Notes under the pieces: generated by a model | What the model was told of the DNA's origin: nothing | The model's database searches: none | Seen by the model: the letters and a program-made list of their open reading frames with translations, nothing else | DNA from: a virus | Lineage: Duplodnaviria > Heunggongvirae > Uroviricota > Caudoviricetes | Virus record (IMG/VR): IMGVR_UViG_2706794682_000018 | Direction: 5' to 3' (one strand) | Length of the DNA: 16,334 nucleotides | Shown here: piece after piece, positions 1 to 16,334 of the stretch | Layout of the letters: each line of letters starts with the position of its first letter | Numbering within the stretch: the first letter of the stretch is position 1 | Program-made: the position numbers and the translations under genes

Positions 1-465
1 AGACGGATACACACCTTTCGTACACTTTGCCCATACCGGCGGCTTACCATCCGGATACTGGATCTTGTTTGTAAAAACCTCGCTTTCAATAAATTTTTTT
101 CCGTGACAGCAGGGGCACTGTTTTTTGCTCGCCGCGCTACGGGCATAATCTTCAAACGCATACGAAGCCATAATACGCATCACTGCCGGTTTTATTTCTG
201 CCGGGAGTTTTCTTAACGCCGCCACGCGATCACACCGACTGAGTGCATATTCTGTCAGCAATTCTGTTGCCCGCTCTCTGTCATTCATACTAATGCCCAT
301 TTTCCCAAGGAACGCAGAAACCCCCATCTCAGCCCGATTCTGTGTCATGCCCTGCGCGGCCATCACATCAGTGATACTCAGCGCATCTTTCGACGTTGAG
401 GCCGATGCATCAGTCAGGCCGGGGGATTTTGGGGAGTAGTATTTCGGTAAATCTTCCAGTTTCAT
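1..465 (-). CDS. Late-gene antitermination protein Q, N-terminal 155 codons; 3' end lies beyond position 1
   Basis: Minus-strand ATG at 465-463, then 155 sense codons with no stop down to position 1 (checked codon by codon). Translation contains CPCCHGKK...C, a Q-type zinc-finger-like motif. Start overlaps the rusA stop (ATGA). Position after rusA matches lambdoid nin-Q modules. Confidence 0.7.
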   Translation of the reverse strand, partial: MKLEDLPKYYSPKSPGLTDASASTSKDALSITDVMAAQGMTQNRAEMGVSAFLGKMGISMNDRERATELLTEYALSRCDRVAALRKLPAEIKPAVMRIMASYAFEDYARSAASKKQCPCCHGKKFIESEVFTNKIQYPDGKPPVWAKCTKGVYPS

Positions 466-842
466 TTTTTGACCTGCCCTTCAAGCATTATGGGATAAAT
501 CTTCACCCCCAGACGTCCACCAGATACTGGCTGAGCACGAACGATATTGATTTCATCAAACTGCTCATCGTCCATTAGCAACCCCGCATGCGTCAGCGCA
601 TCCAGCGGCGCTTTCAGAATATTGTCCAGGTCACGGCGGCGCTTATCCGGTGGTTCTGCAATAATTTTTATTGCCAACCTTCCGGACAGGCTTAATTTCA
701 GCCGCTGCTGGCGAACAATAAGCGCCACTGCCCGGCGATAACGCTCCCCGGCTTTTGATACAAAATATGTGCTGCCACGACGACGCCAGTAAGTGTTCAC
801 CGTCGGCGGGTAAGGTAAAACAAATTCTATGCGCTCGGTCAT
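462..842 (-). CDS. rusA: Crossover junction endodeoxyribonuclease RusA (Holliday junction resolvase)
   Basis: 126-aa ORF with ATG at 842-840. Sequence (YPPTVNTYWRRRG ... RRRDLDNILKAPLDALTHAGLLMDDEQ) matches the RusA family as I recall it. Located just upstream of Q as in lambdoid prophages. Confidence 0.85.
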   Translation of the reverse strand: MTERIEFVLPYPPTVNTYWRRRGSTYFVSKAGERYRRAVALIVRQQRLKLSLSGRLAIKIIAEPPDKRRRDLDNILKAPLDALTHAGLLMDDEQFDEINIVRAQPVSGGRLGVKIYPIMLEGQVKK

Positions 843-1901
843 TTATGCTTTCCACTTCAGAACACCCGAATTTCTCGCGTGCATTAAAAAACGAATCAGC
901 AACAACAGCTGACTGCCGTGTTTCTCTTCAAAATCTTTTACTCCGGCATGTAGTTCGTTACGGCATTTACGGCATAACGGAATAACAAACAAATCATCAG
1001 CCTTTGTTCCCATCCCTCCCAGTCCATGACCAATGATGTGATGCGGATCATCTGCCTGATTGCCACACGTCATGCATTTCTGCGTTTTTACCCAGCGCGT
1101 GTATACAGGCATCTCTTCCCGTTGTGATTTCTGGCGCTGGAGATACTGAGCCGGTGACTCCGGATCAACGGCAATGCTGACCACCGTCTTTTCCTGTGGT
1201 GGGTTCTGTTGCTGGTGGACGTGAGGCAGTAACGCAATATTTTTTGTGCGCTGCTTCAGTATGCTGGTGGCTGTCTGCTCTCCCGGTATGATGTCGCTTT
1301 CACTGTACACAGAGCGAATTTTTTCCGCACGCAACCCCAGCGAACGACGTAATACCGCTTCCGGTAGCGCGTCCGCCACCTGATTGCGGACCGCCCACCA
1401 GGATAATTCAGCCAGAGATAATTCACGCTCCTGCGTACCGCTTATTGCGTGACCGATGACGTCAATCATCCATGCTGACAGGTTTTGATGAGCAAGTTGC
1501 TCGAGTGATTCGGATGTCTGGTCACGCAGCTGGTTGTCGCAGTGCCAGCACAACACCATTGCGCCGGTACCATAACGGTGAATGACGGTTTCGCTGTGAT
1601 GATAATCGCCGTGTGGCCACTGGCAGGATTTAATATGGCGCAACAGCCAGTCAGACAATGCACCAGCACCACCAGCAGCACGAATCACCCGTGCGTTACT
1701 GAAAAACGGCAGCAATGTTTTGTCTTCCACCAGCGGCTGGCGAGCGGCAGGAACGACCCCGGACGGCAGATTACGCATGCTTTTTGGTTCCGGCTCCACC
1801 AGTATTCTGCCGTTATGGAATGCTGACATTGATTCACGGCCTGGCTTAACGATAACCAGACCGAGTTCCGGTACCAGAACAGGTCGAAGTAATACCCGCA
1901 C
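843..1901 (-). CDS. DUF968-family prophage protein (YdfU-like) with C-terminal Cys/His motif
   Basis: 352-codon ORF whose stop abuts the rusA ATG (TAAATG). The longest ORF starts at GTG 1901-1899 with GGAGGT upstream; in-frame ATGs further in are alternatives. C-terminal C..C...HH...CRKCRNELH looks like an HNH-like zinc motif. Size and position next to Q resemble YdfU of Qin-type prophages (from memory). Confidence 0.7.
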   Translation of the reverse strand: MRVLLRPVLVPELGLVIVKPGRESMSAFHNGRILVEPEPKSMRNLPSGVVPAARQPLVEDKTLLPFFSNARVIRAAGGAGALSDWLLRHIKSCQWPHGDYHHSETVIHRYGTGAMVLCWHCDNQLRDQTSESLEQLAHQNLSAWMIDVIGHAISGTQERELSLAELSWWAVRNQVADALPEAVLRRSLGLRAEKIRSVYSESDIIPGEQTATSILKQRTKNIALLPHVHQQQNPPQEKTVVSIAVDPESPAQYLQRQKSQREEMPVYTRWVKTQKCMTCGNQADDPHHIIGHGLGGMGTKADDLFVIPLCRKCRNELHAGVKDFEEKHGSQLLLLIRFLMHARNSGVLKWKA

Positions 1902-1976
1902 ATTACCTCCAGATCCGTTGCTGGAATGTGCGGGACGGACGCGTTGGCCGTTCGGAGTAAGGGAGCCTGACGGAGA

Positions 1977-2258
1977 TTATCCAGTGACGGTAGTCGAGGC
2001 TAAGGGCTTTTTTAACCTCGCATCCGCGCCTGCGGTAACACTGAATGAGCCATTCGGCCTGTTCTTCAGTGCATGGGGGATGCTGGTACCAATCAGATTT
2101 AAATGCGTGAGAGCGCCGCCCGTGCCTGCTGGCAAAGACGGCTGAATTATCAGAATTGTGTAGTCTGGAAGGCAGTGGCTGACAATAGCGCCATTCTCAA
2201 CGCGCACAGTATAGAGGCCATCTTCACTAAAAATTTCACGTAATTCTTCGATTTTCAT
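1977..2258 (-). CDS. Small ORF, copy 1 (MKIEELREIFSEDGLYTVRVENGAIVSHC...); only the first ~29 codons are shared with copy 2; occupies the position of rem in Qin-type prophages
   Basis: ATG at 2258-2256 preceded by GGAAGGA 8 nt upstream. The first 29 codons are shared with the ORF at 3497, with 4 synonymous and 2 conservative changes. The C-terminal 64 aa is unique and low-complexity, so true length is uncertain. Confidence 0.35.
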   Translation of the reverse strand: MKIEELREIFSEDGLYTVRVENGAIVSHCLPDYTILIIQPSLPAGTGGALTHLNLIGTSIPHALKNRPNGSFSVTAGADARLKKPLASTTVTG

Positions 2259-2379
2259 CAACAGAATCCTTCCAGATAAATAGCACTCCCCTGTTCGGGG
2301 TCCATCCCTCTTCTCCCTGCGCGCTACTTAAGTATTTTTGATTCTATTCCGGCACCATCTAAAACTTCAAACGCGTTGA

Positions 2380-2410
2380 AAATAAAAACAAAAACCCGCC
2401 GAAGCGGGTT
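2380..2410 (-). terminator. Intrinsic terminator downstream of hok copy 1
   Basis: On the minus strand, stem CCCGC, loop TTCG, stem GCGGG (plus 2395-2408), followed by TTTTTGTTTTTATTTT. It lies about 70 nt after the hok stop. Confidence 0.6.
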
Positions 2411-2478
2411 AAGTGTGGGTGCATTGAGGATGCCTGCCCCATCAGAGGTGGCGAGGGATTTCTCCCCCGCCTGGTCTC

Positions 2479-2634
2479 TTACTCCTCAGGTTCGTAAGCT
2501 GTGAAGACAGCGACCTCCGTCTGGCCGGTTCGAATTCGTACCTCGCAGAGGTCTTTCCTCGTTACCAGTGCCGTCACTATGACGGTTAAACAGATGACGA
2601 TCAGGGCGATTAACATCGCCTTTTGCTGCTTCAT
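2479..2634 (-). CDS. hokD: Hok/Gef-family type I toxin, 51 aa (HokD/RelF-like membrane peptide)
   Basis: MKQQKAMLIALIVICLTVIVTALVTRKDLCEVRIRTGQTEVAVFTAYEPEE, which I recognise as the Hok family (hydrophobic helix plus conserved Cys). ATG at 2634-2632 with AAGGAG 9 nt upstream. The 70-aa ORF in the track is an in-frame upstream extension. Confidence 0.85.
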   Translation of the reverse strand: MKQQKAMLIALIVICLTVIVTALVTRKDLCEVRIRTGQTEVAVFTAYEPEE

Positions 2635-2693
2635 AGCCTGCTTCTCCTTGCCTTTCGGCATGTAAGAGGCTAACCTACATGTGCAAAGCATGA

Positions 2694-2783
2694 AATTGGC
2701 CTCAGATTAATGTTAAGCGTCTTGCCGGACGCGTAATGTTAACTGGGGCTTTTCTCTATCTGCCTTTTGGTGTTCATGCCTGA
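2694..2783. repeat. Inverted repeat arm A (90 bp, perfect), inside the hok copy 1 leader region
   Basis: Exact reverse complement of 2916-3005, verified base by base at both ends and at internal checkpoints. Pairing breaks at 2693/3006 and 2784/2915. Confidence 0.9.
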
Positions 2784-2915
2784 GACAGATAGCCTCAAGC
2801 ACCCGCTGCAATTCTACTTAACTCTCCTTTTCCCGCAAACCGTTTTTATCCCCAGCGGCAAATCGAATACACCACCAGCGCCACCGCCATCGCAATTCCT
2901 ACCGTTGTTAATGCT

Positions 2916-3005
2916 TCAGGCATGAACACCAAAAGGCAGATAGAGAAAAGCCCCAGTTAACATTACGCGTCCGGCAAGACGCTTAACATTAATCTGAGGC
3001 CAATT
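2916..3005. repeat. Inverted repeat arm B (90 bp, perfect), 132 bp from arm A
   Basis: Exact reverse complement of 2694-2783. It overlaps the last 17 nt of the minus-strand 60-aa ORF 2989-3171. Confidence 0.9.
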
Positions 3006-3171
3006 GCAGGAGTTTGAAAAAACGCTTGTGGAATGCGTAGTTACACACACGCTTAAAGTCTGCGTGTATCCACTCACCTATTTTGATTTGATGCAGAAAA
3101 TCGCAACTCTCCGGCGTCGCCGGGAGAAGTAATCCGGAAGAGGTTTGTTTGACCAGTTGTATATGTGCCAT
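2989..3171 (-). CDS. Hypothetical 60-aa ORF (MAHIQLVKQTSSGLLLPATPESCDFLHQIKIGEWIHADFKRVCNYAFHKRFFKLLQLASD)
   Basis: ATG at 3171-3169 with GGAGAAAG upstream. No family recognised. Its 3' end runs into inverted-repeat arm B. Confidence 0.2.
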   Translation of the reverse strand: MAHIQLVKQTSSGLLLPATPESCDFLHQIKIGEWIHADFKRVCNYAFHKRFFKLLQLASD

Positions 3172-3209
3172 CGGCTTTCTCCGGTGGCACGGTGTTACAC
3201 AGCAGGAGT

Positions 3210-3497
3210 TCAATCCTGCTCAAGATTGTAGATGAGTTTATTCTTCAGCAAAAGCAGAAAACCAGCCTTAAAACCAATCTCTTTCAAAACCCGTAATGAT
3301 GTGACAAATTCGTCCTCACGCAAAATAAAACCGTCCGTCAGAAGTCCATTACAAAAATAAAATAACACAGCACCGCTCTTCCTTTGTTGAGATTGCAAAC
3401 ATCTAATGCGGCAATGGCTGACAATCGCTCCATTCTCAACGCGCACAGCATAGAGGCCATTTTCACTAAAAATTTCACGCAATTCTTCGATTTTCAT
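3210..3497 (-). CDS. Small ORF, copy 2 (MKIEELREIFSENGLYAVRVENGAIVSHC...); shares only its first ~29 codons with copy 1
   Basis: ATG at 3497-3495 with the same GGAAGGA site as copy 1. The 162-bp block 3411-3572 is about 94 percent identical to 2172-2333. The C-terminal tail is unrelated to copy 1. Confidence 0.3.
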   Translation of the reverse strand: MKIEELREIFSENGLYAVRVENGAIVSHCRIRCLQSQQRKSGAVLFYFCNGLLTDGFILREDEFVTSLRVLKEIGFKAGFLLLLKNKLIYNLEQD

Positions 3498-3619
3498 CTT
3501 CAGAATCCTTCCAGATAAATAGCTCTCCCCTGTTCGGGGTCCATCCCTCTTCTCCCTGCGCGCTACTTAAGTGAGTCGATTCTATCTGCGAAGGTGCGCG
3601 AATCAAATTCACCGGAAAT

Positions 3620-3670
3620 AAACAACAAAAAACCCGCCGAAACGCTGAGAGATCACAGCGATGGGCGGGT
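3620..3670 (-). terminator. Intrinsic terminator of hok copy 2 (two-tier hairpin plus T-run)
   Basis: Outer stem CCCGCC/GGCGGG (3633-3638 / 3664-3669) with inner stem CGCTG/CAGCG, followed on the minus strand by TTTTTTGTTGTTTATTT. Homologous to the copy 1 terminator with an insertion in the loop. Confidence 0.5.
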
Positions 3671-3746
3671 TAAGTGCGGGTGCGTTGAGGATGCCTGACA
3701 CATCAGAGGTGGGCGGGGATGGGATCAGCTCCCCGCCCGGTCACTC

Positions 3747-4060
3747 TTACTTCCTGGNNNNNNNNNNNNNNNNNNNNNNNNNNNNNNNNNNNNNNNNNNN
3801 NNNNNNNNNNNNNNNNNNNNNNNNNNNNNNNNNNNNNNNNNNNNNNNNNNNNNNNNNNNNNNNNNNNNNNNNNNNNNNNNNNNNNNNNNNNNNNNNNNNN
3901 NNNNNNNNNNNNNNNNNNNNNNNNNNNNNNNNNNNNNNNNNNNNNNNNNNNNNNNNNNNNNNNNNNNNNNNNNNNNNNNNNNNNNNNNNNNNNNNNNNNN
4001 NNNNNNNNNNNNNNNNNNNNNNNNTGAAGCAGATAGCCTCAAGCACCCGCAGTCATTCTA
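3747..4060 (-). other. Second hok-family locus (paralogue of copy 1) whose coding region and leader are hidden by the N run 3758-4024
   Basis: 3661-3757 is homologous to the copy 1 hok 3' region 2410-2490. A stop TAA sits at 3749-3747 with ..RK just upstream. After the N run, 4025-4057 is homologous to copy 1 at 2780-2815 (CAGATAGCCTCAAGCACCCGC). Confidence 0.5.
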
Positions 4061-4105
4061 CTTACCTCGCCAATATGAAATCAATCAGAAAGGTGCCCCA
4101 TAAAA

Positions 4106-4792
4106 TCACTCCTTCTCTTCTTTACCGTAGTGGAGTTGACCAATTTTGATAAGAGGGCGTCCCTGAGATTTGCGGTGTAGATTGGTATCGCGCAGAGAAT
4201 ACACACAGCCACAATATTCCTGCTGATAGAATTTTTCGCGCTTGCTGATTTCAATCATACGGGACGAGCCGCCCTGCTTGCGCCAGTTATAATCCCAGTA
4301 CACCATGCCCGGATAATGCGCGACGGCTCGCCGCCCACAGTCGTTAACCTGCTGCATATTTTTCCAGCGTGAAATGCCCAGTGAACTGCTGATCACACTG
4401 AAACCATTTTCAGCGGCGTACAGCGCTGTCCGCTCAAAACGCATGTCAAAACACATGGTGCAACGGATCCCTCGTTCGGGCTCCCATTCCATTCCTTTGG
4501 CTCGTTCAAACCAGTTGTCTGTGTCGTAATCAGCATCAATAAACGGCACGCCGTGTTGTTCAGCAAAGCGAATATTCTCATCCTTACGAATTAAATACTC
4601 TTTCTGAGGATGAATGTTCGGGTTGTAGAAAAAGATGGTGTAGTCGATTCCCGAGGCCTGAAGCGCCTCCATCACCTCACCGGAACATGGAGCACAGCAA
4701 GAGTGCAGTAGTAGTTTGTTTGCCCCGTTTGGGAGCTCCAATTTGGGCCGTTTGAAATCAGCAACTGTCATAAATATGTTTATTGGGGTCAT
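4106..4792 (-). CDS. DUF208 / QueH-like (epoxyqueuosine reductase family) Cys-rich protein, 228 aa
   Basis: Clean 228-codon ORF. N-terminal [11 protein letters not shown] and FFYNPNIHP motifs, plus further Cys pairs (RCTMC, EYCGC), match my recollection of the DUF208/QueH family. The assignment is from memory, not a search. Confidence 0.5.
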
Positions 4793-4939
4793 AAAAATAT
4801 CAAAGAGTGTAGCATTAGAACGGGGCTATCGGAAACAGATGTGTGACTGCTCCCCGCCCTTTCGGGTGGTCTCCTGATGATTTGAGGGTGCAGAAATCCC
4901 TCCGGTTAAGGATTAAATTTTTAACAGTGCTAAATTTAA

Positions 4940-5296
4940 TTATTCAGTTCTGGATTTTGTCGCCCTGCGTATCCGCGCTTTCGCGTTACGCTCAATCTGT
5001 ATCAGCTTTTCTATATTTCTCCGCCTTTCCTGTTCCTCCTGGCGCAATAGCCTTACATCATCTGCCAGTCTGGTTTCTCTTTTTGCCACAGAGAGCATCC
5101 AGTCAAACGGCTCCACAACCGCACCGCAGATTTTACAGCGGACCTGACGCTCTTTTTCGTCAACCCGTACAGAGGCGTGATGGCAATATGGTCTTTCCGA
5201 TGGCTCATAAAGAAAATTAACCTGATTACGAGGGTCATCCTCTTTTACCGGAAATAAAACGATATTGCTTAACTCATCTTCTGGTTTTATTTCCAT
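4940..5296 (-). CDS. Hypothetical protein, 118 aa, Cys/His motif (CHH...CKIC) and basic coiled-coil-like C-terminus
   Basis: ATG at 5296-5294 preceded by AGGAGAGGAG. The track ORF extends upstream to 5353 but the internal ATG has the strong ribosome-binding site. No family recognised. Confidence 0.6.
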   Translation of the reverse strand: MEIKPEDELSNIVLFPVKEDDPRNQVNFLYEPSERPYCHHASVRVDEKERQVRCKICGAVVEPFDWMLSVAKRETRLADDVRLLRQEEQERRRNIEKLIQIERNAKARIRRATKSRTE

Positions 5297-5353
5297 GCTC
5301 CTCTCCTTTGATGCGAATGCCAGCGGTAATTGAAGCCTGATAGCTAATTTCAT

Positions 5354-5776
5354 TCACAGTATCGCCTCCTGAAAATTACCCTGATAGAAAGCCAGTACAC
5401 GCTGCATAGCTTCGCTCTTCCGGCACTCGCGACAGATTATATTCAGGCGCCTGTCGTAGCGGCGTATTTCTCCGTCAGGTAATGACCAGATAAGGTCCGG
5501 ATCAACAACAACCGGTTTCCTCACCTTTACTCTCGAGAGTTTTTTGCGGGCGCTTTGCCAGTCCTTGCGAGCCTGTTCAGACGGGAATAAGCCGTAGCCA
5601 GAATTATATACATCACCACTTGCGACCAGTTCTATGCATAAGCGACCGACAGACGCACGACTGATACCTGTTTCATCTGACAACTGCCGAATCGTGACCC
5701 GACCGTCCTGATGCACGAGTTCCACAATTCGCGTCTTCAGTTCTTCCCGCTGTTCGGGAGTAAAAGGTTTCGCCAT
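5354..5776 (-). CDS. Hypothetical DNA-binding protein, 140 aa, helix-turn-helix-like (TIRQLSDETGISRASVGRL)
   Basis: ATG at 5776-5774 with AGGAGG upstream. Lies immediately downstream of the DnaC-like gene on the same strand. Confidence 0.7.
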   Translation of the reverse strand: MAKPFTPEQREELKTRIVELVHQDGRVTIRQLSDETGISRASVGRLCIELVASGDVYNSGYGLFPSEQARKDWQSARKKLSRVKVRKPVVVDPDLIWSLPDGEIRRYDRRLNIICRECRKSEAMQRVLAFYQGNFQEAIL

Positions 5777-5790
5777 AAATCCTCCTGAAA

Positions 5791-6537
5791 CTACTTAACA
5801 ACCCTCGAATGGCTAACATTCGGACGCCAGCTCTCCCAGTTAAAATTCACCCAGCGCCCGCCGTTCATGACCATGCGATCCATCACCCGCTCGCCGAGCA
5901 ATGTTTTCATCACCTCATAGTTCAGGTTTGTCAGCATCCCCACGCTGCGCATCGACGCTGTCCGGCGATCAACAATCTGGTGCAGCACCACCTGCTCGTT
6001 TTTCGTCTCGCGCTGAATGCCAATTTCATCAAGAACCAGCAGATCCACTTCGCACAGCTCCCGCAAAAATTTTTCGCCTGACTGCCCGTCGTCATAGCTG
6101 GCGTGCAGGGCGCTCATAACATCAGCCACGGTAACCACAATCACTGTCTGACCGTCTTTCAGCAGGCGATTCCCGATAGCTGCCGCTAAGTGGTTCTTCC
6201 CGGTACCAGGTTTTCCGCTGAACGCAAAATTTGTACACCCGGTCATCAGTTCATCAGCGATGGATTTCGCCTGACTCAACGCGTATCGCTGCGCTTCGTT
6301 CTGCACCTGGTAATTCGAAAACGAGCATTTGCGGTGCAATGGCTGGATGCCAGAGCGATTCAGAATTTTTTCCACCCGCAACTGACGATTCTGACGGTTG
6401 ATCTCCTCACAACGTTTCTGGCCTTCGGAAAGTTGCCACTCGCGCCACTCCGCTACCGTCTTGAATGGCGCGGTTACATGTGACGGGGCCAGTCTGCGGA
6501 TACGTTCAAGAACGTCGCCTGTCGCAATATTTTTCAT
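5791..6537 (-). CDS. ydaV: DnaC-like replication protein / helicase loader (lambda P analogue)
   Basis: 248 aa with Walker A GKPGTGKNHLAAAIG and Walker B LLVLDEIG. AGGGGG site upstream; start 6 bp after the ydaU stop. Confidence 0.9.
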   Translation of the reverse strand: MKNIATGDVLERIRRLAPSHVTAPFKTVAEWREWQLSEGQKRCEEINRQNRQLRVEKILNRSGIQPLHRKCSFSNYQVQNEAQRYALSQAKSIADELMTGCTNFAFSGKPGTGKNHLAAAIGNRLLKDGQTVIVVTVADVMSALHASYDDGQSGEKFLRELCEVDLLVLDEIGIQRETKNEQVVLHQIVDRRTASMRSVGMLTNLNYEVMKTLLGERVMDRMVMNGGRWVNFNWESWRPNVSHSRVVK

Positions 6538-6543
6538 GGTCAG

Positions 6544-7401
6544 TTACCCCCTGAAGCCTGGCGGGATCGCACTATCCGGTAACGAGACGGTGTTAACCTG
6601 TCGGAGTAACGTCTCAGGTCGAACACCTTTCGGCGCGAACAAGCCCTGGTATTCATTGGCGATGCTGTGTCGAATCACCTGCTCAGGTGAAAAACCCTGC
6701 TGGCGGAATTTTTCCAGCTCCCGTATCGCCCCGTTAGCGCCCTGCTCCGTTCGAATCGGTTTTCGCAATGCCTGGCGAAATTCAACCCACTCACGCCAAA
6801 GCGAGACAGAAATCCAGTTCGGCAAAGCAATATCCAGAGGGTCAAACTTTTTGACACCTCGATTCCCCCGGGGGGGATTTAGGGGGGGATCTGTTTTTAG
6901 ATCTTTATCTGTATCTTTATTAGTTGCCTTTGTGTTGACATCATGTTCAAACACCACTTCAACATCTGTTTGAACACCTGTTAAATTTCTCTCTTGTTTT
7001 GTTTGAACATCTGCTTCCTTTCTGCTTCTTCTGGCCTGAACAGATGCTTTTCCTGCGGCTGATTTTTTGGTTAATTTTTCCCTGACTGATGCCAGATCTT
7101 CCTCAATCCGAAGATGCACCCATTCCTCGCCGTTATCGCAAAAAAACTCCTGCAAGGATGGTTCAACATCAGCCCATCGCTCGTTAGTCAGACGGGCAAT
7201 TTTTGCCAGCCTGTTTTTAGGTATTGGCTTTCCTGTTTGCCAGTAATTGAACATCAGCAACAAATACGCACCATGCTCCTCTGCTGACAAATGCATGGTG
7301 TCAGCCAGGTAATCAGCTATGTACAGTTGCATGTATGGTAATGCGGCCATAATTGCCCCGTATGATGCTGCCCGGTGGCTTAGAATAAGCACAAACAGCA
7401 T
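6544..7401 (-). CDS. ydaU: Replication initiation protein, DUF1376 (lambda O analogue)
   Basis: 285-codon ORF directly upstream of the DnaC-like gene; length matches recalled YdaU. Start codon uncertain (no clear ribosome-binding site at 7401). Confidence 0.8.
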   Translation of the reverse strand: MLFVLILSHRAASYGAIMAALPYMQLYIADYLADTMHLSAEEHGAYLLLMFNYWQTGKPIPKNRLAKIARLTNERWADVEPSLQEFFCDNGEEWVHLRIEEDLASVREKLTKKSAAGKASVQARRSRKEADVQTKQERNLTGVQTDVEVVFEHDVNTKATNKDTDKDLKTDPPLNPPRGNRGVKKFDPLDIALPNWISVSLWREWVEFRQALRKPIRTEQGANGAIRELEKFRQQGFSPEQVIRHSIANEYQGLFAPKGVRPETLLRQVNTVSLPDSAIPPGFRG

Positions 7402-7413
7402 GGAAACTTTTGC

Positions 7414-7836
7414 TTAATGAACAATGACAGAATCGTCGGAAGACCCGCCGCCGCTGAAATGCGCTTTCCGGTAAACGGCTTGGACTGCATCATCATGCGC
7501 ATCAATTGCCGTACTTAACGCTTCCTGCGCCGCCAGTAATGCACGGCGTTCCAGGGTATCGAAGATGCAGAGTCGGTGACGCAGCTCGCGCGGAAGGATT
7601 GCCAGAATTGCTGGGATCAGCTTCTGAATTTTTTCTCTTTGCGTTTTCGTTTCACCTTTCAACCAACGGTGATAGATATTCTGCTGATTATTCCAGTCCT
7701 TGCCTGGTACCAGGGGCAATTCGCCGCCCCCCTGGCGCAGATATTCTTCAGTAATGGCATTGGCTACCCATGCCTGCCCTTTTTCGGCTGCCAGGGCTAA
7801 CAACACTGACTCGATGTGCTCATGCTTGATTTTCAT
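7414..7836 (-). CDS. ydaT: Rac prophage YdaT-like protein (toxic when derepressed in K-12)
   Basis: 140 aa, ATG at 7836-7834 overlapping the ydaS stop (ATGA). Position and length as recalled for YdaT. Confidence 0.8.
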   Translation of the reverse strand: MKIKHEHIESVLLALAAEKGQAWVANAITEEYLRQGGGELPLVPGKDWNNQQNIYHRWLKGETKTQREKIQKLIPAILAILPRELRHRLCIFDTLERRALLAAQEALSTAIDAHDDAVQAVYRKAHFSGGGSSDDSVIVH

Positions 7837-8087
7837 GAATCAACTCCCATCAGCTTTTTCGTAGTAGTTTTATTTCTGCCAATAGTTAAAATTACATCAG
7901 CAGAAAATAATCCGTTTGATGCATGAGCGATTTTTTCAGCGTAATTTGTTTCGCCGGTATATTCTGTGCGAGGCAATTTTCCGTTATCCATCCATTTGTA
8001 GATTGCTCTTTGGCTGACACCACAAACGTCGGCCACAACAGAAACGCGAACAGTTTTGATTACATCTTCAAGTGTTTTCTGGTTCAT
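7833..8087 (-). CDS. ydaS: Cro-like helix-turn-helix regulator
   Basis: ATG at 8087-8085 with GAGGG upstream gives 84 aa (MNQKTLEDVIK...). The track ORF extends to a TTG at 8159 but that would run through the operator repeats. HTH segment VADVCGVSQRAIYKWMDNGKLP. Confidence 0.75.
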   Translation of the reverse strand: MNQKTLEDVIKTVRVSVVADVCGVSQRAIYKWMDNGKLPRTEYTGETNYAEKIAHASNGLFSADVILTIGRNKTTTKKLMGVDS

Positions 8088-8148
8088 ATCACCCTCACAA
8101 TGTGAACTTTGAGTACATGCTATAACAGAACTGACAGTACATTCAAGA
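8088..8148. promoter_or_regulatory. Divergent promoter/operator region between ydaS (cro-like) and racR (repressor)
   Basis: Two direct 15-bp repeats, GAACTTTGAGTACAT (8104-8118) and GAACTGACAGTACAT (8128-8142), spaced 24 bp apart. Candidate minus-strand promoter TTGAAT-N16-TATAGC overlaps them. Confidence 0.5.
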
Positions 8149-8586
8149 GTGAATATCATTGAACTTATGGTTCATGAAGATAAAGCGCGTAAAGAGTTCG
8201 CCAGTAGGCTTGCGCTAGCCTGTGAAAACGCTGGTTATGAACAACATGGAAGGCAGGCAGAAATTGCCCGTCGAATGAAATTAACACCAAAAGCGGTTAG
8301 CAAATGGTTTAATGGCGAAACAATTCCTCGCCGAGAGAAATTAAGGGAATTAGCAACACTCATTGGAACAACACCAACCTATCTTTTGGGAGAGGATACA
8401 GAAGAAAGTGGACAGGTACGTTTCTATCAGGAGTTAAATCCAAGACAAAAAATCATCATTGACCTTCTGGACGAGCTCCCTGACAGTGAGACAGATGAAC
8501 TTTTAAAAACTCTTGAGGAGAAAAAACAGAAGTACAATGCAATTTACGAAGAGCTAGCACGAAAGAAAAAACAAAAAGCCTCTTAA
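8149..8586 (+). CDS. racR: Prophage repressor, XRE-family helix-turn-helix (cI analogue)
   Basis: HTH GRQAEIARRMKLTPKAVSKWFNGE; divergent from the cro-like gene. Start uncertain: GTG 8149 or ATG 8167, neither with a clear ribosome-binding site (possibly leaderless, like lambda cI). Confidence 0.8.
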   Translation: MNIIELMVHEDKARKEFASRLALACENAGYEQHGRQAEIARRMKLTPKAVSKWFNGETIPRREKLRELATLIGTTPTYLLGEDTEESGQVRFYQELNPRQKIIIDLLDELPDSETDELLKTLEEKKQKYNAIYEELARKKKQKAS

Positions 8587-8654
8587 ACCAGCATAAATCC
8601 GGTAGCGTCCCCCTCCGGGTTTGTGCTTCACTTTATCCCATCTCATTTTTTTAC

Positions 8655-8715
8655 ACACAAAATGTACTTATAGTACTTTACATCAATGAACACAAAGTAC
8701 ATTATATACCTACCA
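8655..8715 (+). promoter_or_regulatory. Candidate left-operator/promoter region downstream of racR
   Basis: Third copy of the motif, GAACACAAAGTACAT (8688-8702), plus a palindrome GTACTTATAGTAC (8664-8676), in an AT-rich stretch with TTTACA and TATATA hexamers upstream of ydaG. Confidence 0.4.
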
Positions 8716-8876
8716 ACCCACCCCGCCCCACAGAACGCAGGGCAATACTTCGAGTTACCAGGCAGTGGTCAGGGGTTAAGTAGCCAGCCCGAGGCGTATG
8801 AACATGACGGCAGGGTTCAGATTTTGCAGTGCAGCAGGTTTCAGTTCCGCCACCCGGCGTTAAGGGGAGAGATAAG

Positions 8877-9011
8877 ATGGTGCATTACGAAGTAGTTCAG
8901 TATTTGATGGATTGTTGCGGTATCACTTACAACCAGGCTGTGCAGGCTTTACGCAGCAACGACTGGGATCTCTGGCAGGCAGAAGTCGCTATACACAGCA
9001 ACAAGATGTGA
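8877..9011 (+). CDS. ydaG: Small Rac prophage protein YdaG-like, 44 aa
   Basis: ATG at 8877 preceded by AGGGGAGA. MVHYEVVQYLMDCCGITYNQAVQALRSNDWDLWQAEVAIHSNKM. Length and position match recalled YdaG. Confidence 0.6.
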   Translation: MVHYEVVQYLMDCCGITYNQAVQALRSNDWDLWQAEVAIHSNKM

Positions 9012-9021
9012 GATTCGCAAA

Positions 9022-9177
9022 ATGCAAAAAATCGACCTCGGCAACAACGAATCCCTGGTGTGCGGCGTGTTCCCCAACCAGGATGGAACGTTCACTGCCA
9101 TGACGTATACCAAAAGCAAAACATTTAAAACCGAAACTGGTGCGCGCCGATGGTTGGAGAAGCACACAGTAAGCTAA
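9022..9177 (+). CDS. ydaF: Small Rac prophage protein YdaF-like, 51 aa (below the ORF-track length cut-off)
   Basis: Translated by hand: MQKIDLGNNESLVCGVFPNQDGTFTAMTYTKSKTFKTETGARRWLEKHTVS. Convergent with sieB, stops overlapping. Confidence 0.55.
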   Translation: MQKIDLGNNESLVCGVFPNQDGTFTAMTYTKSKTFKTETGARRWLEKHTVS

Positions 9178-9662
9178 CGATTAAAACGTCTACTCCTGCT
9201 GTTCCAGAATAACTTCATAAAATGGGAGTATTTTTCGGTGACGAGATAATAAGAACAGTTTGCGCTATCACTCTGATGTTGAATGATGCCCTTCCGTTCT
9301 AATTTTTTCATAACCGGGTTACGGCAAGGAGAAGTGATAATAAGATTTCCTGTTTTAAGGAAATCTTTAAATACAGCGATTTCTTTCTCAGATAAACGAA
9401 GCAATACTCGTTGCTCTGGTAGTAATGAATAATGCTTTTGAATATGTGCTCGCAATCTTGAGAAGGAAATGGCGACCACGAAAGAAAAGGCAAAAACGAT
9501 AATCTGAAAGAGCCAAGGTATTTCAGTATAAGCATTGAATGCGACAGTAAACTCTTTCGGTATCAGCCAGAGAGTGAGACCAAAAATGATAATCGTATAC
9601 ATAAGTATTTCGAGTGGCTCGTTAGCAAAAAGTTTCAACAATGGAGTAAATACATCCAACAT
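9174..9662 (-). CDS. sieB: Superinfection exclusion protein B
   Basis: 162 aa from ATG 9662-9660 (MLDVFTPLLKLF...), with hydrophobic membrane segments. The track ORF extends upstream to 9785. Position between ydaF and kilR as in Rac. Confidence 0.8.
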   Translation of the reverse strand: MLDVFTPLLKLFANEPLEILMYTIIIFGLTLWLIPKEFTVAFNAYTEIPWLFQIIVFAFSFVVAISFSRLRAHIQKHYSLLPEQRVLLRLSEKEIAVFKDFLKTGNLIITSPCRNPVMKKLERKGIIQHQSDSANCSYYLVTEKYSHFMKLFWNSRSRRFNR

Positions 9663-10103
9663 ATCAATAACTCTCAACTGTAAGGGTATTGAAATGTTAA
9701 CACAAGCTCTCGCTGTAGGGGTATAGCCGAGACCACCGAAGCCCGGAGGTGGTGAAATAAAACCGGGCACAACACGAAGGCGCATTTCCGATATCCATAA
9801 AGAGTCGGTCTTGTCTGTTAAATTTAAATGGTGGGAGTGCGCCTCCGGTTGTAAATAACGACATTGCTGTGTGTAGTCCTGGCGGCATCAGTTTTTTTCT
9901 TGAAGTTCGGCTGATGTCCGCCCTTTTTAAAGTGAATTTTGTGATGCGGTGAATGCGGCTAAGCGCACGTGGCACAGTTAAAAGTCATGTTAGTCCTTAT
10001 TGGTTTGGGTGGGAAAGCCGACTGTAATTGTTAACTGGTTGCAGTCACCTGGAGGCACCAGGCACCGCATCAACAAAGTTCATTTGTAAAAATGGAGATA
10101 ATT

Positions 10104-10153
10104 ATGATTGCACATCACTTCGGAACTGATGAAATACCACGTCAGTGTGTGAC
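10104..10153 (+). CDS. kilR: KilR-like (FtsZ inhibitor) N-terminal fragment; remainder in N run
   Basis: ATG at 10104 with GGAGA 5 nt upstream; MIAHHFGTDEIPRQCV. Position between sieB and racC. A 73-aa product would end at 10325, inside the N run. Confidence 0.45.
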
Positions 10154-10403
10154 NNNNNNNNNNNNNNNNNNNNNNNNNNNNNNNNNNNNNNNNNNNNNNN
10201 NNNNNNNNNNNNNNNNNNNNNNNNNNNNNNNNNNNNNNNNNNNNNNNNNNNNNNNNNNNNNNNNNNNNNNNNNNNNNNNNNNNNNNNNNNNNNNNNNNNN
10301 NNNNNNNNNNNNNNNNNNNNNNNNNNNNNNNNNNNNNNNNNNNNNNNNNNNNNNNNNNNNNNNNNNNNNNNNNNNNNNNNNNNNNNNNNNNNNNNNNNNN
10401 NNN

Positions 10404-10501
10404 TCACTTCATGCACGGGATTTTATCAAAAGACGAACCGAGAAAATATTGCAGTGAAGCTTGTGCCGAAAAAGACCAGATGGCACATGAACTTTAATTA
10501 A
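10404..10501 (+). CDS. C-terminal fragment of a small ORF (possibly YdaE-like); start lies in the N run
   Basis: Open frame from the N run to TAA 10499-10501 (...TSCTGFYQKTNRENIAVKLVPKKTRWHMNFN). A 56-aa gene ending here would start at 10331, six bases after the predicted kilR end. Confidence 0.3.
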
Positions 10502-10571
10502 TTGACTATTCGAAACTGAATTTATGCCAGAAATGGCAGGTATTCGCTCAACCTTAATTAAGGAGAAAAAC

Positions 10572-10847
10572 ATGATTACCAATTATGAAGCCACTGTTGT
10601 AACTACCGATGACATTGTTCACGAGGTGAATCTGGAAGGAAAGCGCATTGGCTACGTAATTAAAACAGAAAATAAAGAAACCCCATTCACTGTGGTTGAT
10701 ATCGATGGTCCATCAGGCAACGTAAAAACACTTGATGAAGGTGTCAAAAAAATGTGCCTGGTGCATATCGGAAAGAATCTGCCCGCAGAAAAAAAAGCCG
10801 AATTTCTGGCAACTCTAATTGCAATGAAATTAAAAGGTGAAATCTGA
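10572..10847 (+). CDS. racC: RacC-like protein, 91 aa
   Basis: ATG at 10572 with AAGGAG upstream (MITNYEATVVTTDD...). Directly upstream of recE. Confidence 0.8.
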   Translation: MITNYEATVVTTDDIVHEVNLEGKRIGYVIKTENKETPFTVVDIDGPSGNVKTLDEGVKKMCLVHIGKNLPAEKKAEFLATLIAMKLKGEI

Positions 10848-10948
10848 AAGAAATAGCCTGCGTATGGCGCAGGCTATGAACAGTGTGTATCCGGCAAGAT
10901 CATTCACTGAACAAAACGAATTTTAATCTGAGTTGAGGTTAAAAAACA

Positions 10949-13549
10949 ATGAGCACAAAACCACTCTTCCTGTTACGGAAAGCGAAAAAATCATCCGGTG
11001 AACCTGACGTCGTCCTGTGGGCAAGCAACGATTTTGAATCGACCTGTGCCACTCTGGACTACCTGATCGTTAAGTCAGGTAAAAAACTGAGCAGCTATTT
11101 TAAAGCTGTTGCCACGAATTTTCCTGTCGTTAATGACCTGCCCGCTGAAGGTGAGATCGATTTTACCTGGAGTGAACGCTATCAACTCAGCAAAGACTCC
11201 ATGACATGGGAACTAAAACCGGGAGCAGCACCAGACAACGCTCACTATCAAGGCAATACCAACGTCAACGGCGAAGACATGACTGAGATTGAGGAGAATA
11301 TGCTACTCCCAATTTCTGGCCAGGAACTGCCCATTCGTTGGCTTGCTCAACACGGCAGCGAAAAACCGGTAACGCACGTTTCACGCGACGGACTCCAGGC
11401 ATTACACATTGCTCGGGCTGAAGAACTACCGGCTGTTACTGCCCTGGCTGTTTCCCACAAAACCAGCCTGCTCGACCCGCTGGAAATTCGCGAACTCCAC
11501 AAACTGGTTCGTGACACTGACAAAGTTTTCCCTAATCCTGGTAATTCAAACCTGGGACTGATAACTGCTTTTTTCGAAGCATACCTGAACGCTGACTACA
11601 CCGATCGAGGACTGCTGACAAAAGAGTGGATGAAGGGTAATCGTGTTTCACACATCACTCGCACGGCTTCCGGTGCTAATGCTGGCGGCGGAAACCTCAC
11701 CGATCGCGGCGAAGGTTTCGTACACGATCTGACGTCACTGGCGCGGGACGTAGCCACTGGCGTACTGGCCCGTTCAATGGATCTGGACATCTATAACCTT
11801 CATCCGGCACACGCTAAACGCATTGAGGAAATTATCGCTGAAAATAAACCGCCCTTTTCTGTTTTCCGCGACAAATTCATCACCATGCCTGGCGGGCTGG
11901 ATTATTCCCGCGCCATCGTGGTTGCGTCCGTAAAAGAAGCACCAATTGGGATCGAGGTCATCCCCGCGCACGTCACTGAATATCTGAACAAAGTACTGAC
12001 TGAAACCGATCATGCCAACCCTGATCCGGAAATCGTGGATATTGCCTGCGGTCGCTCCTCTGCCCCGATGCCGCAGCGAGTAACAGAAGAAGGAAAACAG
12101 GATGATGAAGAAAAACCGCAACCATCTGGAACAACGGCAGTTGAACAGGGAGAGGCTGAAACAATGGAACCGGACGCAACTGAACATCATCAGGACACGC
12201 AGCCGCTGGATGCTCAGTCACAGGTAAATTCTGTTGATGCGAAATATCAGGAACTGCGGGCAGAACTCCATGAAGCCCGGAAAAACATTCCATCAAAAAA
12301 TCCTGTCGATGCCGATAAATTGCTTGCTGCATCACGTGGTGAATTTGTTGACGGAATTAGCGACCCGAACGATCCGAAATGGGTAAAGGGGATCCAGACT
12401 CGCGATTGTGTGTACCAGAACCAGCCAGAAACGGAAAAAACCAGCCCGGATATGAATCAACCTGAGCCAGTAGTGCAACAGGAACCGGAAATAGCCTGCA
12501 ATGCCTGCGGCCAGACTGGCGGGGATAACTGCCCTGACTGTGGTGCGGTGATGGGCGACGCAACATACCAGGAAACATTCGATGAAGAGAGTCAGGTTGA
12601 AGCTAAGGAAAATGATCCGGAGGAAATGGAAGGCGCTGAACATCCGCACAATGAGAATGCTGGCAGCGATCCGCATCGCGATTGCAGTGATGAAACTGGC
12701 GAAGTCGCAGATCCCGTAATCGTAGAAGACATAGAGCCAGGTATTTATTACGGAATTTCGAATGAGAATTACCACGCGGGTCCCGGTGTCAGTAAGTCTC
12801 AGCTCGATGACATTGCTGATACTCCGGCACTGTATTTGTGGCGTAAAAATGCCCCCGTGGACACCACAAAGACAAAAACGCTCGATTTAGGAACCGCTTT
12901 CCACTGCCGGGTACTTGAGCCGGAAGAATTCAGTAACCGCTTTATCGTAGCACCTGAATTTAACCGCCGGACAAACTCCGGAAAAGAAGAAGAGAAAGCG
13001 TTTCTGAGGGAATGCGCAAGCACAGGAAAAACGGTTATCACTGCCGAAGAAGGCCGGAAAATTGAACTCATGTATCAGAGCGTTATGGCTTTGCCGCTGG
13101 GGCAATGGCTTGTTGAAAGCGCCGGACACGCTGAATCATCAATTTACTGGGAAGATCCTGAAACAGCAATTTTGTGTCGGTGCCGTCCGGACAAAATTAT
13201 CCCTGAATTTCACTGGATCATGGACGTGAAAACTACGGCGGATATTCAACGATTCAAAACCGCTTATTACGACTACCGCTATCACGTTCAGGATGCATTC
13301 TACAGTGACGGTTATGAAGCACAGTTTGGAGTGCAGCCAACTTTCGTTTTTCTGGTTGCCAGCACAACTATTGAATGCGGACGTTATCCGGTTGAAATTT
13401 TCATGATGGGCGAAGAAGCAAAACTGGCAGGTCAGCTGGAATATCACCGCAATCTGCGAACCCTGGCTGACTGCCTCAATACCGATGAATGGCCAGCTAT
13501 TAAGACGTTATCACTGCCCCGCTGGGCTAAGGAATATGCAAATGACTAA
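10949..13549 (+). CDS. recE: Exodeoxyribonuclease VIII (RecE), 866 aa
   Basis: 866-codon ORF with an acidic, low-complexity middle region and a C-terminal nuclease domain. Its stop overlaps the recT start (ATGACTAA). Confidence 0.95.
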
Positions 13550-14351
13550 GCAACCACCAATCGCAAAAGCCGATCTGCAAAAAACTCAGGGAAACCGTGC
13601 ACCAGCAGCAATTAAAAATAACGACGTGATTAGTTTTATTAACCAGCCATCAATGAAAGAGCAACTGGCAGCAGCTCTTCCACGCCATATGACGGCTGAA
13701 CGTATGATCCGTATCGCCACCACAGAAATTCGTAAAGTTCCGGCGTTAGGAAACTGTGACACTATGAGTTTTGTCAGTGCAATCGTACAGTGTTCACAGC
13801 TCGGACTTGAGCCCGGTAGCGCCCTCGGTCATGCATATTTACTGCCTTTTGGTAATAAAAACGAAAAGAGCGGTAAAAAAAACGTTCAGCTAATCATTGG
13901 CTATCGCGGCATGATTGATCTGGCTCGCCGTTCAGGTCAAATCGCCAGCCTGTCAGCCCGTGTTGTCCGTGAAGGTGACGAGTTTAATTTCGAATTTGGC
14001 CTTGATGAAAAGTTAATACACCGCCCAGGAGAAAACGAAGATGCCCCTGTTACCCACGTCTATGCTGTCGCAAGACTGAAAGACGGAGGTACTCAGTTTG
14101 AAGTTATGACGCGCAAACAGATTGAGCTGGTGCGCAGCCAGAGTAAAGCTGGTAATAACGGGCCGTGGGTAACTCACTGGGAAGAAATGGCAAAGAAAAC
14201 GGCTATTCGTCGCCTGTTCAAATATCTGCCCGTATCAATTGAGATCCAGCGTGCAGTATCAATGGATGAAAAGGAACCACTGACAATCGATCCTGCAGAT
14301 TCCTCTGTATTAACCGGGGAATACAGTGTAATCGATAATTCAGAGGAATAA
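13542..14351 (+). CDS. recT: Single-strand annealing recombinase RecT, 269 aa
   Basis: ATG at 13542 ([16 protein letters not shown]...), overlapping the recE stop. Sequence recognised as RecT. Confidence 0.95.
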
Positions 14352-14406
14352 TTCAGCCTGGCGGTGTAATGCACCGCCAACTTGAAATATTTTTATGAGA
14401 AAAATT

Positions 14407-14556
14407 ATGAGATATGACAATGTTAAACCATGTCCATTTTGTGGTTGTCCATCAGTAACGGTGAAAGCCATTTCAGGATATTACCGAGCGAAGTGTAACG
14501 GATGCGAATCCCGAACCGGTTATGGTGGAAGTGAAAAAGAAGCACTCGAACGATGA
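14407..14556 (+). CDS. ralR: RalR/Lar-family type I toxin (restriction alleviation, DNase), truncated allele of 49 aa
   Basis: MRYDNVKPCPFCGCPSVTVKAISGYYRAKCNGCESRTGYGGSEKEALER then TGA at 14554-14556. Fourteen in-frame sense codons (NKRTTGNNNGGVHV) follow to TAA 14599-14601, matching the tail of the 64-aa K-12 protein as I recall it. Confidence 0.7.
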   Translation: MRYDNVKPCPFCGCPSVTVKAISGYYRAKCNGCESRTGYGGSEKEALER

Positions 14557-14593
14557 AATAAACGAACCACTGGAAATAATAATGGAGGTGTTC

Positions 14594-14782
14594 ATGTATA
14601 AAATTACCGCCACTATTGAAAAGGAAGGTGGCACTCCTACTAACTGGACAAGATATTCAAAATCTAAACTAACGAAATCAGAATGCGAAAAAATGCTCTC
14701 AGGTAAAAAAGAAGCAGGCGTTTCCAGAGAGCAGAAAGTAAAACTGATAAATTTTAATTGCGAGAAACTTCAGTCCTCGTGA
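14594..14782 (+). CDS. ydaC: YdaC-like small protein, 62 aa
   Basis: ATG at 14594 preceded by GGAGGTG (MYKITATIEKEGG...). Upstream in-frame ATGs at 14582 and 14522 are alternatives. Confidence 0.65.
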   Translation: MYKITATIEKEGGTPTNWTRYSKSKLTKSECEKMLSGKKEAGVSREQKVKLINFNCEKLQSS

Positions 14783-14881
14783 ATTGCATTGTATTCAAAT
14801 TAAAACTTCATAGCTGATTATTAATAATCAACATCGGGCGTCAATTTAAGTCTAACATTGGCGCCTGCCAGAGGTGATGCG

Positions 14882-15097
14882 ATGGCACAAGTAATCTTTA
14901 ATGAAGAGTGGATGGTTGAATACGGCCTGATGCTTCGCACTGGTCTGGGGGCCAGACAAATTGAAGCATACCGCCAGAACTGTTGGGTGGAAGGCTTCCA
15001 CTTCAAACGAGTATCTCCTTTAGGGAAGCCAGACAGTAAGCGAGGGATTATCTGGTATAACTATCCAAAGATAAATCAGTTTATCAAAGACTCATGA
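14882..15097 (+). CDS. xisR: Excisionase-like protein, 71 aa
   Basis: ATG at 14882 with GAGGTGA upstream ([15 protein letters not shown]...). Immediately precedes the integrase with a 1-bp gap. Confidence 0.7.
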
Positions 15098-15098
15098 T

Positions 15099-16334
15099 AT
15101 GTCTAAATTACCAACAGGTGTCGAGATTCGAGGTAAATACATTCGCATCTGGTTCATGTTTCGAGGAAAACGATGTCGGGAAACATTGAAAGGCTGGGAG
15201 GTTACTAACAGTAACATTAAAAAAGCCGGGAATTTAAGAGCGTTGATAGTTCATGAAATCAATTCCGGTGAGTTTGAGTATTTAAGACGTTTTCCCCAGT
15301 CCAGCACTGGGGCAAAAATGGTGACAACGAGGGTCATAAAAACGTTCGGGGAGCTTTGTGATATCTGGACAAAAATTAAAGAAACAGAGTTAACAACAAA
15401 CACAATGAAGAAAACGAAATCACAATTAAAAACACTCAGGATAATAATTTGTGAGAGTACTCCGATATCGCATATTCGTTATAGCGATATCTTAAACTAC
15501 CGGAATGAACTGCTGCATGGAGAAACGCTTTACCTGGATAATCCAAGATCCAACAAAAAAGGAAGAACCGTGCGCACAGTTGATAACTATATCGCCCTGC
15601 TCTGTTCGTTGTTACGTTTTGCGTATCAGTCGGGATTTATATCAACCAAACCATTTGAAGGAGTAAAGAAATTACAGAGAAACAGAATAAAGCCTGACCC
15701 GTTATCTAAAACAGAATTCAATGCATTAATGGAAAGTGAAAAAGGACAGAGCCAGAACTTGTGGAAATTTGCCGTATACTCCGGGCTTCGTCACGGGGAA
15801 CTGGCTGCTCTGGCGTGGGAGGATGTGGATTTCGAGAAGGGAGTTGTGAATGTCAGAAGAAACCTGACGATACTGGATATGTTCGGTCCCCCAAAAACAA
15901 ATGCGGGGATCCGGACGGTAACACTACTGCAGCCTGCTCTTGAAGCACTGAAGGAGCAATACAAACTGACCGGGCATCATCGCAAAAGCGAAATCACTTT
16001 TTATCATCGGGAGTACGGCAGAACCGAAAAGCAAAAACTGCATTTTGTTTTCATGCCCAGAGTGTGTAACGGAAAACAGAAACCTTATTACTCGGTAAGC
16101 AGTTTGGGTGCGAGATGGAATGCAGCAGTAAAACGTGCTGGTATTCGCCGCCGTAATCCGTACCATACGCGGCATACTTTTGCCTGCTGGCTGTTGACGG
16201 CAGGAGCGAACCCGGCGTTTATAGCCAGCCAGATGGGGCATGAAACTGCGCAGATGGTGTATGAAATTTACGGTATGTGGATTGATGACATGAACGACGA
16301 ACAGGTAGCCATGTTGAATGCGCGGTTATCGTAG
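15099..16334 (+). CDS. intR: Tyrosine site-specific integrase, 411 aa
   Basis: Catalytic residues in RHGELAALAWEDVD, HTRHTFACWLL and YEIYGMW. TAG stop at 16332-16334 is the last codon of the window, so the attachment site lies outside. Confidence 0.9.
   Translation: MSKLPTGVEIRGKYIRIWFMFRGKRCRETLKGWEVTNSNIKKAGNLRALIVHEINSGEFEYLRRFPQSSTGAKMVTTRVIKTFGELCDIWTKIKETELTTNTMKKTKSQLKTLRIIICESTPISHIRYSDILNYRNELLHGETLYLDNPRSNKKGRTVRTVDNYIALLCSLLRFAYQSGFISTKPFEGVKKLQRNRIKPDPLSKTEFNALMESEKGQSQNLWKFAVYSGLRHGELAALAWEDVDFEKGVVNVRRNLTILDMFGPPKTNAGIRTVTLLQPALEALKEQYKLTGHHRKSEITFYHREYGRTEKQKLHFVFMPRVCNGKQKPYYSVSSLGARWNAAVKRAGIRRRNPYHTRHTFACWLLTAGANPAFIASQMGHETAQMVYEIYGMWIDDMNDEQVAMLNARLS

What the first reader, a model, noticed from the sequence alone, without database searches (positions are those of the whole stretch)
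2172..4060. Tandem, diverged duplication of a hok toxin module with the second toxin gene hidden in an N run
Block 2172-2333 is about 94 percent identical to 3411-3572 (offset 1239 bp). The terminator and hok 3' regions (2389-2490 vs 3628-3757) and the far-upstream leader (2780-2815 vs 4025-4057) are also homologous, so two hok-family loci sit in tandem between the QueH-like gene and DUF968. Only copy 1 is fully visible. Two type I toxin loci in one prophage nin region is unusual and, together with the inverted repeat, suggests recombination-driven remodelling.
Basis: seen in the sequence. Interest (0 to 1): 0.6.

Follow-up and report, generated by a model that had tools for sequence, protein, structure and literature searches.

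The report
Two hok toxin loci joined by recombination
Two ordinary hok/sok toxin-antitoxin loci lie 1.24 kb apart in a Rac-like Escherichia prophage because two different phage gene blocks were joined untidily, not because one locus was duplicated; the arrangement is rare, but nothing in it is a new kind of system.

Summary
The repeats are real and lie at the stated coordinates. All genes in the finding are on the minus strand.

- **Copy 1 (mRNA about 2804 to 2386):** a complete hokD-type hok/mok/sok locus.
- **Copy 2 (about 4048 to 3620):** only its promoter, 5' end, last codons, 3' pairing element and terminator are visible. Two complete E. coli genomes match both flanks at 99-100% as one continuous locus. 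Each has 291 nt with an intact hokD where the window has 267 N.
- **Not an in-place duplication:** each copy is much closer to loci in other prophages (96% and 99-100%) than to the other copy (86%).
- **Origin:** the pair marks the joint between two alternative nin-region types.
  - One type reads QueH-hok-orf95-DUF1367.
  - The other reads 27-aa ORF-hok-orf-DUF968-RusA.
  - The joint contains an 82-93 nt inverted copy of the hok leader (2916-3008), bounded by 6-10 nt microhomologies. It cuts DUF1367 after about 56 codons.
- **Private changes:** this joint and a 250-nt deletion at 2170/2171 occur in none of 5,426 complete E. coli genomes.
- **N runs:** their lengths are inexact, so 267 against 291 nt says nothing about a deletion.
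- **Rarity:** a second hok within about 5 kb was seen in 1 of 164 sampled loci.

Low interest: known systems and a private rearrangement.

The parts
2386..2804 (-). Copy 1: full-length hok1 mRNA, from the 5' end GGGUGCUUGAGG (5' pairing element, tac) to the terminator
   Evidence: Rfam RF01794 hit at 2629-2804(-), 117.5 bits, model positions 1-157 of 157. In the minimum-free-energy fold, nt 1-12 pair with the 3' element. Energy -168.4 kcal/mol, z=-6.4 against shuffles.
2479..2634 (-). hok1 coding sequence, 51 aa: MKQQKAMLIALIVICLTVIVTALVTRKDLCEVRIRTGQTEVAVFTAYEPEE
   Evidence: Pfam PF01848 HOK_GEF, E=1.2e-23. Identical to the annotated HokD WP_000813254.1 of O103:H2 12009 and EC332.
2479..2691 (-). 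mok1: a 70-codon frame that starts 19 codons upstream of hok1 and is in frame with it
   Evidence: That chromosomal mok frames are in-frame extensions of hok (for example MokC = 19 aa + HokC) is from my own knowledge.
2648..2676 (+). Antisense (sok1) promoter-like site, TTGCCT-17-TAACCT
   Evidence: Read from the sequence by homology with R1 sok (recalled, not looked up). The same motif sits at this position in 120 of 153 sampled hok loci, and TTGACC-18-TAATCT in 15 more. It does not pass the generic sigma-70 consensus scan.
2684..2757 (+). Predicted Sok1 antisense RNA: free 5' tail, long hairpin, then GGGGCUUUUCUCU. The ends are inferred.
   Evidence: Fold of 2684-2770(+): -30.8 kcal/mol, z=-4.2. 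The ends are placed by analogy with R1 Sok; no transcript data.
2417..2429 (-). 3' pairing element of copy 1 (fbi; CCUCAAUGCACCC), which pairs with the mRNA 5' end
   Evidence: 5'-3' closing helix; sequence.
2393..2410 (-). Intrinsic terminator of hok1
   Evidence: 7-bp stem with 5 G-C pairs, followed by a T run.
2846..2923 (-). Remnant (25 codons) of a conserved, unannotated 27-aa hydrophobic ORF that normally precedes this type of hok locus. Its first 3 codons are replaced by the inverted arm.
   Evidence: MTWPEA[LF]TTVGIAMAVALVVYSICRWG is present upstream of hok in 36 of 127 sampled loci.
2916..3008 (+). Inverted copy of the hok leader / Sok body (core 2922-3003). It has no sok promoter and lacks about the first 13 nt of Sok. 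It is the filler at the recombination joint.
   Evidence: 93 nt, 99%. One search shows the junctions: on the left, TCAGGC shared with the hok1 leader, or TGCTTCAGGC with a hok2-type leader; on the right, CCAATT against CCAGTT of DUF1367. An RNA spanning both arms folds into one long hairpin, -210.5 kcal/mol, z=-21.5.
3004..3171 (-). DUF1367 gene cut to its first 56 or so codons
   Evidence: Pfam PF07105, E=7.6e-23, profile positions 1-57 of 198. Homology to the full-length genes of L001, L003 and L004 stops at 2987-3003. No C-terminal part is found in window 1-6000.
3210..3497 (-). orf95: intact small gene downstream of hok2. Its first 29 codons lie in the 163-nt repeat.
   Evidence: Annotated as hypothetical protein WP_000687440.1 in FDAARGOS_944. 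No Pfam family.
1977..2258 (-). Fusion ORF: the first 29 codons of an orf86/95-family gene joined out of frame to the next gene by a 250-nt deletion at 2170/2171
   Evidence: window 1700-2170 and 2171-2852 map to L002 3001-3471 and 3722-4402. One search gives the translations. In one search, every listed genome that covers the block has about 249 or more extra nt.
3620..4048 (-). Copy 2: hok2 mRNA, inferred. Visible: the 5' end GGGUGCUUGAGG (4037-4048), the last 3 codons plus stop (3747-3757), the 3' pairing element (3678-3690) and a terminator with a 23-nt loop insertion (3631-3671).
   Evidence: In L001 the same locus is 99-100% identical on both flanks and gives an RF01794 hit of 117 bits.
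3758..4024 (.). N run hiding hok2 codons 1-48, mok2, the sok2 promoter and Sok2 (inferred from relatives)
   Evidence: L001 has 291 nt here with an intact hokD, WP_014532198.1. The other N run is also inexact: 250 N against 248 nt in 38 listed genomes with 100%-identical flanks.
4055..4084 (-). hok2 promoter-like site, TTGATT-18-TAGAAT
   Evidence: The TAGAAT box is conserved in all six aligned alleles.
4106..4792 (-). QueH gene, upstream neighbour of hok2
   Evidence: Pfam PF02677, E=1.9e-65. QueH sits next to hokD in all 30 listed hits, where 4,478 of 5,426 E. coli genomes matched some part of the query.
843..1901 (-). DUF968 gene, followed by RusA at 462-842: the nin-region type that normally accompanies hok1
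   Evidence: Pfam. Synteny with L002 and L005.

Best explanation
The window is a Rac-like lambdoid prophage whose early rightward genes all lie on the minus strand. Lambdoid prophages of E. coli normally carry one hokD-type hok/mok/sok locus at a fixed place in the nin region, in one of at least two alternative contexts:
- **Type A:** QueH - hok - orf95 - DUF1367 - DUF1364 - DUF1133.
- **Type B:** gene - 27-aa ORF - hok - orf86 - orf92 - DUF968 - RusA - Q.

Here a type-A genome was joined by illegitimate, microhomology-guided recombination to a type-B genome. The break in A lies downstream of its hok, inside DUF1367 at about codon 56. The break in B lies upstream of its hok, at the start of the 27-aa ORF. 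The hybrid therefore inherited both parents' hok loci in the same orientation, 1.24 kb apart.

The joint carries an 82-93 nt inverted copy of the hok leader as filler. That is the signature of template switching during repair or replication. A further private 250-nt deletion lies just downstream of hok1.

**Function.** Copy 1 has every sequence element of a working hok/sok system. Copy 2 very probably does too, under the N run. Each would work as hok/sok loci do:
- A stable hok mRNA is held inactive by pairing of its 5' and 3' ends.
- An unstable antisense Sok RNA blocks mok and hok translation.
- The Hok membrane toxin is made when Sok is lost.

If copy 2 equals its closest relatives, the two loci share an identical 238-nt block covering Sok, its target and hok codons 1-30. 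The two Sok RNAs would then be interchangeable, and RecA could readily delete the interval between the copies.

**Shown:** the repeats, the junction sequences, the element content of copy 1, and the contexts in relatives.

**Inferred:** the content of the N run, the mechanism and order of the events, and all expression and activity.
For: **Repeats and elements**
- The repeats and the inverted repeat are at the stated coordinates.
- Copy 1: RF01794 at 117.5 bits; Hok Pfam E=1e-23, and the 51-aa sequence equals annotated HokD; in-frame mok; 5'-3' closing helix in the fold, z=-6.4; terminator; conserved antisense promoter motif in 135 of 153 loci.

**Copy 2**
- Window 2987-3757 and 4025-6000 match FDAARGOS_944 at 99.1% and 99.8%, collinear. 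That genome holds an intact hokD and an RF01794 hit of 117 bits in the 291 nt under the mask.

**Separate ancestry**
- Copy 1 against O103 12009: 96.0% over 682 nt. Against EC332: 95.6% up to position 2921.
- Copy 1 against the copy-2 proxy: 86.2%.
- Parental contexts A and B each carry a single hok.

**Junctions**
- Homology to the natural upstream flank of hok1 ends at 2921.
- Homology to full-length DUF1367 starts at 2987-3003.
- Between them lies the inverted leader, bounded by microhomologies TCAGGC / TGCTTCAGGC and CCA(A/G)TT.
- The C-terminal part of DUF1367 is absent from window 1-6000.

**Private to this source**
- No E. coli genome of 5,426 spans the joint.
- Three junction oligomers are absent from the collections scanned: the right-junction 39-mer from species-representative genomes and IMG/VR, a right-junction 27-mer from JGI metagenomes, and the left-junction 30-mer from species-representative genomes.

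**Shared block**
- A 238-nt perfect block (2546-2783) is shared by copy 1 and the copy-2 proxy.
Against: - The coding part, mok and the sok promoter of copy 2 cannot be seen. The N run is 24 nt shorter than the sequence in the closest relatives, although N-run lengths are demonstrably inexact here.
- No near-identical type-B parent was found. The best match is about 96%, so the donor is unknown.
- The joint exists in no other sequence in any collection searched, so it rests on this one assembly.
- There are no expression data for any element.
- The sok promoter does not pass a generic consensus scan.
Confidence: 0.75

Rival explanations
1. In-place tandem duplication of one hok module followed by divergence.
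For: Two co-oriented units of about 660 nt share homologous blocks in the same order. Type I toxin-antitoxin loci such as ibs/sib and ldr/rdl are known to occur as tandem repeats (PMC2887945).
Against: - Each unit has far closer relatives elsewhere (96% and 99-100%) than its partner (86%).
- The 3' untranslated regions, the promoters and the Hok C-termini (TAYEPEE against VDYESRK in the proxy) are allele-specific and are shared with separate phage lineages.
- The sequence between the units is a truncated DUF1367 plus an inverted filler, not a duplicated spacer.
- The left edge of the 163-nt block is a deletion scar.
Confidence: 0.04
2. Assembly or scaffolding artefact. The second copy, or the inverted joint, was created by mis-joining contigs at the multi-copy hok repeat, and the N run is an unresolved repeat gap of estimated size.
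For: - The joint and the 250-nt deletion occur in no other sequence searched.
- Both N runs have lengths that disagree with relatives whose flanks are identical: 250 against 248, and 267 against 291. Estimated gap sizes would behave this way.
- The hok2 N run coincides with the stretch that would be a perfect 238-nt repeat of copy 1. The same leader occurs three times within 1.3 kb.
Against: - The two flanks of the N run are collinear with one continuous locus in two complete genomes, so the join across the gap is correct.
- The microhomologies at the inverted joint are only 6-10 nt, too short for a k-mer graph to create the joins. The junction sequences must therefore exist in reads (inference).
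- Template-switch joints of this kind are a known outcome of repair in living cells.
- The description of the genome collection tool says some stretches are masked on purpose, which would explain the N runs without any assembly problem.
Confidence: 0.12
3. The inverted arm is a working part rather than a scar. Read-through from the phage early promoter would produce a promoter-less Sok-like antisense, or a 93-bp double-stranded RNA hairpin with the hok1 leader. Either would tie hok silencing or RNase III cleavage to prophage induction.
For: - The arm lies on the transcribed (minus) strand, downstream of orf95 and the DUF1367 fragment.
- It contains the Sok hairpin and U-rich tail.
- An RNA across both arms folds into one perfect long hairpin, z=-21.5.
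Against: - The arm lacks the sok promoter and about the first 13 nt of Sok. In R1 that 5' tail starts target recognition (my own knowledge, not tested here).
- The arm is private to this sequence, so there is no sign of selection.
- Its ends sit at microhomologies and it destroys two genes, as a repair scar would.
Confidence: 0.07

Closest known systems
hokD (relF) and other chromosomal or prophage hok/mok/sok loci of E. coli (Hok/Gef family, Pfam PF01848; Rfam RF01794)
   Same: - Hok1 is identical to annotated HokD WP_000813254.1.
- The leader matches RF01794 over its full length.
- The in-frame mok, the 5'-3' pairing and the antisense promoter motif are present.
   Different: None in kind. 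K-12 hokD in the Qin prophage is described as lacking its upstream regulatory part (Pedersen & Gerdes 1999, recalled, not checked here). Copy 1 here is complete.
QueH-hokD-orf95-DUF1367-DUF1364-DUF1133 block of E. coli FDAARGOS_944 / 943 (NZ_CP065613.1, NZ_CP065615.1)
   Same: 99-100% identical to window 2987-3757 and 4025-6000, so it is a proxy for copy 2 and its context.
   Different: - It has one hok only and a full-length DUF1367.
- It has 291 nt where the window has 267 N.
- It has no inverted arm.
27-aa ORF-hokD-orf86-orf92-DUF968-RusA-Q block of E. coli EC332 (NZ_AP039429.1) and O103:H2 12009 (NC_013353.1)
   Same: About 96% identical to window 1700-2921, so it is a proxy for the donor of copy 1.
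   Different: - It has one hok only.
- It holds the 250 nt that are deleted in the window.
- Its 27-aa ORF is intact.
hok/sok of plasmid R1 (parB)
   Same: Same architecture and presumed mechanism: hok, an overlapping mok, antisense Sok, and 5'-3' fold-back of the mRNA.
   Different: - The sequence is diverged.
- In R1, mok is in a different frame from hok (recalled).
- R1 hok/sok is on a plasmid and has a shown role in post-segregational killing.
Tandem arrays of type I toxin-antitoxin loci (ibs/sib, ldr/rdl, zor/orz)
   Same: Several co-oriented toxin/antisense units lie close together (PMC2887945).
   Different: Those arrays are local duplications within one intergenic region. Here the two units come from different phage lineages and are separated by gene fragments.
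IMG/VR contig UViG_2695420579_000006 (L132)
   Same: Two co-oriented hok loci in one phage-derived contig.
   Different: There the repeat is 629 nt at 99.4% identity, 2,482 nt apart, with an IS3-family element after the first copy. That is a recent duplication or IS-linked event, with no inverted arm.

Membership tests
hok/sok type I toxin-antitoxin (Hok/Gef family), copy 1 | Hok/Gef toxin ORF of about 50 aa | tested here: met
   PF01848 E=1.2e-23, 82.9 bits against a cut-off of 22. Identical to annotated HokD.
hok/sok type I toxin-antitoxin (Hok/Gef family), copy 1 | Conserved structured leader carrying the Sok target (Rfam RF01794) | tested here: met
   117.5 bits against a gathering score of 59, model positions 1-157 of 157.
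hok/sok type I toxin-antitoxin (Hok/Gef family), copy 1 | Overlapping mok reading frame upstream of hok | tested here: met
   70-codon ORF at 2691-2479, in frame, starting 19 codons upstream of hok.
hok/sok type I toxin-antitoxin (Hok/Gef family), copy 1 | Long-range pairing of the mRNA 5' end with a 3' element (tac/fbi) | tested here: met
   The minimum-free-energy fold pairs nt 1-12 with CCUCAAUGCACCC near the 3' end; z=-6.4.
hok/sok type I toxin-antitoxin (Hok/Gef family), copy 1 | Antisense sok gene with its own promoter | tested here: inconclusive
   TTGCCT-17-TAACCT on the + strand at 2648-2676, conserved in 120 of 153 loci. The predicted RNA folds well, z=-4.2. The site fails the generic sigma-70 scan, and there are no transcript data.
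hok/sok type I toxin-antitoxin (Hok/Gef family), copy 1 | Toxicity of Hok and repression by Sok | not testable with these tools
   Needs an experiment.
hok/sok type I toxin-antitoxin (Hok/Gef family), copy 2 | Hok ORF, mok, Sok target and sok promoter | not testable with these tools
   All lie under N run 3758-4024. They are present in the 99-100% identical relatives.
hok/sok type I toxin-antitoxin (Hok/Gef family), copy 2 | Visible ends: promoter, 5' pairing element, 3' pairing element, terminator, last Hok codons | tested here: met
   TTGATT-18-TAGAAT at 4084-4055. GGGUGCUUGAGG at 4048-4037 and CCUCAACGCACCC at 3690-3678 are read. The direct repeats with copy 1 are 85-88% identical.
Locally duplicated tandem type I toxin-antitoxin array (ibs/sib or ldr/rdl style) | Units are each other's closest relatives and arose by duplication in place | tested here: not met
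   The copies are 86% identical to each other, against 96% and 99-100% to loci in other prophages.

The most novel reading that the evidence does not exclude
The promoter-less inverted Sok-like arm (2916-3008) is transcribed as part of the prophage early operon. It then acts either as an extra antitoxin made only on induction, for both hok loci, or as a built-in RNase III site, through the 93-bp hairpin it forms with the hok1 leader. On this reading the private rearrangement is a functional rewiring of two type I toxin loci.
Probability: 0.06. Interest if true: 0.5.

Novelty: already known. Interest (0 to 1): 0.2.

Why it matters
The result matters little beyond annotation. It shows how mosaic recombination between lambdoid prophages can stack two toxin-antitoxin loci in one prophage. 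It also preserves a cleanly readable template-switch joint: inverted filler, 6-10 nt microhomologies, one truncated gene and one decapitated small ORF.

If both loci are active they probably share one Sok specificity. The predicted 238-nt identical block would make the pair prone to deletion. The case also warns against reading N-run lengths in such windows as true lengths.

Tried and rejected
- **Finding the source or a second example of the joint.** Exact junction oligomers were scanned against species-representative genomes, IMG/VR and JGI metagenomes. All returned nothing. Megablast of the joint against 5,426 E. coli genomes found no contiguous match.
- **Reading the 24-nt shortfall of the N run as a real deletion or a short-leader allele.** Natural short alleles do exist, with a leader of 123-126 nt against the usual 143-146, and would give about 268 nt. 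I rejected this as evidence because the other N run is also off: 250 N against 248 nt in the 38 listed genomes with 100%-identical flanks and no IS insertion.
- **Rfam scan at a relaxed threshold over 2300-4150.** It found no hit for the inverted arm or for the visible ends of copy 2. It gave only weak sub-threshold hits (isrK, rsmX) on the hok1 terminator region, which I take as chance.
- **Pfam on orf94, orf95 and the 25-aa remnant.** No family matched.
- **Insertion model.** I considered whether copy 1 plus the arm was inserted into DUF1367. I rejected this because the C-terminal part of DUF1367 is nowhere in window 1-6000.
Full report
**Where we are.** The window is a Rac-like lambdoid prophage of Escherichia. 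Rfam finds RalA at 14600-14778. The right half is collinear with kilR-ydaE-racC-recE-recT-ralR-xisR-intR of E. coli Rac prophages. The replication and nin-region genes, including everything in the finding, lie on the minus strand. Pfam confirms these neighbours:
- QueH at 4106-4792.
- A DUF1367 fragment at 3004-3171.
- DUF968 at 843-1901.
- RusA at 462-842.

| Copy 1 | Copy 2 | Length | Identity |
|---|---|---|---|
| 2171-2333 | 3410-3572 | 163 nt | 94% |
| 2404-2459 | 3665-3720 | 56 nt | 88% |
| 2379-2406 | 3617-3644 | 28 nt | 79% |
| 2781-2827 | 4025-4071 | 47 nt | 85% |

There is also a 93-nt, 99% inverted repeat, 2691-2783 / 2916-3008. The N run is 3758-4024, and a second one lies at 10154-10403.

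**Copy 1 is a complete hokD-type locus.**
- Rfam RF01794 matches 2804-2629(-) over the whole model, at 117.5 bits against a gathering score of 59. The family is named 'sok', but the match is on the hok mRNA strand and ends at the hok start codon.
- The 51-aa ORF at 2634-2479 hits Pfam HOK_GEF at E=1e-23. It is identical to annotated HokD WP_000813254.1.
- A 70-codon in-frame mok starts at 2691.
- The 419-nt RNA from 2804 to 2386 folds with its first 12 nt paired to CCUCAAUGCACCC near the 3' end, z=-6.4. This is the fold-back arrangement known from hok mRNAs.
- A terminator sits at 2410-2393.
- On the opposite strand, TTGCCT-17-TAACCT (2648-2676) is at the position of the R1 sok promoter (position recalled from memory). 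The motif is kept in 120 of 153 sampled hok loci, and TTGACC-18-TAATCT in 15 more.
- The RNA predicted from that promoter folds into a long hairpin followed by a U-rich tail, z=-4.2.

**Copy 2.** The visible parts are:
- A promoter-like TTGATT-18-TAGAAT at 4084-4055.
- The mRNA 5' end GGGUGCUUGAGG at 4048-4037.
- The last three codons and the stop at 3757-3747.
- The 3' pairing element at 3690-3678.
- A terminator with a 23-nt insertion in its loop.

Two complete genomes, FDAARGOS_944 and FDAARGOS_943, match window 2987-3757 (99.1%) and 4025-6000 (99.8%) as one uninterrupted locus. Where the window has Ns they hold 291 nt containing an intact hokD (WP_014532198.1; C-terminus VDYESRK instead of TAYEPEE) and a 117-bit RF01794 match. 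The join across the gap is therefore correct. A Hok gene under it is very likely, but it cannot be seen here.

**N-run length.** The 267 N are 24 nt fewer than in those relatives. Short natural alleles of the Sok-target hairpin exist (leader 123-126 nt against the usual 143-146) and would give about 268 nt. However, the other N run is also off. It has 250 N where the 38 listed E. coli genomes with 100%-identical flanks and no IS insertion all have 248 nt of kilR/ydaE. N-run lengths here are not exact, and I draw no conclusion from the difference. I cannot tell whether the Ns are deliberate masks or estimated scaffold gaps.

**Not a duplication but a recombinant joint.**
- Copy 1 with its flanks (1700-2921) is about 96% identical to prophages with the order 27-aa ORF - hokD - orf86 - orf92 - DUF968 - RusA - Q (O103:H2 12009, EC332).
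- Copy 2 belongs to prophages with the order QueH - hokD - orf95 - DUF1367 - DUF1364 - DUF1133.
- Each of these parental types has one hok.
- The two copies are only 86% alike overall.

The joint can be read directly:
- Homology to the natural upstream flank of hok1 runs to 2921.
- Homology to full-length DUF1367 genes begins at 2987-3003.
- Between them lies an inverted copy of the hok leader (core 2922-3003).
- The left junction shares TCAGGC with the hok1 leader, or TGCTTCAGGC with a hok2-type leader.
- The right junction shares CCA(A/G)TT within a 12-of-16 similarity.

DUF1367 is cut after about 56 codons, and its remainder is absent from window 1-6000. A conserved, unannotated 27-aa hydrophobic ORF loses its first three codons.

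Inverted filler bounded by short microhomologies points to template switching during break repair or replication. This is inference. A second private change is a 250-nt deletion at 2170/2171. It fuses the first 29 codons of the orf86/95-family gene, out of frame, to the next gene. It also creates the left edge of the 163-nt repeat.

**Rarity.**
- No complete E. coli genome of 5,426 contains the joint or a comparable pair.
- The junction oligomers tested are absent from the collections each was scanned against: species-representative genomes, IMG/VR and JGI metagenomes.
- Of 164 hok loci fetched with about 5 kb on each side, one (L132) has a second hok. That is a 629-nt, 99.4% direct repeat 2,482 nt apart, next to an IS3-family element.
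- None of those loci has an inverted leader arm.
- Tandem repetition as such is a known habit of type I toxin-antitoxin loci, and E. coli O157 Sakai alone carries 14 Hok/Gef genes (PMC2887945).

**Consequences (inferred).** If copy 2 equals its relatives, positions 2546-2783 of copy 1 are repeated perfectly in copy 2: 238 nt covering hok codons 1-30, mok, the sok promoter and Sok. The two Sok RNAs would then be interchangeable, and the direct repeat would be a good substrate for RecA-mediated deletion.

The inverted arm lacks the sok promoter and about the first 13 nt of the predicted Sok, so it is most simply a scar. If read through from upstream, it would form a 93-bp hairpin with the hok1 leader, -210.5 kcal/mol, z=-21.5. 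Nothing suggests this was selected for.

**Artefact rival.** Because the joint is unique to this sequence, an assembly artefact cannot be excluded. Two points argue against it. Microhomologies of 6-10 nt are too short for graph-based mis-joins. Both flanks of the gap are collinear with real genomes. I give this rival about 0.12.

**Verdict.** It is wrong on origin, because the pair was not made by duplication. The systems are known, and the arrangement is a private structural variant of a defective prophage. Interest is low.

Noticed in passing
window 10154-10403: A second N run (250 N) covers the 3' three-quarters of kilR and the start of ydaE. The 38 listed E. coli genomes with 100%-identical flanks and no IS insertion have 248 nt there, so the N-run length is not exact.
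   Followed up: yes
window 2846-2923 (-); intact in L003 about 4100-4183, L004 about 5270-5352, and L005: A conserved, unannotated 27-aa hydrophobic ORF (MTWPEA[LF]TTVGIAMAVALVVYSICRWG) lies just upstream of the hok promoter in 36 of 127 sampled hok loci. In L003 and L004 its ATG overlaps the stop of the preceding gene (ATGA). In the window its start is replaced by the inverted arm.
   Followed up: partly
L036 and L131 against window 2700-2750 (alignment): The Sok-target hairpin of hokD-type leaders comes in at least two unrelated alleles. The long one (AGTTAACATTACGCGTCCGGCAAGACGCTTAACATTAATCT) is in most loci. A form 21 nt shorter (ACCCGACTATAAATCGAAGT) is in a few. These may be different Sok specificities.
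   Followed up: partly
L132:1930-2558 and 4412-5040 (IMGVR_UViG_2695420579_000006): Two hok loci form a 629-nt, 99.4% direct repeat 2,482 nt apart. An IS3-family element (orfA/orfB) starts immediately after the first hok. This was the only other double-hok case among 164 sampled loci.
   Followed up: partly
window 2170/2171: A private 250-nt deletion relative to every listed E. coli genome that covers the block. It fuses 29 codons of the orf86/95-family gene, out of frame, to the next gene, which loses its start codon.
   Followed up: yes
window 2341-2370 (-) and 3579-3606 (-): Promoter-like sites (TTGAAG-18-TAGAAT and TTGATT-16-TAGAAT) sit just downstream of each hok terminator, ahead of the small orf94/orf95 genes. 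The first 29 codons of those genes (MKIEELREIFSE.GLY.VRVENGAIVSHC) are conserved while the rest varies between phages.
   Followed up: no
window 14600-14778 (-): A full-length RalA antitoxin sRNA (Rfam RF02694, 225 bits) lies next to the ralR position. The prophage therefore carries a further type I toxin-antitoxin system besides the two hok loci.
   Followed up: no

Follow-up and report, generated by a model that had tools for sequence, protein, structure and literature searches.

Two small ORFs downstream of hok in a tailed-phage contig are very probably copies of the prophage antirepressor gene rem, one full length and one a deletion remnant

[quoted passage not shown] Expression of K-12 Rem derepresses the DicA-controlled dicB promoter 165-fold, and rem from K-12 derepresses dicBp when it is translated from a heterologous ribosome-binding site (PMC10448788). 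In the K-12 annotation, rem (b1561) lies between hokD and ydfU. The antirepressors of the Gifsy and Fels-1 prophages (GfoA, GftA, GfhA and FsoA; Lemire et al. 2011) are likewise small, at 70-90 aa, and likewise act on a short repressor not cleavable by RecA. In the Gifsy prophages the antirepressor gene follows a terminator and precedes a homologue of irsA (DUF1367), and the module carries a LexA box and an upstream dinI, as in Gifsy-2. The antirepressor gene also follows a terminator in the isrK-orf45-anrP locus of Gifsy-1 (Hershko-Shalev et al. 2016), where the upstream ORF combines conserved nucleotides with a variable peptide and has a stop codon that overlaps the antirepressor start. Tum of phage 186 and Ant of P22 resemble Rem in outline, as they inactivate a prophage repressor without cleavage. 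However, they are unrelated to Rem in sequence and size, and Tum is under LexA control and Ant under Arc/Mnt.

We analysed a 16,334-nt stretch of Caudoviricetes DNA (IMG/VR record IMGVR_UViG_2706794682_000018), referred to here in its entirety as the window. A preliminary description had reported two ORFs that share 29 codons with six nucleotide differences and an identical ribosome-binding site. Both ORFs exist as described, and we add that they lie on the minus strand: copy 1 at 1977..2258 (93 aa, ATG at 2258) and copy 2 at 3210..3497 (95 aa). Their first 29 codons align without gaps, the ribosome-binding site GGAAGGA is the same in both, and beyond codon 29 the copies are unrelated. Of the six differences, four leave the amino acid unchanged (TTA/TTG, GGC/GGA, GCT/GCG, CAC/CAT) and two exchange similar residues (D/N, T/A); given that 20% of sites are synonymous, neutral evolution would yield four or more synonymous differences out of six with P = 0.017. 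Across the whole gene, pN/pS was about 0.2-0.5 in every homologue pair. As these values are well below 1 in all pairs, they indicate purifying selection on a real protein-coding gene, which is what the mostly synonymous differences between the window copies had been taken to mean.

The DNA of K-12, O103, copy 1 and copy 2 forms one colinear alignment, and phage records annotate the homologous gene as rem or as a prophage antirepressor. Both copies belong to the same family as K-12 Qin Rem (PF27490) and occupy the same slot, after hok and before ydfU/DUF968 or irsA. The leader and promoter-like site are also alike, and in K-12 Qin as in the window a short DicA-class repressor accompanies rem in the same prophage. 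Judged from sequence, the ORFs starting at 2258 and 3497 are almost certainly copies of rem, an already known prophage gene; the finding is real but ordinary. The small ORF had been regarded as unknown, but it is Rem, an antirepressor that has already been characterised and has a dedicated family in Pfam. The suggestion that copy 1 sits in the rem slot of Qin was borne out, and both copies are rem homologues. The explanation that best accounts for the two together, in which we place high confidence, is that both are rem, with copy 2 full length and copy 1 a dead deletion allele.

Copy 2 is a full-length Rem-family antirepressor gene with an altered tail. It aligns over its full length with K-12 Rem at about 70% identity and with the O103 prophage Rem at about 80%, and matches PHROG 340 with E = 6e-20. 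The exact protein (P0001) carries PF27490 ('Rem') and is present on at least 999 contigs of Shigella and E. coli. Copy 2 differs from K-12 Rem in its frameshifted tail and in a 4-residue insert carried by the 86-aa O103-like branch, of which it is a member. Residues 1-80 are canonical, and up to residue 80 copy 2 retains the C-terminal core GF.LR.DEFVTS, the helix and the AGF that follow. A T4 run (3258..3261, minus strand) then takes the place of the T5 of canonical alleles, as seen in the O103/K-12 alignment and in P0003 against P0001. This loss of 1 nt turns ...GFSAFAEE* into ...GFLLLLKNKLIYNLEQD* and replaces the last six residues. The S-A-F residues that follow the core are nearly invariant and are lost through the frameshift, so the function of copy 2 may be impaired. 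The gene order around it, hok-rem-irsA, is the one usual for a Rac-like prophage, and its place after a terminator and before irsA is shared with the Gifsy antirepressor gene. The irsA/DUF1367 gene that follows (3004..3171, minus strand; Pfam DUF1367, profile positions 1-57 of 198) is truncated past about 56 codons at a rearrangement junction, whereas the related loci L001 and L006 carry it intact.

A candidate target for copy 2 lies 4.7 kb away. The immunity region upstream of copy 2 contains a short non-cleavable HTH repressor of the DicA class together with YdaS-like and YdaT-like genes. The repressor gene (8149..8586, plus strand) encodes 145 aa with Pfam HTH_3 only and no peptidase domain, and the protein shares 30% identity with DicA-type repressors, as well as their C-terminal LxxLPxSE motif. 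DicA-family repressors were also found 4-7 kb upstream of Rem-type genes on IMG/VR contigs. This repressor is the presumed target of Rem copy 2, a pairing that we only infer because identity to the DicA type is just 30%. By analogy with the Gifsy and Fels antirepressors, Rem would bind the repressor dimer and strip it from its operators.

Unlike K-12 Rem, copy 1 is a 29-codon stump. Its surviving rem codons (2172..2258, minus strand) were defined by alignment, and PHROG 340 matches residues 1-29 only. Relative to O103:H2 12009, copy 1 lacks 250 bp directly after codon 29, which took the remaining two thirds of rem, the intergenic block and codons 1-4 of ORF B; alignment with O103:H2 12009 and K-12 places the deletion junction at 2170..2172 (minus strand). 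ORF B, a 92-aa conserved hypothetical protein (phrog_1212), persists as a remnant (1903..2170, minus strand) whose start codon is gone and whose stop codon abuts the start of DUF968/ydfU. Three-frame translation and the O103 12009/K-12 alignment showed that the 64-codon tail of the copy 1 ORF (1977..2171, minus strand) is ORF B read in frame +2. The shared 29 codons would thus be what is left of rem in copy 1, and the tail would be a meaningless out-of-frame reading. This agrees with the expectation that at least one copy was truncated or fused, in this case by a 250-bp deletion and an out-of-frame fusion. The proposed check on which tail is conserved gave a clear division: the copy 2 core is kept in the family, while the copy 1 tail is seen only in the allele cluster of Shigella sonnei. 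The exact copy 1 ORF was found on 679 S. sonnei contigs, in the same context hok-rem'-DUF968-rusA-Q. A functional chimera, in which the N-terminal module of Rem has gained a new C-terminal domain, could be entertained given this wide distribution in S. sonnei, and because the ORF stays open for 93 codons and keeps its promoter-like site, leader and ribosome-binding site. We consider it very improbable. The tail reads a conserved gene out of frame, and a search for homologues of its 64 residues found none beyond the S. sonnei allele cluster. The 29 Rem residues account for just two and a half of the five strands predicted, and neither the conserved DEFVTS core nor the helix is present. In addition, IS elements and pseudogenes are abundant in the copy 1 region in S. 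sonnei. On sequence grounds, copy 1 is a null allele that is common in S. sonnei.

Each ORF had been placed downstream of a hok terminator. This held, but the repeat extends beyond the ORF start and the second hok is N-masked. The repeat is a 163-nt block (2171-2333 against 3410-3572, 94% identical) which reaches about 75 nt upstream of the ATG, and with 3 differences the leader is better conserved between the copies than the coding part; portions of the hok 3' end are also repeated. Upstream of copy 1 lies a hok/sok locus (2479..2804, minus strand), with the Hok CDS at 2479-2634 (Pfam HOK_GEF) and the sok RNA model at 2629-2804 (Rfam, 117.5 bits). Its terminator-like hairpin (2393..2410, minus strand) recurs at copy 2 with an insertion in the loop. 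The second hok locus (3609..4071, minus strand) is visible at its 3' and 5' ends, its middle being N-masked at 3739-4024, and L006 provides an unmasked equivalent. Downstream, copy 1 is followed by ORF B and then DUF968, not by irsA. The tandem arrangement is known from a single draft contig and may have arisen as a chimera during assembly; searches for its junction sequences in IMG/VR and in complete E. coli genomes found no match.

A scan of genome contigs returned only three loci, because the Rem family is nearly confined to Escherichia and Shigella. In its genomic slot in the nin region of Qin/Rac-type lambdoid prophages, hok or another upstream module is followed by rem and then by irsA/DUF1367 or ORF B-DUF968; most often rem comes directly after a hok/sok locus. 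Neither ORF had a hit in local scans of NCBIfam and of a Pfam copy that predates PF27490. An AlphaFold2 model of Rem (pLDDT 74, moderate confidence) had no significant Foldseek match in PDB or BFVD, and a profile search of PDB sequences with Rem found nothing. As a model of moderate confidence that matches no known fold, the structure adds no support to the Rem identity. The Rem profile showed no similarity to Gifsy-2 GftA (hhalign probability 0.3%, HMM score -0.3). A broadened Rem profile matched a 78-aa ORF in the Fels-1 left operon with 25.9 bits; the ORF is presumed to be FsoA from its position, which is that reported for fsoA.

We then considered the region upstream of rem. Promoter-like sites on the minus strand were identified for copy 1 at 2341..2370 (TTGAAG, 18-nt spacer, TAGAAT) and for copy 2 at 3579..3606 (TTGATT, 16-nt spacer, TAGAAT). 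The -10 hexamer and TTGA are kept in upstream DNA that is otherwise unalignable. A sigma-70 promoter dedicated to rem would thus lie downstream of the hok terminator and upstream of the leader. The copy 1 leader (2259..2333, minus strand) comprises the core TAGCGCGCAGGGAGAAGAGGGATGG, a CCCC/GGGG hairpin, an upstream ORF and the ribosome-binding site; that of copy 2 (3498..3572, minus strand) is conserved and also includes the upstream ORF. This ORF has 15 codons in copy 1, where its UGA overlaps the rem AUG (UGAUG), and 14 codons in copy 2, where it ends 4 nt before the rem AUG (UGAAGAUG). Across the family it has 3, 8, 14, 15 or 22 codons, or is fused in frame. In its conserved nucleotides, variable peptide and stop overlapping the antirepressor start it resembles the orf45 type, and the isrK-orf45-anrP and rem mRNAs are both predicted to be translationally closed. 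AnrP, unlike Rem, is a much larger, unrelated protein encoded in the late region, and a search for a counterpart of the isrK sRNA, with complementarity to the rem leader, found none.

Where the Gifsy-type module has a LexA box and dinI, rem has hok/sok and a conserved non-coding leader, with neither LexA box nor upstream dinI. No CTG-N10-CAG was present upstream of either copy, and the best 20-mer match to the consensus was 10-11/20, compared with 17/20 for the Gifsy-2 dinI control. Rfam assigned no family to the rem leader, and an isrK-like Rfam match on the hok 3' end was rejected at 25.8 bits against a gathering score of 50. The energy of a duplex between the hok 3' end and the leader was no better than that of shuffles, and complementarity was absent. 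A reading of the CCCC-GAACA-GGGG hairpin as similar to lambda boxB was dropped, since the loop varies in length (3-5 nt) and sequence from lineage to lineage and there is no boxA.

Constraint at the nucleotide level continues into the gene. Family-wide, synonymous sites are nearly frozen in codons 2-20 and free from codon 21, with common synonymous polymorphism at 1/19 codons (2-20) against 33/66 (21-86; Fisher p = 3.5e-4). Nucleotide-level constraint therefore overlaps coding constraint here, and in the leader and codons 1-20 this extra layer probably governs Rem production. The same frozen sites, together with leader conservation that exceeds that of the coding part and a fold of the leader and first 24 codons better than shuffles (z about -3), could suggest that the 29-codon block is conserved purely as an RNA or DNA element whose protein is never made. 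This is hardly credible: full-length homologues have pN/pS of 0.2-0.5 over the whole gene, the core GF.LR.DEFVTS is kept in distant members with other N-termini, the window copies differ mainly at synonymous sites, and the published activity of the Rem protein on dicBp contradicts it (PMC10448788). The proposal that RNA and not coding explains the conservation thus fails as the sole cause but stands as an additional layer, given the near-invariant synonymous sites of codons 2-20.

Such a layer could consist of mRNA structure acting alongside coding, with the leader and codons 1-20 hiding the ribosome-binding site and AUG and the upstream ORF perhaps coupling translation. In the predicted fold, the 5' AGCGCGCA pairs with codons 17-20 and AGAGG with codons 14-15, burying the SD and AUG; z was -2.9 and -3.0 for the two copies, RNAalifold retained these helices, and the frozen codons end where the closing helix has its last pair. 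The changes seen are mostly one-sided and preserve pairing, the start of the upstream ORF and its SD are invariant while peptide length and frame vary, and isrK-orf45-anrP offers a precedent. However, the 96-nt leader folded by itself does not surpass shuffled sequences. In the K-12 lineage the SD helix contains mismatches and the upstream ORF is just 3 codons long, while the 55-aa MNDKEL subfamily retains no more of the leader than its 5' 45 nt and is missing the partner sequence. No compensatory pairs occurred in 35 distinct sequences; 94% of cells are paired and the long-range helices are nearly invariant, which is neutral either way. We regard this structural account as possible but tentative. 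Slightly less likely, in our assessment, is that the leader and first 20-29 codons are a homologous-recombination junction of mosaic lambdoid phages, kept alike by exchange. Within this island p-distance is 0.00-0.23, against unalignable upstream flanks (0.3-0.55) and divergent downstream ones (0.14-0.51). Relationships of island and flank conflict between pairs (O103 and L016: leader 0.00, upstream 0.52; K-12 and L023: upstream 0.02, leader 0.12), and one and the same island is followed by C-termini of the Rem type or the 57-aa type and preceded by DNA with or without hok. Against exchange, six common deep non-synonymous differences persist in codons 2-20 while synonymous ones do not, which disfavours recent homogenisation, as this would not leave the former without the latter; the invariant -10 hexamer at a fixed distance also points to function.

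For annotation, these results turn two hypothetical proteins into a Rem-family antirepressor with a frameshifted tail (copy 2) and a rem pseudogene (copy 1). Copy 1 also shows the loss of the antirepressor from a prophage that is widespread in S. sonnei. We further put forward, with considerable doubt, a single conserved control unit made up of the promoter-like site, the 75-nt leader and rem codons 1-20, in which a closed mRNA structure and a coupled upstream ORF would keep the antirepressor from being translated until a signal arrives. If true, this would explain the frozen N-terminal synonymous sites and locate where the trigger of Rem-dependent prophage derepression acts. What induces Rem is a question from the 2023 Rem paper, and the block of promoter, leader and N-terminus would mark where that signal must act.

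The ORFs at 1977..2258 (copy 1, 93 aa from its ATG at 2258) and 3210..3497 (copy 2, 95 aa) lie, as do all features under study, on the minus strand. We confirmed the preliminary description of their relationship: the first 29 codons align without gaps, with six nucleotide differences (four synonymous and two conservative, D/N and T/A), both copies have the same ribosome-binding site, GGAAGGA, and the copies are unrelated past codon 29. Since synonymous sites make up ~20% of these codons, at least four synonymous changes among six has P = 0.017 under neutrality. The shared coding segment is indeed 29 codons, but the repeat itself is larger than described, consisting of 163 nt (2171-2333 and 3410-3572, 94% identical) that take in ~75 nt 5' of the ATG. 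In this leader (2259-2333 and 3498-3572) the copies differ at three positions. A hok locus precedes each copy, as noted previously; before copy 1 it comprises the Hok CDS (2479-2634), an Rfam match to sok (2629-2804) and a terminator (2393-2410), and most of the second is masked by a run of 286 N (3739-4024).

The suggestion that copy 1 sits where rem lies in Qin was correct, as the K-12 record has rem (b1561, 83 aa) between hokD and ydfU. K-12 Qin, an O103:H2 prophage and both copies are colinear across the hok 3' end and the leader and into the ORF, and K-12 Rem (MMNIEELRKIFCEDGLYAVCVENGNLVSHY...) belongs to the same protein family as the window ORFs. Precomputed matches to PF27490 (Pfam name Rem) were present on 77/77 database homologues of copy 2, and PHROG 340 also matched; our local Pfam scan gave no match because the local copy lacks this newer model. 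The gene is labelled rem in phage records, and 'prophage antirepressor' in one. Ectopic rem increases dicBp expression 165-fold and causes DicB/DicF-dependent filamentation, with Rem acting against the DicA repressor (Ragunathan et al. 2023, PMC10448788). Only 58 clusters were recovered when 1.84 billion representatives were searched exhaustively with a profile. In distant members the C-terminal core, GF.LR.DEFVTS...AGL, is retained but the N-termini are unrelated, so the N-terminal MKIEELREIF... is confined to the Escherichia/Shigella branch, which contains a Rem type of 83-87 aa and a short 57-aa type lacking ~30 internal residues. A broadened Rem profile scored 25.9 bits against a 78-aa Fels-1 ORF located in the left operon at the published fsoA position, and Gifsy-2 GftA gave no match. 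The AlphaFold model of Rem (pLDDT 74) has five strands and a C-terminal helix, and matched no known fold.

At least one copy had been proposed to be truncated or fused, and this is the case for copy 1, which lacks exactly 250 bp relative to the O103 prophage. The deletion begins one nucleotide past codon 29 and runs through the remainder of rem and the intergenic block into ORF B, which loses its first four codons. ORF B, the gene after rem in that prophage, encodes a 92-aa conserved hypothetical protein (phrog_1212). ORF B in the window has thus lost its start codon, and the 64-residue tail of copy 1 is a wrong-frame reading of it. An identical 93-aa protein is known from Shigella sonnei, on 679 contigs in which the gene order is always hok, this deletion allele, DUF968, rusA and Q, with IS elements close by; window 1-2921 is 99.3-99.6% identical to these loci. 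Residues 1-29 represent just two and a half strands of the AlphaFold model, so the product of copy 1 is unable to adopt the Rem fold. ORF B itself (window 1903-2170, minus strand; locus L002, 3049-3327; K-12 locus L003, about 1806-2090) separates rem from DUF968/ydfU; O103 has it annotated and K-12 MG1655 does not, and its stop adjoins the ydfU start.

Copy 2 is the canonical 86-aa allele (P0003) up to residue 80, where a T5-to-T4 change at 3258-3261 converts SAFAEE to LLLLKNKLIYNLEQD. The resulting allele is frequent in E. coli and Shigella (at least 999 contigs), and in related genomes it is followed by intact irsA/DUF1367, ybcO and a Q-like antiterminator. The K-12-like lineage also has alleles with a frameshifted tail of this kind (..KNKLIYNL..; P0044 and P0045). 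Together, these tails suggest that the T run at the end of rem is slippage-prone. The intergenic block 3' of rem (3174-3209, minus strand) is kept in K-12 and O103 whether irsA or ORF B comes next, and contains a hairpin, GCAGG-N8-CCTGC, without a T run.

At 2916-3008 one nin region is joined to a different one, which leaves the two copies 1.2 kb from each other. The junction consists of irsA/DUF1367 truncated after ~56 codons, a 93-nt inverted copy of a hok 5' segment (inverted repeat 2691-2783 and 2916-3008, 99% complementary) and a 114-aa nin gene of which the truncated 3' end is left. One draft contig (GCA_001251615.1) is 100% identical to the window and is the sole record of the junction-specific product; the junction was not found in 5,426 complete E. 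coli genomes or in IMG/VR. The junction may reflect a rearrangement particular to this strain; alternatively, repeated hok DNA may have led to a chimeric assembly.

Purifying selection on the protein, proposed in the preliminary description, was supported by pN/pS of ~0.2-0.5 in every pair among eight Rem-type genes. In 45 distinct Rem-type coding sequences, common synonymous polymorphism affected 1/19 codons at positions 2-20 versus 33/66 at positions 21-86 (Fisher p = 3.5e-4), and the ratio of synonymous to non-synonymous polymorphic codons was 1:6 versus 33:20 (p = 0.036). This uneven variation argues for nucleotide-level constraint overlapping the first 20 codons of rem. The leader core, TAGCGCGCAGGGA.AAGA.GGATGG, was found in at least 120 IMG/VR contigs, and in nearly all of those listed a recognisable Rem-family ORF follows; these ORFs include a divergent 55-aa MNDKEL type, whose leader is conserved just in its 5'-most 45 nt. 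In all lineages a TAGAAT hexamer lies 13-14 nt 5' of the core with TTGA 16-18 nt further upstream, and the DNA between and upstream of these elements cannot be aligned across lineages. The sites at 2341-2370 and 3579-3606, with invariant TAGAAT, are the only two promoter-like sites detected within 1900-3760. In the MNDKELIA... loci (L056, L064, L079, L086, L117 and L137), the promoter-like site and these 45 nt are all that is shared. No LexA box was found at rem; the control, Gifsy-2 dinI, scored 17/20. The leader also contains a hairpin with a 4-bp CCCC/GGGG stem and variable loop, and five GGA motifs, two of which may be close to the CsrA SELEX consensus.

The leader encodes a short upstream ORF with a strong Shine-Dalgarno sequence. 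It starts at an invariant GGGAUGG, is 3-22 codons long or fused to rem, varies in frame, and in most lineages stops at the rem AUG or shortly ahead of it, recalling orf45-anrP (PMC4825925). The leader and first codons of rem could form a closed mRNA structure, although we hold this reading only tentatively. Predicted folds of the leader plus 24 codons gave z = -2.9 and -3.0 for the two copies, pairing 5' AGCGCGCA with codons 17-20 and AGAGG with codons 14-15, and burying the ribosome-binding site and AUG of rem. RNAalifold retained the same helices, and the closing helix has its last pair at the boundary between codons 20 and 21, the exact point where synonymous variation resumes. However, 35 distinct sequences yielded no compensatory pairs, in the K-12 lineage there are mismatches and the upstream ORF has just 3 codons, and the pairing partner is absent from the MNDKEL type. 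The hok 3' end is also not complementary to the leader, and for this reason a weak isrK match there and at the terminator (2389-2470, minus strand; 25.8 bits versus an Rfam gathering score of 50) is probably structural chance. Recombination-driven homogenisation of the conserved island (leader plus first 20-29 codons) is a comparably likely explanation. The p-distances are 0.00-0.23 within the island, 0.3-0.55 in upstream flanks and 0.14-0.51 downstream, and flank relationships conflict with those of the island, as expected of mosaic phages.

Upstream of copy 2, the window contains an immunity region in which a 145-aa HTH_3 repressor without a peptidase domain (8149-8586, plus strand) faces cro/YdaS-like and YdaT-like genes. 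This Rac-like prophage also carries a queH (epoxyqueuosine reductase) gene (4106-4792) and the RalA antitoxin sRNA (14600-14778; Rfam, 225 bits), both on the minus strand. The repressor is 30% identical over 113 residues to a DicA-type repressor, including the C-terminal LxxLPxSE motif common to DicA, Gifsy-2 GtgR and the repressors of other Rem-carrying phages. As L(F/L)xxLPxSE, it was seen in short repressors of Rem-family and Gifsy-antirepressor phages (the window; L005 635-1042; L004 29-436; L034 1865-2281; L042 3790-4254), and may be an antirepressor contact region. In IMG/VR contigs long enough to judge, a DicA-family gene lies 4-7 kb upstream of Rem-type genes; phages with 57-aa or 55-aa Rem relatives, including the six MNDKELIA... 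loci, have different short HTH_3 repressors instead. This would fit a variable body that sets repressor specificity. Both rem and the rem pseudogene are already known, and the conserved control region of rem is the only lead worth following.

Follow-up and report, generated by a model that had tools for sequence, protein, structure and literature searches.

The hok#1 locus and its inverted repeat

The window analysed here, a stretch of 16,334 nt, is a Rac-type prophage carrying intR, recET, racR and ydaS-V. It belongs to contig CWTX01000049.1 of the Shigella sonnei assembly GCA_001251615.1, in which contig coordinates equal window coordinates plus 2. Read along the minus strand, QueH is followed by a run of N, a Rem-like gene (Rem2) and the first 56 codons of a DUF1367 gene. 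These lead into an inverted repeat, comprising arm B, a spacer and arm A, which is in turn followed by a hok gene (hok#1), a second Rem-like gene (Rem1), DUF968, RusA and Q (Table 1).

Table 1 Features at and around the inverted repeat, in window coordinates.
Feature	Position	Strand	Description
QueH	4792-4106	-	first in minus-strand order
Run of 267 N (gap 1)	3758..4024		replaces hok#2 and its leader; same N run in the public record
Rem-like gene of P1 (Rem2)	3210..3497	-	PF27490 Rem; between hok#2 and DUF1367
Truncated DUF1367 gene	2989..3172	-	60 aa; last three codons and stop (ASD*) from arm B; Pfam PF07105, residues 1-58 of a 198-position profile
DUF1367, first 56 codons	3172-3005	-	followed by arm B, spacer, arm A and hok#1
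Junction 2	3000..3005		inverted leader meets DUF1367 codon 56
Arm B	2916..3005	+	inverted, promoter-less leader fragment; leader sense on +, Sok-like sense on -
Junction 1	2912..2921		P2 small-ORF sequence meets inverted leader
Spacer	2784..2915	-	first 21 nt of hok#1 mRNA (2804-2784), putative hok promoter, 3' part of small hydrophobic ORF (2846-2923)
Arm A	2694..2783	-	leader nt +22 to +111 (hok#1 mRNA); reverse complement of arm B without mismatch; inside the RF01794 match; aligns with hok leaders of relatives
238-nt stretch identical to hok#2 of P1	2546..2783	-	from a three-way alignment: R1 2699-2783, P1-type patch 2661-2698, R2 2546-2660
hok#1 coding sequence	2479..2634	-	51 aa, HokD type; in-frame mok-like extension from 2691
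Rem-like gene of P2 (Rem1)	1977..2261	-	followed by DUF968
DUF968	1901-843	-	followed by RusA and Q

The hok#1 locus is a complete, ordinary member of the hokD type. The encoded protein matches the Hok/Gef toxin family (Pfam PF01848, HOK_GEF; E = 1.2e-23, residues 6-47), and loci with 95% DNA identity to hok#1 are annotated as hokD. A structured leader is present, matching Rfam RF01794 over its full length (2629-2804 on the minus strand, model positions 1-157) with 117.5 bits against a gathering score of 59. The tac/fbi fold-back pairing is also found, the 5' segment GGGUGCUUGAGG (2804-2793) being complementary to the 3' segment CCUCAAUGCACCC (2429-2417), and an intrinsic terminator lies at 2410-2393. 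Reading the sequence by position relative to the Rfam start places a putative hok promoter in the spacer (TTGCGG-16-TAGAAT, 2838-2811, with the -35 at 2838-2833 and the -10 at 2816-2811) and the mRNA start at 2804. A candidate Sok promoter (TTGCCT-17-TAACCT, 2649-2677 on the plus strand) scores below the scan threshold and lies outside arm A, at a position that we take to be homologous to the Sok promoter of plasmid R1.

Several minor features accompany the locus. Sub-threshold Rfam matches at the hok 3' end (2389-2470, minus strand; isrK with 25.8 bits and rsmX with 24.8 bits) arise because of the terminator hairpin and are not separate RNAs. Promoter-like sites follow each hok terminator and precede each Rem-like gene (TTGATT-16-TAGAAT at 3606-3579 and TTGAAG-18-TAGAAT at 2370-2341, both on the minus strand), pointing to a separate rem promoter in both modules. 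A small conserved, unannotated ORF (2846-2923, minus strand) lies immediately upstream of the hok promoter and encodes MTWPEALTTVGIAMAVALVVYSICRWG, a hydrophobic product of 27 aa; a GGAGG precedes its ATG by 8 nt. The ORF gave no Pfam match. Its native form is present in L001-L003, L005, L018-L027 and L037, and window positions 2876-2921 match 2,136 of 5,426 E. coli genomes, where no feature is annotated.

The two repeat arms are exact reverse complements at 90 of 90 positions and are separated by 132 nt. Identity is lost abruptly at the inner arm ends, and the inverted repeat described in an initial annotation of this DNA is confirmed. If one mismatch is allowed, the repeat extends to 2691-2783 and 2916-3008 (93 nt). 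It is the sole inverted repeat reported between positions 2000 and 3800, and a perfect 90-mer inverted repeat in 16 kb cannot have originated by chance. The initial annotation had proposed that a continuous minus-strand transcript would form a hairpin of about 90 bp. This is borne out by folding of a 361-nt read-through RNA over the region, for which a long hairpin of -214 kcal/mol (z = -20.4) is predicted. The single-stranded DNA of the repeat region has a predicted fold of -124 kcal/mol (z = -22).

Relative to the hok ATG (2634, minus strand), arm A occupies the stretch 60-149 nt upstream, as previously described. The accompanying proposal that this is the region of the hok leader and promoter holds for the leader, of which arm A contains the Sok-target stem-loop and a GAGG upstream of the mok-like ATG at 2691. 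It does not hold for the promoter, which is located in the spacer together with the mRNA start. Alignment with the hok leaders of relatives agrees with arm B being an inverted copy of the leader, for part of the leader. The 94 nt at 2912-3005 are also identical to the leader of a second hok locus, hok#2, in the prophage P1 described below (L009-L015, L028 and L036). No hok promoter stands in front of arm B, which ends about 10 nt short of the expected Sok start and thus contains neither the putative Sok promoter (2649-2677) nor the initial ~10 nt of Sok. An Rfam scan of arm B alone returned no match. A second sok gene within arm B was considered and rejected, as Rfam matches the hok#1 leader only and arm B is devoid of the promoter region.

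Since the hok promoter and mRNA start lie between the arms, it is conceivable that recombination between the 90-bp arms flips the 132-bp spacer and so toggles the toxin gene, and an invertible segment had indeed been suggested. However, the repeat has no adjacent recombinase. Its neighbours are Rem, the truncated DUF1367, hok and DUF968, and among the genes called on the contig none within 3 kb of the repeat encodes a recombinase, the nearest being the integrase gene intR (15099-16334), ~12 kb away. Neither a second orientation nor a homologous arrangement was found in any genome or collection searched, and every relative has the arm sequence a single time, as part of an ordinary leader. An invertible promoter cassette is thus extremely unlikely, and with neither a nearby recombinase nor a second orientation the locus does not qualify as a switch of the fimS or hin type.

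Novel joins between two parent prophages

Exact-protein look-up of both Rem-like genes identified two parent prophages in closed S. sonnei genomes. The first, P1, occupies the Rac site and has the order QueH-hok#2-Rem2-DUF1367-YbcO-DUF1133. The second, P2, lies beside ompW in most genomes and has the order 76aa-55aa-114aa-smallORF-hok#1-Rem1-DUF968-RusA-Q. In GCA_040189005.1 a distance of 1.23 Mb separates the two prophages, which share one orientation, P2 having the lower coordinate. Identity of the window to the respective parent amounts to 99.9-100% left and right of the seam. As the two halves sit in separate prophages in closed genomes, the contig fuses P1, broken off at DUF1367 codon 56, with P2, which is broken off at codon 4 of the small ORF, and an inverted scrap of leader lies in between. 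The same IS is found in the same orientation after DUF1367 in P1 and downstream of the N6_N4_Mtase gene (~2.4 kb past Q) in P2, L015 6634-7761 matching L019 10981-12108.

Up to position 2921 the window carries the native upstream region of hok#1, including the small conserved ORF, and the spacer side through 2921 is identical to P2 of closed S. sonnei genomes. If the hok#2 leader is taken as the donor of arm B, the bases shared at junction 1 are TGCTTCAGGC (10 nt). If arm A was instead copied by fold-back, they are TCAGGC (6 nt, 2916-2921), the reverse complement of GCCTGA at 2778-2783. Relatives run ...GCTTCAGGC followed by CAGGTCAT, where the window runs ...GCTTCAGGC followed by ATGAACACC. 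As a side effect, the seam recreates an in-frame ATG for the small ORF in the window (MPEALTT...).

At junction 2 the shared bases are CCAATT versus native CCAGTT, of which only TT is strictly common. Relatives run ...CCCAGTT followed by GCAGGAG, where the window runs ...GGCCAATT followed by GCAGGAG, the DUF1367 sequence beginning at 3000 or 3004. The native junction sequences, as opposed to the novel joins, are ...GCTTCAGGCCAGGTCAT... and ...CCCAGTTGCAGGAG..., and the native alternatives to the joins at 2921/2922 and 3005/3006 are GCTTCAGGCCAGGTCATCG and CCCAGTTGCAGGAGTTTG. Position 2921 is no natural divergence point, and neither breakpoint coincides with a repeat boundary. Microhomology is hence found at both joins in the manner of a snap-back junction, with TCAGGC/GCCTGA at the turn-around and CCAATT versus CCAGTT at the return jump.

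Both joins proved to be confined to this contig. When 80-nt junction queries were compared to 5,426 complete E. coli genomes, neither was covered, while their separate halves each matched thousands. Exact 24-mers over both junctions are absent from GTDB species representatives, IMG/VR and JGI metagenomes. The 60-aa product spanning junction 2 was found in one contig only within a collection of 15 billion proteins. In other S. sonnei the same DUF1367 allele (KRVC) reads on as ...LQLGFDYW (P0013), and DUF1367 is uninterrupted at the window breakpoint in P1 of every relative. The junctions are thus absent from independent assemblies and closed genomes of the lineage, as would be the case for a false join. 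The initial annotation had recommended searching for the same arrangement in other prophages; none was found across the E. coli, GTDB, IMG/VR and JGI collections.

DUF1367 is a frequent casualty in its own right. Several S. sonnei genomes have an IS that cuts the gene at codons 117-126. In another genome an IS is inserted (L017 6461-7792) at the equivalent of window positions 3037-3042, ~35 nt from the window breakpoint.

The alignments also bear on the possibility that a miniature transposable element has inserted beside hok, its ends being the 90-bp inverted repeats. Such an element would account for the layout of inverted repeat, spacer and inverted repeat over 312 bp, which is the sole point in its favour. 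However, the sequence of arm A and the spacer is found collinear in all relatives as the native hok leader and promoter, the flanks (AAAGCATGA and GCAGGAGTT) contain no target-site duplication, and no other copy is present in E. coli genomes, GTDB or IMG/VR. The alignments reject a miniature inverted-repeat transposable element, and we give it next to no credence.

A role in regulation is the other option raised by the hairpin. Minus-strand transcripts from Rem2 and the truncated DUF1367 would carry a Sok-like antisense copy and silence Hok from read-through RNA, either by pairing in trans with the hok#1 leader or through a 90-bp duplex with arm A that is cut by RNase III. The predicted duplex of the read-through RNA is compatible with such a cis-regulatory element, and the promoter-like site upstream of Rem2 (3606-3579) could supply the transcripts. 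However, the native hok#1 mRNA (2804 to ~2393) excludes arm B, and arm B is without the putative Sok promoter region and the start of Sok. Conservation is zero, the arrangement being unique in all collections searched. Furthermore, arm B is bounded by a truncated gene and novel joins, which points to an accident rather than a selected element. A functional hairpin or antisense element is accordingly very improbable, and the regulatory role proposed initially, as well as any selected function for the repeat, finds no support.

Exchange between the hok loci and the state of the record

hok#1 and hok#2 have two blocks in common, R1 (85 nt) and R2 (115 nt), with 38 nt between them. Comparison of the hok/sok loci of P1 (L009-L015) and P2 (L019-L027) shows that 10 of these 38 nt differ, over the mok start and the Sok 5' tail. 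This variable segment should be the part that sets antisense specificity. In the window, hok#1 contains a P1-type patch at this position, with 10 differences from native P2. As the patch is flanked by R1 and R2, the isolate has a 238-nt exact repeat. The same mosaic occurs in its native P2 context in L037, an independent assembly with 2 differences in 2,921 nt, and hence the two hok loci do exchange sequence. The patch is probably a true gene-conversion allele, to judge from these alignments, and its origin as an assembler bubble-collapse is weakened by the presence of the same mosaic in L037. With a P1-type patch inside the P2 locus, as in the window isolate and L037, the two Sok RNAs would be predicted to become interchangeable.

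Other independent drafts (L028 and L034-L036) have QueH and the P1 hok promoter joined directly to hok-Rem1-DUF968-RusA-Q via the shared hok repeat. These hybrids, P1 on the left and P2 on the right, reflect either a real hybrid Rac prophage lineage or recurrent mis-threading. Given such hybrid joins through the hok repeat, the neighbourhood is recombinogenic, assembler-confusing, or both.

The record itself is gapped. Gap 1 is located ~750 nt from the seam and measures 267 N in the window versus 291 nt in eight relatives whose flanks are identical at 100%. On the leader, the right edge of the gap is no more than 3 nt away from the start of the repeat arms. Gap 2 (10154-10403) covers most of kilR and comprises 250 N versus 248 nt in two relatives. 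Both runs are found in the public record as well. Because these lengths differ from those of relatives with identical flanks, the N runs look like estimated scaffold gaps; for the same reason, deliberate length-preserving masks were rejected. The seam is therefore situated in a scaffolded region with unresolved paralogous repeats, namely an N gap at hok#2 and a 238-nt repeat shared with hok#1, as would be the setting of a false join.

The accession style and species suggest that the record derives from the Sanger high-throughput S. sonnei pipeline. The assembly accession was not found in the supplement of the paper describing that pipeline, and the link is thus one that we infer. In this pipeline, Velvet assembly is followed by SSPACE and GapFiller, which draw on reads other than proper pairs and relax their thresholds step by step down to low read support (Page et al. 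2016, PMC5320598). Its authors state that greedy tools 'can lead to false joins' and count 4-10 misassemblies for each genome tested (Page et al. 2016, PMC5320598). GapFiller extends by 30-mers, is satisfied with 2 reads per base and requires an overlap of >=10 nt for gap closure (Boetzer & Pirovano 2012, PMC3446322), and the 10-nt overlap at junction 1 equals this closure minimum. Partial DUF1367 proteins in other S. sonnei drafts end with their contigs at codons 29-87, making a contig edge near junction 2 plausible.

Two further candidate signs of assembly trouble were discarded. The arm length of 90 corresponds to k-1 for a Velvet k of 91, a value outside the pipeline range for 100-nt reads. 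Four differences from L015 at 6055-6112 could have reflected paralog mixing in this assembly, but the window agrees with closed genomes and L015 is the odd one out. These four clustered base differences in ydaV (L015 3362-3419 and a paralogous copy) are private to GCA_001258575.1 and present in both of its copies.

Origin of the seam and comparison with known systems

The repeat is a non-functional seam, resulting from a template switch or a false join, and not a regulatory device. It is not novel in kind, being an ordinary rearrangement or assembly join. The initial annotation added the caveat that perfect identity implies a recent event or an assembly artefact, and this has become the main story given the unique joins and gapped scaffold. 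Its reading of the repeat is otherwise supported in part, having overlooked the two novel joins that bound arm B and the gapped-scaffold state of the record.

We consider the chances even that the seam is a library or assembly artefact. This reading rests on the uniqueness of the joins, the location of the parents in separate prophages, and the nature of the record as a gapped scaffold with a paralogous hok repeat. In the seam, a piece of hok leader (90-94 nt) is copied in reverse between the DUF1367 gene of P1, broken at codon 56, and the hok#1-Rem-DUF968 module of P2. On the artefact reading, this may have occurred during library preparation and short-read scaffolding or gap closure over two near-identical hok loci. 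A single chimeric fold-back extension from a contig edge in DUF1367 would suffice, if closed onto the P2 contig via the 10-nt overlap. We infer this software step or molecule, whereas the anatomy of the seam, its novel microhomology joins, their uniqueness, the separation of P1 and P2 and the adjacent gap are all observed.

Several observations do not sit easily with such an artefact. Junction 2 has only 2-6 nt shared and is not at a known repeat boundary, which is against a purely software origin, since it could not be invented by a graph or overlap step; at least a few reads or molecules must therefore carry junction 2. About 800 nt of native P2 upstream of 2921 are missing from the scaffold, and gap closers normally delete no such stretch. 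A normal genome should not yield read pairs that link DUF1367 to P2 in this order. Furthermore, both hok loci were resolved in L015, L026 and L027, which on account of their neighbouring accession numbers probably come from the same submitter and pipeline as the record. Finally, a fold-back at TCAGGC/GCCTGA followed by a microhomology jump has the geometry of an in-vivo template switch. A library chimera and a genuine in-vivo event are both compatible with this geometry, and the signatures as a whole match a false or chimeric join and, equally, a snap-back microhomology junction.

A seam that is real in the isolate, as the non-functional scar of a private in-vivo repair event, has somewhat less than an even chance. 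A DNA end in DUF1367 of P1 would be repaired on a P2 template, or the reverse. A nascent 3' end ...TCAGGC (2916-2921) could then fold back on GCCTGA (2778-2783) and copy the leader backwards for ~84 nt. A jump at the CCA[A/G]TT microhomology to the other prophage would follow, as in microhomology-mediated break-induced replication or a snap-back inverted-duplication junction. Since the same IS follows both modules in the same orientation, a homologous far end is available for such an event, and the far end could be recaptured by homology in the identical IS copies. Microhomology-mediated break-induced replication is a known template-switch route, and tandem-inversion-duplication joins formed by snap-back or template switch in Salmonella are reportedly known from the Roth laboratory.

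In keeping with an in-vivo event, the inverted piece adjoins its template, turning around at an inverted match of 6 nt. Microhomology is present at both joins, which lie outside repeats, where software would not place them. The P1-type patch in hok#1 is a real allele, seen also in L037, and P1-left/P2-right hybrids through hok occur in L028 and L034-L036. However, a single contig among the thousands of S. sonnei assemblies has the seam, which also falls inside a gapped, greedily scaffolded region. In addition, with P2 at the lower coordinate and in the same orientation as P1, a simple event would give a duplication-type join rather than a deletion, and a multi-step event is therefore required. 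Returning to the artefact reading, we slightly favour the view that the seam is absent from the isolate's chromosome as printed.

A real seam with consequences for the toxin gene is very doubtful. Here the read-through RNA duplex would be cut by RNase III, or RecA-mediated exchange between the arms would flip the 132-bp hok promoter cassette. Were this true, RNase III cutting would insulate the toxin and the downstream DUF968-RusA-Q from upstream transcription, and the seam would have given one strain a new layer of type I toxin regulation. If the seam is merely real, read-through transcripts from the Rem2 side would form a 90-bp duplex that is probably cut by RNase III. The arms could likewise mediate rare inversion of the promoter cassette or provoke instability; both would be consequences of an accident. 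A real seam would be a naturally occurring case of two resident prophages joined by a fold-back, microhomology-mediated templated event; its interest for prophage mosaicism would be modest, and it would not constitute a new type of system. More generally, where short-read scaffolds of genomes rich in IS and prophages show a perfect inverted repeat by a toxin gene, closed relatives and raw reads should be checked before regulatory claims are made.

The seam resembles false joins of the SSPACE/GapFiller type (PMC5320598, PMC3446322) in that it occurs in one draft only, its loci are apart in closed genomes, an N gap adjoins it at a paralogous repeat, and junction 1 shows a 10-nt overlap. It differs from them in that the second join is almost without overlap, lies off the repeat edge and needs chimeric or real reads; the pipeline behind the record is also a presumed one.

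With snap-back junctions the seam shares the short inverted microhomology TCAGGC/GCCTGA at the turn-around, the inverted copy beside its template, and a second microhomology jump that restores direct orientation. In contrast to these junctions, the second jump lands in the other prophage and not nearby, and the formation of the seam in a cell is putative.

Among the hok/sok loci of lambdoid prophages, such as hokD of Qin with rem downstream, hok#1 shares the protein, the full leader match, the 5'-3' pairing and the terminator. No such locus has been described with an inverted leader copy upstream of its promoter, whereas here the copy is an add-on of the seam and stands outside the family architecture.

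Follow-up and report, generated by a model that had tools for sequence, protein, structure and literature searches.

A queH gene of Enterobacteriaceae chromosomal type carried by lambdoid prophages of Escherichia coli

A lambdoid, Rac-like prophage segment carries a gene that probably encodes a functional QueH, captured from an Enterobacteriaceae-type chromosome and able to reduce epoxyqueuosine (oQ) in tRNA independently of B12. The segment makes up the window analysed here, the whole 16,334-nucleotide stretch of IMG/VR record IMGVR_UViG_2706794682_000018. QueH enzymes are cobalamin-independent, iron-dependent and not homologous to QueG, and in tRNAs that have a GUN anticodon they convert oQ34 to Q34, which completes queuosine (Q) synthesis (PMC5615194, PMC7694415, PMC13443448).

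We propose that a lambdoid temperate phage captured queH, apparently together with an extended -10 promoter of its own, and that the gene would then have been carried as an accessory "moron" at the junction of the replication module and the nin region, beside hok/sok. Its product would reduce oQ34 to Q34 in host tRNA-Asp, -Asn, -His and -Tyr, the same step as that of the host QueG but without vitamin B12. Since such a step would be B12-independent, lysogens, and probably infected cells too, could complete Q-tRNA with or without B12, whatever its supply.

The product has the fold and metal ligands of QueH

The product is a QueH family member with the family's fold and conserved metal-ligand residues. 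Its longest reading starts at an ATG and covers 4106..4792 on the minus strand (228 aa). The first-pass annotation had reported a 228-aa frame at 4106-4792 and had quoted two motifs from it; the frame is real and intact, its strand is added here, and both motifs stand in the translation, HSCCAPCS at residues 30-37 and YNPNIHP at residues 56-62. The DUF208/QueH assignment made from these motifs was borne out by the HMM search, in which Pfam PF02677 (QueH, formerly DUF208/COG1636) matched at 220.6 bits (E = 1.9e-65) against a curated cut-off of 23.5 bits. The match spans profile positions 1-174 of 175, and QueH is the sole domain that Pfam detected in the product. As a PF02677 member the protein is also distinct, as had been claimed, from the unrelated, cobalamin-dependent QueG family of E. 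coli.

Structure comparison led to the same family. The AlphaFold model, built from a 51-sequence alignment, has a pLDDT of 96.1 and a pTM of 0.91, and its five best Foldseek matches are QueH crystal structures (TM 0.90-0.92, target-normalised; rmsd 1.2-1.9 Å), with a TM of 0.92 and an rmsd of 1.2 Å to T. maritima QueH. The next fold, that of TtuA-type PP-loop enzymes, follows at E = 7e-5, ten orders of magnitude weaker. In a phmmer comparison with T. maritima QueH (7lc5), E was 5e-22 with 31% identity over 175 residues. The T. maritima structures (7lc5, 7lc7 and 9deu) have the fold and the CC...RCxxC...CGC cysteine set in common with the prophage protein, which is longer by about 20 residues at each end and is prophage-borne, not chromosomal.

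An exhaustive HMMER search returned 4,754 QueH family clusters at 50% identity. Conservation was read from an alignment of 51 sequences, with identity down to 36%, and from a wider set of 61 sequences, and the motifs fall in the window as follows.

4682..4705, minus strand: HSCCAPCS motif (Cys32, Cys33, Cys36), equivalent to T. maritima Cys9, Cys10 and Asp13
4607..4627, minus strand: YNPNIHP motif, with an NPNI core that is nearly invariant across the family
4451..4462, minus strand: CTMC motif (Cys111, Cys114), following the invariant Arg110; present in 61/61 and 51/51 members
4205..4213, minus strand: CGC motif (Cys194, Cys196), invariant in the 51-sequence alignment and present in 54-55 of 61 in the wider set

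All of Cys32, Cys33, Cys36, Cys111, Cys114, Cys194, Cys196 and Arg110 are present; the eight are invariant among the 51 sequences and are the majority residues across the 61. The prophage protein thus has the complete metal-centre cysteine pattern, CCxP[C/D], RCxxC and CGC. Li et al. in 2021 are said to have identified these QueH residues as binding a [4Fe-4S] cluster and an adjacent iron. Two of the cysteines, Cys32 and Cys36, correspond to T. maritima residues (Cys9 and Asp13) that are mutated in PDB entries 9d86 and 9dco. At the latter position T. maritima, whose QueH is the only one crystallised, has Asp and is the family exception, whereas the Cys of the prophage protein is the family norm (57 of the 61 sequences).

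Translation probably starts at Met8

The true queH start is probably Met8, which would give a protein of 221 aa. We take the coding sequence as 4106-4771 because three lines of evidence converge there. The RefSeq start lies at Met8, window position 4771 (WP_012421537.1, 221 aa). Among 20 alleles, residues 2, 3, 5 and 6 differ in amino acid, four of the first seven codons, as against variation at 7 of 221 positions beyond residue 7. The N-termini of chromosomal orthologues fall at the position equivalent to Met8, and the first seven residues are absent there. The length of 228 aa first given to the product therefore stands for the longest open reading frame but not for the coding sequence, for which the 221-aa reading is favoured. 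No Shine-Dalgarno sequence was evident ahead of either candidate start.

4106..4771, minus strand: queH coding sequence, Met8 to the TGA stop, 221 aa, PF02677 at 220.6 bits
4772..4792, minus strand: 21-nt extension (residues 1-7 of the 228-aa reading), probably 5' untranslated leader; variable among alleles and missing in orthologues

queH lies between replication genes and hok modules

The gene order of the window runs integrase, DUF1187, RecT, RecE, SieB, a cI-like repressor, a small HTH protein and YdaT; then a DUF1376 O-like protein, a DnaC-like protein, DUF977, a Zn-ribbon ORF and QueH; and then a masked hokD locus, orf95, a second hok/sok module, DUF968/HNH and RusA. The placement first described for queH, between the replication genes and the hok modules of a lambdoid prophage, agrees with these neighbours.

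6544..7401, minus strand: DUF1376 O-like replication protein, upstream of queH
5791..6537, minus strand: DnaC/IstB-like loader, upstream of queH
5354..5776, minus strand: DUF977 gene, upstream of queH
4940..5353, minus strand: Zn-ribbon ORF, upstream of queH
4055..4084, minus strand: sigma-70-like match TTGATT-18-TAGAAT just past the queH stop
3758..4024, no strand given: run of 267 N directly downstream of queH, corresponding to the hokD (mok/hok/sok) locus
2479..2804, minus strand: second hok/sok module, with a Hok ORF at 2479-2691 (HOK_GEF, 81.7 bits) and sok at 2629-2804 (RF01794, 117.5 bits)

The run of N was identified from its flanks, which match the identical locus L001 of E. coli; there the annotated hokD lies 228 nt beyond the stop codon of queH. 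The sigma-70-like site at 4055..4084, a consensus match only, has an equivalent in a further locus (L086) and is probably the promoter of the hok mRNA.

The same arrangement recurs widely. In all 82 prophage or viral loci of this type queH comes straight after the replication module and is oriented like it, and in most of them a Hok-family gene lies about 185-245 nt past queH. The modules on either side are swapped among loci: the replication side is of the lambda-O or the DUF1376 type, with Ren or DUF977, and the nin/Q side consists of DUF968 and RusA, HNH and RusA, or DUF1367/1364/1133. The copies of queH thus have no fewer than three types of replication module on one side and three types of nin/Q-side module on the other. 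Since the flanking modules are exchanged while queH is retained, the gene is a passenger that stays in place at a hot spot for recombination or morons.

The prophage gene derives from Enterobacteriaceae chromosomes

Prophage queH is a cellular gene captured by phage, because the prophage clade nests within the chromosomal queH genes of Enterobacteriaceae. The neighbour-joining tree that gives the prophage clade this position otherwise roughly tracks Enterobacterales taxonomy. A scan of one genome per species gave as best matches E. albertii (99%), Scandinavium (92%), Kluyvera (91%) and Enterobacter (89-90%), and among these the Ren-QueH-Hok prophage arrangement was found only in the E. albertii copy. 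The Scandinavium and Enterobacter genes have metabolic or regulatory, non-phage neighbours. Homologues from Providencia, Photorhabdus and Erwinia, at 79-86% identity, sit among housekeeping genes such as tmcA/purC/bamC/dapA in Providencia and purL/glrK/glnB/hmp/glyA in Erwinia. Taken together, the chromosomal Enterobacterales proteins are 79-92% identical in amino acids to the prophage copy, of equal length and with the same N-terminus; they differ in setting, the chromosomal genes lying among housekeeping genes and the prophage gene lying between phage replication genes and hok/sok, mobile with lambdoid prophages.

The phage-borne gene has long been kept under strong purifying constraint. Every one of the 82 prophage or viral copies is intact. 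The 20 alleles have a dN/dS of 0.044, with 47 of the 60 polymorphic sites in the third codon position. Compared with the nearest chromosomal queH genes, dS is 0.9-1.6 and dN/dS is 0.03-0.04.

These figures bear on the idea that queH is a hitch-hiking fragment of host DNA, functionless in the phage and decaying. The gene does duplicate the function of queG, which is present in 5,426 of 5,426 complete E. coli genomes, and of the 995 of these genomes in which megablast found queH (about 18%), 10 have matches that cover less than 80% of the gene, the other 985 covering at least 80%. A decaying passenger is nevertheless very improbable, given 82 intact copies out of 82 sampled with a dN/dS of 0.044, a dS of about 0.9 to the nearest chromosomal relative, which points to long residence under constraint, the retention of the gene while the modules on either side are exchanged, and its presence in 18% of complete E. 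coli genomes as well as in E. albertii and Shigella.

A conserved upstream element favours independent expression

queH is accompanied by a short upstream block, which in the alignment of loci is conserved in all prophage copies, although the sequence upstream of the block is of three unrelated kinds.

4772..4845, minus strand: conserved upstream block of about 75 nt
4806..4814, minus strand: TGCTACACT, a TGn-extended -10-like element about 34 nt ahead of the Met8 ATG

The element TGCTACACT is unchanged in 15 of 15 upstream variants, which represent 83 loci. Chromosomal queH genes of Scandinavium, Kluyvera, four Enterobacter species and Symbiopectobacterium have TGCTACAAT, TGCTACACT or TGCTACCCT upstream, so that chromosomal and phage genes have in common an element TGCTACA(A/C)T at a fixed distance, while the remaining upstream region of those chromosomal genes does not align with that of the prophage copies. 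In the eight closest relatives GCTACNNT starts 40-44 nt ahead of the initiation codon, and in three further loci it lies at 59 nt, which makes 11 loci out of 77; shuffling gave an expected 0.52 and at most 3 in 300 shuffles. The upstream regions of the Providencia and Photorhabdus genes have no obvious similarity to the prophage block, the shared element having emerged in the closest clade alone.

A second viral lineage (loci L178-L184) carries a QueH with 87-89% protein identity and about 80% DNA identity, and has ATGCTACTAT at the corresponding upstream place. Here queH, together with an AIPR/Abi-alpha-like gene, runs opposite to the O-like and DnaC-like replication genes and converges on them; being on the opposite strand, it cannot be read there from the early operon.

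A consensus scan of the coding strand from the replication genes to queH, in both upstream variants, found neither a full sigma-70 promoter nor a terminator. A GC-rich hairpin at about 4853-4870 was considered as a terminator and rejected, because it lacks a T-run and does not occur in the commonest upstream variant. A riboswitch or other RNA element upstream of queH was likewise rejected (z = -1.17 for the upstream RNA fold), and an Rfam scan of 2000-6000 returned only sok and two sub-threshold matches near 2389-2475.

Because neither a full promoter nor a terminator was found, the phage early-right transcript could be the sole source of queH expression. The enzyme would then serve the lytic cycle only, being made from a pR-type transcript after induction or infection, modifying tRNA with Q for translation of the late genes and staying silent in lysogens. 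The co-orientation of queH with the replication genes that it directly follows, in 82 of 82 E. coli-type loci, fits this reading, as does upstream RNA without significant structure. Two observations speak against it, namely the extended -10 element that chromosomal queH genes have at the same spacing and the second lineage, whose queH cannot be read from the replication operon opposite to it, and we consider lytic-only expression rather unlikely. The shared element and the opposite-strand lineage favour independent, moron-type transcription of queH from a candidate promoter whose activity is predicted from its sequence, and the lytic and lysogenic modes of expression are compatible with each other. 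The gene has two marks of a prophage moron, cellular origin and retention amid exchanged flanking modules.

QueH as a probable second, B12-independent route to queuosine

Because the protein is 89-92% identical to chromosomal QueH proteins, with dN/dS at 0.03-0.04, we predict that it converts oQ to Q; the prophage copy would be enzymatically active and may be of physiological benefit.

E. coli cannot make B12 de novo, and the last queuosine step in this organism is taught as B12-dependent via QueG. That dependence on cobalamin is stated in PMC4646009, which cites Frey 1988, and PMC5372724 names E. coli as the species where the complete Q pathway was elucidated. QueG catalyses the same reaction as QueH, oQ34 to Q34 in tRNA (PMC7694415), and belongs to an unrelated family with a different cofactor (PMC5615194, PMC4646009). 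QueG is core and chromosomal, whereas the prophage queH is accessory and phage-borne. The universal presence of queG, which includes all 995 queH carriers, means that prophage queH would be a second route with a different cofactor and not a gap-filler.

In S. aureus, S. pyogenes and S. suis, two non-homologous enzymes with different cofactor needs likewise serve this one step. Both genes are chromosomal in those species, whereas here the second enzyme comes by lysogeny. Coexistence of QueG and QueH has been read as an adaptation to cofactor availability (PMC13443448, PMC12632869).

The first-pass annotation had listed three possible roles for a phage-encoded member. tRNA queuosine is supported by our results; 7-deazaguanine modification of DNA and a part in defence or counter-defence are not.

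Modification of phage DNA, as in the DpdA/preQ0 clusters of phage 9g and relatives, is suggested by the place of QueH in 7-deazaguanine metabolism and by the preQ0 and G+ bases known from phage DNA (PMC6884629). Phage 9g also bears 7-deazaguanine metabolism genes, but Dpd-type clusters make preQ0-derived DNA bases, whereas in the phage described here QueH stands alone, and none of the cluster genes was found. A Pfam search of the substantial ORFs of the window detected no DpdA/TGT-family gene and no FolE, QueD, QueE or QueC gene, the partners that such a role involves, and none of these genes is annotated in the L001 prophage or in positions 1-39,697 of the 45,272-bp phage HannyBb. We know of no epoxyqueuosine-type DNA base. 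The known clusters, moreover, were reported to be without QueA, QueG and QueH (PMC6884629), and we regard this role as hardly credible.

Recruitment into a prophage defence island, for instance to change tRNA in a way that escapes or sets off tRNA-targeting systems, would suit a moron/defence hot spot with hok/sok directly downstream and SieB elsewhere in the window, and in the second lineage queH is paired with an abortive-infection gene of AIPR/Abi-alpha-like type. The PADLOC-DB search, however, gave no match for QueH or for the genes closest to it (the Zn-ribbon ORF, orf95, Hok and DUF968), and DUF977 gave sub-threshold noise only. The protein is 89-92% identical to the products of ordinary chromosomal queH genes at a dN/dS of 0.03-0.04, with no sign of neofunctionalisation, and its neighbours vary by lineage (hok/sok here, Abi in the second), as expected for a generic insertion hot spot. 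A defence role therefore appears improbable, and the reading we prefer is still that of a second queuosine enzyme acting on tRNA.

Some 18% of the E. coli strains sequenced, and Shigella sonnei, have this phage-delivered, predicted B12-independent bypass, so conclusions from K-12 work on oQ/Q, B12 limitation and queG mutants may not transfer to carriers. More tentatively, queH could represent lysogenic conversion of tRNA modification: a temperate phage would express, from the gene's native promoter, what is to date the sole queuosine-specific tailoring gene noted on a phage. If that is true, roughly one E. coli strain in five, together with Shigella and E. albertii, would need neither B12 nor its uptake by BtuB to complete Q-tRNA, and the decoding of NAU/NAC codons would be affected where B12 is scarce. 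We see this reading as possible but somewhat doubtful.

The gene is common in E. coli and rare among phages

Phage carriage of queH is rare and essentially limited to a couple of enterobacterial lambdoid lineages, although the gene is frequent in E. coli. A survey of prophages for the gene, suggested with its first description, bore fruit in the 995 of 5,426 E. coli genomes given above and in 188 IMG/VR stretches. Carriers include E. coli ST131, O157:H7, O111, APEC O1, strain 042 and FDAARGOS_944, and also Shigella sonnei and E. albertii. Across the 2.9 million contigs of IMG/VR, family-wide patterns recovered 213 relatives and patterns from this protein recovered the 188 stretches, so most of the relatives are probably of the E. 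coli lambdoid type. With tblastn, QueH-like sequence was found in 25 of 50,697 phage records, and Escherichia phage HannyBb is the sole convincing isolated phage. The other matches among phage records were unannotated faecal contigs or "phage" records of 280-380 kb, and we judged them unreliable for phage carriage.

Our literature searches found no paper mentioning a phage- or prophage-borne QueH. Hutinet et al. (2019) reported that homologues of QueA, QueG and QueH were absent from the viruses analysed (PMC6884629), and phage-borne queH is a counter-example to that survey.

The protein itself is already known, since RefSeq and UniRef give its exact sequence the QueH name. RefSeq classes the 221-aa sequence as MULTISPECIES, with at least 1,000 contigs that carry it, and among the matches listed the RefSeq product name is always "epoxyqueuosine reductase QueH". 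An NCBIfam scan found no model that matches the product; the RefSeq name must therefore stem from another rule and is neutral as evidence. The molecule is an ordinary, well-annotated member of a characterised enzyme family, and the interest that remains is modest, an unremarked case in which about 18% of E. coli strains receive from a phage a tRNA-modification enzyme predicted to work without B12.

There is also a gap in annotation on the phage side. The gene of HannyBb is labelled "hypothetical protein", and PHROG 3217 is labelled "unknown function"; the PHROG profile begins at residue 41 and so misses the CCAPC motif. In Shigella sonnei Ss046 the 228-aa form is named "conserved hypothetical protein / COG1636".

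Genomic neighborhood of queH

The window contains two runs of N (3758-4024, 267 nt, and 10154-10403, 250 nt). Comparison with L001, a near-identical Escherichia coli prophage locus, indicates that the first run masks the hokD (mok/hok/sok) locus directly 3' of queH. The second run separates the SieB side of the window from the RecE side. Further hok sequences were found as follows:

2171-2827, second hok/sok module, with 87% identity to the hokD module of L001
2479-2691, Hok ORF of this second module
2629-2804, sok RNA of this second module (Rfam RF01794, 117.5 bits)
2912-3005, inverted 94-nt duplicate of the 5' region of the hok mRNA, with 100% identity to L001 12762-12855

The window thus holds hok modules in tandem and, in addition, an inverted hok fragment. 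Directly downstream of the Hok ORF, at 2389-2475 on the minus strand, we observed two subthreshold Rfam matches, one to isrK (25.8 bits against a gathering score of 50 bits, with an E value of 0.011) and one to rsmX. This segment may represent a prophage small RNA or a fold-back element at the 3' end of the hok mRNA.

Two further minus-strand genes are of note, one directly upstream of queH and the other within the immunity region:

4940-5353, minus strand, 137-aa ORF directly upstream of queH, whose match to a Zn ribbon is weak (21 bits, under the cut-off)
9174-9785, minus strand, homologue of the superinfection-exclusion protein SieB (108 bits)

Other prophages have, in the slot of the Zn-ribbon ORF, either a Ren-like gene or an ORF of 118 aa that is unrelated to it. 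The SieB homologue brings the accessory or defense-type functions of this prophage to at least three, namely, SieB, the two hok/sok modules, and queH.

Annotation and distribution of queH

The gene is annotated as hypothetical in the isolated Escherichia phage HannyBb, and the PHROG 3217 profile, labeled "unknown function," begins at QueH residue 41, thus leaving out the CCAPC metal-ligand motif. No NCBIfam model matched the window QueH, despite the RefSeq name QueH.

Within the genome-contig scan (L120, L125, L127, L137-L142, and L166), the window QueH showed 76 to 80% identity to proteins from Sphingomonas, Stenotrophomonas, Lysobacter, and Paracoccus, an unusually high conservation. Copies with 78 to 86% identity in the implausibly labeled records of Bacillus subtilis SK7B5, an Avacidaminococcus MAG, and Pseudomonas lundensis are probably due to contamination or misbinning.

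Among the E. coli genomes, 3 of the 1,017 matching places were on plasmids and not chromosomes, and some genomes harbored two queH copies; such cases may reflect phage-plasmids or double lysogens.

A second viral lineage from IMG/VR (L178-L184) encodes a QueH with 87 to 89% protein identity to that of the window, in the following arrangement:

L178 4941-7524, and likewise in L179-L184, queH and an AIPR/Abi-alpha-like abortive-infection gene fused into a two-gene cassette

This cassette lies on the strand opposite to the replication genes, with a UmuD-like gene on its other side.

Follow-up and report, generated by a model that had tools for sequence, protein, structure and literature searches.

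A predicted cobalamin-independent epoxyqueuosine reductase among mosaic cassettes in the ren/nin segment of a Rac-type Escherichia coli prophage

In phage lambda, ren lies directly after the replication gene P in the rightward early operon, and the role of its product, Ren, has been defined genetically only. The accessory genes known as morons classically carry a promoter and a terminator of their own. Enzymes of the QueH family, which need no cobalamin, reduce epoxyqueuosine (oQ) to queuosine (Q) at position 34 of tRNA-Asp, -Asn, -His and -Tyr, and E. coli has no de novo synthesis of vitamin B12. For lambda Ren, a likely involvement in replication and an interaction with the Rex proteins have been described (bioRxiv 10.1101/2021.04.19.439022). 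The conversion of oQ to Q in E. coli is B12-dependent according to Frey et al. (1988), as cited in PMC5372724. Two non-orthologous enzymes serve this one step, the cobalamin-dependent QueG and the iron-dependent QueH, and both coexist in Staphylococcus aureus, where they are treated as its own tRNA-modification set (PMC13443448). Other genes of the queuosine pathway are phage-borne: the 7-deazaguanine (preQ0/G+) genes of phages encode the early-pathway enzymes FolE, QueC, QueD and QueE, which act on DNA via DpdA (PMC6884629).

The DNA analysed here, referred to as the window, is a stretch of 16,334 nucleotides from IMG/VR record IMGVR_UViG_2706794682_000018. Its host element is a Rac-type lambdoid prophage of E. 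coli, with a DnaC-like loader in place of lambda P, and the segment under study is the ren/nin part of the rightward early operon, the position to which an earlier interpretation made from the letters alone (the sequence-only reading) had assigned it. The three co-oriented ORFs of that reading were found again at the same coordinates, all on the minus strand, and by profile matches each scored as a genuine gene and not a chance ORF (Table 1). Their placement between the replication genes and a hok module was likewise borne out. On the upstream side, the ydaV-like ATPase matched Pfam IstB_IS21 (1.4e-20) and Bac_DnaA (1.3e-8), and the gene for the DnaC-like ATPase is annotated as ydaV in two comparison loci, L001 and L088. 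On the downstream side, hokD lies directly 3' of QueH in L001, a locus 99.8% identical; the corresponding hok stretch of the window is N-masked (3760–4025). Strong Shine–Dalgarno sequences were present at two genes only, GGAGGA at the 140-aa gene, 3 nt 5' of an ATG that lies 14 nt past the ydaV stop, and AAGGAGAGGAG just upstream of the 118-aa start. No Shine–Dalgarno sequence was found before either candidate start of QueH, and the strong ribosome-binding sites once attributed to all three genes therefore hold for the first two. An Rfam scan of the window returned sok and RalA only, both outside the trio.

Table 1. Features of the ren/nin segment and its borders, in window coordinates
Feature	Position	Strand	Evidence
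DnaC/YdaV-like replication ATPase, last replication gene upstream of the trio	5791–6537	minus	Pfam
Ren-family protein (DUF977/PHROG142), 140 aa	5354–5776	minus	Pfam and PHROG profiles, AF2 model
Zinc-ribbon and long basic helix protein (PHROG1621), 118 aa	4940–5296	minus	PHROG profile, homologue alignment
Non-coding tail of the 118-aa cassette	4854–4939	minus	blastn module mapping
Conserved 5' leader of the QueH cassette	4772–4842	minus	cassette boundary, upstream alignment
QueH, predicted cobalamin-independent epoxyqueuosine reductase, 221 aa	4106–4771	minus	Pfam QueH, orthologue alignment
Promoter-like site TTGATT-18-TAGAAT	4055–4084	minus	consensus promoter scan

For the 140-aa protein, a full-length match to Pfam DUF977 was obtained (1.1e-33, 116.5 bits; cut-off 22.1), together with a match over residues 1–139 to PHROG142, the “Ren-like exclusion protein” family (2.7e-44). 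Lambda Ren (NP_040633, 96 aa) also matches PHROG142 (1.6e-41) and lies below the reach of the Pfam DUF977 model. Direct comparison of the two proteins by BLASTP aligned only the C-terminal 20 residues (12/20 identities, E 3e-7), and MAFFT gave 27% identity overall, the window protein differing from the shorter lambda protein by a 45-residue insert after the helix-turn-helix (HTH). Both have an N-terminal winged HTH and a common C-terminal motif, N-[IL]-[IV]-x-[RK]-ECR-x-S-x-x-M-x-RVL-x-x-Y, represented in the 140-aa protein by NIICRECRKSEAMQRVLAFY. In the AF2 model, block-mean pLDDT was 91–95 at residues 11–70, and confidence was low over the C-terminal third; Foldseek with this model retrieved only generic winged-helix regulators of the IclR, MarR and GntR types, at E 4e-3 or worse. 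The HTH noted by the sequence-only reading was thus substantiated by profiles and by AF2/Foldseek. Its further statement that neither the first nor the second protein could be recognised no longer applies to the 140-aa protein, which shares a PHROG and a C-terminal motif with lambda Ren, and still applies to the 118-aa protein. Homology to ren or nin proteins, which that reading had set against a block of unknown function, was found in part, in that the 140-aa protein falls in the PHROG of lambda Ren; no named Nin match was obtained for any of the trio.

The ren-type position, right after the replication genes, is occupied in L001, L002, L003, L005, L006 and L088, as it is by ren after P in lambda. 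Taken with the common profile and the 20-residue motif, on which the homology rests, we regard the 140-aa protein as a probable member of the Ren family. By analogy with lambda Ren, it would be a replication-associated early protein enabling escape from Rex-type exclusion. No Rex system that could be its target was evident in the window, and a full-text literature search on DUF977 function returned only its assignment to the winged-helix fold.

The 118-aa protein matched PHROG1621 (5e-56) and no Pfam family, and its PHROGs are annotated as function unknown. NCBIfam families gave no match for this protein, for QueH or for lambda Ren. A CxH...CxxC zinc ribbon is followed by a 55-residue basic helix, and the AF2 model consists of two beta-hairpins and then a helix at residues 63–117. 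In an alignment of 28 homologues, C38, H40, C54 and C57 show little or no variation, and the same holds for the helix segment IEKLIQIERNAKARIRR, in agreement with the earlier description of a Cys/His protein with a basic coiled-coil tail. The mechanically called ORF extends to an in-frame ATG at 5353 (137 aa), which abuts the stop of the Ren-like gene; the 118-aa start was favoured because M1 aligns across the family in the same 28 homologues. The gene is conserved between alleles, with dN/dS of 0.03–0.11, and the family is large, with 1,653 representative clusters. It is present in 31% of complete E. coli genomes (1,679/5,426), a single genome holding as many as 5 copies, and is located always in early operons of lambdoid prophages; Stx phages have it in their ea22 region, and other Enterobacterales prophages have it in distal nin.

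Structural comparison of the 118-aa protein returned little. A profile search of the PDB gave a best E of 2.3, and Foldseek with the AF2 model against PDB and BFVD gave no match below E 0.1. The best Foldseek match, at E 0.22, was the N-terminal ribbon of TFIIB (1PFT), and the TFIIB-type zinc ribbon profile PF08271 scored 21 bits, under its 29-bit cut-off; the resemblance to TFIIB is one of ribbon shape only. The protein is likely to be a non-enzymatic early protein, and its predicted shape suggests that it dimerises through the helix. From that shape it may bind a conserved nucleic-acid or protein partner and act as a regulator or host-takeover factor. As a weaker, additional reading, the proteins of the zinc-ribbon/helix family might be early host-takeover factors of a new class.

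The identification of the third gene as QueH-like was confirmed. Its product matched Pfam PF02677 at 1.9e-65 (220.6 bits; cut-off 23.5) over profile positions 1–174 of 175, and residues 27–203 matched residues 4–178 of the chain in the Thermotoga maritima QueH structure 7LC5 (5.3e-22). Translation could begin at a first ATG at 4792, giving 228 aa (4106–4792), or at a second at 4771, giving 221 aa; the second was favoured because the orthologue alignment and the RefSeq annotation agree on it, the identical gene being called QueH in RefSeq. The cysteine motifs CCAPC, CxxC and CxC are intact. Residues C32, C33, C36, C111, C114, C194 and C196, which we take to be metal-binding ligands, are invariant in comparison with nine chromosomal orthologues and align to the T. 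maritima motifs; C36 corresponds to Asp13 of T. maritima, and all ten gammaproteobacterial orthologues in the alignment likewise have cysteine there. Identity to chromosomal QueH of ten bacteria, mostly Enterobacterales (Erwinia, Photorhabdus, Providencia, Ewingella and others), was 78–86%, and every column invariant among the orthologues is retained in the prophage protein. A functional QueH would thus seem to have been acquired from the chromosome of a gammaproteobacterial relative, with an Enterobacterales species as the most likely donor.

Selection on QueH in prophages is strongly purifying. Of 19 prophage alleles, the most divergent differ from the window allele by 20–22 synonymous and 2–5 non-synonymous substitutions, corresponding to dN/dS of 0.02–0.05, and none of 83 full-length copies was disrupted. 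The chromosome of the species has QueG instead of QueH: queG was found in all 5,426 complete E. coli genomes, and QueH in the prophage is therefore a second, non-orthologous enzyme for the same step. The same count rules out that QueH replaces a lost QueG. The arrangement resembles that of S. aureus in pairing a cobalamin-dependent with an iron-dependent enzyme, and differs from it in that QueH is here strain-variable prophage cargo, carried by 18% of genomes (995/5,426). Phage HannyBb is among the phages with QueH.

The borders of the QueH cassette were examined for signals of its own. Its left edge falls at 4842 in every arrangement compared, an edge common to L002, L003 and L006, and the leader is conserved in an alignment of upstream regions. 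Within the leader a conserved TGcTACACT was picked out by eye as a candidate weak extended -10, unsupported by the scan. The consensus scan found no minus-strand promoter at 4793–4939, and no terminator was found after QueH, including the interval between the QueH stop and the promoter-like site. That site begins 22 bp past the QueH stop, and the same hexamers occur again at 3606–3579; it may be the promoter of the adjoining hok/mok transcript, and it forms the right-hand border of the QueH cassette. QueH thus differs from the classic moron, as neither a sigma-70 promoter nor a terminator of its own was found.

On the other side of the edge lies the tail of the 118-aa cassette, a stretch that travels with the cassette and contains an imperfect hairpin, CCACCC-GAAA-GGGCGG. 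By blastn, window positions 4854–5636 matched L005, and 4854–4947 also matched L004 (4001–4089), where it stands beside a different gene. Phage ArgO145 has a related copy of the tail at a second site, and the tail therefore behaves as a mosaic junction sequence. The intergenic RNA fold at the junction of the 118-aa gene and QueH was not significant (z = -0.89).

Co-occurrence was counted in 5,426 complete E. coli genomes, the trio being scored at a query coverage of at least 80%. The contiguous trio was present in two of them, and some part of it matched in 3,966. The three genes are three independently assorting cassettes, ordinary mosaic cargo and not one unit, because they are contiguous in so few genomes while separate parts are found in 995 to 3,966; the “block” of the sequence-only reading does not survive as a unit. 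Its description of the region as a variable one for cargo was upheld, since in the nearest Rac prophages, at 97% overall identity, this slot holds other genes and at least four further arrangements fill it elsewhere. Sharp cassette edges are reused at 4842, 4854 and 5354. In 75 IMG/VR loci a Ren-like gene and QueH were both present; the two were directly adjacent in 62 (gap of ~200 bp) and separated by the 118-aa gene in 11, which suggests that the 118-aa gene is an insertion into the commoner Ren–QueH arrangement. In location, early-operon orientation and mosaic cassettes with sharp reused junctions, the segment is like the lambda nin genes and lambdoid morons.

These counts bear directly on the proposal that the trio is one accessory system, for example of defence or counter-defence, in which the HTH protein regulates, the zinc ribbon senses and QueH is the effector. 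The genes adjoin one another with little space between them, run in one direction and lie in a segment known to hold cargo, and the Ren-like stop abuts the in-frame ATG of the following ORF; yet each is widespread in the absence of the other two, and the co-occurrence counts reject a single operon unit and largely refute the system built on it. A defence system was also rejected for want of significant PADLOC matches: in PADLOC-DB the 118-aa protein and QueH were without match, and the matches of the 140-aa protein were all generic HTH ones below threshold (E 0.002–0.007), so that the defence-type cargo once suggested for this region found no backing. The close identity of QueH to chromosomal housekeeping orthologues further argues against a new effector role, and we give the one-system proposal very little probability. 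A narrower alternative would make the 140-aa protein a mere transcriptional regulator of the downstream cargo, functionally unrelated to Ren. Its winged HTH is generic and weakly matches the IclR, MarR and AsnC families, and its gene does stand before variable cargo, but the gene keeps its place after the replication genes whatever follows (QueH, the 118-aa gene, a methyltransferase fragment or small ORFs), and its PHROG and C-terminal motif are those of lambda Ren. We consider a regulator of this kind quite improbable.

For QueH itself, two other explanations were weighed. The gene might be a silent passenger, acquired by illegitimate recombination and kept only by the adjoining hok addiction module, with no effect on host or phage. 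This would suit a gene that lies immediately 5' of hok in most loci, has neither a Shine–Dalgarno sequence nor a predicted promoter or terminator of its own, and enters a host already equipped with QueG. It sits poorly with the low dN/dS, the intact reading frames, the retention of all residues invariant among chromosomal orthologues and the spread to nearly a fifth of complete E. coli genomes, and we judge it unlikely, while allowing it some weight. Alternatively, QueH might serve 7-deazaguanine modification of phage DNA, as protection from restriction, and not tRNA. To our knowledge, epoxyqueuosine is not a DNA base. The DNA pathway requires DpdA/Tgt and preQ0 synthesis genes, and none is annotated in L001 (25.8 kb) or in L088 (a 17-kb Rac locus) or was found among the window ORFs scanned; whereas the known phage genes belong to the early pathway, the window QueH is a solitary gene for the final step, which is specific to tRNA. 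Modification of phage DNA by Q-pathway enzymes is known, but QueA, QueG and QueH were not found in the DNA-modifying viruses analysed by Hutinet et al. (2019, PMC6884629), and the probability of this explanation seems to us next to nil.

The locus is, in our view, probably best explained as the ren/nin segment of a Rac-type prophage, filled by a Ren-family cassette, a 118-aa cassette and a captured QueH cassette. One false lead is thereby removed: the “block” is lambdoid mosaicism of the ordinary sort, and of the genes called “unknown” one is probably a Ren homologue. The 118-aa family, in turn, is a large and well-conserved group of early phage proteins without a Pfam model and would be cheap to characterise. 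What is mildly new is a common, prophage-borne, B12-independent epoxyqueuosine reductase, as predicted from the family; prophage-borne QueH was not found discussed in a full-text literature search.

With such an enzyme, a lysogen or an induced cell could complete the Q modification under B12 scarcity. We know of no established physiological difference between oQ- and Q-tRNA, and any benefit of prophage QueH is for that reason conjectural. It is possible, and we suggest it tentatively, that lambdoid prophages are vectors of a tRNA-epitranscriptome trait, with QueH giving about one in five E. coli strains cobalamin-independent completion of queuosine. If this is true, tRNA wobble chemistry (oQ to Q) would be altered whenever B12 runs short, as a so far undescribed kind of lysogenic conversion, and QueH would be the first enzyme of Q-specific tRNA modification demonstrated in a phage. 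The physiological importance of the oQ-to-Q step, and its cofactor regime, is a question that dates from the 1988 report of B12 dependence; prophages with QueH in 18% of genomes, all of which have the B12-dependent QueG, would offer a genetically simple natural test of it.

The window is a Rac-type lambdoid prophage carrying intR, xis, RalR/RalA, recT, recE, a repressor/cro pair and ydaT-, ydaU- and ydaV-like genes, with hok modules, DUF968 and RusA after these. Its closest E. coli matches were Rac prophages adjoining ttcA, with 97% identity over 76% of the window. Because the rightward early operon lies on the minus strand, the trio at 4106–5776, which encodes a 140-aa Ren-like protein, a 118-aa zinc-ribbon protein and QueH, falls just downstream of ydaV.

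Features of the window and of related loci
Feature	Position	Strand	Remark
ydaV (DnaC-like)	5791–6537	minus	directly upstream of trio
Gene 1, 140 aa	5354–5776	minus	Pfam DUF977 1e-33; several winged-HTH families
Gene 2, 118 aa		minus	next ORF after gene 1; PHROG1621 5e-56
Gene 3, QueH		minus	third ORF; Pfam QueH 2e-65, 220 bits
Candidate QueH starts	4792; 4771	minus
Ren-like gene cassette	from 5354	minus	pairwise blastn
118-aa cassette	4854 to ~5324 or 5353	minus	pairwise blastn
QueH cassette	4025/4100–4842	minus	pairwise blastn
Tail of 118-aa cassette	4854–4947		94 bp
Same tail, phage ArgO145 (L004)	4001–4089; 5316–5400
TGA/ATG junction	5351–5356
RecE; RecT	10949–13549; 13485–14351	plus
RalA sRNA	14600–14778	minus
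N runs	10150–10400; 3760–4025
hok modules	2479–2804; 3640–4084		second N-masked at 3760–4025
sok	2629–2804		Rfam match
PHROG340 ORFs	3210–3497; 1977–2261		one after each hok module
tRNA cluster	L001 9182–9492; L003 605–914		QueH-bearing relatives

RecE of the window, accompanied by RecT, is intact and full-length (866 aa), whereas the FDAARGOS_944 prophage, otherwise block-identical, has a truncated one, so that the left arm is better preserved in the window prophage. RalA, the antitoxin of the RalR type I toxin–antitoxin pair and expected in a Rac prophage, gave a full-length Rfam match (225 bits). The masked stretches correspond to the toxin genes kilR and hokD, as seen by comparison with two Rac relatives (L088 and L001). 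The two hok modules are in tandem; in the first the Hok ORF is intact (Pfam HOK_GEF 2.7e-23), and the second, largely under the mask, has hokD as its counterpart in the 99.8%-identical locus L001. As the promoter-like hexamers TTGATT/TAGAAT upstream are the same for both and each is followed by a PHROG340 ORF, the entire hok–PHROG340 unit appears duplicated.

Window positions 4026–5800 were compared by megablast with 5,426 complete E. coli genomes. A part of this segment occurred in 3,966 genomes and its full length in just two of them, those of strains FDAARGOS_943 and FDAARGOS_944 (99.8%). QueH alone was present in 995 genomes (at least 95% identity, almost always as a single copy), and the 118-aa gene alone in 1,679, in up to five copies and mostly adjoining ead/Ea22-like genes. 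Pairwise blastn against other loci gave sharp cassette edges that are reused between loci. Elsewhere the slot held, for example, the Ren-like gene and then QueH directly; the Ren-like gene, a methyltransferase fragment and QueH (also in phage HannyBb); or the Ren-like gene, the 118-aa gene and small ORFs without QueH. The Ren-like gene and QueH were directly adjacent in 62 of the 75 IMG/VR loci having both, whereas the 118-aa gene stood between them in 11, which makes the window a minority variant of a common Ren–QueH–hok backbone. The sequence-only reading, which had treated the genes as one block of possibly defence-type cargo, was not borne out on either count: both the co-occurrence counts and a PADLOC search, which returned no significant matches, contradict the idea of a defence or counter-defence triad. 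The trio region is an ordinary mosaic ren/nin segment, comprising a Ren-family member, a member of a large unnamed phage family and a bona fide QueH as prophage cargo.

The tail of the 118-aa cassette has a second copy elsewhere in the Stx2a phage ArgO145, by a different, ead/Ea22-like gene, and other prophages have, at the corresponding junction ahead of QueH, a different strong hairpin, GTCTGCTTT-GCATCA-AAAGCAGAC. Such short hairpin-bearing junction sequences may be recombination or RNA-processing marks between cassettes.

All three ORFs are real genes and, as originally described, co-oriented. The strong ribosome-binding sites ascribed to them hold for two of the three: GGAGGA precedes the 140-aa gene and AAGGAGAGGAG the 118-aa start, and neither candidate QueH start has a Shine–Dalgarno sequence. 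Homologue alignments fix the predicted starts of the 118-aa protein, whose M1 is invariant in 28 relatives, and of QueH, for which the second ATG is where chromosomal orthologues begin to align, giving 221 aa in agreement with RefSeq. The stop TGA of the Ren-like gene directly abuts an ATG in frame with the next ORF, which would give a 137-aa form. Database entries in which the 118-aa protein is fused to the N terminus of DUF977, Ead/Ea22 or DUF1133 (P0040, P0002 and P0015) suggest chimeric annotations created by frameshifts or junction recombination.

Neither of the first two proteins had been recognized initially. For the 140-aa protein this changed with PHROG142 ("Ren-like exclusion protein"), which matched it at 2.7e-44 and authentic lambda Ren at 1.6e-41; like lambda ren, the gene sits right after the replication genes. 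The two proteins have an N-terminal HTH in common, with a 45-residue insert in their MAFFT alignment, and BLASTP aligned only a C-terminal motif, NIICRECRKSEAMQRVLAFY against NLVFKECRQSAAMKRVLAVY (12/20 identities, E 3e-7). In the AF2 model the winged helix was confident (block-mean pLDDT 91–95 at residues 11–70) and the C terminus weaker; Foldseek with this model returned only IclR/MarR/GntR-type domains. Toothman and Herskowitz reportedly found in 1980 that Rex excludes ren mutants. A preprint describes Ren as "likely involved in DNA replication" and the Rex proteins as interacting with O and Ren in two-hybrid assays (bioRxiv 10.1101/2021.04.19.439022). Since lambda Ren, unlike the 140-aa protein, falls short of a Pfam DUF977 match, we place the protein in the Ren family on the strength of the profile, as a candidate rather than an established functional equivalent.

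The 118-aa protein matched only PHROGs without assigned function. C38, H40, C54 and C57 are invariant in homologues from Escherichia, Salmonella, Klebsiella, Serratia, Erwinia and Yersinia, which also have a near-invariant segment, LR-EE--RR-NIEKLIQIERNAKARIRR. In its AF2 model (pLDDT 74) two short hairpins precede one helix, which spans residues 63–117. No sequence relatives were found in the PDB, nor any Foldseek match below E 0.1 in the PDB and BFVD, the best being a TFIIB ribbon. An exhaustive profile search gave 1,653 representative clusters; 43 distant members had no Pfam match beyond a sub-threshold zinc ribbon and all fell in PHROGs 1621, 4865 and 8538, annotated without function. In Stx2a phages such as ArgO145 the gene belongs to the leftward operon, where it lies in the ea22 region. 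Its place in prophages of Serratia, Klebsiella and Yersinia is the distal nin region, behind NinG/RusA/YbcO/NinH and one to two genes ahead of the Q antiterminator, and in most of these loci its start overlaps the stop of the preceding gene. Alleles have dN/dS of 0.03–0.11. We infer a non-enzymatic early protein, probably dimeric, whose invariant basic helix would contact a conserved nucleic-acid or protein partner.

QueH of the window retains the CCAPC, CxxC and CxC motifs and aligned with T. maritima QueH (7LC5, 5e-22). Chromosomal QueH proteins of Erwinia, Photorhabdus, Providencia, Ewingella and others are 78–86% identical to it, and every invariant column of their alignment is kept, so that the prophage gene is a housekeeping orthologue captured recently. 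The window allele differed from the most divergent of 19 prophage alleles by 20–22 synonymous and 2–5 non-synonymous changes (dN/dS 0.02–0.05), and no disrupted copy was seen among 83 full-length ones; this purifying selection makes it unlikely that QueH is a silent passenger. Action in DNA modification would require DpdA and preQ0 genes, which are not annotated in the related loci L001 and L088. A consensus scan found neither promoter nor terminator for QueH, the sole candidate promoter element being a conserved TGcTACACT noted by eye in the cassette leader, and the intergenic region had no significant RNA structure. Upstream of the lysis genes, QueH-bearing relatives carry a cluster of four tRNAs (Ile, Arg or Lys, Thr, Gly); none is Q-modified (Asp, Asn, His, Tyr), hence there is no obvious cooperation with QueH.

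Hutinet et al. 2019 found no QueA, QueG or QueH homologues in the viruses that they analysed (PMC6884629). Among 50,697 phage records, a near-identical QueH was present only in Escherichia phage HannyBb, annotated as hypothetical, the other matches being metagenomic fragments or oversized records that possibly include host DNA; the PHROG counterpart, PHROG3217, is annotated without function. No discussion of prophage-borne QueH was found among the papers covered by full-text searches, an absence that is not proof of novelty, and in RefSeq about a thousand genomes already have the gene annotated as QueH.

E. coli does not synthesize B12 de novo. As all 5,426 E. coli genomes carry queG, the prophage QueH adds a second enzyme, not orthologous to the first, for one and the same step, conversion of epoxyqueuosine (oQ) to queuosine (Q). 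S. aureus likewise has both QueG (cobalamin-dependent) and QueH (iron-dependent) (PMC13443448), and in both E. coli and Salmonella the oQ-to-Q step depends on B12 according to Frey et al. 1988, as cited in PMC5372724. From these observations we infer that the prophage QueH would supply a B12-independent route to Q. The boldest of the surviving readings is that the prophage would bring about lysogenic conversion of the tRNA queuosine state of its host when B12 is limiting.

What the first reader, a model, noticed from the sequence alone, without database searches (positions are those of the whole stretch)
8088..8715. Three copies of a GAACnnnnAGTACAT motif plus a GTAC palindrome flanking the repressor gene
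Two copies lie between racR and ydaS (8104-8118, 8128-8142) and one lies downstream of racR (8688-8702), next to the palindrome GTACTTATAGTAC (8664-8676). The layout mirrors lambda OR/OL. These are candidate RacR or YdaS operators and could define the immunity specificity of this prophage.
Basis: seen in the sequence. Interest (0 to 1): 0.45.

Follow-up and report, generated by a model that had tools for sequence, protein, structure and literature searches.

The report
HK022-type operators in a Rac prophage
The repeats are real and are almost certainly the repressor/Cro binding sites of this prophage's genetic switch, but the switch is a swapped-in copy of the well-studied phage HK022 type rather than the K-12 RacR/YdaS type, so the result is ordinary and only mildly new.

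Summary
They are better read as five 15-bp pseudo-palindromes, TGwAC-N5-GTwCA. Three lie between the divergent genes: 8103-8117, 8127-8141 and 8160-8174. Two lie downstream of the repressor, at 8663-8677 (the "palindrome") and 8687-8701.

The genes are not racR and ydaS. An 868-bp cassette (7843-8710) replaces the K-12 Rac immunity region. Its cro-like gene is 62% identical to HK022 Cro. The N-terminal part of its repressor is 47% identical to HK022 CI, and the C-terminus is a short DicA-like tail instead of a LexA-type cleavage domain.

The five sites align one-to-one with the operators annotated in HK022, with the same 24/33/24-bp spacing and the same relation to pR and pL. A weight matrix built only from HK022 sites recovers exactly these five as the top hits in the window. 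The half-sites are invariant across related phages of five genera and are conserved within the E. coli population.

Verdict: OR/OL operators of an HK022-type switch, a new member of a known kind. No binding was tested.

The parts
7843..8710 (.). Immunity cassette (cro-like gene, OR, repressor, hairpin, OL/pL) that replaces the K-12 Rac racR-ydaS cassette
   Evidence: blastn of the window against K-12 Rac: 99% identity ends at 7842 and resumes at 8711. ydaT next door is 99% identical to K-12 YdaT. The same cassette is 97.6-98.5% identical in phage records Tritos and vB_EcoS-666R9/673R7/613R10.
7833..8087 (-). cro-like gene (84 aa), a homologue of HK022 Cro and not of YdaS
   Evidence: 62% identity to HK022 Cro, E 2e-34. 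Against K-12 YdaS there is only an 18-aa HTH match, E 0.028. The start at 8087 is supported by the family alignment and by the RefSeq annotation of the near-identical locus.
8103..8117 (.). OR1, TGAACTTTGAGTACA; lies just downstream of the pR -10 and covers the expected pR start
   Evidence: Aligns with HK022 oR at X16093 3057-3071. HK022-derived PWM score 17.0 bits.
8119..8124 (-). pR -10 (TATAGC on the minus strand, preceded by TGT, so extended -10-like)
   Evidence: Position homologous to the annotated HK022 pR -10 at 3050-3055. The A at hexamer position 2 (8123) is invariant in 8 phages. Inferred, not mapped.
8127..8141 (.). OR2, AGAACTGACAGTACA; sits in the pR spacer and overlaps the putative -35 of the repressor promoter
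   Evidence: Aligns with HK022 oR at 3033-3047. PWM score 13.8 bits. GAACTGA.AGT is invariant in 8 phages.
8141..8146 (-). pR -35 (TTGAAT on the minus strand), 16-nt spacer
   Evidence: Homologous to the annotated HK022 pR -35 at 3028-3033. Inferred.
8154..8159 (+). Putative -10 (TATCAT) of the repressor maintenance promoter. With -35 CTGACA at 8131-8136, it predicts a leaderless mRNA starting at about ATG 8167
   Evidence: Promoter scan, 10 of 12 matches. T8154, A8155 and T8159 (the T-A---T pattern of a -10) are invariant in 8 phages. No Shine-Dalgarno sequence is visible upstream of the ATG. Inferred.
8160..8174 (.). OR3, TGAACTTATGGTTCA; its centre is the repressor ATG (8167-8169).
   Evidence: Identical to HK022 OR3 and OR1. 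Best PWM hit in the window, 19.4 bits.
8167..8586 (+). Repressor (139 aa): an HK022-CI-like HTH domain plus a DicA-like C-terminal tail, with no peptidase S24 domain
   Evidence: 47% identity to HK022 CI over residues 4-102, E 6e-32. 29% identity to K-12 DicA over residues 30-137, E 5e-15. NCBIfam DicA model NF007257 at 2e-15 but below its cut-off. Pfam finds only HTH families. The MV start is invariant in relatives.
8590..8627 (+). Stable hairpin just after the repressor stop codon; a possible terminator
   Evidence: RNA fold gives -19.4 kcal/mol, z = -5.6, and 0 of 200 shuffles fold as well. There is no clean T-run, and the terminator scan did not call it.
8663..8677 (.).
   Evidence: Aligns with HK022 oL at 2225-2239. 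PWM score 18.1 bits.
8677..8705 (+). pL: -35 TTTACA (8677-8682), 17-nt spacer, -10 CATTAT (8700-8705), reading into ydaG-ydaF...recET
   Evidence: Promoter scan. Homologous to the annotated HK022 pL -35 and -10. CTTTACA is invariant in 6 phages.
8687..8701 (.). OL1, TGAACACAAAGTACA; sits in the pL spacer and overlaps the -10
   Evidence: Aligns with HK022 oL at 2201-2215. PWM score 12.3 bits.

Best explanation
The repeats are the operators of an HK022-type lambdoid immunity switch that was swapped into a Rac prophage as an 868-bp cassette (7843-8710). There are five 15-bp pseudo-palindromic sites (TGwAC-N5-GTwCA). OR1, OR2 and OR3 lie between the divergent cro-like and repressor genes. OL2 and OL1 lie downstream of the repressor at pL. 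Each site is inferred to bind a dimer of the 139-aa repressor, and in the lytic state a dimer of the 84-aa Cro homologue, through their helix-turn-helix domains. In this model the 5-bp outer half-sites are the contacted bases and the central 5 bp are not read. Repressor on OR1+OR2 (centres 24 bp apart) would block pR, and with it cro-ydaT-ydaU-ydaV. Repressor on OL1+OL2 (also 24 bp apart) would block pL, and with it ydaG/ydaF...kilR, recET. OR3 lies on the start of a probably leaderless repressor mRNA and would give negative autoregulation, or Cro-mediated shut-off. What is shown: the sites, their non-random clustering, their homology and conservation, the gene homologies and the cassette boundaries. 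What is inferred: protein binding, promoter positions, the leaderless start, cooperativity and OR-OL looping. The repressor C-terminus is a DicA-like tail rather than the LexA-type domain of HK022 CI, so RecA-dependent cleavage is not expected, and any cooperativity must use a different interface.
For: Non-randomness: there are 3 exact motif copies against 0.01 expected.

Independent recovery: a PWM built only from six HK022 sites ranks exactly these five as the top 5 of the window (19.4-12.3 bits). The sixth hit scores 8.1, and shuffles give 0.33 hits at that threshold.

Homology to annotated operators: GenBank X16093 (HK022) annotates three oR and two oL 15-bp repressor sites together with pR and pL. 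The window sites align to them one-to-one with the same spacing (24/33 and 24 bp) and the same relation to the promoters. HK75 carries the same annotation. phi24B/933W has annotated OR1-3 and OL1-2 of the same form.

Protein homology: Cro is 62% identical and the repressor DNA-binding domain 47% identical to the HK022 proteins. The recognition-helix stretch is nearly identical (TPKAVSKWFNGETIPR against TPKAISKWFNGESIPR).

Phylogenetic footprint: in 8 phages from E. coli, Klebsiella, Citrobacter, Providencia and Salmonella, the invariant columns fall on the half-sites and on the -10/-35 positions. The 24-bp and 32-33-bp OR spacing recurs.

Population footprint: among 42 OR+OL haplotypes from 79 IMG/VR loci, 5 of 50 half-site positions are polymorphic, against 9 of 25 central and 28 of 83 outside positions (Fisher p = 0.001; non-singleton p = 0.0004).

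Cassette logic: all five sites lie inside the cassette that replaces the K-12 racR-ydaS region. K-12's own cassette carries RacR-type sites at the equivalent OR and OL places.

Literature: HK022 CI binds adjacent operators cooperatively and loops OR to OL (PMC8053113, citing Carlson & Little 1993).
Against: No binding, transcription-start or immunity data exist for this cassette; everything rests on homology and conservation. The repressor lacks the C-terminal domain that presumably carries cooperativity in HK022 CI, going by what is known for lambda-type repressors, so cooperative occupancy at the 24-bp pairs is unproven. OR2 is centred about 33 bp upstream of the predicted repressor mRNA start and overlaps its putative -35. 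Whether OR2 occupancy activates or represses the maintenance promoter therefore cannot be said. The pR -10 (TATAGC) is weak. HK022's OL3 and its distal operator O_FR are absent here. The haplotypes in the population test are related, so the Fisher p-values are only indicative.
Confidence: 0.87

Rival explanations
1. The literal first reading: these are operators of K-12-type RacR and YdaS.
For: The cassette sits in the position of racR-ydaS within a Rac prophage integrated next to ttcA, flanked by ydaT/ydaU/ydaV and ydaF/sieB/kilR/recET.
Against: The repressor matches K-12 RacR over only 33 aa of the HTH (E 1e-4). The cro-like protein matches YdaS over 18 aa (E 0.028). Footprinted RacR operators are TTAGGC-n3-GCCTAA (PMC9638921), and the window has none even at 2 mismatches. 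DNA homology to K-12 stops at 7842 and resumes at 8711.
Confidence: 0.02
2. The sites are relics. The cassette is a decayed switch in a cryptic prophage, and the domain-swapped repressor no longer uses them, or only some of them.
For: Rac is cryptic in K-12. The repressor has lost the HK022-type C-terminal domain, and OL3 and O_FR are missing.
Against: Both open reading frames are intact, and the repressor is 99-100% identical in 80 IMG/VR viral contigs that sit in two different flanking contexts. The same cassette occurs in four deposited phage genomes. The half-sites are conserved while the central and spacer bases vary freely. At least 1047 of 5426 complete E. coli genomes carry it.
Confidence: 0.06
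3. The unit is a true direct repeat (GAACnnnnAGTACAT) bound head-to-tail by a different protein, for example a CII-like (YdaT), Xis-like or host factor, rather than palindromic operators bound by repressor/Cro dimers.
For: Three copies are in the same orientation. GAAC and GTAC differ, which makes those sites asymmetric.
Against: OR3 (TGAACT-TAT-GGTTCA) and OL2 (TGTACT-TAT-AGTACT) are symmetric. Relatives interchange GAAC, GTAC and GTTC on either arm. The footprinted YdaT site is a different sequence, TTGATTN6AATCAA, and it occurs separately at 7826-7843 (PMC9986795). The sites overlap pR and pL as operators do.
Confidence: 0.04
4. Chance clustering of an AT-rich short motif in intergenic DNA.
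For: GTAC-containing heptamers are short. AGTACAT alone reaches 4 copies in 3 of 200 shuffles.
Against: The 15-mer pattern never reaches 3 exact copies in 200 shuffles. An independent HK022-derived PWM recovers the same five sites. Sequence and spacing are conserved across genera.
Confidence: 0.01

Closest known systems
Phage HK022 immunity region (CI, Cro, OR1-3, OL1-3, O_FR; Oberto et al. 1989, GenBank X16093; Carlson & Little 1993)
   Same: Divergent repressor and cro genes. Three 15-bp OR sites at 24- and 33-bp centre spacing, with OR3 on the repressor ATG. OL1 and OL2 are 24 bp apart and straddle the pL -35/spacer. OR3 is an identical sequence. Cro is 62% identical and the repressor DNA-binding domain 47% identical.
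   Different: The repressor C-terminus is a roughly 55-aa DicA-like tail instead of the LexA/S24-type domain. There is no OL3 and no O_FR. The context is Rac (ydaT instead of cII; no nun or put sites). OR1, OL1 and the central bases differ.
Stx phage 933W / phi24B immunity region (GenBank EF517298 annotation)
   Same: The same site form, (C/T)GwAC-N5-GTwC(A/G), and the same three OR plus two OL layout as here. The repressor N-terminus is 51% identical over 73 aa.
   Different: The outer base is mostly C rather than T. The repressor has the long C-terminal domain. stk lies between cI and OL.
Lambda OR/OL
   Same: The logic is the same: multiple dimer sites overlapping divergent pR and maintenance promoters plus a distal OL at pL, a 24-bp spacing of the cooperative pair, and a leaderless repressor mRNA (established knowledge; PMC8630535 for the leaderless cI comparison).
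   Different: Lambda has 17-bp operators of unrelated sequence, three OL sites, OR2 placed to activate pRM, and an S24-type cleavable repressor.
K-12 Rac RacR-YdaS and CP-933P PaaR2-YdaS switches
   Same: The same chromosomal slot and neighbours (ydaT onward). The repressors are short and have no LexA-type domain. Operators overlap the promoters, and one sits on the repressor start codon (PMC9638921, PMC8630535).
   Different: The proteins are unrelated beyond the HTH fold. The operator sequences differ: TTAGGC-n3-GCCTAA for RacR and GTTTAGTAA-type inverted repeats for PaaR2/YdaS.
DicA repressor of the Qin prophage
   Same: The overall length and the C-terminal helical tail (LxPxxxxxxxLxxxLPxSExD...) are alignable, at 29% identity over 108 aa.
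   Different: The score is below the NCBIfam DicA cut-off (56.8 against 101 bits). The DNA-binding domain is closer to HK022 CI. The dicC-dicA intergenic DNA shows no TGwAC-N5-GTwCA sites.

Membership tests
HK022-type lambdoid immunity region | Divergent repressor and cro genes homologous to HK022 CI (DNA-binding domain) and Cro | tested here: met
   Repressor residues 4-102 are 47% identical to HK022 CI, E 6e-32. Cro is 62% identical, E 2e-34.
HK022-type lambdoid immunity region | Three 15-bp OR sites and an OL pair matching the HK022 operators in sequence, spacing and relation to pR/pL | tested here: met
   The HK022-only PWM returns the five sites as the top 5 hits. They align one-to-one with the X16093 annotation. 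Spacings are 24/33/24 bp.
HK022-type lambdoid immunity region | Repressor with a LexA/S24-type C-terminal oligomerisation and autocleavage domain | tested here: not met
   Pfam finds only HTH families. The alignment shows the protein ends where the HK022 C-terminal domain begins. The tail resembles DicA.
HK022-type lambdoid immunity region | Accessory operators OL3 and O_FR | tested here: not met
   The best PWM score in 8587-8662 is -1.8 bits and in 7400-8100 is 6.4 bits, whereas HK75, the Klebsiella phage and the Citrobacter phage each have an OL3 candidate of 11.5-16.1 bits.
HK022-type lambdoid immunity region | Repressor and Cro physically bind the sites, cooperatively for adjacent sites | not testable with these tools
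   Requires EMSA or footprinting. It is known for HK022 itself (PMC8053113, citing Carlson & Little 1993).
K-12 Rac RacR/YdaS switch | Orthologues of RacR and YdaS | tested here: not met
   Only HTH-level matches. DNA homology breaks at 7842 and 8711.
K-12 Rac RacR/YdaS switch | TTAGGC-n3-GCCTAA operators (PMC9638921) | tested here: not met
   0 matches in the window at up to 2 mismatches. K-12 has 5 such sites around racR.
DicA repressor family (NCBIfam NF007257) | Score above the curated cut-off of the model | tested here: not met
   56.8 bits against a cut-off of 101, with the alignment covering residues 29-137. Resemblance only.

The most novel reading that the evidence does not exclude
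This Rac-variant cassette carries a repressor with an HK022-like recognition helix on a DicA-like tail that RecA should not be able to cleave. At least 1047 of 5426 complete E. coli genomes hold it. It could act as an SOS-proof immunity factor against HK022-immunity phages. It could also cross-repress, or block induction of, co-resident or incoming prophages with the same operators, possibly including some 933W-like Stx phages. On that reading it is a domesticated defence or regulatory module rather than a mere remnant.
Probability: 0.2. Interest if true: 0.5.

Novelty: new member of a known kind. Interest (0 to 1): 0.22.

Why it matters
It corrects an annotation trap. Many E. coli 'Rac' prophages do not carry the RacR/YdaS switch studied in K-12. 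They carry an HK022-type switch instead, so results on RacR essentiality, RacR operators and C-protein cross-talk should not be transferred to those strains. It also gives a ready-made operator map for that allele: five sites and three promoters. Finally, it shows a natural domain swap that puts HK022-like DNA specificity on a DicA-like tail with no cleavage domain, which is a convenient case for asking how cooperativity and induction work without a LexA-type domain. Beyond that, the biology is textbook lambdoid regulation.

Tried and rejected
- I searched the window for K-12 RacR operators and found none.
- I compared the sites with the CP-933P PaaR2/YdaS operators (consensus GTTTAGTAA; PMC8630535); the sequences are unrelated.
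- I looked for solved structures. The repressor gave only weak P22 C2 / LexA HTH hits and the cro-like protein gave none.
- I looked for an OL3 or O_FR equivalent and found none.
- The terminator scan found nothing in 7700-9300, although a stable hairpin exists at 8590-8627.
- I tried to read Carlson & Little 1993 (PMC206910); the paper is not held. HK022 operator biochemistry is therefore cited second-hand through PMC8053113 and the GenBank annotations.
- I searched the literature for the RefSeq protein accessions of this repressor and cro-like protein and found no papers.
- The IMG/VR scan with a profile returned only 99-100% identical copies. That was useful for population variation but not for distant relatives.
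- The long 108-aa minus-strand ORF (7833-8159), annotated as Cro in phage Tritos, was rejected in favour of the 84-aa form. The long form would start inside OR, and the family alignment begins at the ATG at 8087.

Full report
**1. The observation.**
The three copies of GAACnnnnAGTACAT are at 8104-8118, 8128-8142 and 8688-8702, and GTACTTATAGTAC is at 8664-8676, exactly as described. The pattern has 3 exact matches in the 16,334-base window against 0.01 expected, and no shuffle out of 200 reaches 3. With up to two mismatches there are 9 matches against 3.0 expected (0 of 200 shuffles). Seven of the nine lie in the two small regions 8104-8175 and 8662-8702. There is a further copy at 8160-8174, and the "palindrome" is itself a one-mismatch copy on the opposite strand.

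**2. What the surroundings are.**
- The window is a Rac-type prophage.
  - A locus 99.8% identical over 7800-8900 in E. coli strain 1428 has the full Rac gene order, integrated next to ttcA: ydaV, ydaU, ydaT, two HTH genes, ydaF, sieB, kilR, ydaE, racC, recE, recT, ralR, xisR, intR.
  - YdaT is 139/140 identical to K-12 YdaT.
  - The repressor matches K-12 RacR only over 33 residues of the helix-turn-helix (E 1e-4). The cro-like protein matches YdaS over 18 residues (E 0.028).
  - blastn against K-12 Rac shows 99% identity up to 7842 and again from 8711, with nothing in between.
  - An 868-bp cassette, 7843-8710, has therefore replaced the K-12 racR-ydaS cassette. All the repeats lie inside it, the last ending 9 bp from its right edge.
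- The footprinted K-12 RacR operators are TTAGGC-n3-GCCTAA (PMC9638921). The window has none even at two mismatches.
- CP-933P PaaR2/YdaS operators (consensus GTTTAGTAA; PMC8630535) are also unrelated in sequence.

**3. What the cassette is.**
- Searches of the phage collection found the same cassette at 97.6-98.5% identity in Escherichia phages Tritos and vB_EcoS-666R9/673R7/613R10. They also found about 71% DNA similarity to the immunity region of phage HK022 and to related phages of Klebsiella, Citrobacter, Salmonella and Providencia.
- The cro-like protein is 62% identical to HK022 Cro.
- The repressor is a mosaic.
  - Residues 4-102 are 47% identical to HK022 CI, and the recognition-helix stretch is almost unchanged (TPKAVSKWFNGETIPR against TPKAISKWFNGESIPR).
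  - HK022 CI continues into a LexA-type domain. This protein instead ends in a short charged helical tail that aligns with DicA of the Qin prophage (29% identity over residues 30-137, E 5e-15).
  - The NCBIfam DicA model scores 2e-15 but is below its cut-off.
  - Pfam sees only helix-turn-helix families.

**4. The repeats are the HK022 operators.**
- GenBank X16093 (HK022) annotates three 15-bp "oR potential repressor binding sites", two "oL" sites, and the -35/-10 regions of pR and pL. HK75 carries the same annotation plus OL3 and O_FR.
- Read in the window's orientation, the sites compare as follows.

| Site | HK022 sequence | Window sequence | Window coordinates |
|---|---|---|---|
| OR1 | TGAACTTATGGTTCA | TGAACTTTGAGTACA | 8103-8117 |
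| OR2 | GGAACTGATAGTACA | AGAACTGACAGTACA | 8127-8141 |
| OR3 | TGAACTTATGGTTCA | TGAACTTATGGTTCA | 8160-8174 |
| OL2 | TGTACTATTGGTACT | TGTACTTATAGTACT | 8663-8677 |
| OL1 | TGAACTTTAAGTACA | TGAACACAAAGTACA | 8687-8701 |

- Centre-to-centre spacings are 24 and 33 bp in OR and 24 bp in OL in both phages.
- The unit is therefore a 15-bp pseudo-palindrome, TGwAC-N5-GTwCA. Because GTAC is self-complementary and GAAC differs from it by one base, the sites can look like direct repeats.
- A weight matrix built only from six HK022 sites, with nothing taken from the window, ranks exactly these five as the top five of the window (19.4, 18.1, 17.0, 13.8 and 12.3 bits). The next hit scores 8.1. Shuffled windows give on average 0.33 hits at the fifth score.

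**5. Conservation.**
- An alignment of the OR region from eight phages (window, Tritos, HK022, HK75, Klebsiella phage 2 LV-2017, Citrobacter phage Omnitron, Providencia phage PSTNGR2lys, Salmonella phage SI8) is 75% identical overall. Its invariant columns fall on the following features.
  - the half-sites of all three operators;
  - position 2 of the pR -10 (8123) and the first T of the pR -35 (8146);
  - T8154, A8155 and T8159, the T-A---T signature of a -10 hexamer on the repressor strand;
  - the ATG inside OR3.
- The OL alignment shows invariant TGTAC..GTACTTTACA and TGAAC....GTACAT.
- The 24-bp and 32-33-bp OR geometry recurs in every relative examined, and the 24-bp OL pair recurs where OL was within the fetched DNA.
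- phi24B/933W, whose operators are annotated in EF517298, uses the same form and has the same three OR plus two OL layout as this window. Examples are CGTACTTTCAGTACG and CGAACTATTGGTTCA.
- Within the E. coli population, 80 IMG/VR loci encode a 99-100% identical repressor. They give 42 distinct OR+OL haplotypes.

| Position class | Positions | Polymorphic | Minor-allele haplotype counts |
|---|---|---|---|
| Half-site | 50 | 5 | 6 |
| Centre of site | 25 | 9 | 61 |
| Outside sites | 83 | 28 | 82 |

- Fisher p is 0.001 for any polymorphism and 0.0004 for non-singletons. The haplotypes are related, so these p-values are indicative only.
- The pattern fits sites whose outer pentamers are read and whose centre is not: conserved outer pentamers with a freely varying centre.

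**6. How it most likely works.**
- *pR.* By position homology with the HK022 annotation and from the promoter scan, pR runs on the minus strand. Its -35 is TTGAAT at 8146-8141, the spacer is 16 nt, and the -10 is TATAGC at 8124-8119, preceded by TGT. OR2 fills the spacer and OR1 covers the start. The cro-like gene starts at 8087 behind a GAGGGTG ribosome-binding site.
- *pL.* On the plus strand the -35 is TTTACA at 8677-8682 and the -10 is CATTAT at 8700-8705. OL2 abuts the -35 and OL1 lies in the spacer. Transcription runs into ydaG, ydaF and on to kilR and recET.
- *Repressor promoter.* The likely promoter is -35 CTGACA at 8131-8136 and -10 TATCAT at 8154-8159. That places the start at about 8166-8167, the A of the ATG in the centre of OR3, with no Shine-Dalgarno sequence upstream. 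This would be a leaderless mRNA, as for lambda cI, paaR2 and racR (PMC8630535, PMC9638921).
- *The inferred switch.*
  - Repressor dimers on OR1+OR2 and OL1+OL2 silence both early operons.
  - OR3 gives autoregulation or Cro-mediated shut-off.
  - HK022 CI binds adjacent sites cooperatively and loops OR to OL (PMC8053113), so something similar may occur here over about 540 bp.
- *Uncertainties.* This repressor lacks the HK022 C-terminal domain, so any cooperativity must come from the DicA-like tail, and RecA-stimulated cleavage is not expected. OR2 overlaps the putative -35 of the repressor promoter, so its effect on that promoter is open. None of these steps has been tested for this cassette.

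**7. Comparison and novelty.**
- The element works like, and is homologous to, the HK022/933W-type lambdoid operator sets.
- It departs from a strict HK022 immunity region in three ways:
  - the repressor C-terminal domain is different;
  - OL3 is absent;
  - O_FR is absent.
- It is not a member of the K-12 RacR/YdaS system.
- No paper in the library mentions the RefSeq accessions of these two proteins.
- It is common: at least 1047 of 5426 complete E. coli genomes hold 80% or more of 7800-8900.
- It sits in at least two flanking contexts, ydaT-type and another type that is probably Rha-type as in Tritos.
- I rate it a new member of a known kind, with low to moderate interest. Its main value is corrective (Rac is not always RacR) and as a natural DNA-binding-domain / tail swap.

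Noticed in passing
window 7826-7843: TTGATTTTCATGAATCAA is an exact match to the inverted repeat TTGATTN6AATCAA that was footprinted for YdaT of CP-933P (PMC9986795). It straddles the cro stop and the ydaT start, right at the left cassette boundary. K-12 has the same site with one mismatch (TTGATTTTCATGAATCAT). It is probably the YdaT (CII-analogue) operator, and it stays with ydaT when the repressor/cro cassette is exchanged.
   Followed up: partly
L001 (K-12 NC_000913) 3630-3644 and 3655-3669, i.e. about 100 bp downstream of racR: There are two RacR-type sites (ATAGGTAATGCCTAA and ATAGGCTATGCCTAA) 25 bp apart, just inside the K-12-specific cassette boundary. They mirror the OL pair of the window. 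The RacR papers I consulted describe only the racR-ydaS intergenic operators, so this may be an undescribed OL of K-12 Rac.
   Followed up: partly
window 8590-8627: A stable RNA hairpin lies directly after the repressor stop codon (-19.4 kcal/mol, z = -5.6). It has no clean T-run and the terminator scan did not call it. It may be a terminator separating the repressor transcript from pL.
   Followed up: partly
window 8167-8586: The repressor is a natural chimera of an HK022-CI-like DNA-binding domain and a DicA-like C-terminal tail. DNA similarity to HK022 covers 7992-8237 and 8646-8706 but not the segment between them, so the swap also removed HK022's OL3.
   Followed up: yes
window 8647-8710 and loci L013-L092: The OL/pL region is unusually polymorphic among otherwise 99-100% identical cassettes (dozens of haplotypes in 80 loci). 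The changes are concentrated in the operator centres and the inter-operator spacer. OR2 and OR3 are invariant in all 80 loci.
   Followed up: partly
window 7833-8159 (minus strand): Phage Tritos annotates its Cro as the long 108-aa ORF that starts inside OR. RefSeq and the family alignment support the 84-aa form that starts at 8087. The Tritos record probably has a mis-called start.
   Followed up: yes
window 3758-4024 and 10154-10403: There are two masked runs of N (267 and 250 bases). The second interrupts the region between sieB and kilR, where K-12 has the small RNA KilS.
   Followed up: no
window 8868-9011: The small ORF downstream of pL (YdaG-like, 47 aa) gives a weak UBA-like domain hit (PF14555, E 4e-5) and matches phrog_14709, which has no known function.
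   Followed up: no

Follow-up and report, generated by a model that had tools for sequence, protein, structure and literature searches.

Results

Organization of the locus

The DNA analyzed here is a stretch of 16,334 nucleotides, to which we refer as the window, and its last base is exactly the end of the intR stop codon. The genes at this end are arranged in the order recT, ralR, rcbA/ralA, xisR and intR, which is also their order in the Rac prophage of Escherichia coli K-12. recT ends at position 14351, and the ralR open reading frame lies between it and xisR/intR. The features that we could assign are listed in Table 1. A sequence-only reading had taken this locus to be the RalR/RalA type I toxin-antitoxin pair, and the presence of an intact RalA gene confirms that assignment. 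tblastn found no second copy of ralR in the window.

The recE-intR end of the window is near-identical in many genomes. Over its whole length, the best complete E. coli genome covers 76-78% of the window and the best phage record 64%, and none of the complete E. coli genomes and phage records searched covers 80% or more of positions 1-16334. Because of this, the window is, as judged from these alignments, a mosaic Rac-like prophage. It also carries a type I toxin-antitoxin locus of the hok/sok type on the minus strand (2479-2804), and a gene for the tRNA-modification enzyme QueH is found within the neighbourhood of the prophage replication region.

Table 1. Positions of the assigned features in the 16,334-nt window
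Feature	Position	Strand	Description
Hok/Gef ORF	2479-2691	-	70-aa mok-type frame; Pfam PF01848, 81.7 bits
Sok antisense RNA	2629-2804	-	Rfam RF01794, 117.5 bits
QueH (epoxyqueuosine reductase)	4106-4792	-	228-aa ORF; full-length PF02677 match, 220 bits
Truncated ralR ORF	14407-14556	+	ATG 14407, 49 sense codons, TGA 14554-14556
16-nt RalA pairing site in ralR mRNA	14529-14544	+	AAGTGAAAAAGAAGCA; codons for GSEKEA; site as in PMC4041452
Arg49 codon, CGA	14551-14553	+	AGA in K-12; synonymous; linked to the TGA allele
Premature stop codon TGA, codon 50	14554-14556	+	TGG (Trp) in K-12; variant base 14556, A for G
Untranslated remainder of ralR	14557-14601	+	14 codons, NKRTTGNNNGGVHV, and the original TAA; 100% identical to K-12
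rcbA/ydaC (DUF1187), 62 aa	14594-14782	+	Pfam PF06688, 132 bits, profile 1-61 of 61
RalA antitoxin sRNA	14600-14778	-	Rfam RF02694, 225.1 bits (gathering 170), model 1-179 of 179
16-nt repeat in RalA that pairs with ralR mRNA	14701-14716	-	plus strand AGGTAAAAAAGAAGCA

The ralR reading frame is interrupted at codon 50

Translation of the ralR frame gives MRYDNVKPCPFCGCPSVTVKAISGYYRAKCNGCESRTGYGGSEKEALER, a stop codon, NKRTTGNNNGGVHV and a second stop codon, the TAA at 14599-14601, which falls within the opening three codons of the open reading frame that follows (ATG 14594, product beginning MYKITATIEK). In K-12 MG1655, ralR (b1348) is 195 nt long and encodes 64 amino acids ending in EALERWNKRTTGNNNGGVHV and a stop. 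The window is identical to it at 193 of the 195 nt, and the two differences are C14551 (CGA instead of AGA, both Arg49) and A14556, which turns Trp50 into a stop codon (W50stop). An open run of 14 codons past a stop is expected by chance with a frequency of about 0.39 at the local base composition, so the openness of the tail is not significant by itself, and its homology is established by the identity to K-12 at 42 of 42 nt. These results agree with what had been proposed from the sequence alone, namely, that the TGA at codon 50 interrupts ralR, that 14 more sense codons follow in frame before a TAA that overlaps the start of ydaC, that this tail is the C terminus of the 64-residue K-12 RalR and that a TGG-to-TGA nonsense change is responsible. 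The K-12 reference protein does not end at codon 50 but runs to residue 64, and the alignment of 14407-14601 to K-12 ralR, which had been suggested as a check, contains W50stop as one of its two differences. Only the base singled out for inspection was wrong: position 14555 is a G in both alleles, and the variable base is 14556.

RalA and rcbA are intact

The RalA interval shows no differences from K-12. RalA is encoded beside ralR on the opposite strand, antisense to rcbA. Pairing between RalA and the ralR mRNA is mediated by two 16-nt repeats (PMC4041452), and both were recovered in the window. The two repeats match at 14 of 16 positions, 11 of them contiguous, where shuffled sequences are expected to give 0.03 such matches. 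The site in ralR is intact, and it ends 9 nt ahead of the premature stop codon. The predicted fold energy of RalA is no better than that of shuffled sequences (z = -0.26) and adds nothing to the Rfam match.

The rcbA start codon lies 37 nt past the premature stop codon, and it is preceded at a distance of 5 nt by a Shine-Dalgarno sequence, GGAGG (14584-14588). Having this site of its own, rcbA should be translated without the help of ribosomes coming from ralR. In matching genomes, the rcbA product is the DUF1187 family protein WP_001302840.1. A scan of 14200-15100 for terminators gave none.

A side observation concerns the length of rcbA. In the window it stops at TGA 14780-14782 after 62 codons, whereas K-12 has AGA there and its frame runs to 69 codons. 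The 62-residue form matches the 61-position DUF1187 profile end to end and is also encoded in genomes with the TGG allele of ralR, and because it occurs in those genomes too, the 69-residue K-12 protein appears to be a stop-loss extension. The variable base, 14780, is situated 2 nt upstream of the 5' end of RalA.

What the truncation removes from RalR

The 49-residue product keeps the CxxC...CxxC zinc ribbon (C9, C12, C30 and C33), and it is still recognized by the relevant protein profiles. With the RalR equivalog NF007260 of NCBIfam, it scores 126.9 bits over profile positions 1-49 of 64, compared to 166 bits for the 64-residue form, a loss of 39 bits. As the cutoff is 113, the PGAP pipeline still names the short form RalR. 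With Pfam PF14354 (Lar_restr_allev), the truncation costs 14.5 bits (39 bits over positions 2-52 of 58, against 53.5 bits over 2-58), and the threshold is 28.6. The score with TIGR03655 is marginal, at 40.3 against a threshold of 39.6. The short form thus shares the CPFCG...C..C zinc ribbon of the Lar family (PF14354, TIGR03655) and passes the family thresholds, but it lacks the C-terminal W-N-x-R motif that is invariant in this family.

To determine the conservation of that motif, 1.84 billion representative proteins were scanned with HMMER, which returned 1690 relatives, and a set of 60 single-domain Lar proteins was examined, drawn from 50%-identity clusters and sharing 33-77% identity with the query. 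Eight positions, and no others, are invariant in all 60: C9, P10, F11, C12, C30, C33, W50 and N51. A further residue, R53, is shared by 59 of them. The first six of the invariant residues are all retained in the 49-residue form, and the C-terminal helix with its W-N-x-R motif is not, since the TGA replaces W50 and translation does not reach N51 or R53. In an AlphaFold2 model of a 64-residue homologue, built on the 60-sequence alignment (pLDDT 78), a beta-hairpin at residues 17-30 carries the zinc ligands and a helix spans 43-54. The predicted helix adjoins the zinc ribbon, and the stop codon would cut it at residue 49, deleting W50, N51, K52 and R53. A sequence search for a solved structure of a relative gave only spurious matches to CbpD. 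A Foldseek search of the PDB returned nothing at an E value of 0.001 or below and nothing resembling a nuclease; there were weak likenesses to the zinc ribbons of ELOF1, Pol III C11 and eIF2-beta.

Published mutants cover the same region. Changes obtained by error-prone PCR at residues 14, 37, 39, 49, 51 and 52 lower the toxicity of RalR, and a purified RalR protein mutated at residue 52 does not cleave DNA (Guo et al. 2014, PMC4041452). Two of these six residues, 51 and 52, are past the stop codon and are missing from the short form.

Polarity and origin of the TGA allele

Full-length homologues from Salmonella and Citrobacter have RWNKR or RWNRR at the site of codon 50. Among the GTDB species representatives, all six matches to the 30-mer read AGA TGG (they come from E. 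ruysiae, S. flexneri, E. coli and two MAG contigs), and in a scan of these representatives only TGG, and not the TGA allele, was found. As the Salmonella and Citrobacter homologues, the 60 Lar relatives and the GTDB representatives all keep Trp50, these comparisons place TGG as the ancestral state and TGA as the derived one, in line with the direction of change that had been proposed.

When six TGA loci from unrelated strains were compared, only one site varied among them in about 520 nt. Three linked differences set all six apart from K-12 and APEC O1: C14551, A14556 and a T-run that is one base shorter. This T-run (14389-14394) lies between the hairpin next to recT and the start of ralR, and its shorter form accompanies the TGA allele at each of the six loci compared. 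Strain 99-3311 has the intermediate combination, CGA TGG. The six identical haplotypes fit a single origin of the allele followed by its spread.

Several other lesions of ralR were found in public data, and they are independent of the TGA allele: a frameshift (P0005), two fusions of ralR to rcbA (P0012 and P0015) and a W50S change (P0002). The last, TGG to TCG in a Logan-derived variant that stands for 26 member sequences, shows that the invariant tryptophan has been changed a second time independently. In the P0015 fusion, ralR sequence up to ...SEKE is followed by rcbA from about codon 11. In P0012, the junction follows ...SEKEA, at the 16-nt direct repeat common to ralR and rcbA/ralA, and this suggests that the repeats recombined with each other, an event that would delete the 3' end of ralR together with most of ralA. 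Taken together, these lesions are consistent with relaxed or negative selection on the toxin and with ongoing decay in cryptic prophages. One of the TGA strains, E. coli GPEC1446 (L005, 855-2337), has an IS1 element between truncated ydaU and recT fragments and a frameshifted xisR. Since its Rac region is further decayed, the TGA haplotype occurs in prophages at different stages of erosion.

Frequency of the allele

The exact 81-nt haplotype around the stop codon is present in 308 of 5426 complete E. coli genomes, and the K-12 version of the same segment is present in 1110. About 1900 of the complete genomes have a ralR-like region, so that the TGA haplotype accounts for about 6% of all complete E. 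coli genomes and about 16% of those with ralR. Its carriers include O157:H7 EDL933, STEC of serogroups O26, O103 and O111, clinical ESBL strains, and isolates from poultry and wastewater, and it is also found in three records of Rac-like phages (ON470614, ON470616 and ON470590). The exact 49-residue protein occurs in at least 1000 contigs of a large protein collection. In RefSeq it is WP_001443846.1, annotated as 'type I toxin-antitoxin system endodeoxyribonuclease toxin RalR' and carrying no pseudogene flag. At loci with WP_001443846.1, such as those of EDL933 and the O26, O103 and O111 STEC strains, neither the protein nor the surrounding 299 nt differs from the window. Nothing is different at the ralR locus of these carriers; the remainder of the window is a different mosaic. 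The allele is thus common across unrelated serotypes and is already catalogued, both in RefSeq and in the EDL933 reference genome, and for this reason the read support that had been asked for as a check is not the point at issue. A literature search for truncated RalR, judged by titles and abstracts, gave no paper on the 49-residue allele.

Discussion

The base change in ralR and its polarity, the frequency of the allele, the conservation of the motif that is lost and the intact state of RalA are direct observations. What they probably describe, and we hold this view with good confidence, is a naturally occurring allele in which ralR, the type I toxin gene of the Rac prophage, has lost its function and RalA is left as an orphan. 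A single G-to-A transition at the third base of the Trp50 codon (14556) would have arisen once, on a background with CGA for Arg49. Translation would then end after 49 residues, so that the four-cysteine zinc ribbon is kept while the second half of the C-terminal helix and the W-N-x-R motif are lost, and with them, presumably, both toxicity and DNase activity. The resulting single haplotype would have spread across unrelated serotypes and into some Rac-like phage records. Based on the published point mutants and on the conservation within the family, the 49-residue RalR is most likely neither toxic nor active as a DNase, because two of the six positions known to be important and the most conserved motif outside the zinc ligands lie past the stop codon. 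The earlier suggestion that the toxin may be inactivated thus has good, if indirect, support. RalA and the overlapping gene rcbA are unchanged, as is the 16-nt site targeted by RalA. As the toxin is most likely dead while these elements are unchanged, RalA is most likely left as an orphan antitoxin.

Some observations do not sit easily with a complete loss of function. RefSeq and PGAP give the gene no pseudogene flag, and the short form scores above the curated cutoffs for RalR and Lar. The zinc ribbon is intact, so that a residual or different activity is conceivable. A UGA codon that is leaky and read by Trp-tRNA would restore exactly the wild-type protein, and the null may therefore be incomplete. 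Finally, all the TGA copies that were examined are identical past the stop codon, and the tail gives no signal of decay that would prove its release from selection.

One possibility is that the zinc ribbon alone is sufficient and the 49-residue peptide is a functional short isoform, active as a toxin, in alleviating restriction (the phenotype first known for Lar) or in another way. It is annotated as intact ralR and passes the cutoffs of NF007260, PF14354 and TIGR03655, the allele is common (308 complete genomes), and the four cysteines and the predicted beta-hairpin at 17-30 are retained. We nevertheless regard this as unlikely. Three of the residues that are lost, W50, N51 and R53, belong to the ten most conserved positions of the family, and single substitutions at residues 49, 51 and 52 are already enough to lower toxicity, the residue-52 mutant being without DNase activity (PMC4041452). 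The TIGR03655 cutoff is passed by only 0.7 bits. The carriers, moreover, all have one identical haplotype, which argues for hitch-hiking by descent rather than repeated selection. In the literature on restriction alleviation by Lar, we found no data on the C terminus.

It is also possible, and in our view quite unlikely, that the allele encodes an attenuated toxin through leaky termination. Trp-tRNA would read UGA50 at a low rate, full-length RalR would be made, and its dosage would be lowered and diversified. In a K-12 reporter, Trp-tRNA competes with RF2 for UGA and readthrough reaches about 2% at 37°C and 4% at 25°C, with variation from cell to cell (PMC10570021). Tryptophan is the ancestral residue, and both the 14 codons past the stop and the TAA have been preserved. 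On the other hand, there is no sign of a recoding signal, and the preservation of the tail in all copies is simply a consequence of their being one recent haplotype. The RF2 of K-12 is an unusually weak variant, and less readthrough is to be expected in wild strains. With RalA already repressing the toxin, a reduction of 50- to 1000-fold would come close to a functional null. An elaboration of the same idea starts from the dependence of Trp-tRNA readthrough in E. coli on temperature and cAMP and from its variation from cell to cell. UGA50 would act as a tunable leak and yield full-length RalR in a small fraction of translation events, so that a lethal DNase toxin would be supplied stochastically at a low dose, for bet-hedging or SOS priming and still under the control of RalA. 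This would explain the retention of the downstream codons, the pairing site and RalA, and yet we consider it very improbable.

We give hardly any credence to the possibility that the W50stop change was selected for its effect on rcbA, either by uncoupling its translation from that of ralR or by improving a -35-like hexamer. The change converts ATGGAA into ATGAAA (14553-14558), which adds one match to the -35 consensus, now 4 of 6. In a scan for promoter-like sites, this hexamer, a 16-nt spacer and AATAAT (14575-14580) together give 9 of 12 matches. However, five such sites were found where shuffled sequences have 2.6 ± 1.5, which is not significant, the strong GGAGG 5 nt from the rcbA ATG belongs to rcbA itself, and nothing indicates that rcbA expression depends on the allele. 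That the stop codon is a sequencing or assembly error, with G as the true base at 14556, has nothing beyond a priori possibility in its favor and is rejected with practical certainty, because an identical haplotype, with A14556, the linked C14551 and the shorter T-run, is shared by 308 complete assemblies made independently and by three phage records.

The probable loss-of-function allele is best compared with the RalR/RalA system of the K-12 Rac prophage itself (b1348; PMC4041452). The position of the locus is the same, and RalA and both 16-nt repeats are identical. K-12 RalR has TGG50 and 64 residues, whereas the product of the window has TGA50 and lacks residues 50-64. The upstream T-run is one base longer in K-12, and rcbA has 69 codons there, as opposed to the shorter T-run and the 62 codons of the window. 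A looser analogy may be drawn with other type I toxin loci that have decayed, for instance the hok-like genes that are inactive in E. coli K-12 (PMC4041452), where the toxin is disabled and the locus and its antisense RNA persist. The likeness is limited, as those loci were inactivated by IS insertion or rearrangement and encode a membrane peptide, whereas here a single nonsense codon affects a soluble zinc-ribbon toxin. RalA, unlike the antitoxins of the hok-like loci, acts in trans and overlaps another gene. Seen in this way, the finding is one of ordinary decay of a toxin gene in a cryptic prophage, by an allele that is already known in databases.

The practical value of this allele is modest and consists mainly in a caveat for annotation, and it opens no new biological question. 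In hundreds of genomes, EDL933 among them, annotation pipelines treat the 49-residue product as intact and name it 'endodeoxyribonuclease toxin RalR'. As the toxin is most likely dead, counts of 'functional' type I toxin-antitoxin systems in pathogenic E. coli would be inflated. For the Lar family, the allele provides a natural truncation mutant, which can show whether the W-N-x-R motif is essential. It can also show whether RalA, being antisense to rcbA, has a role that is independent of the neutralization of RalR.
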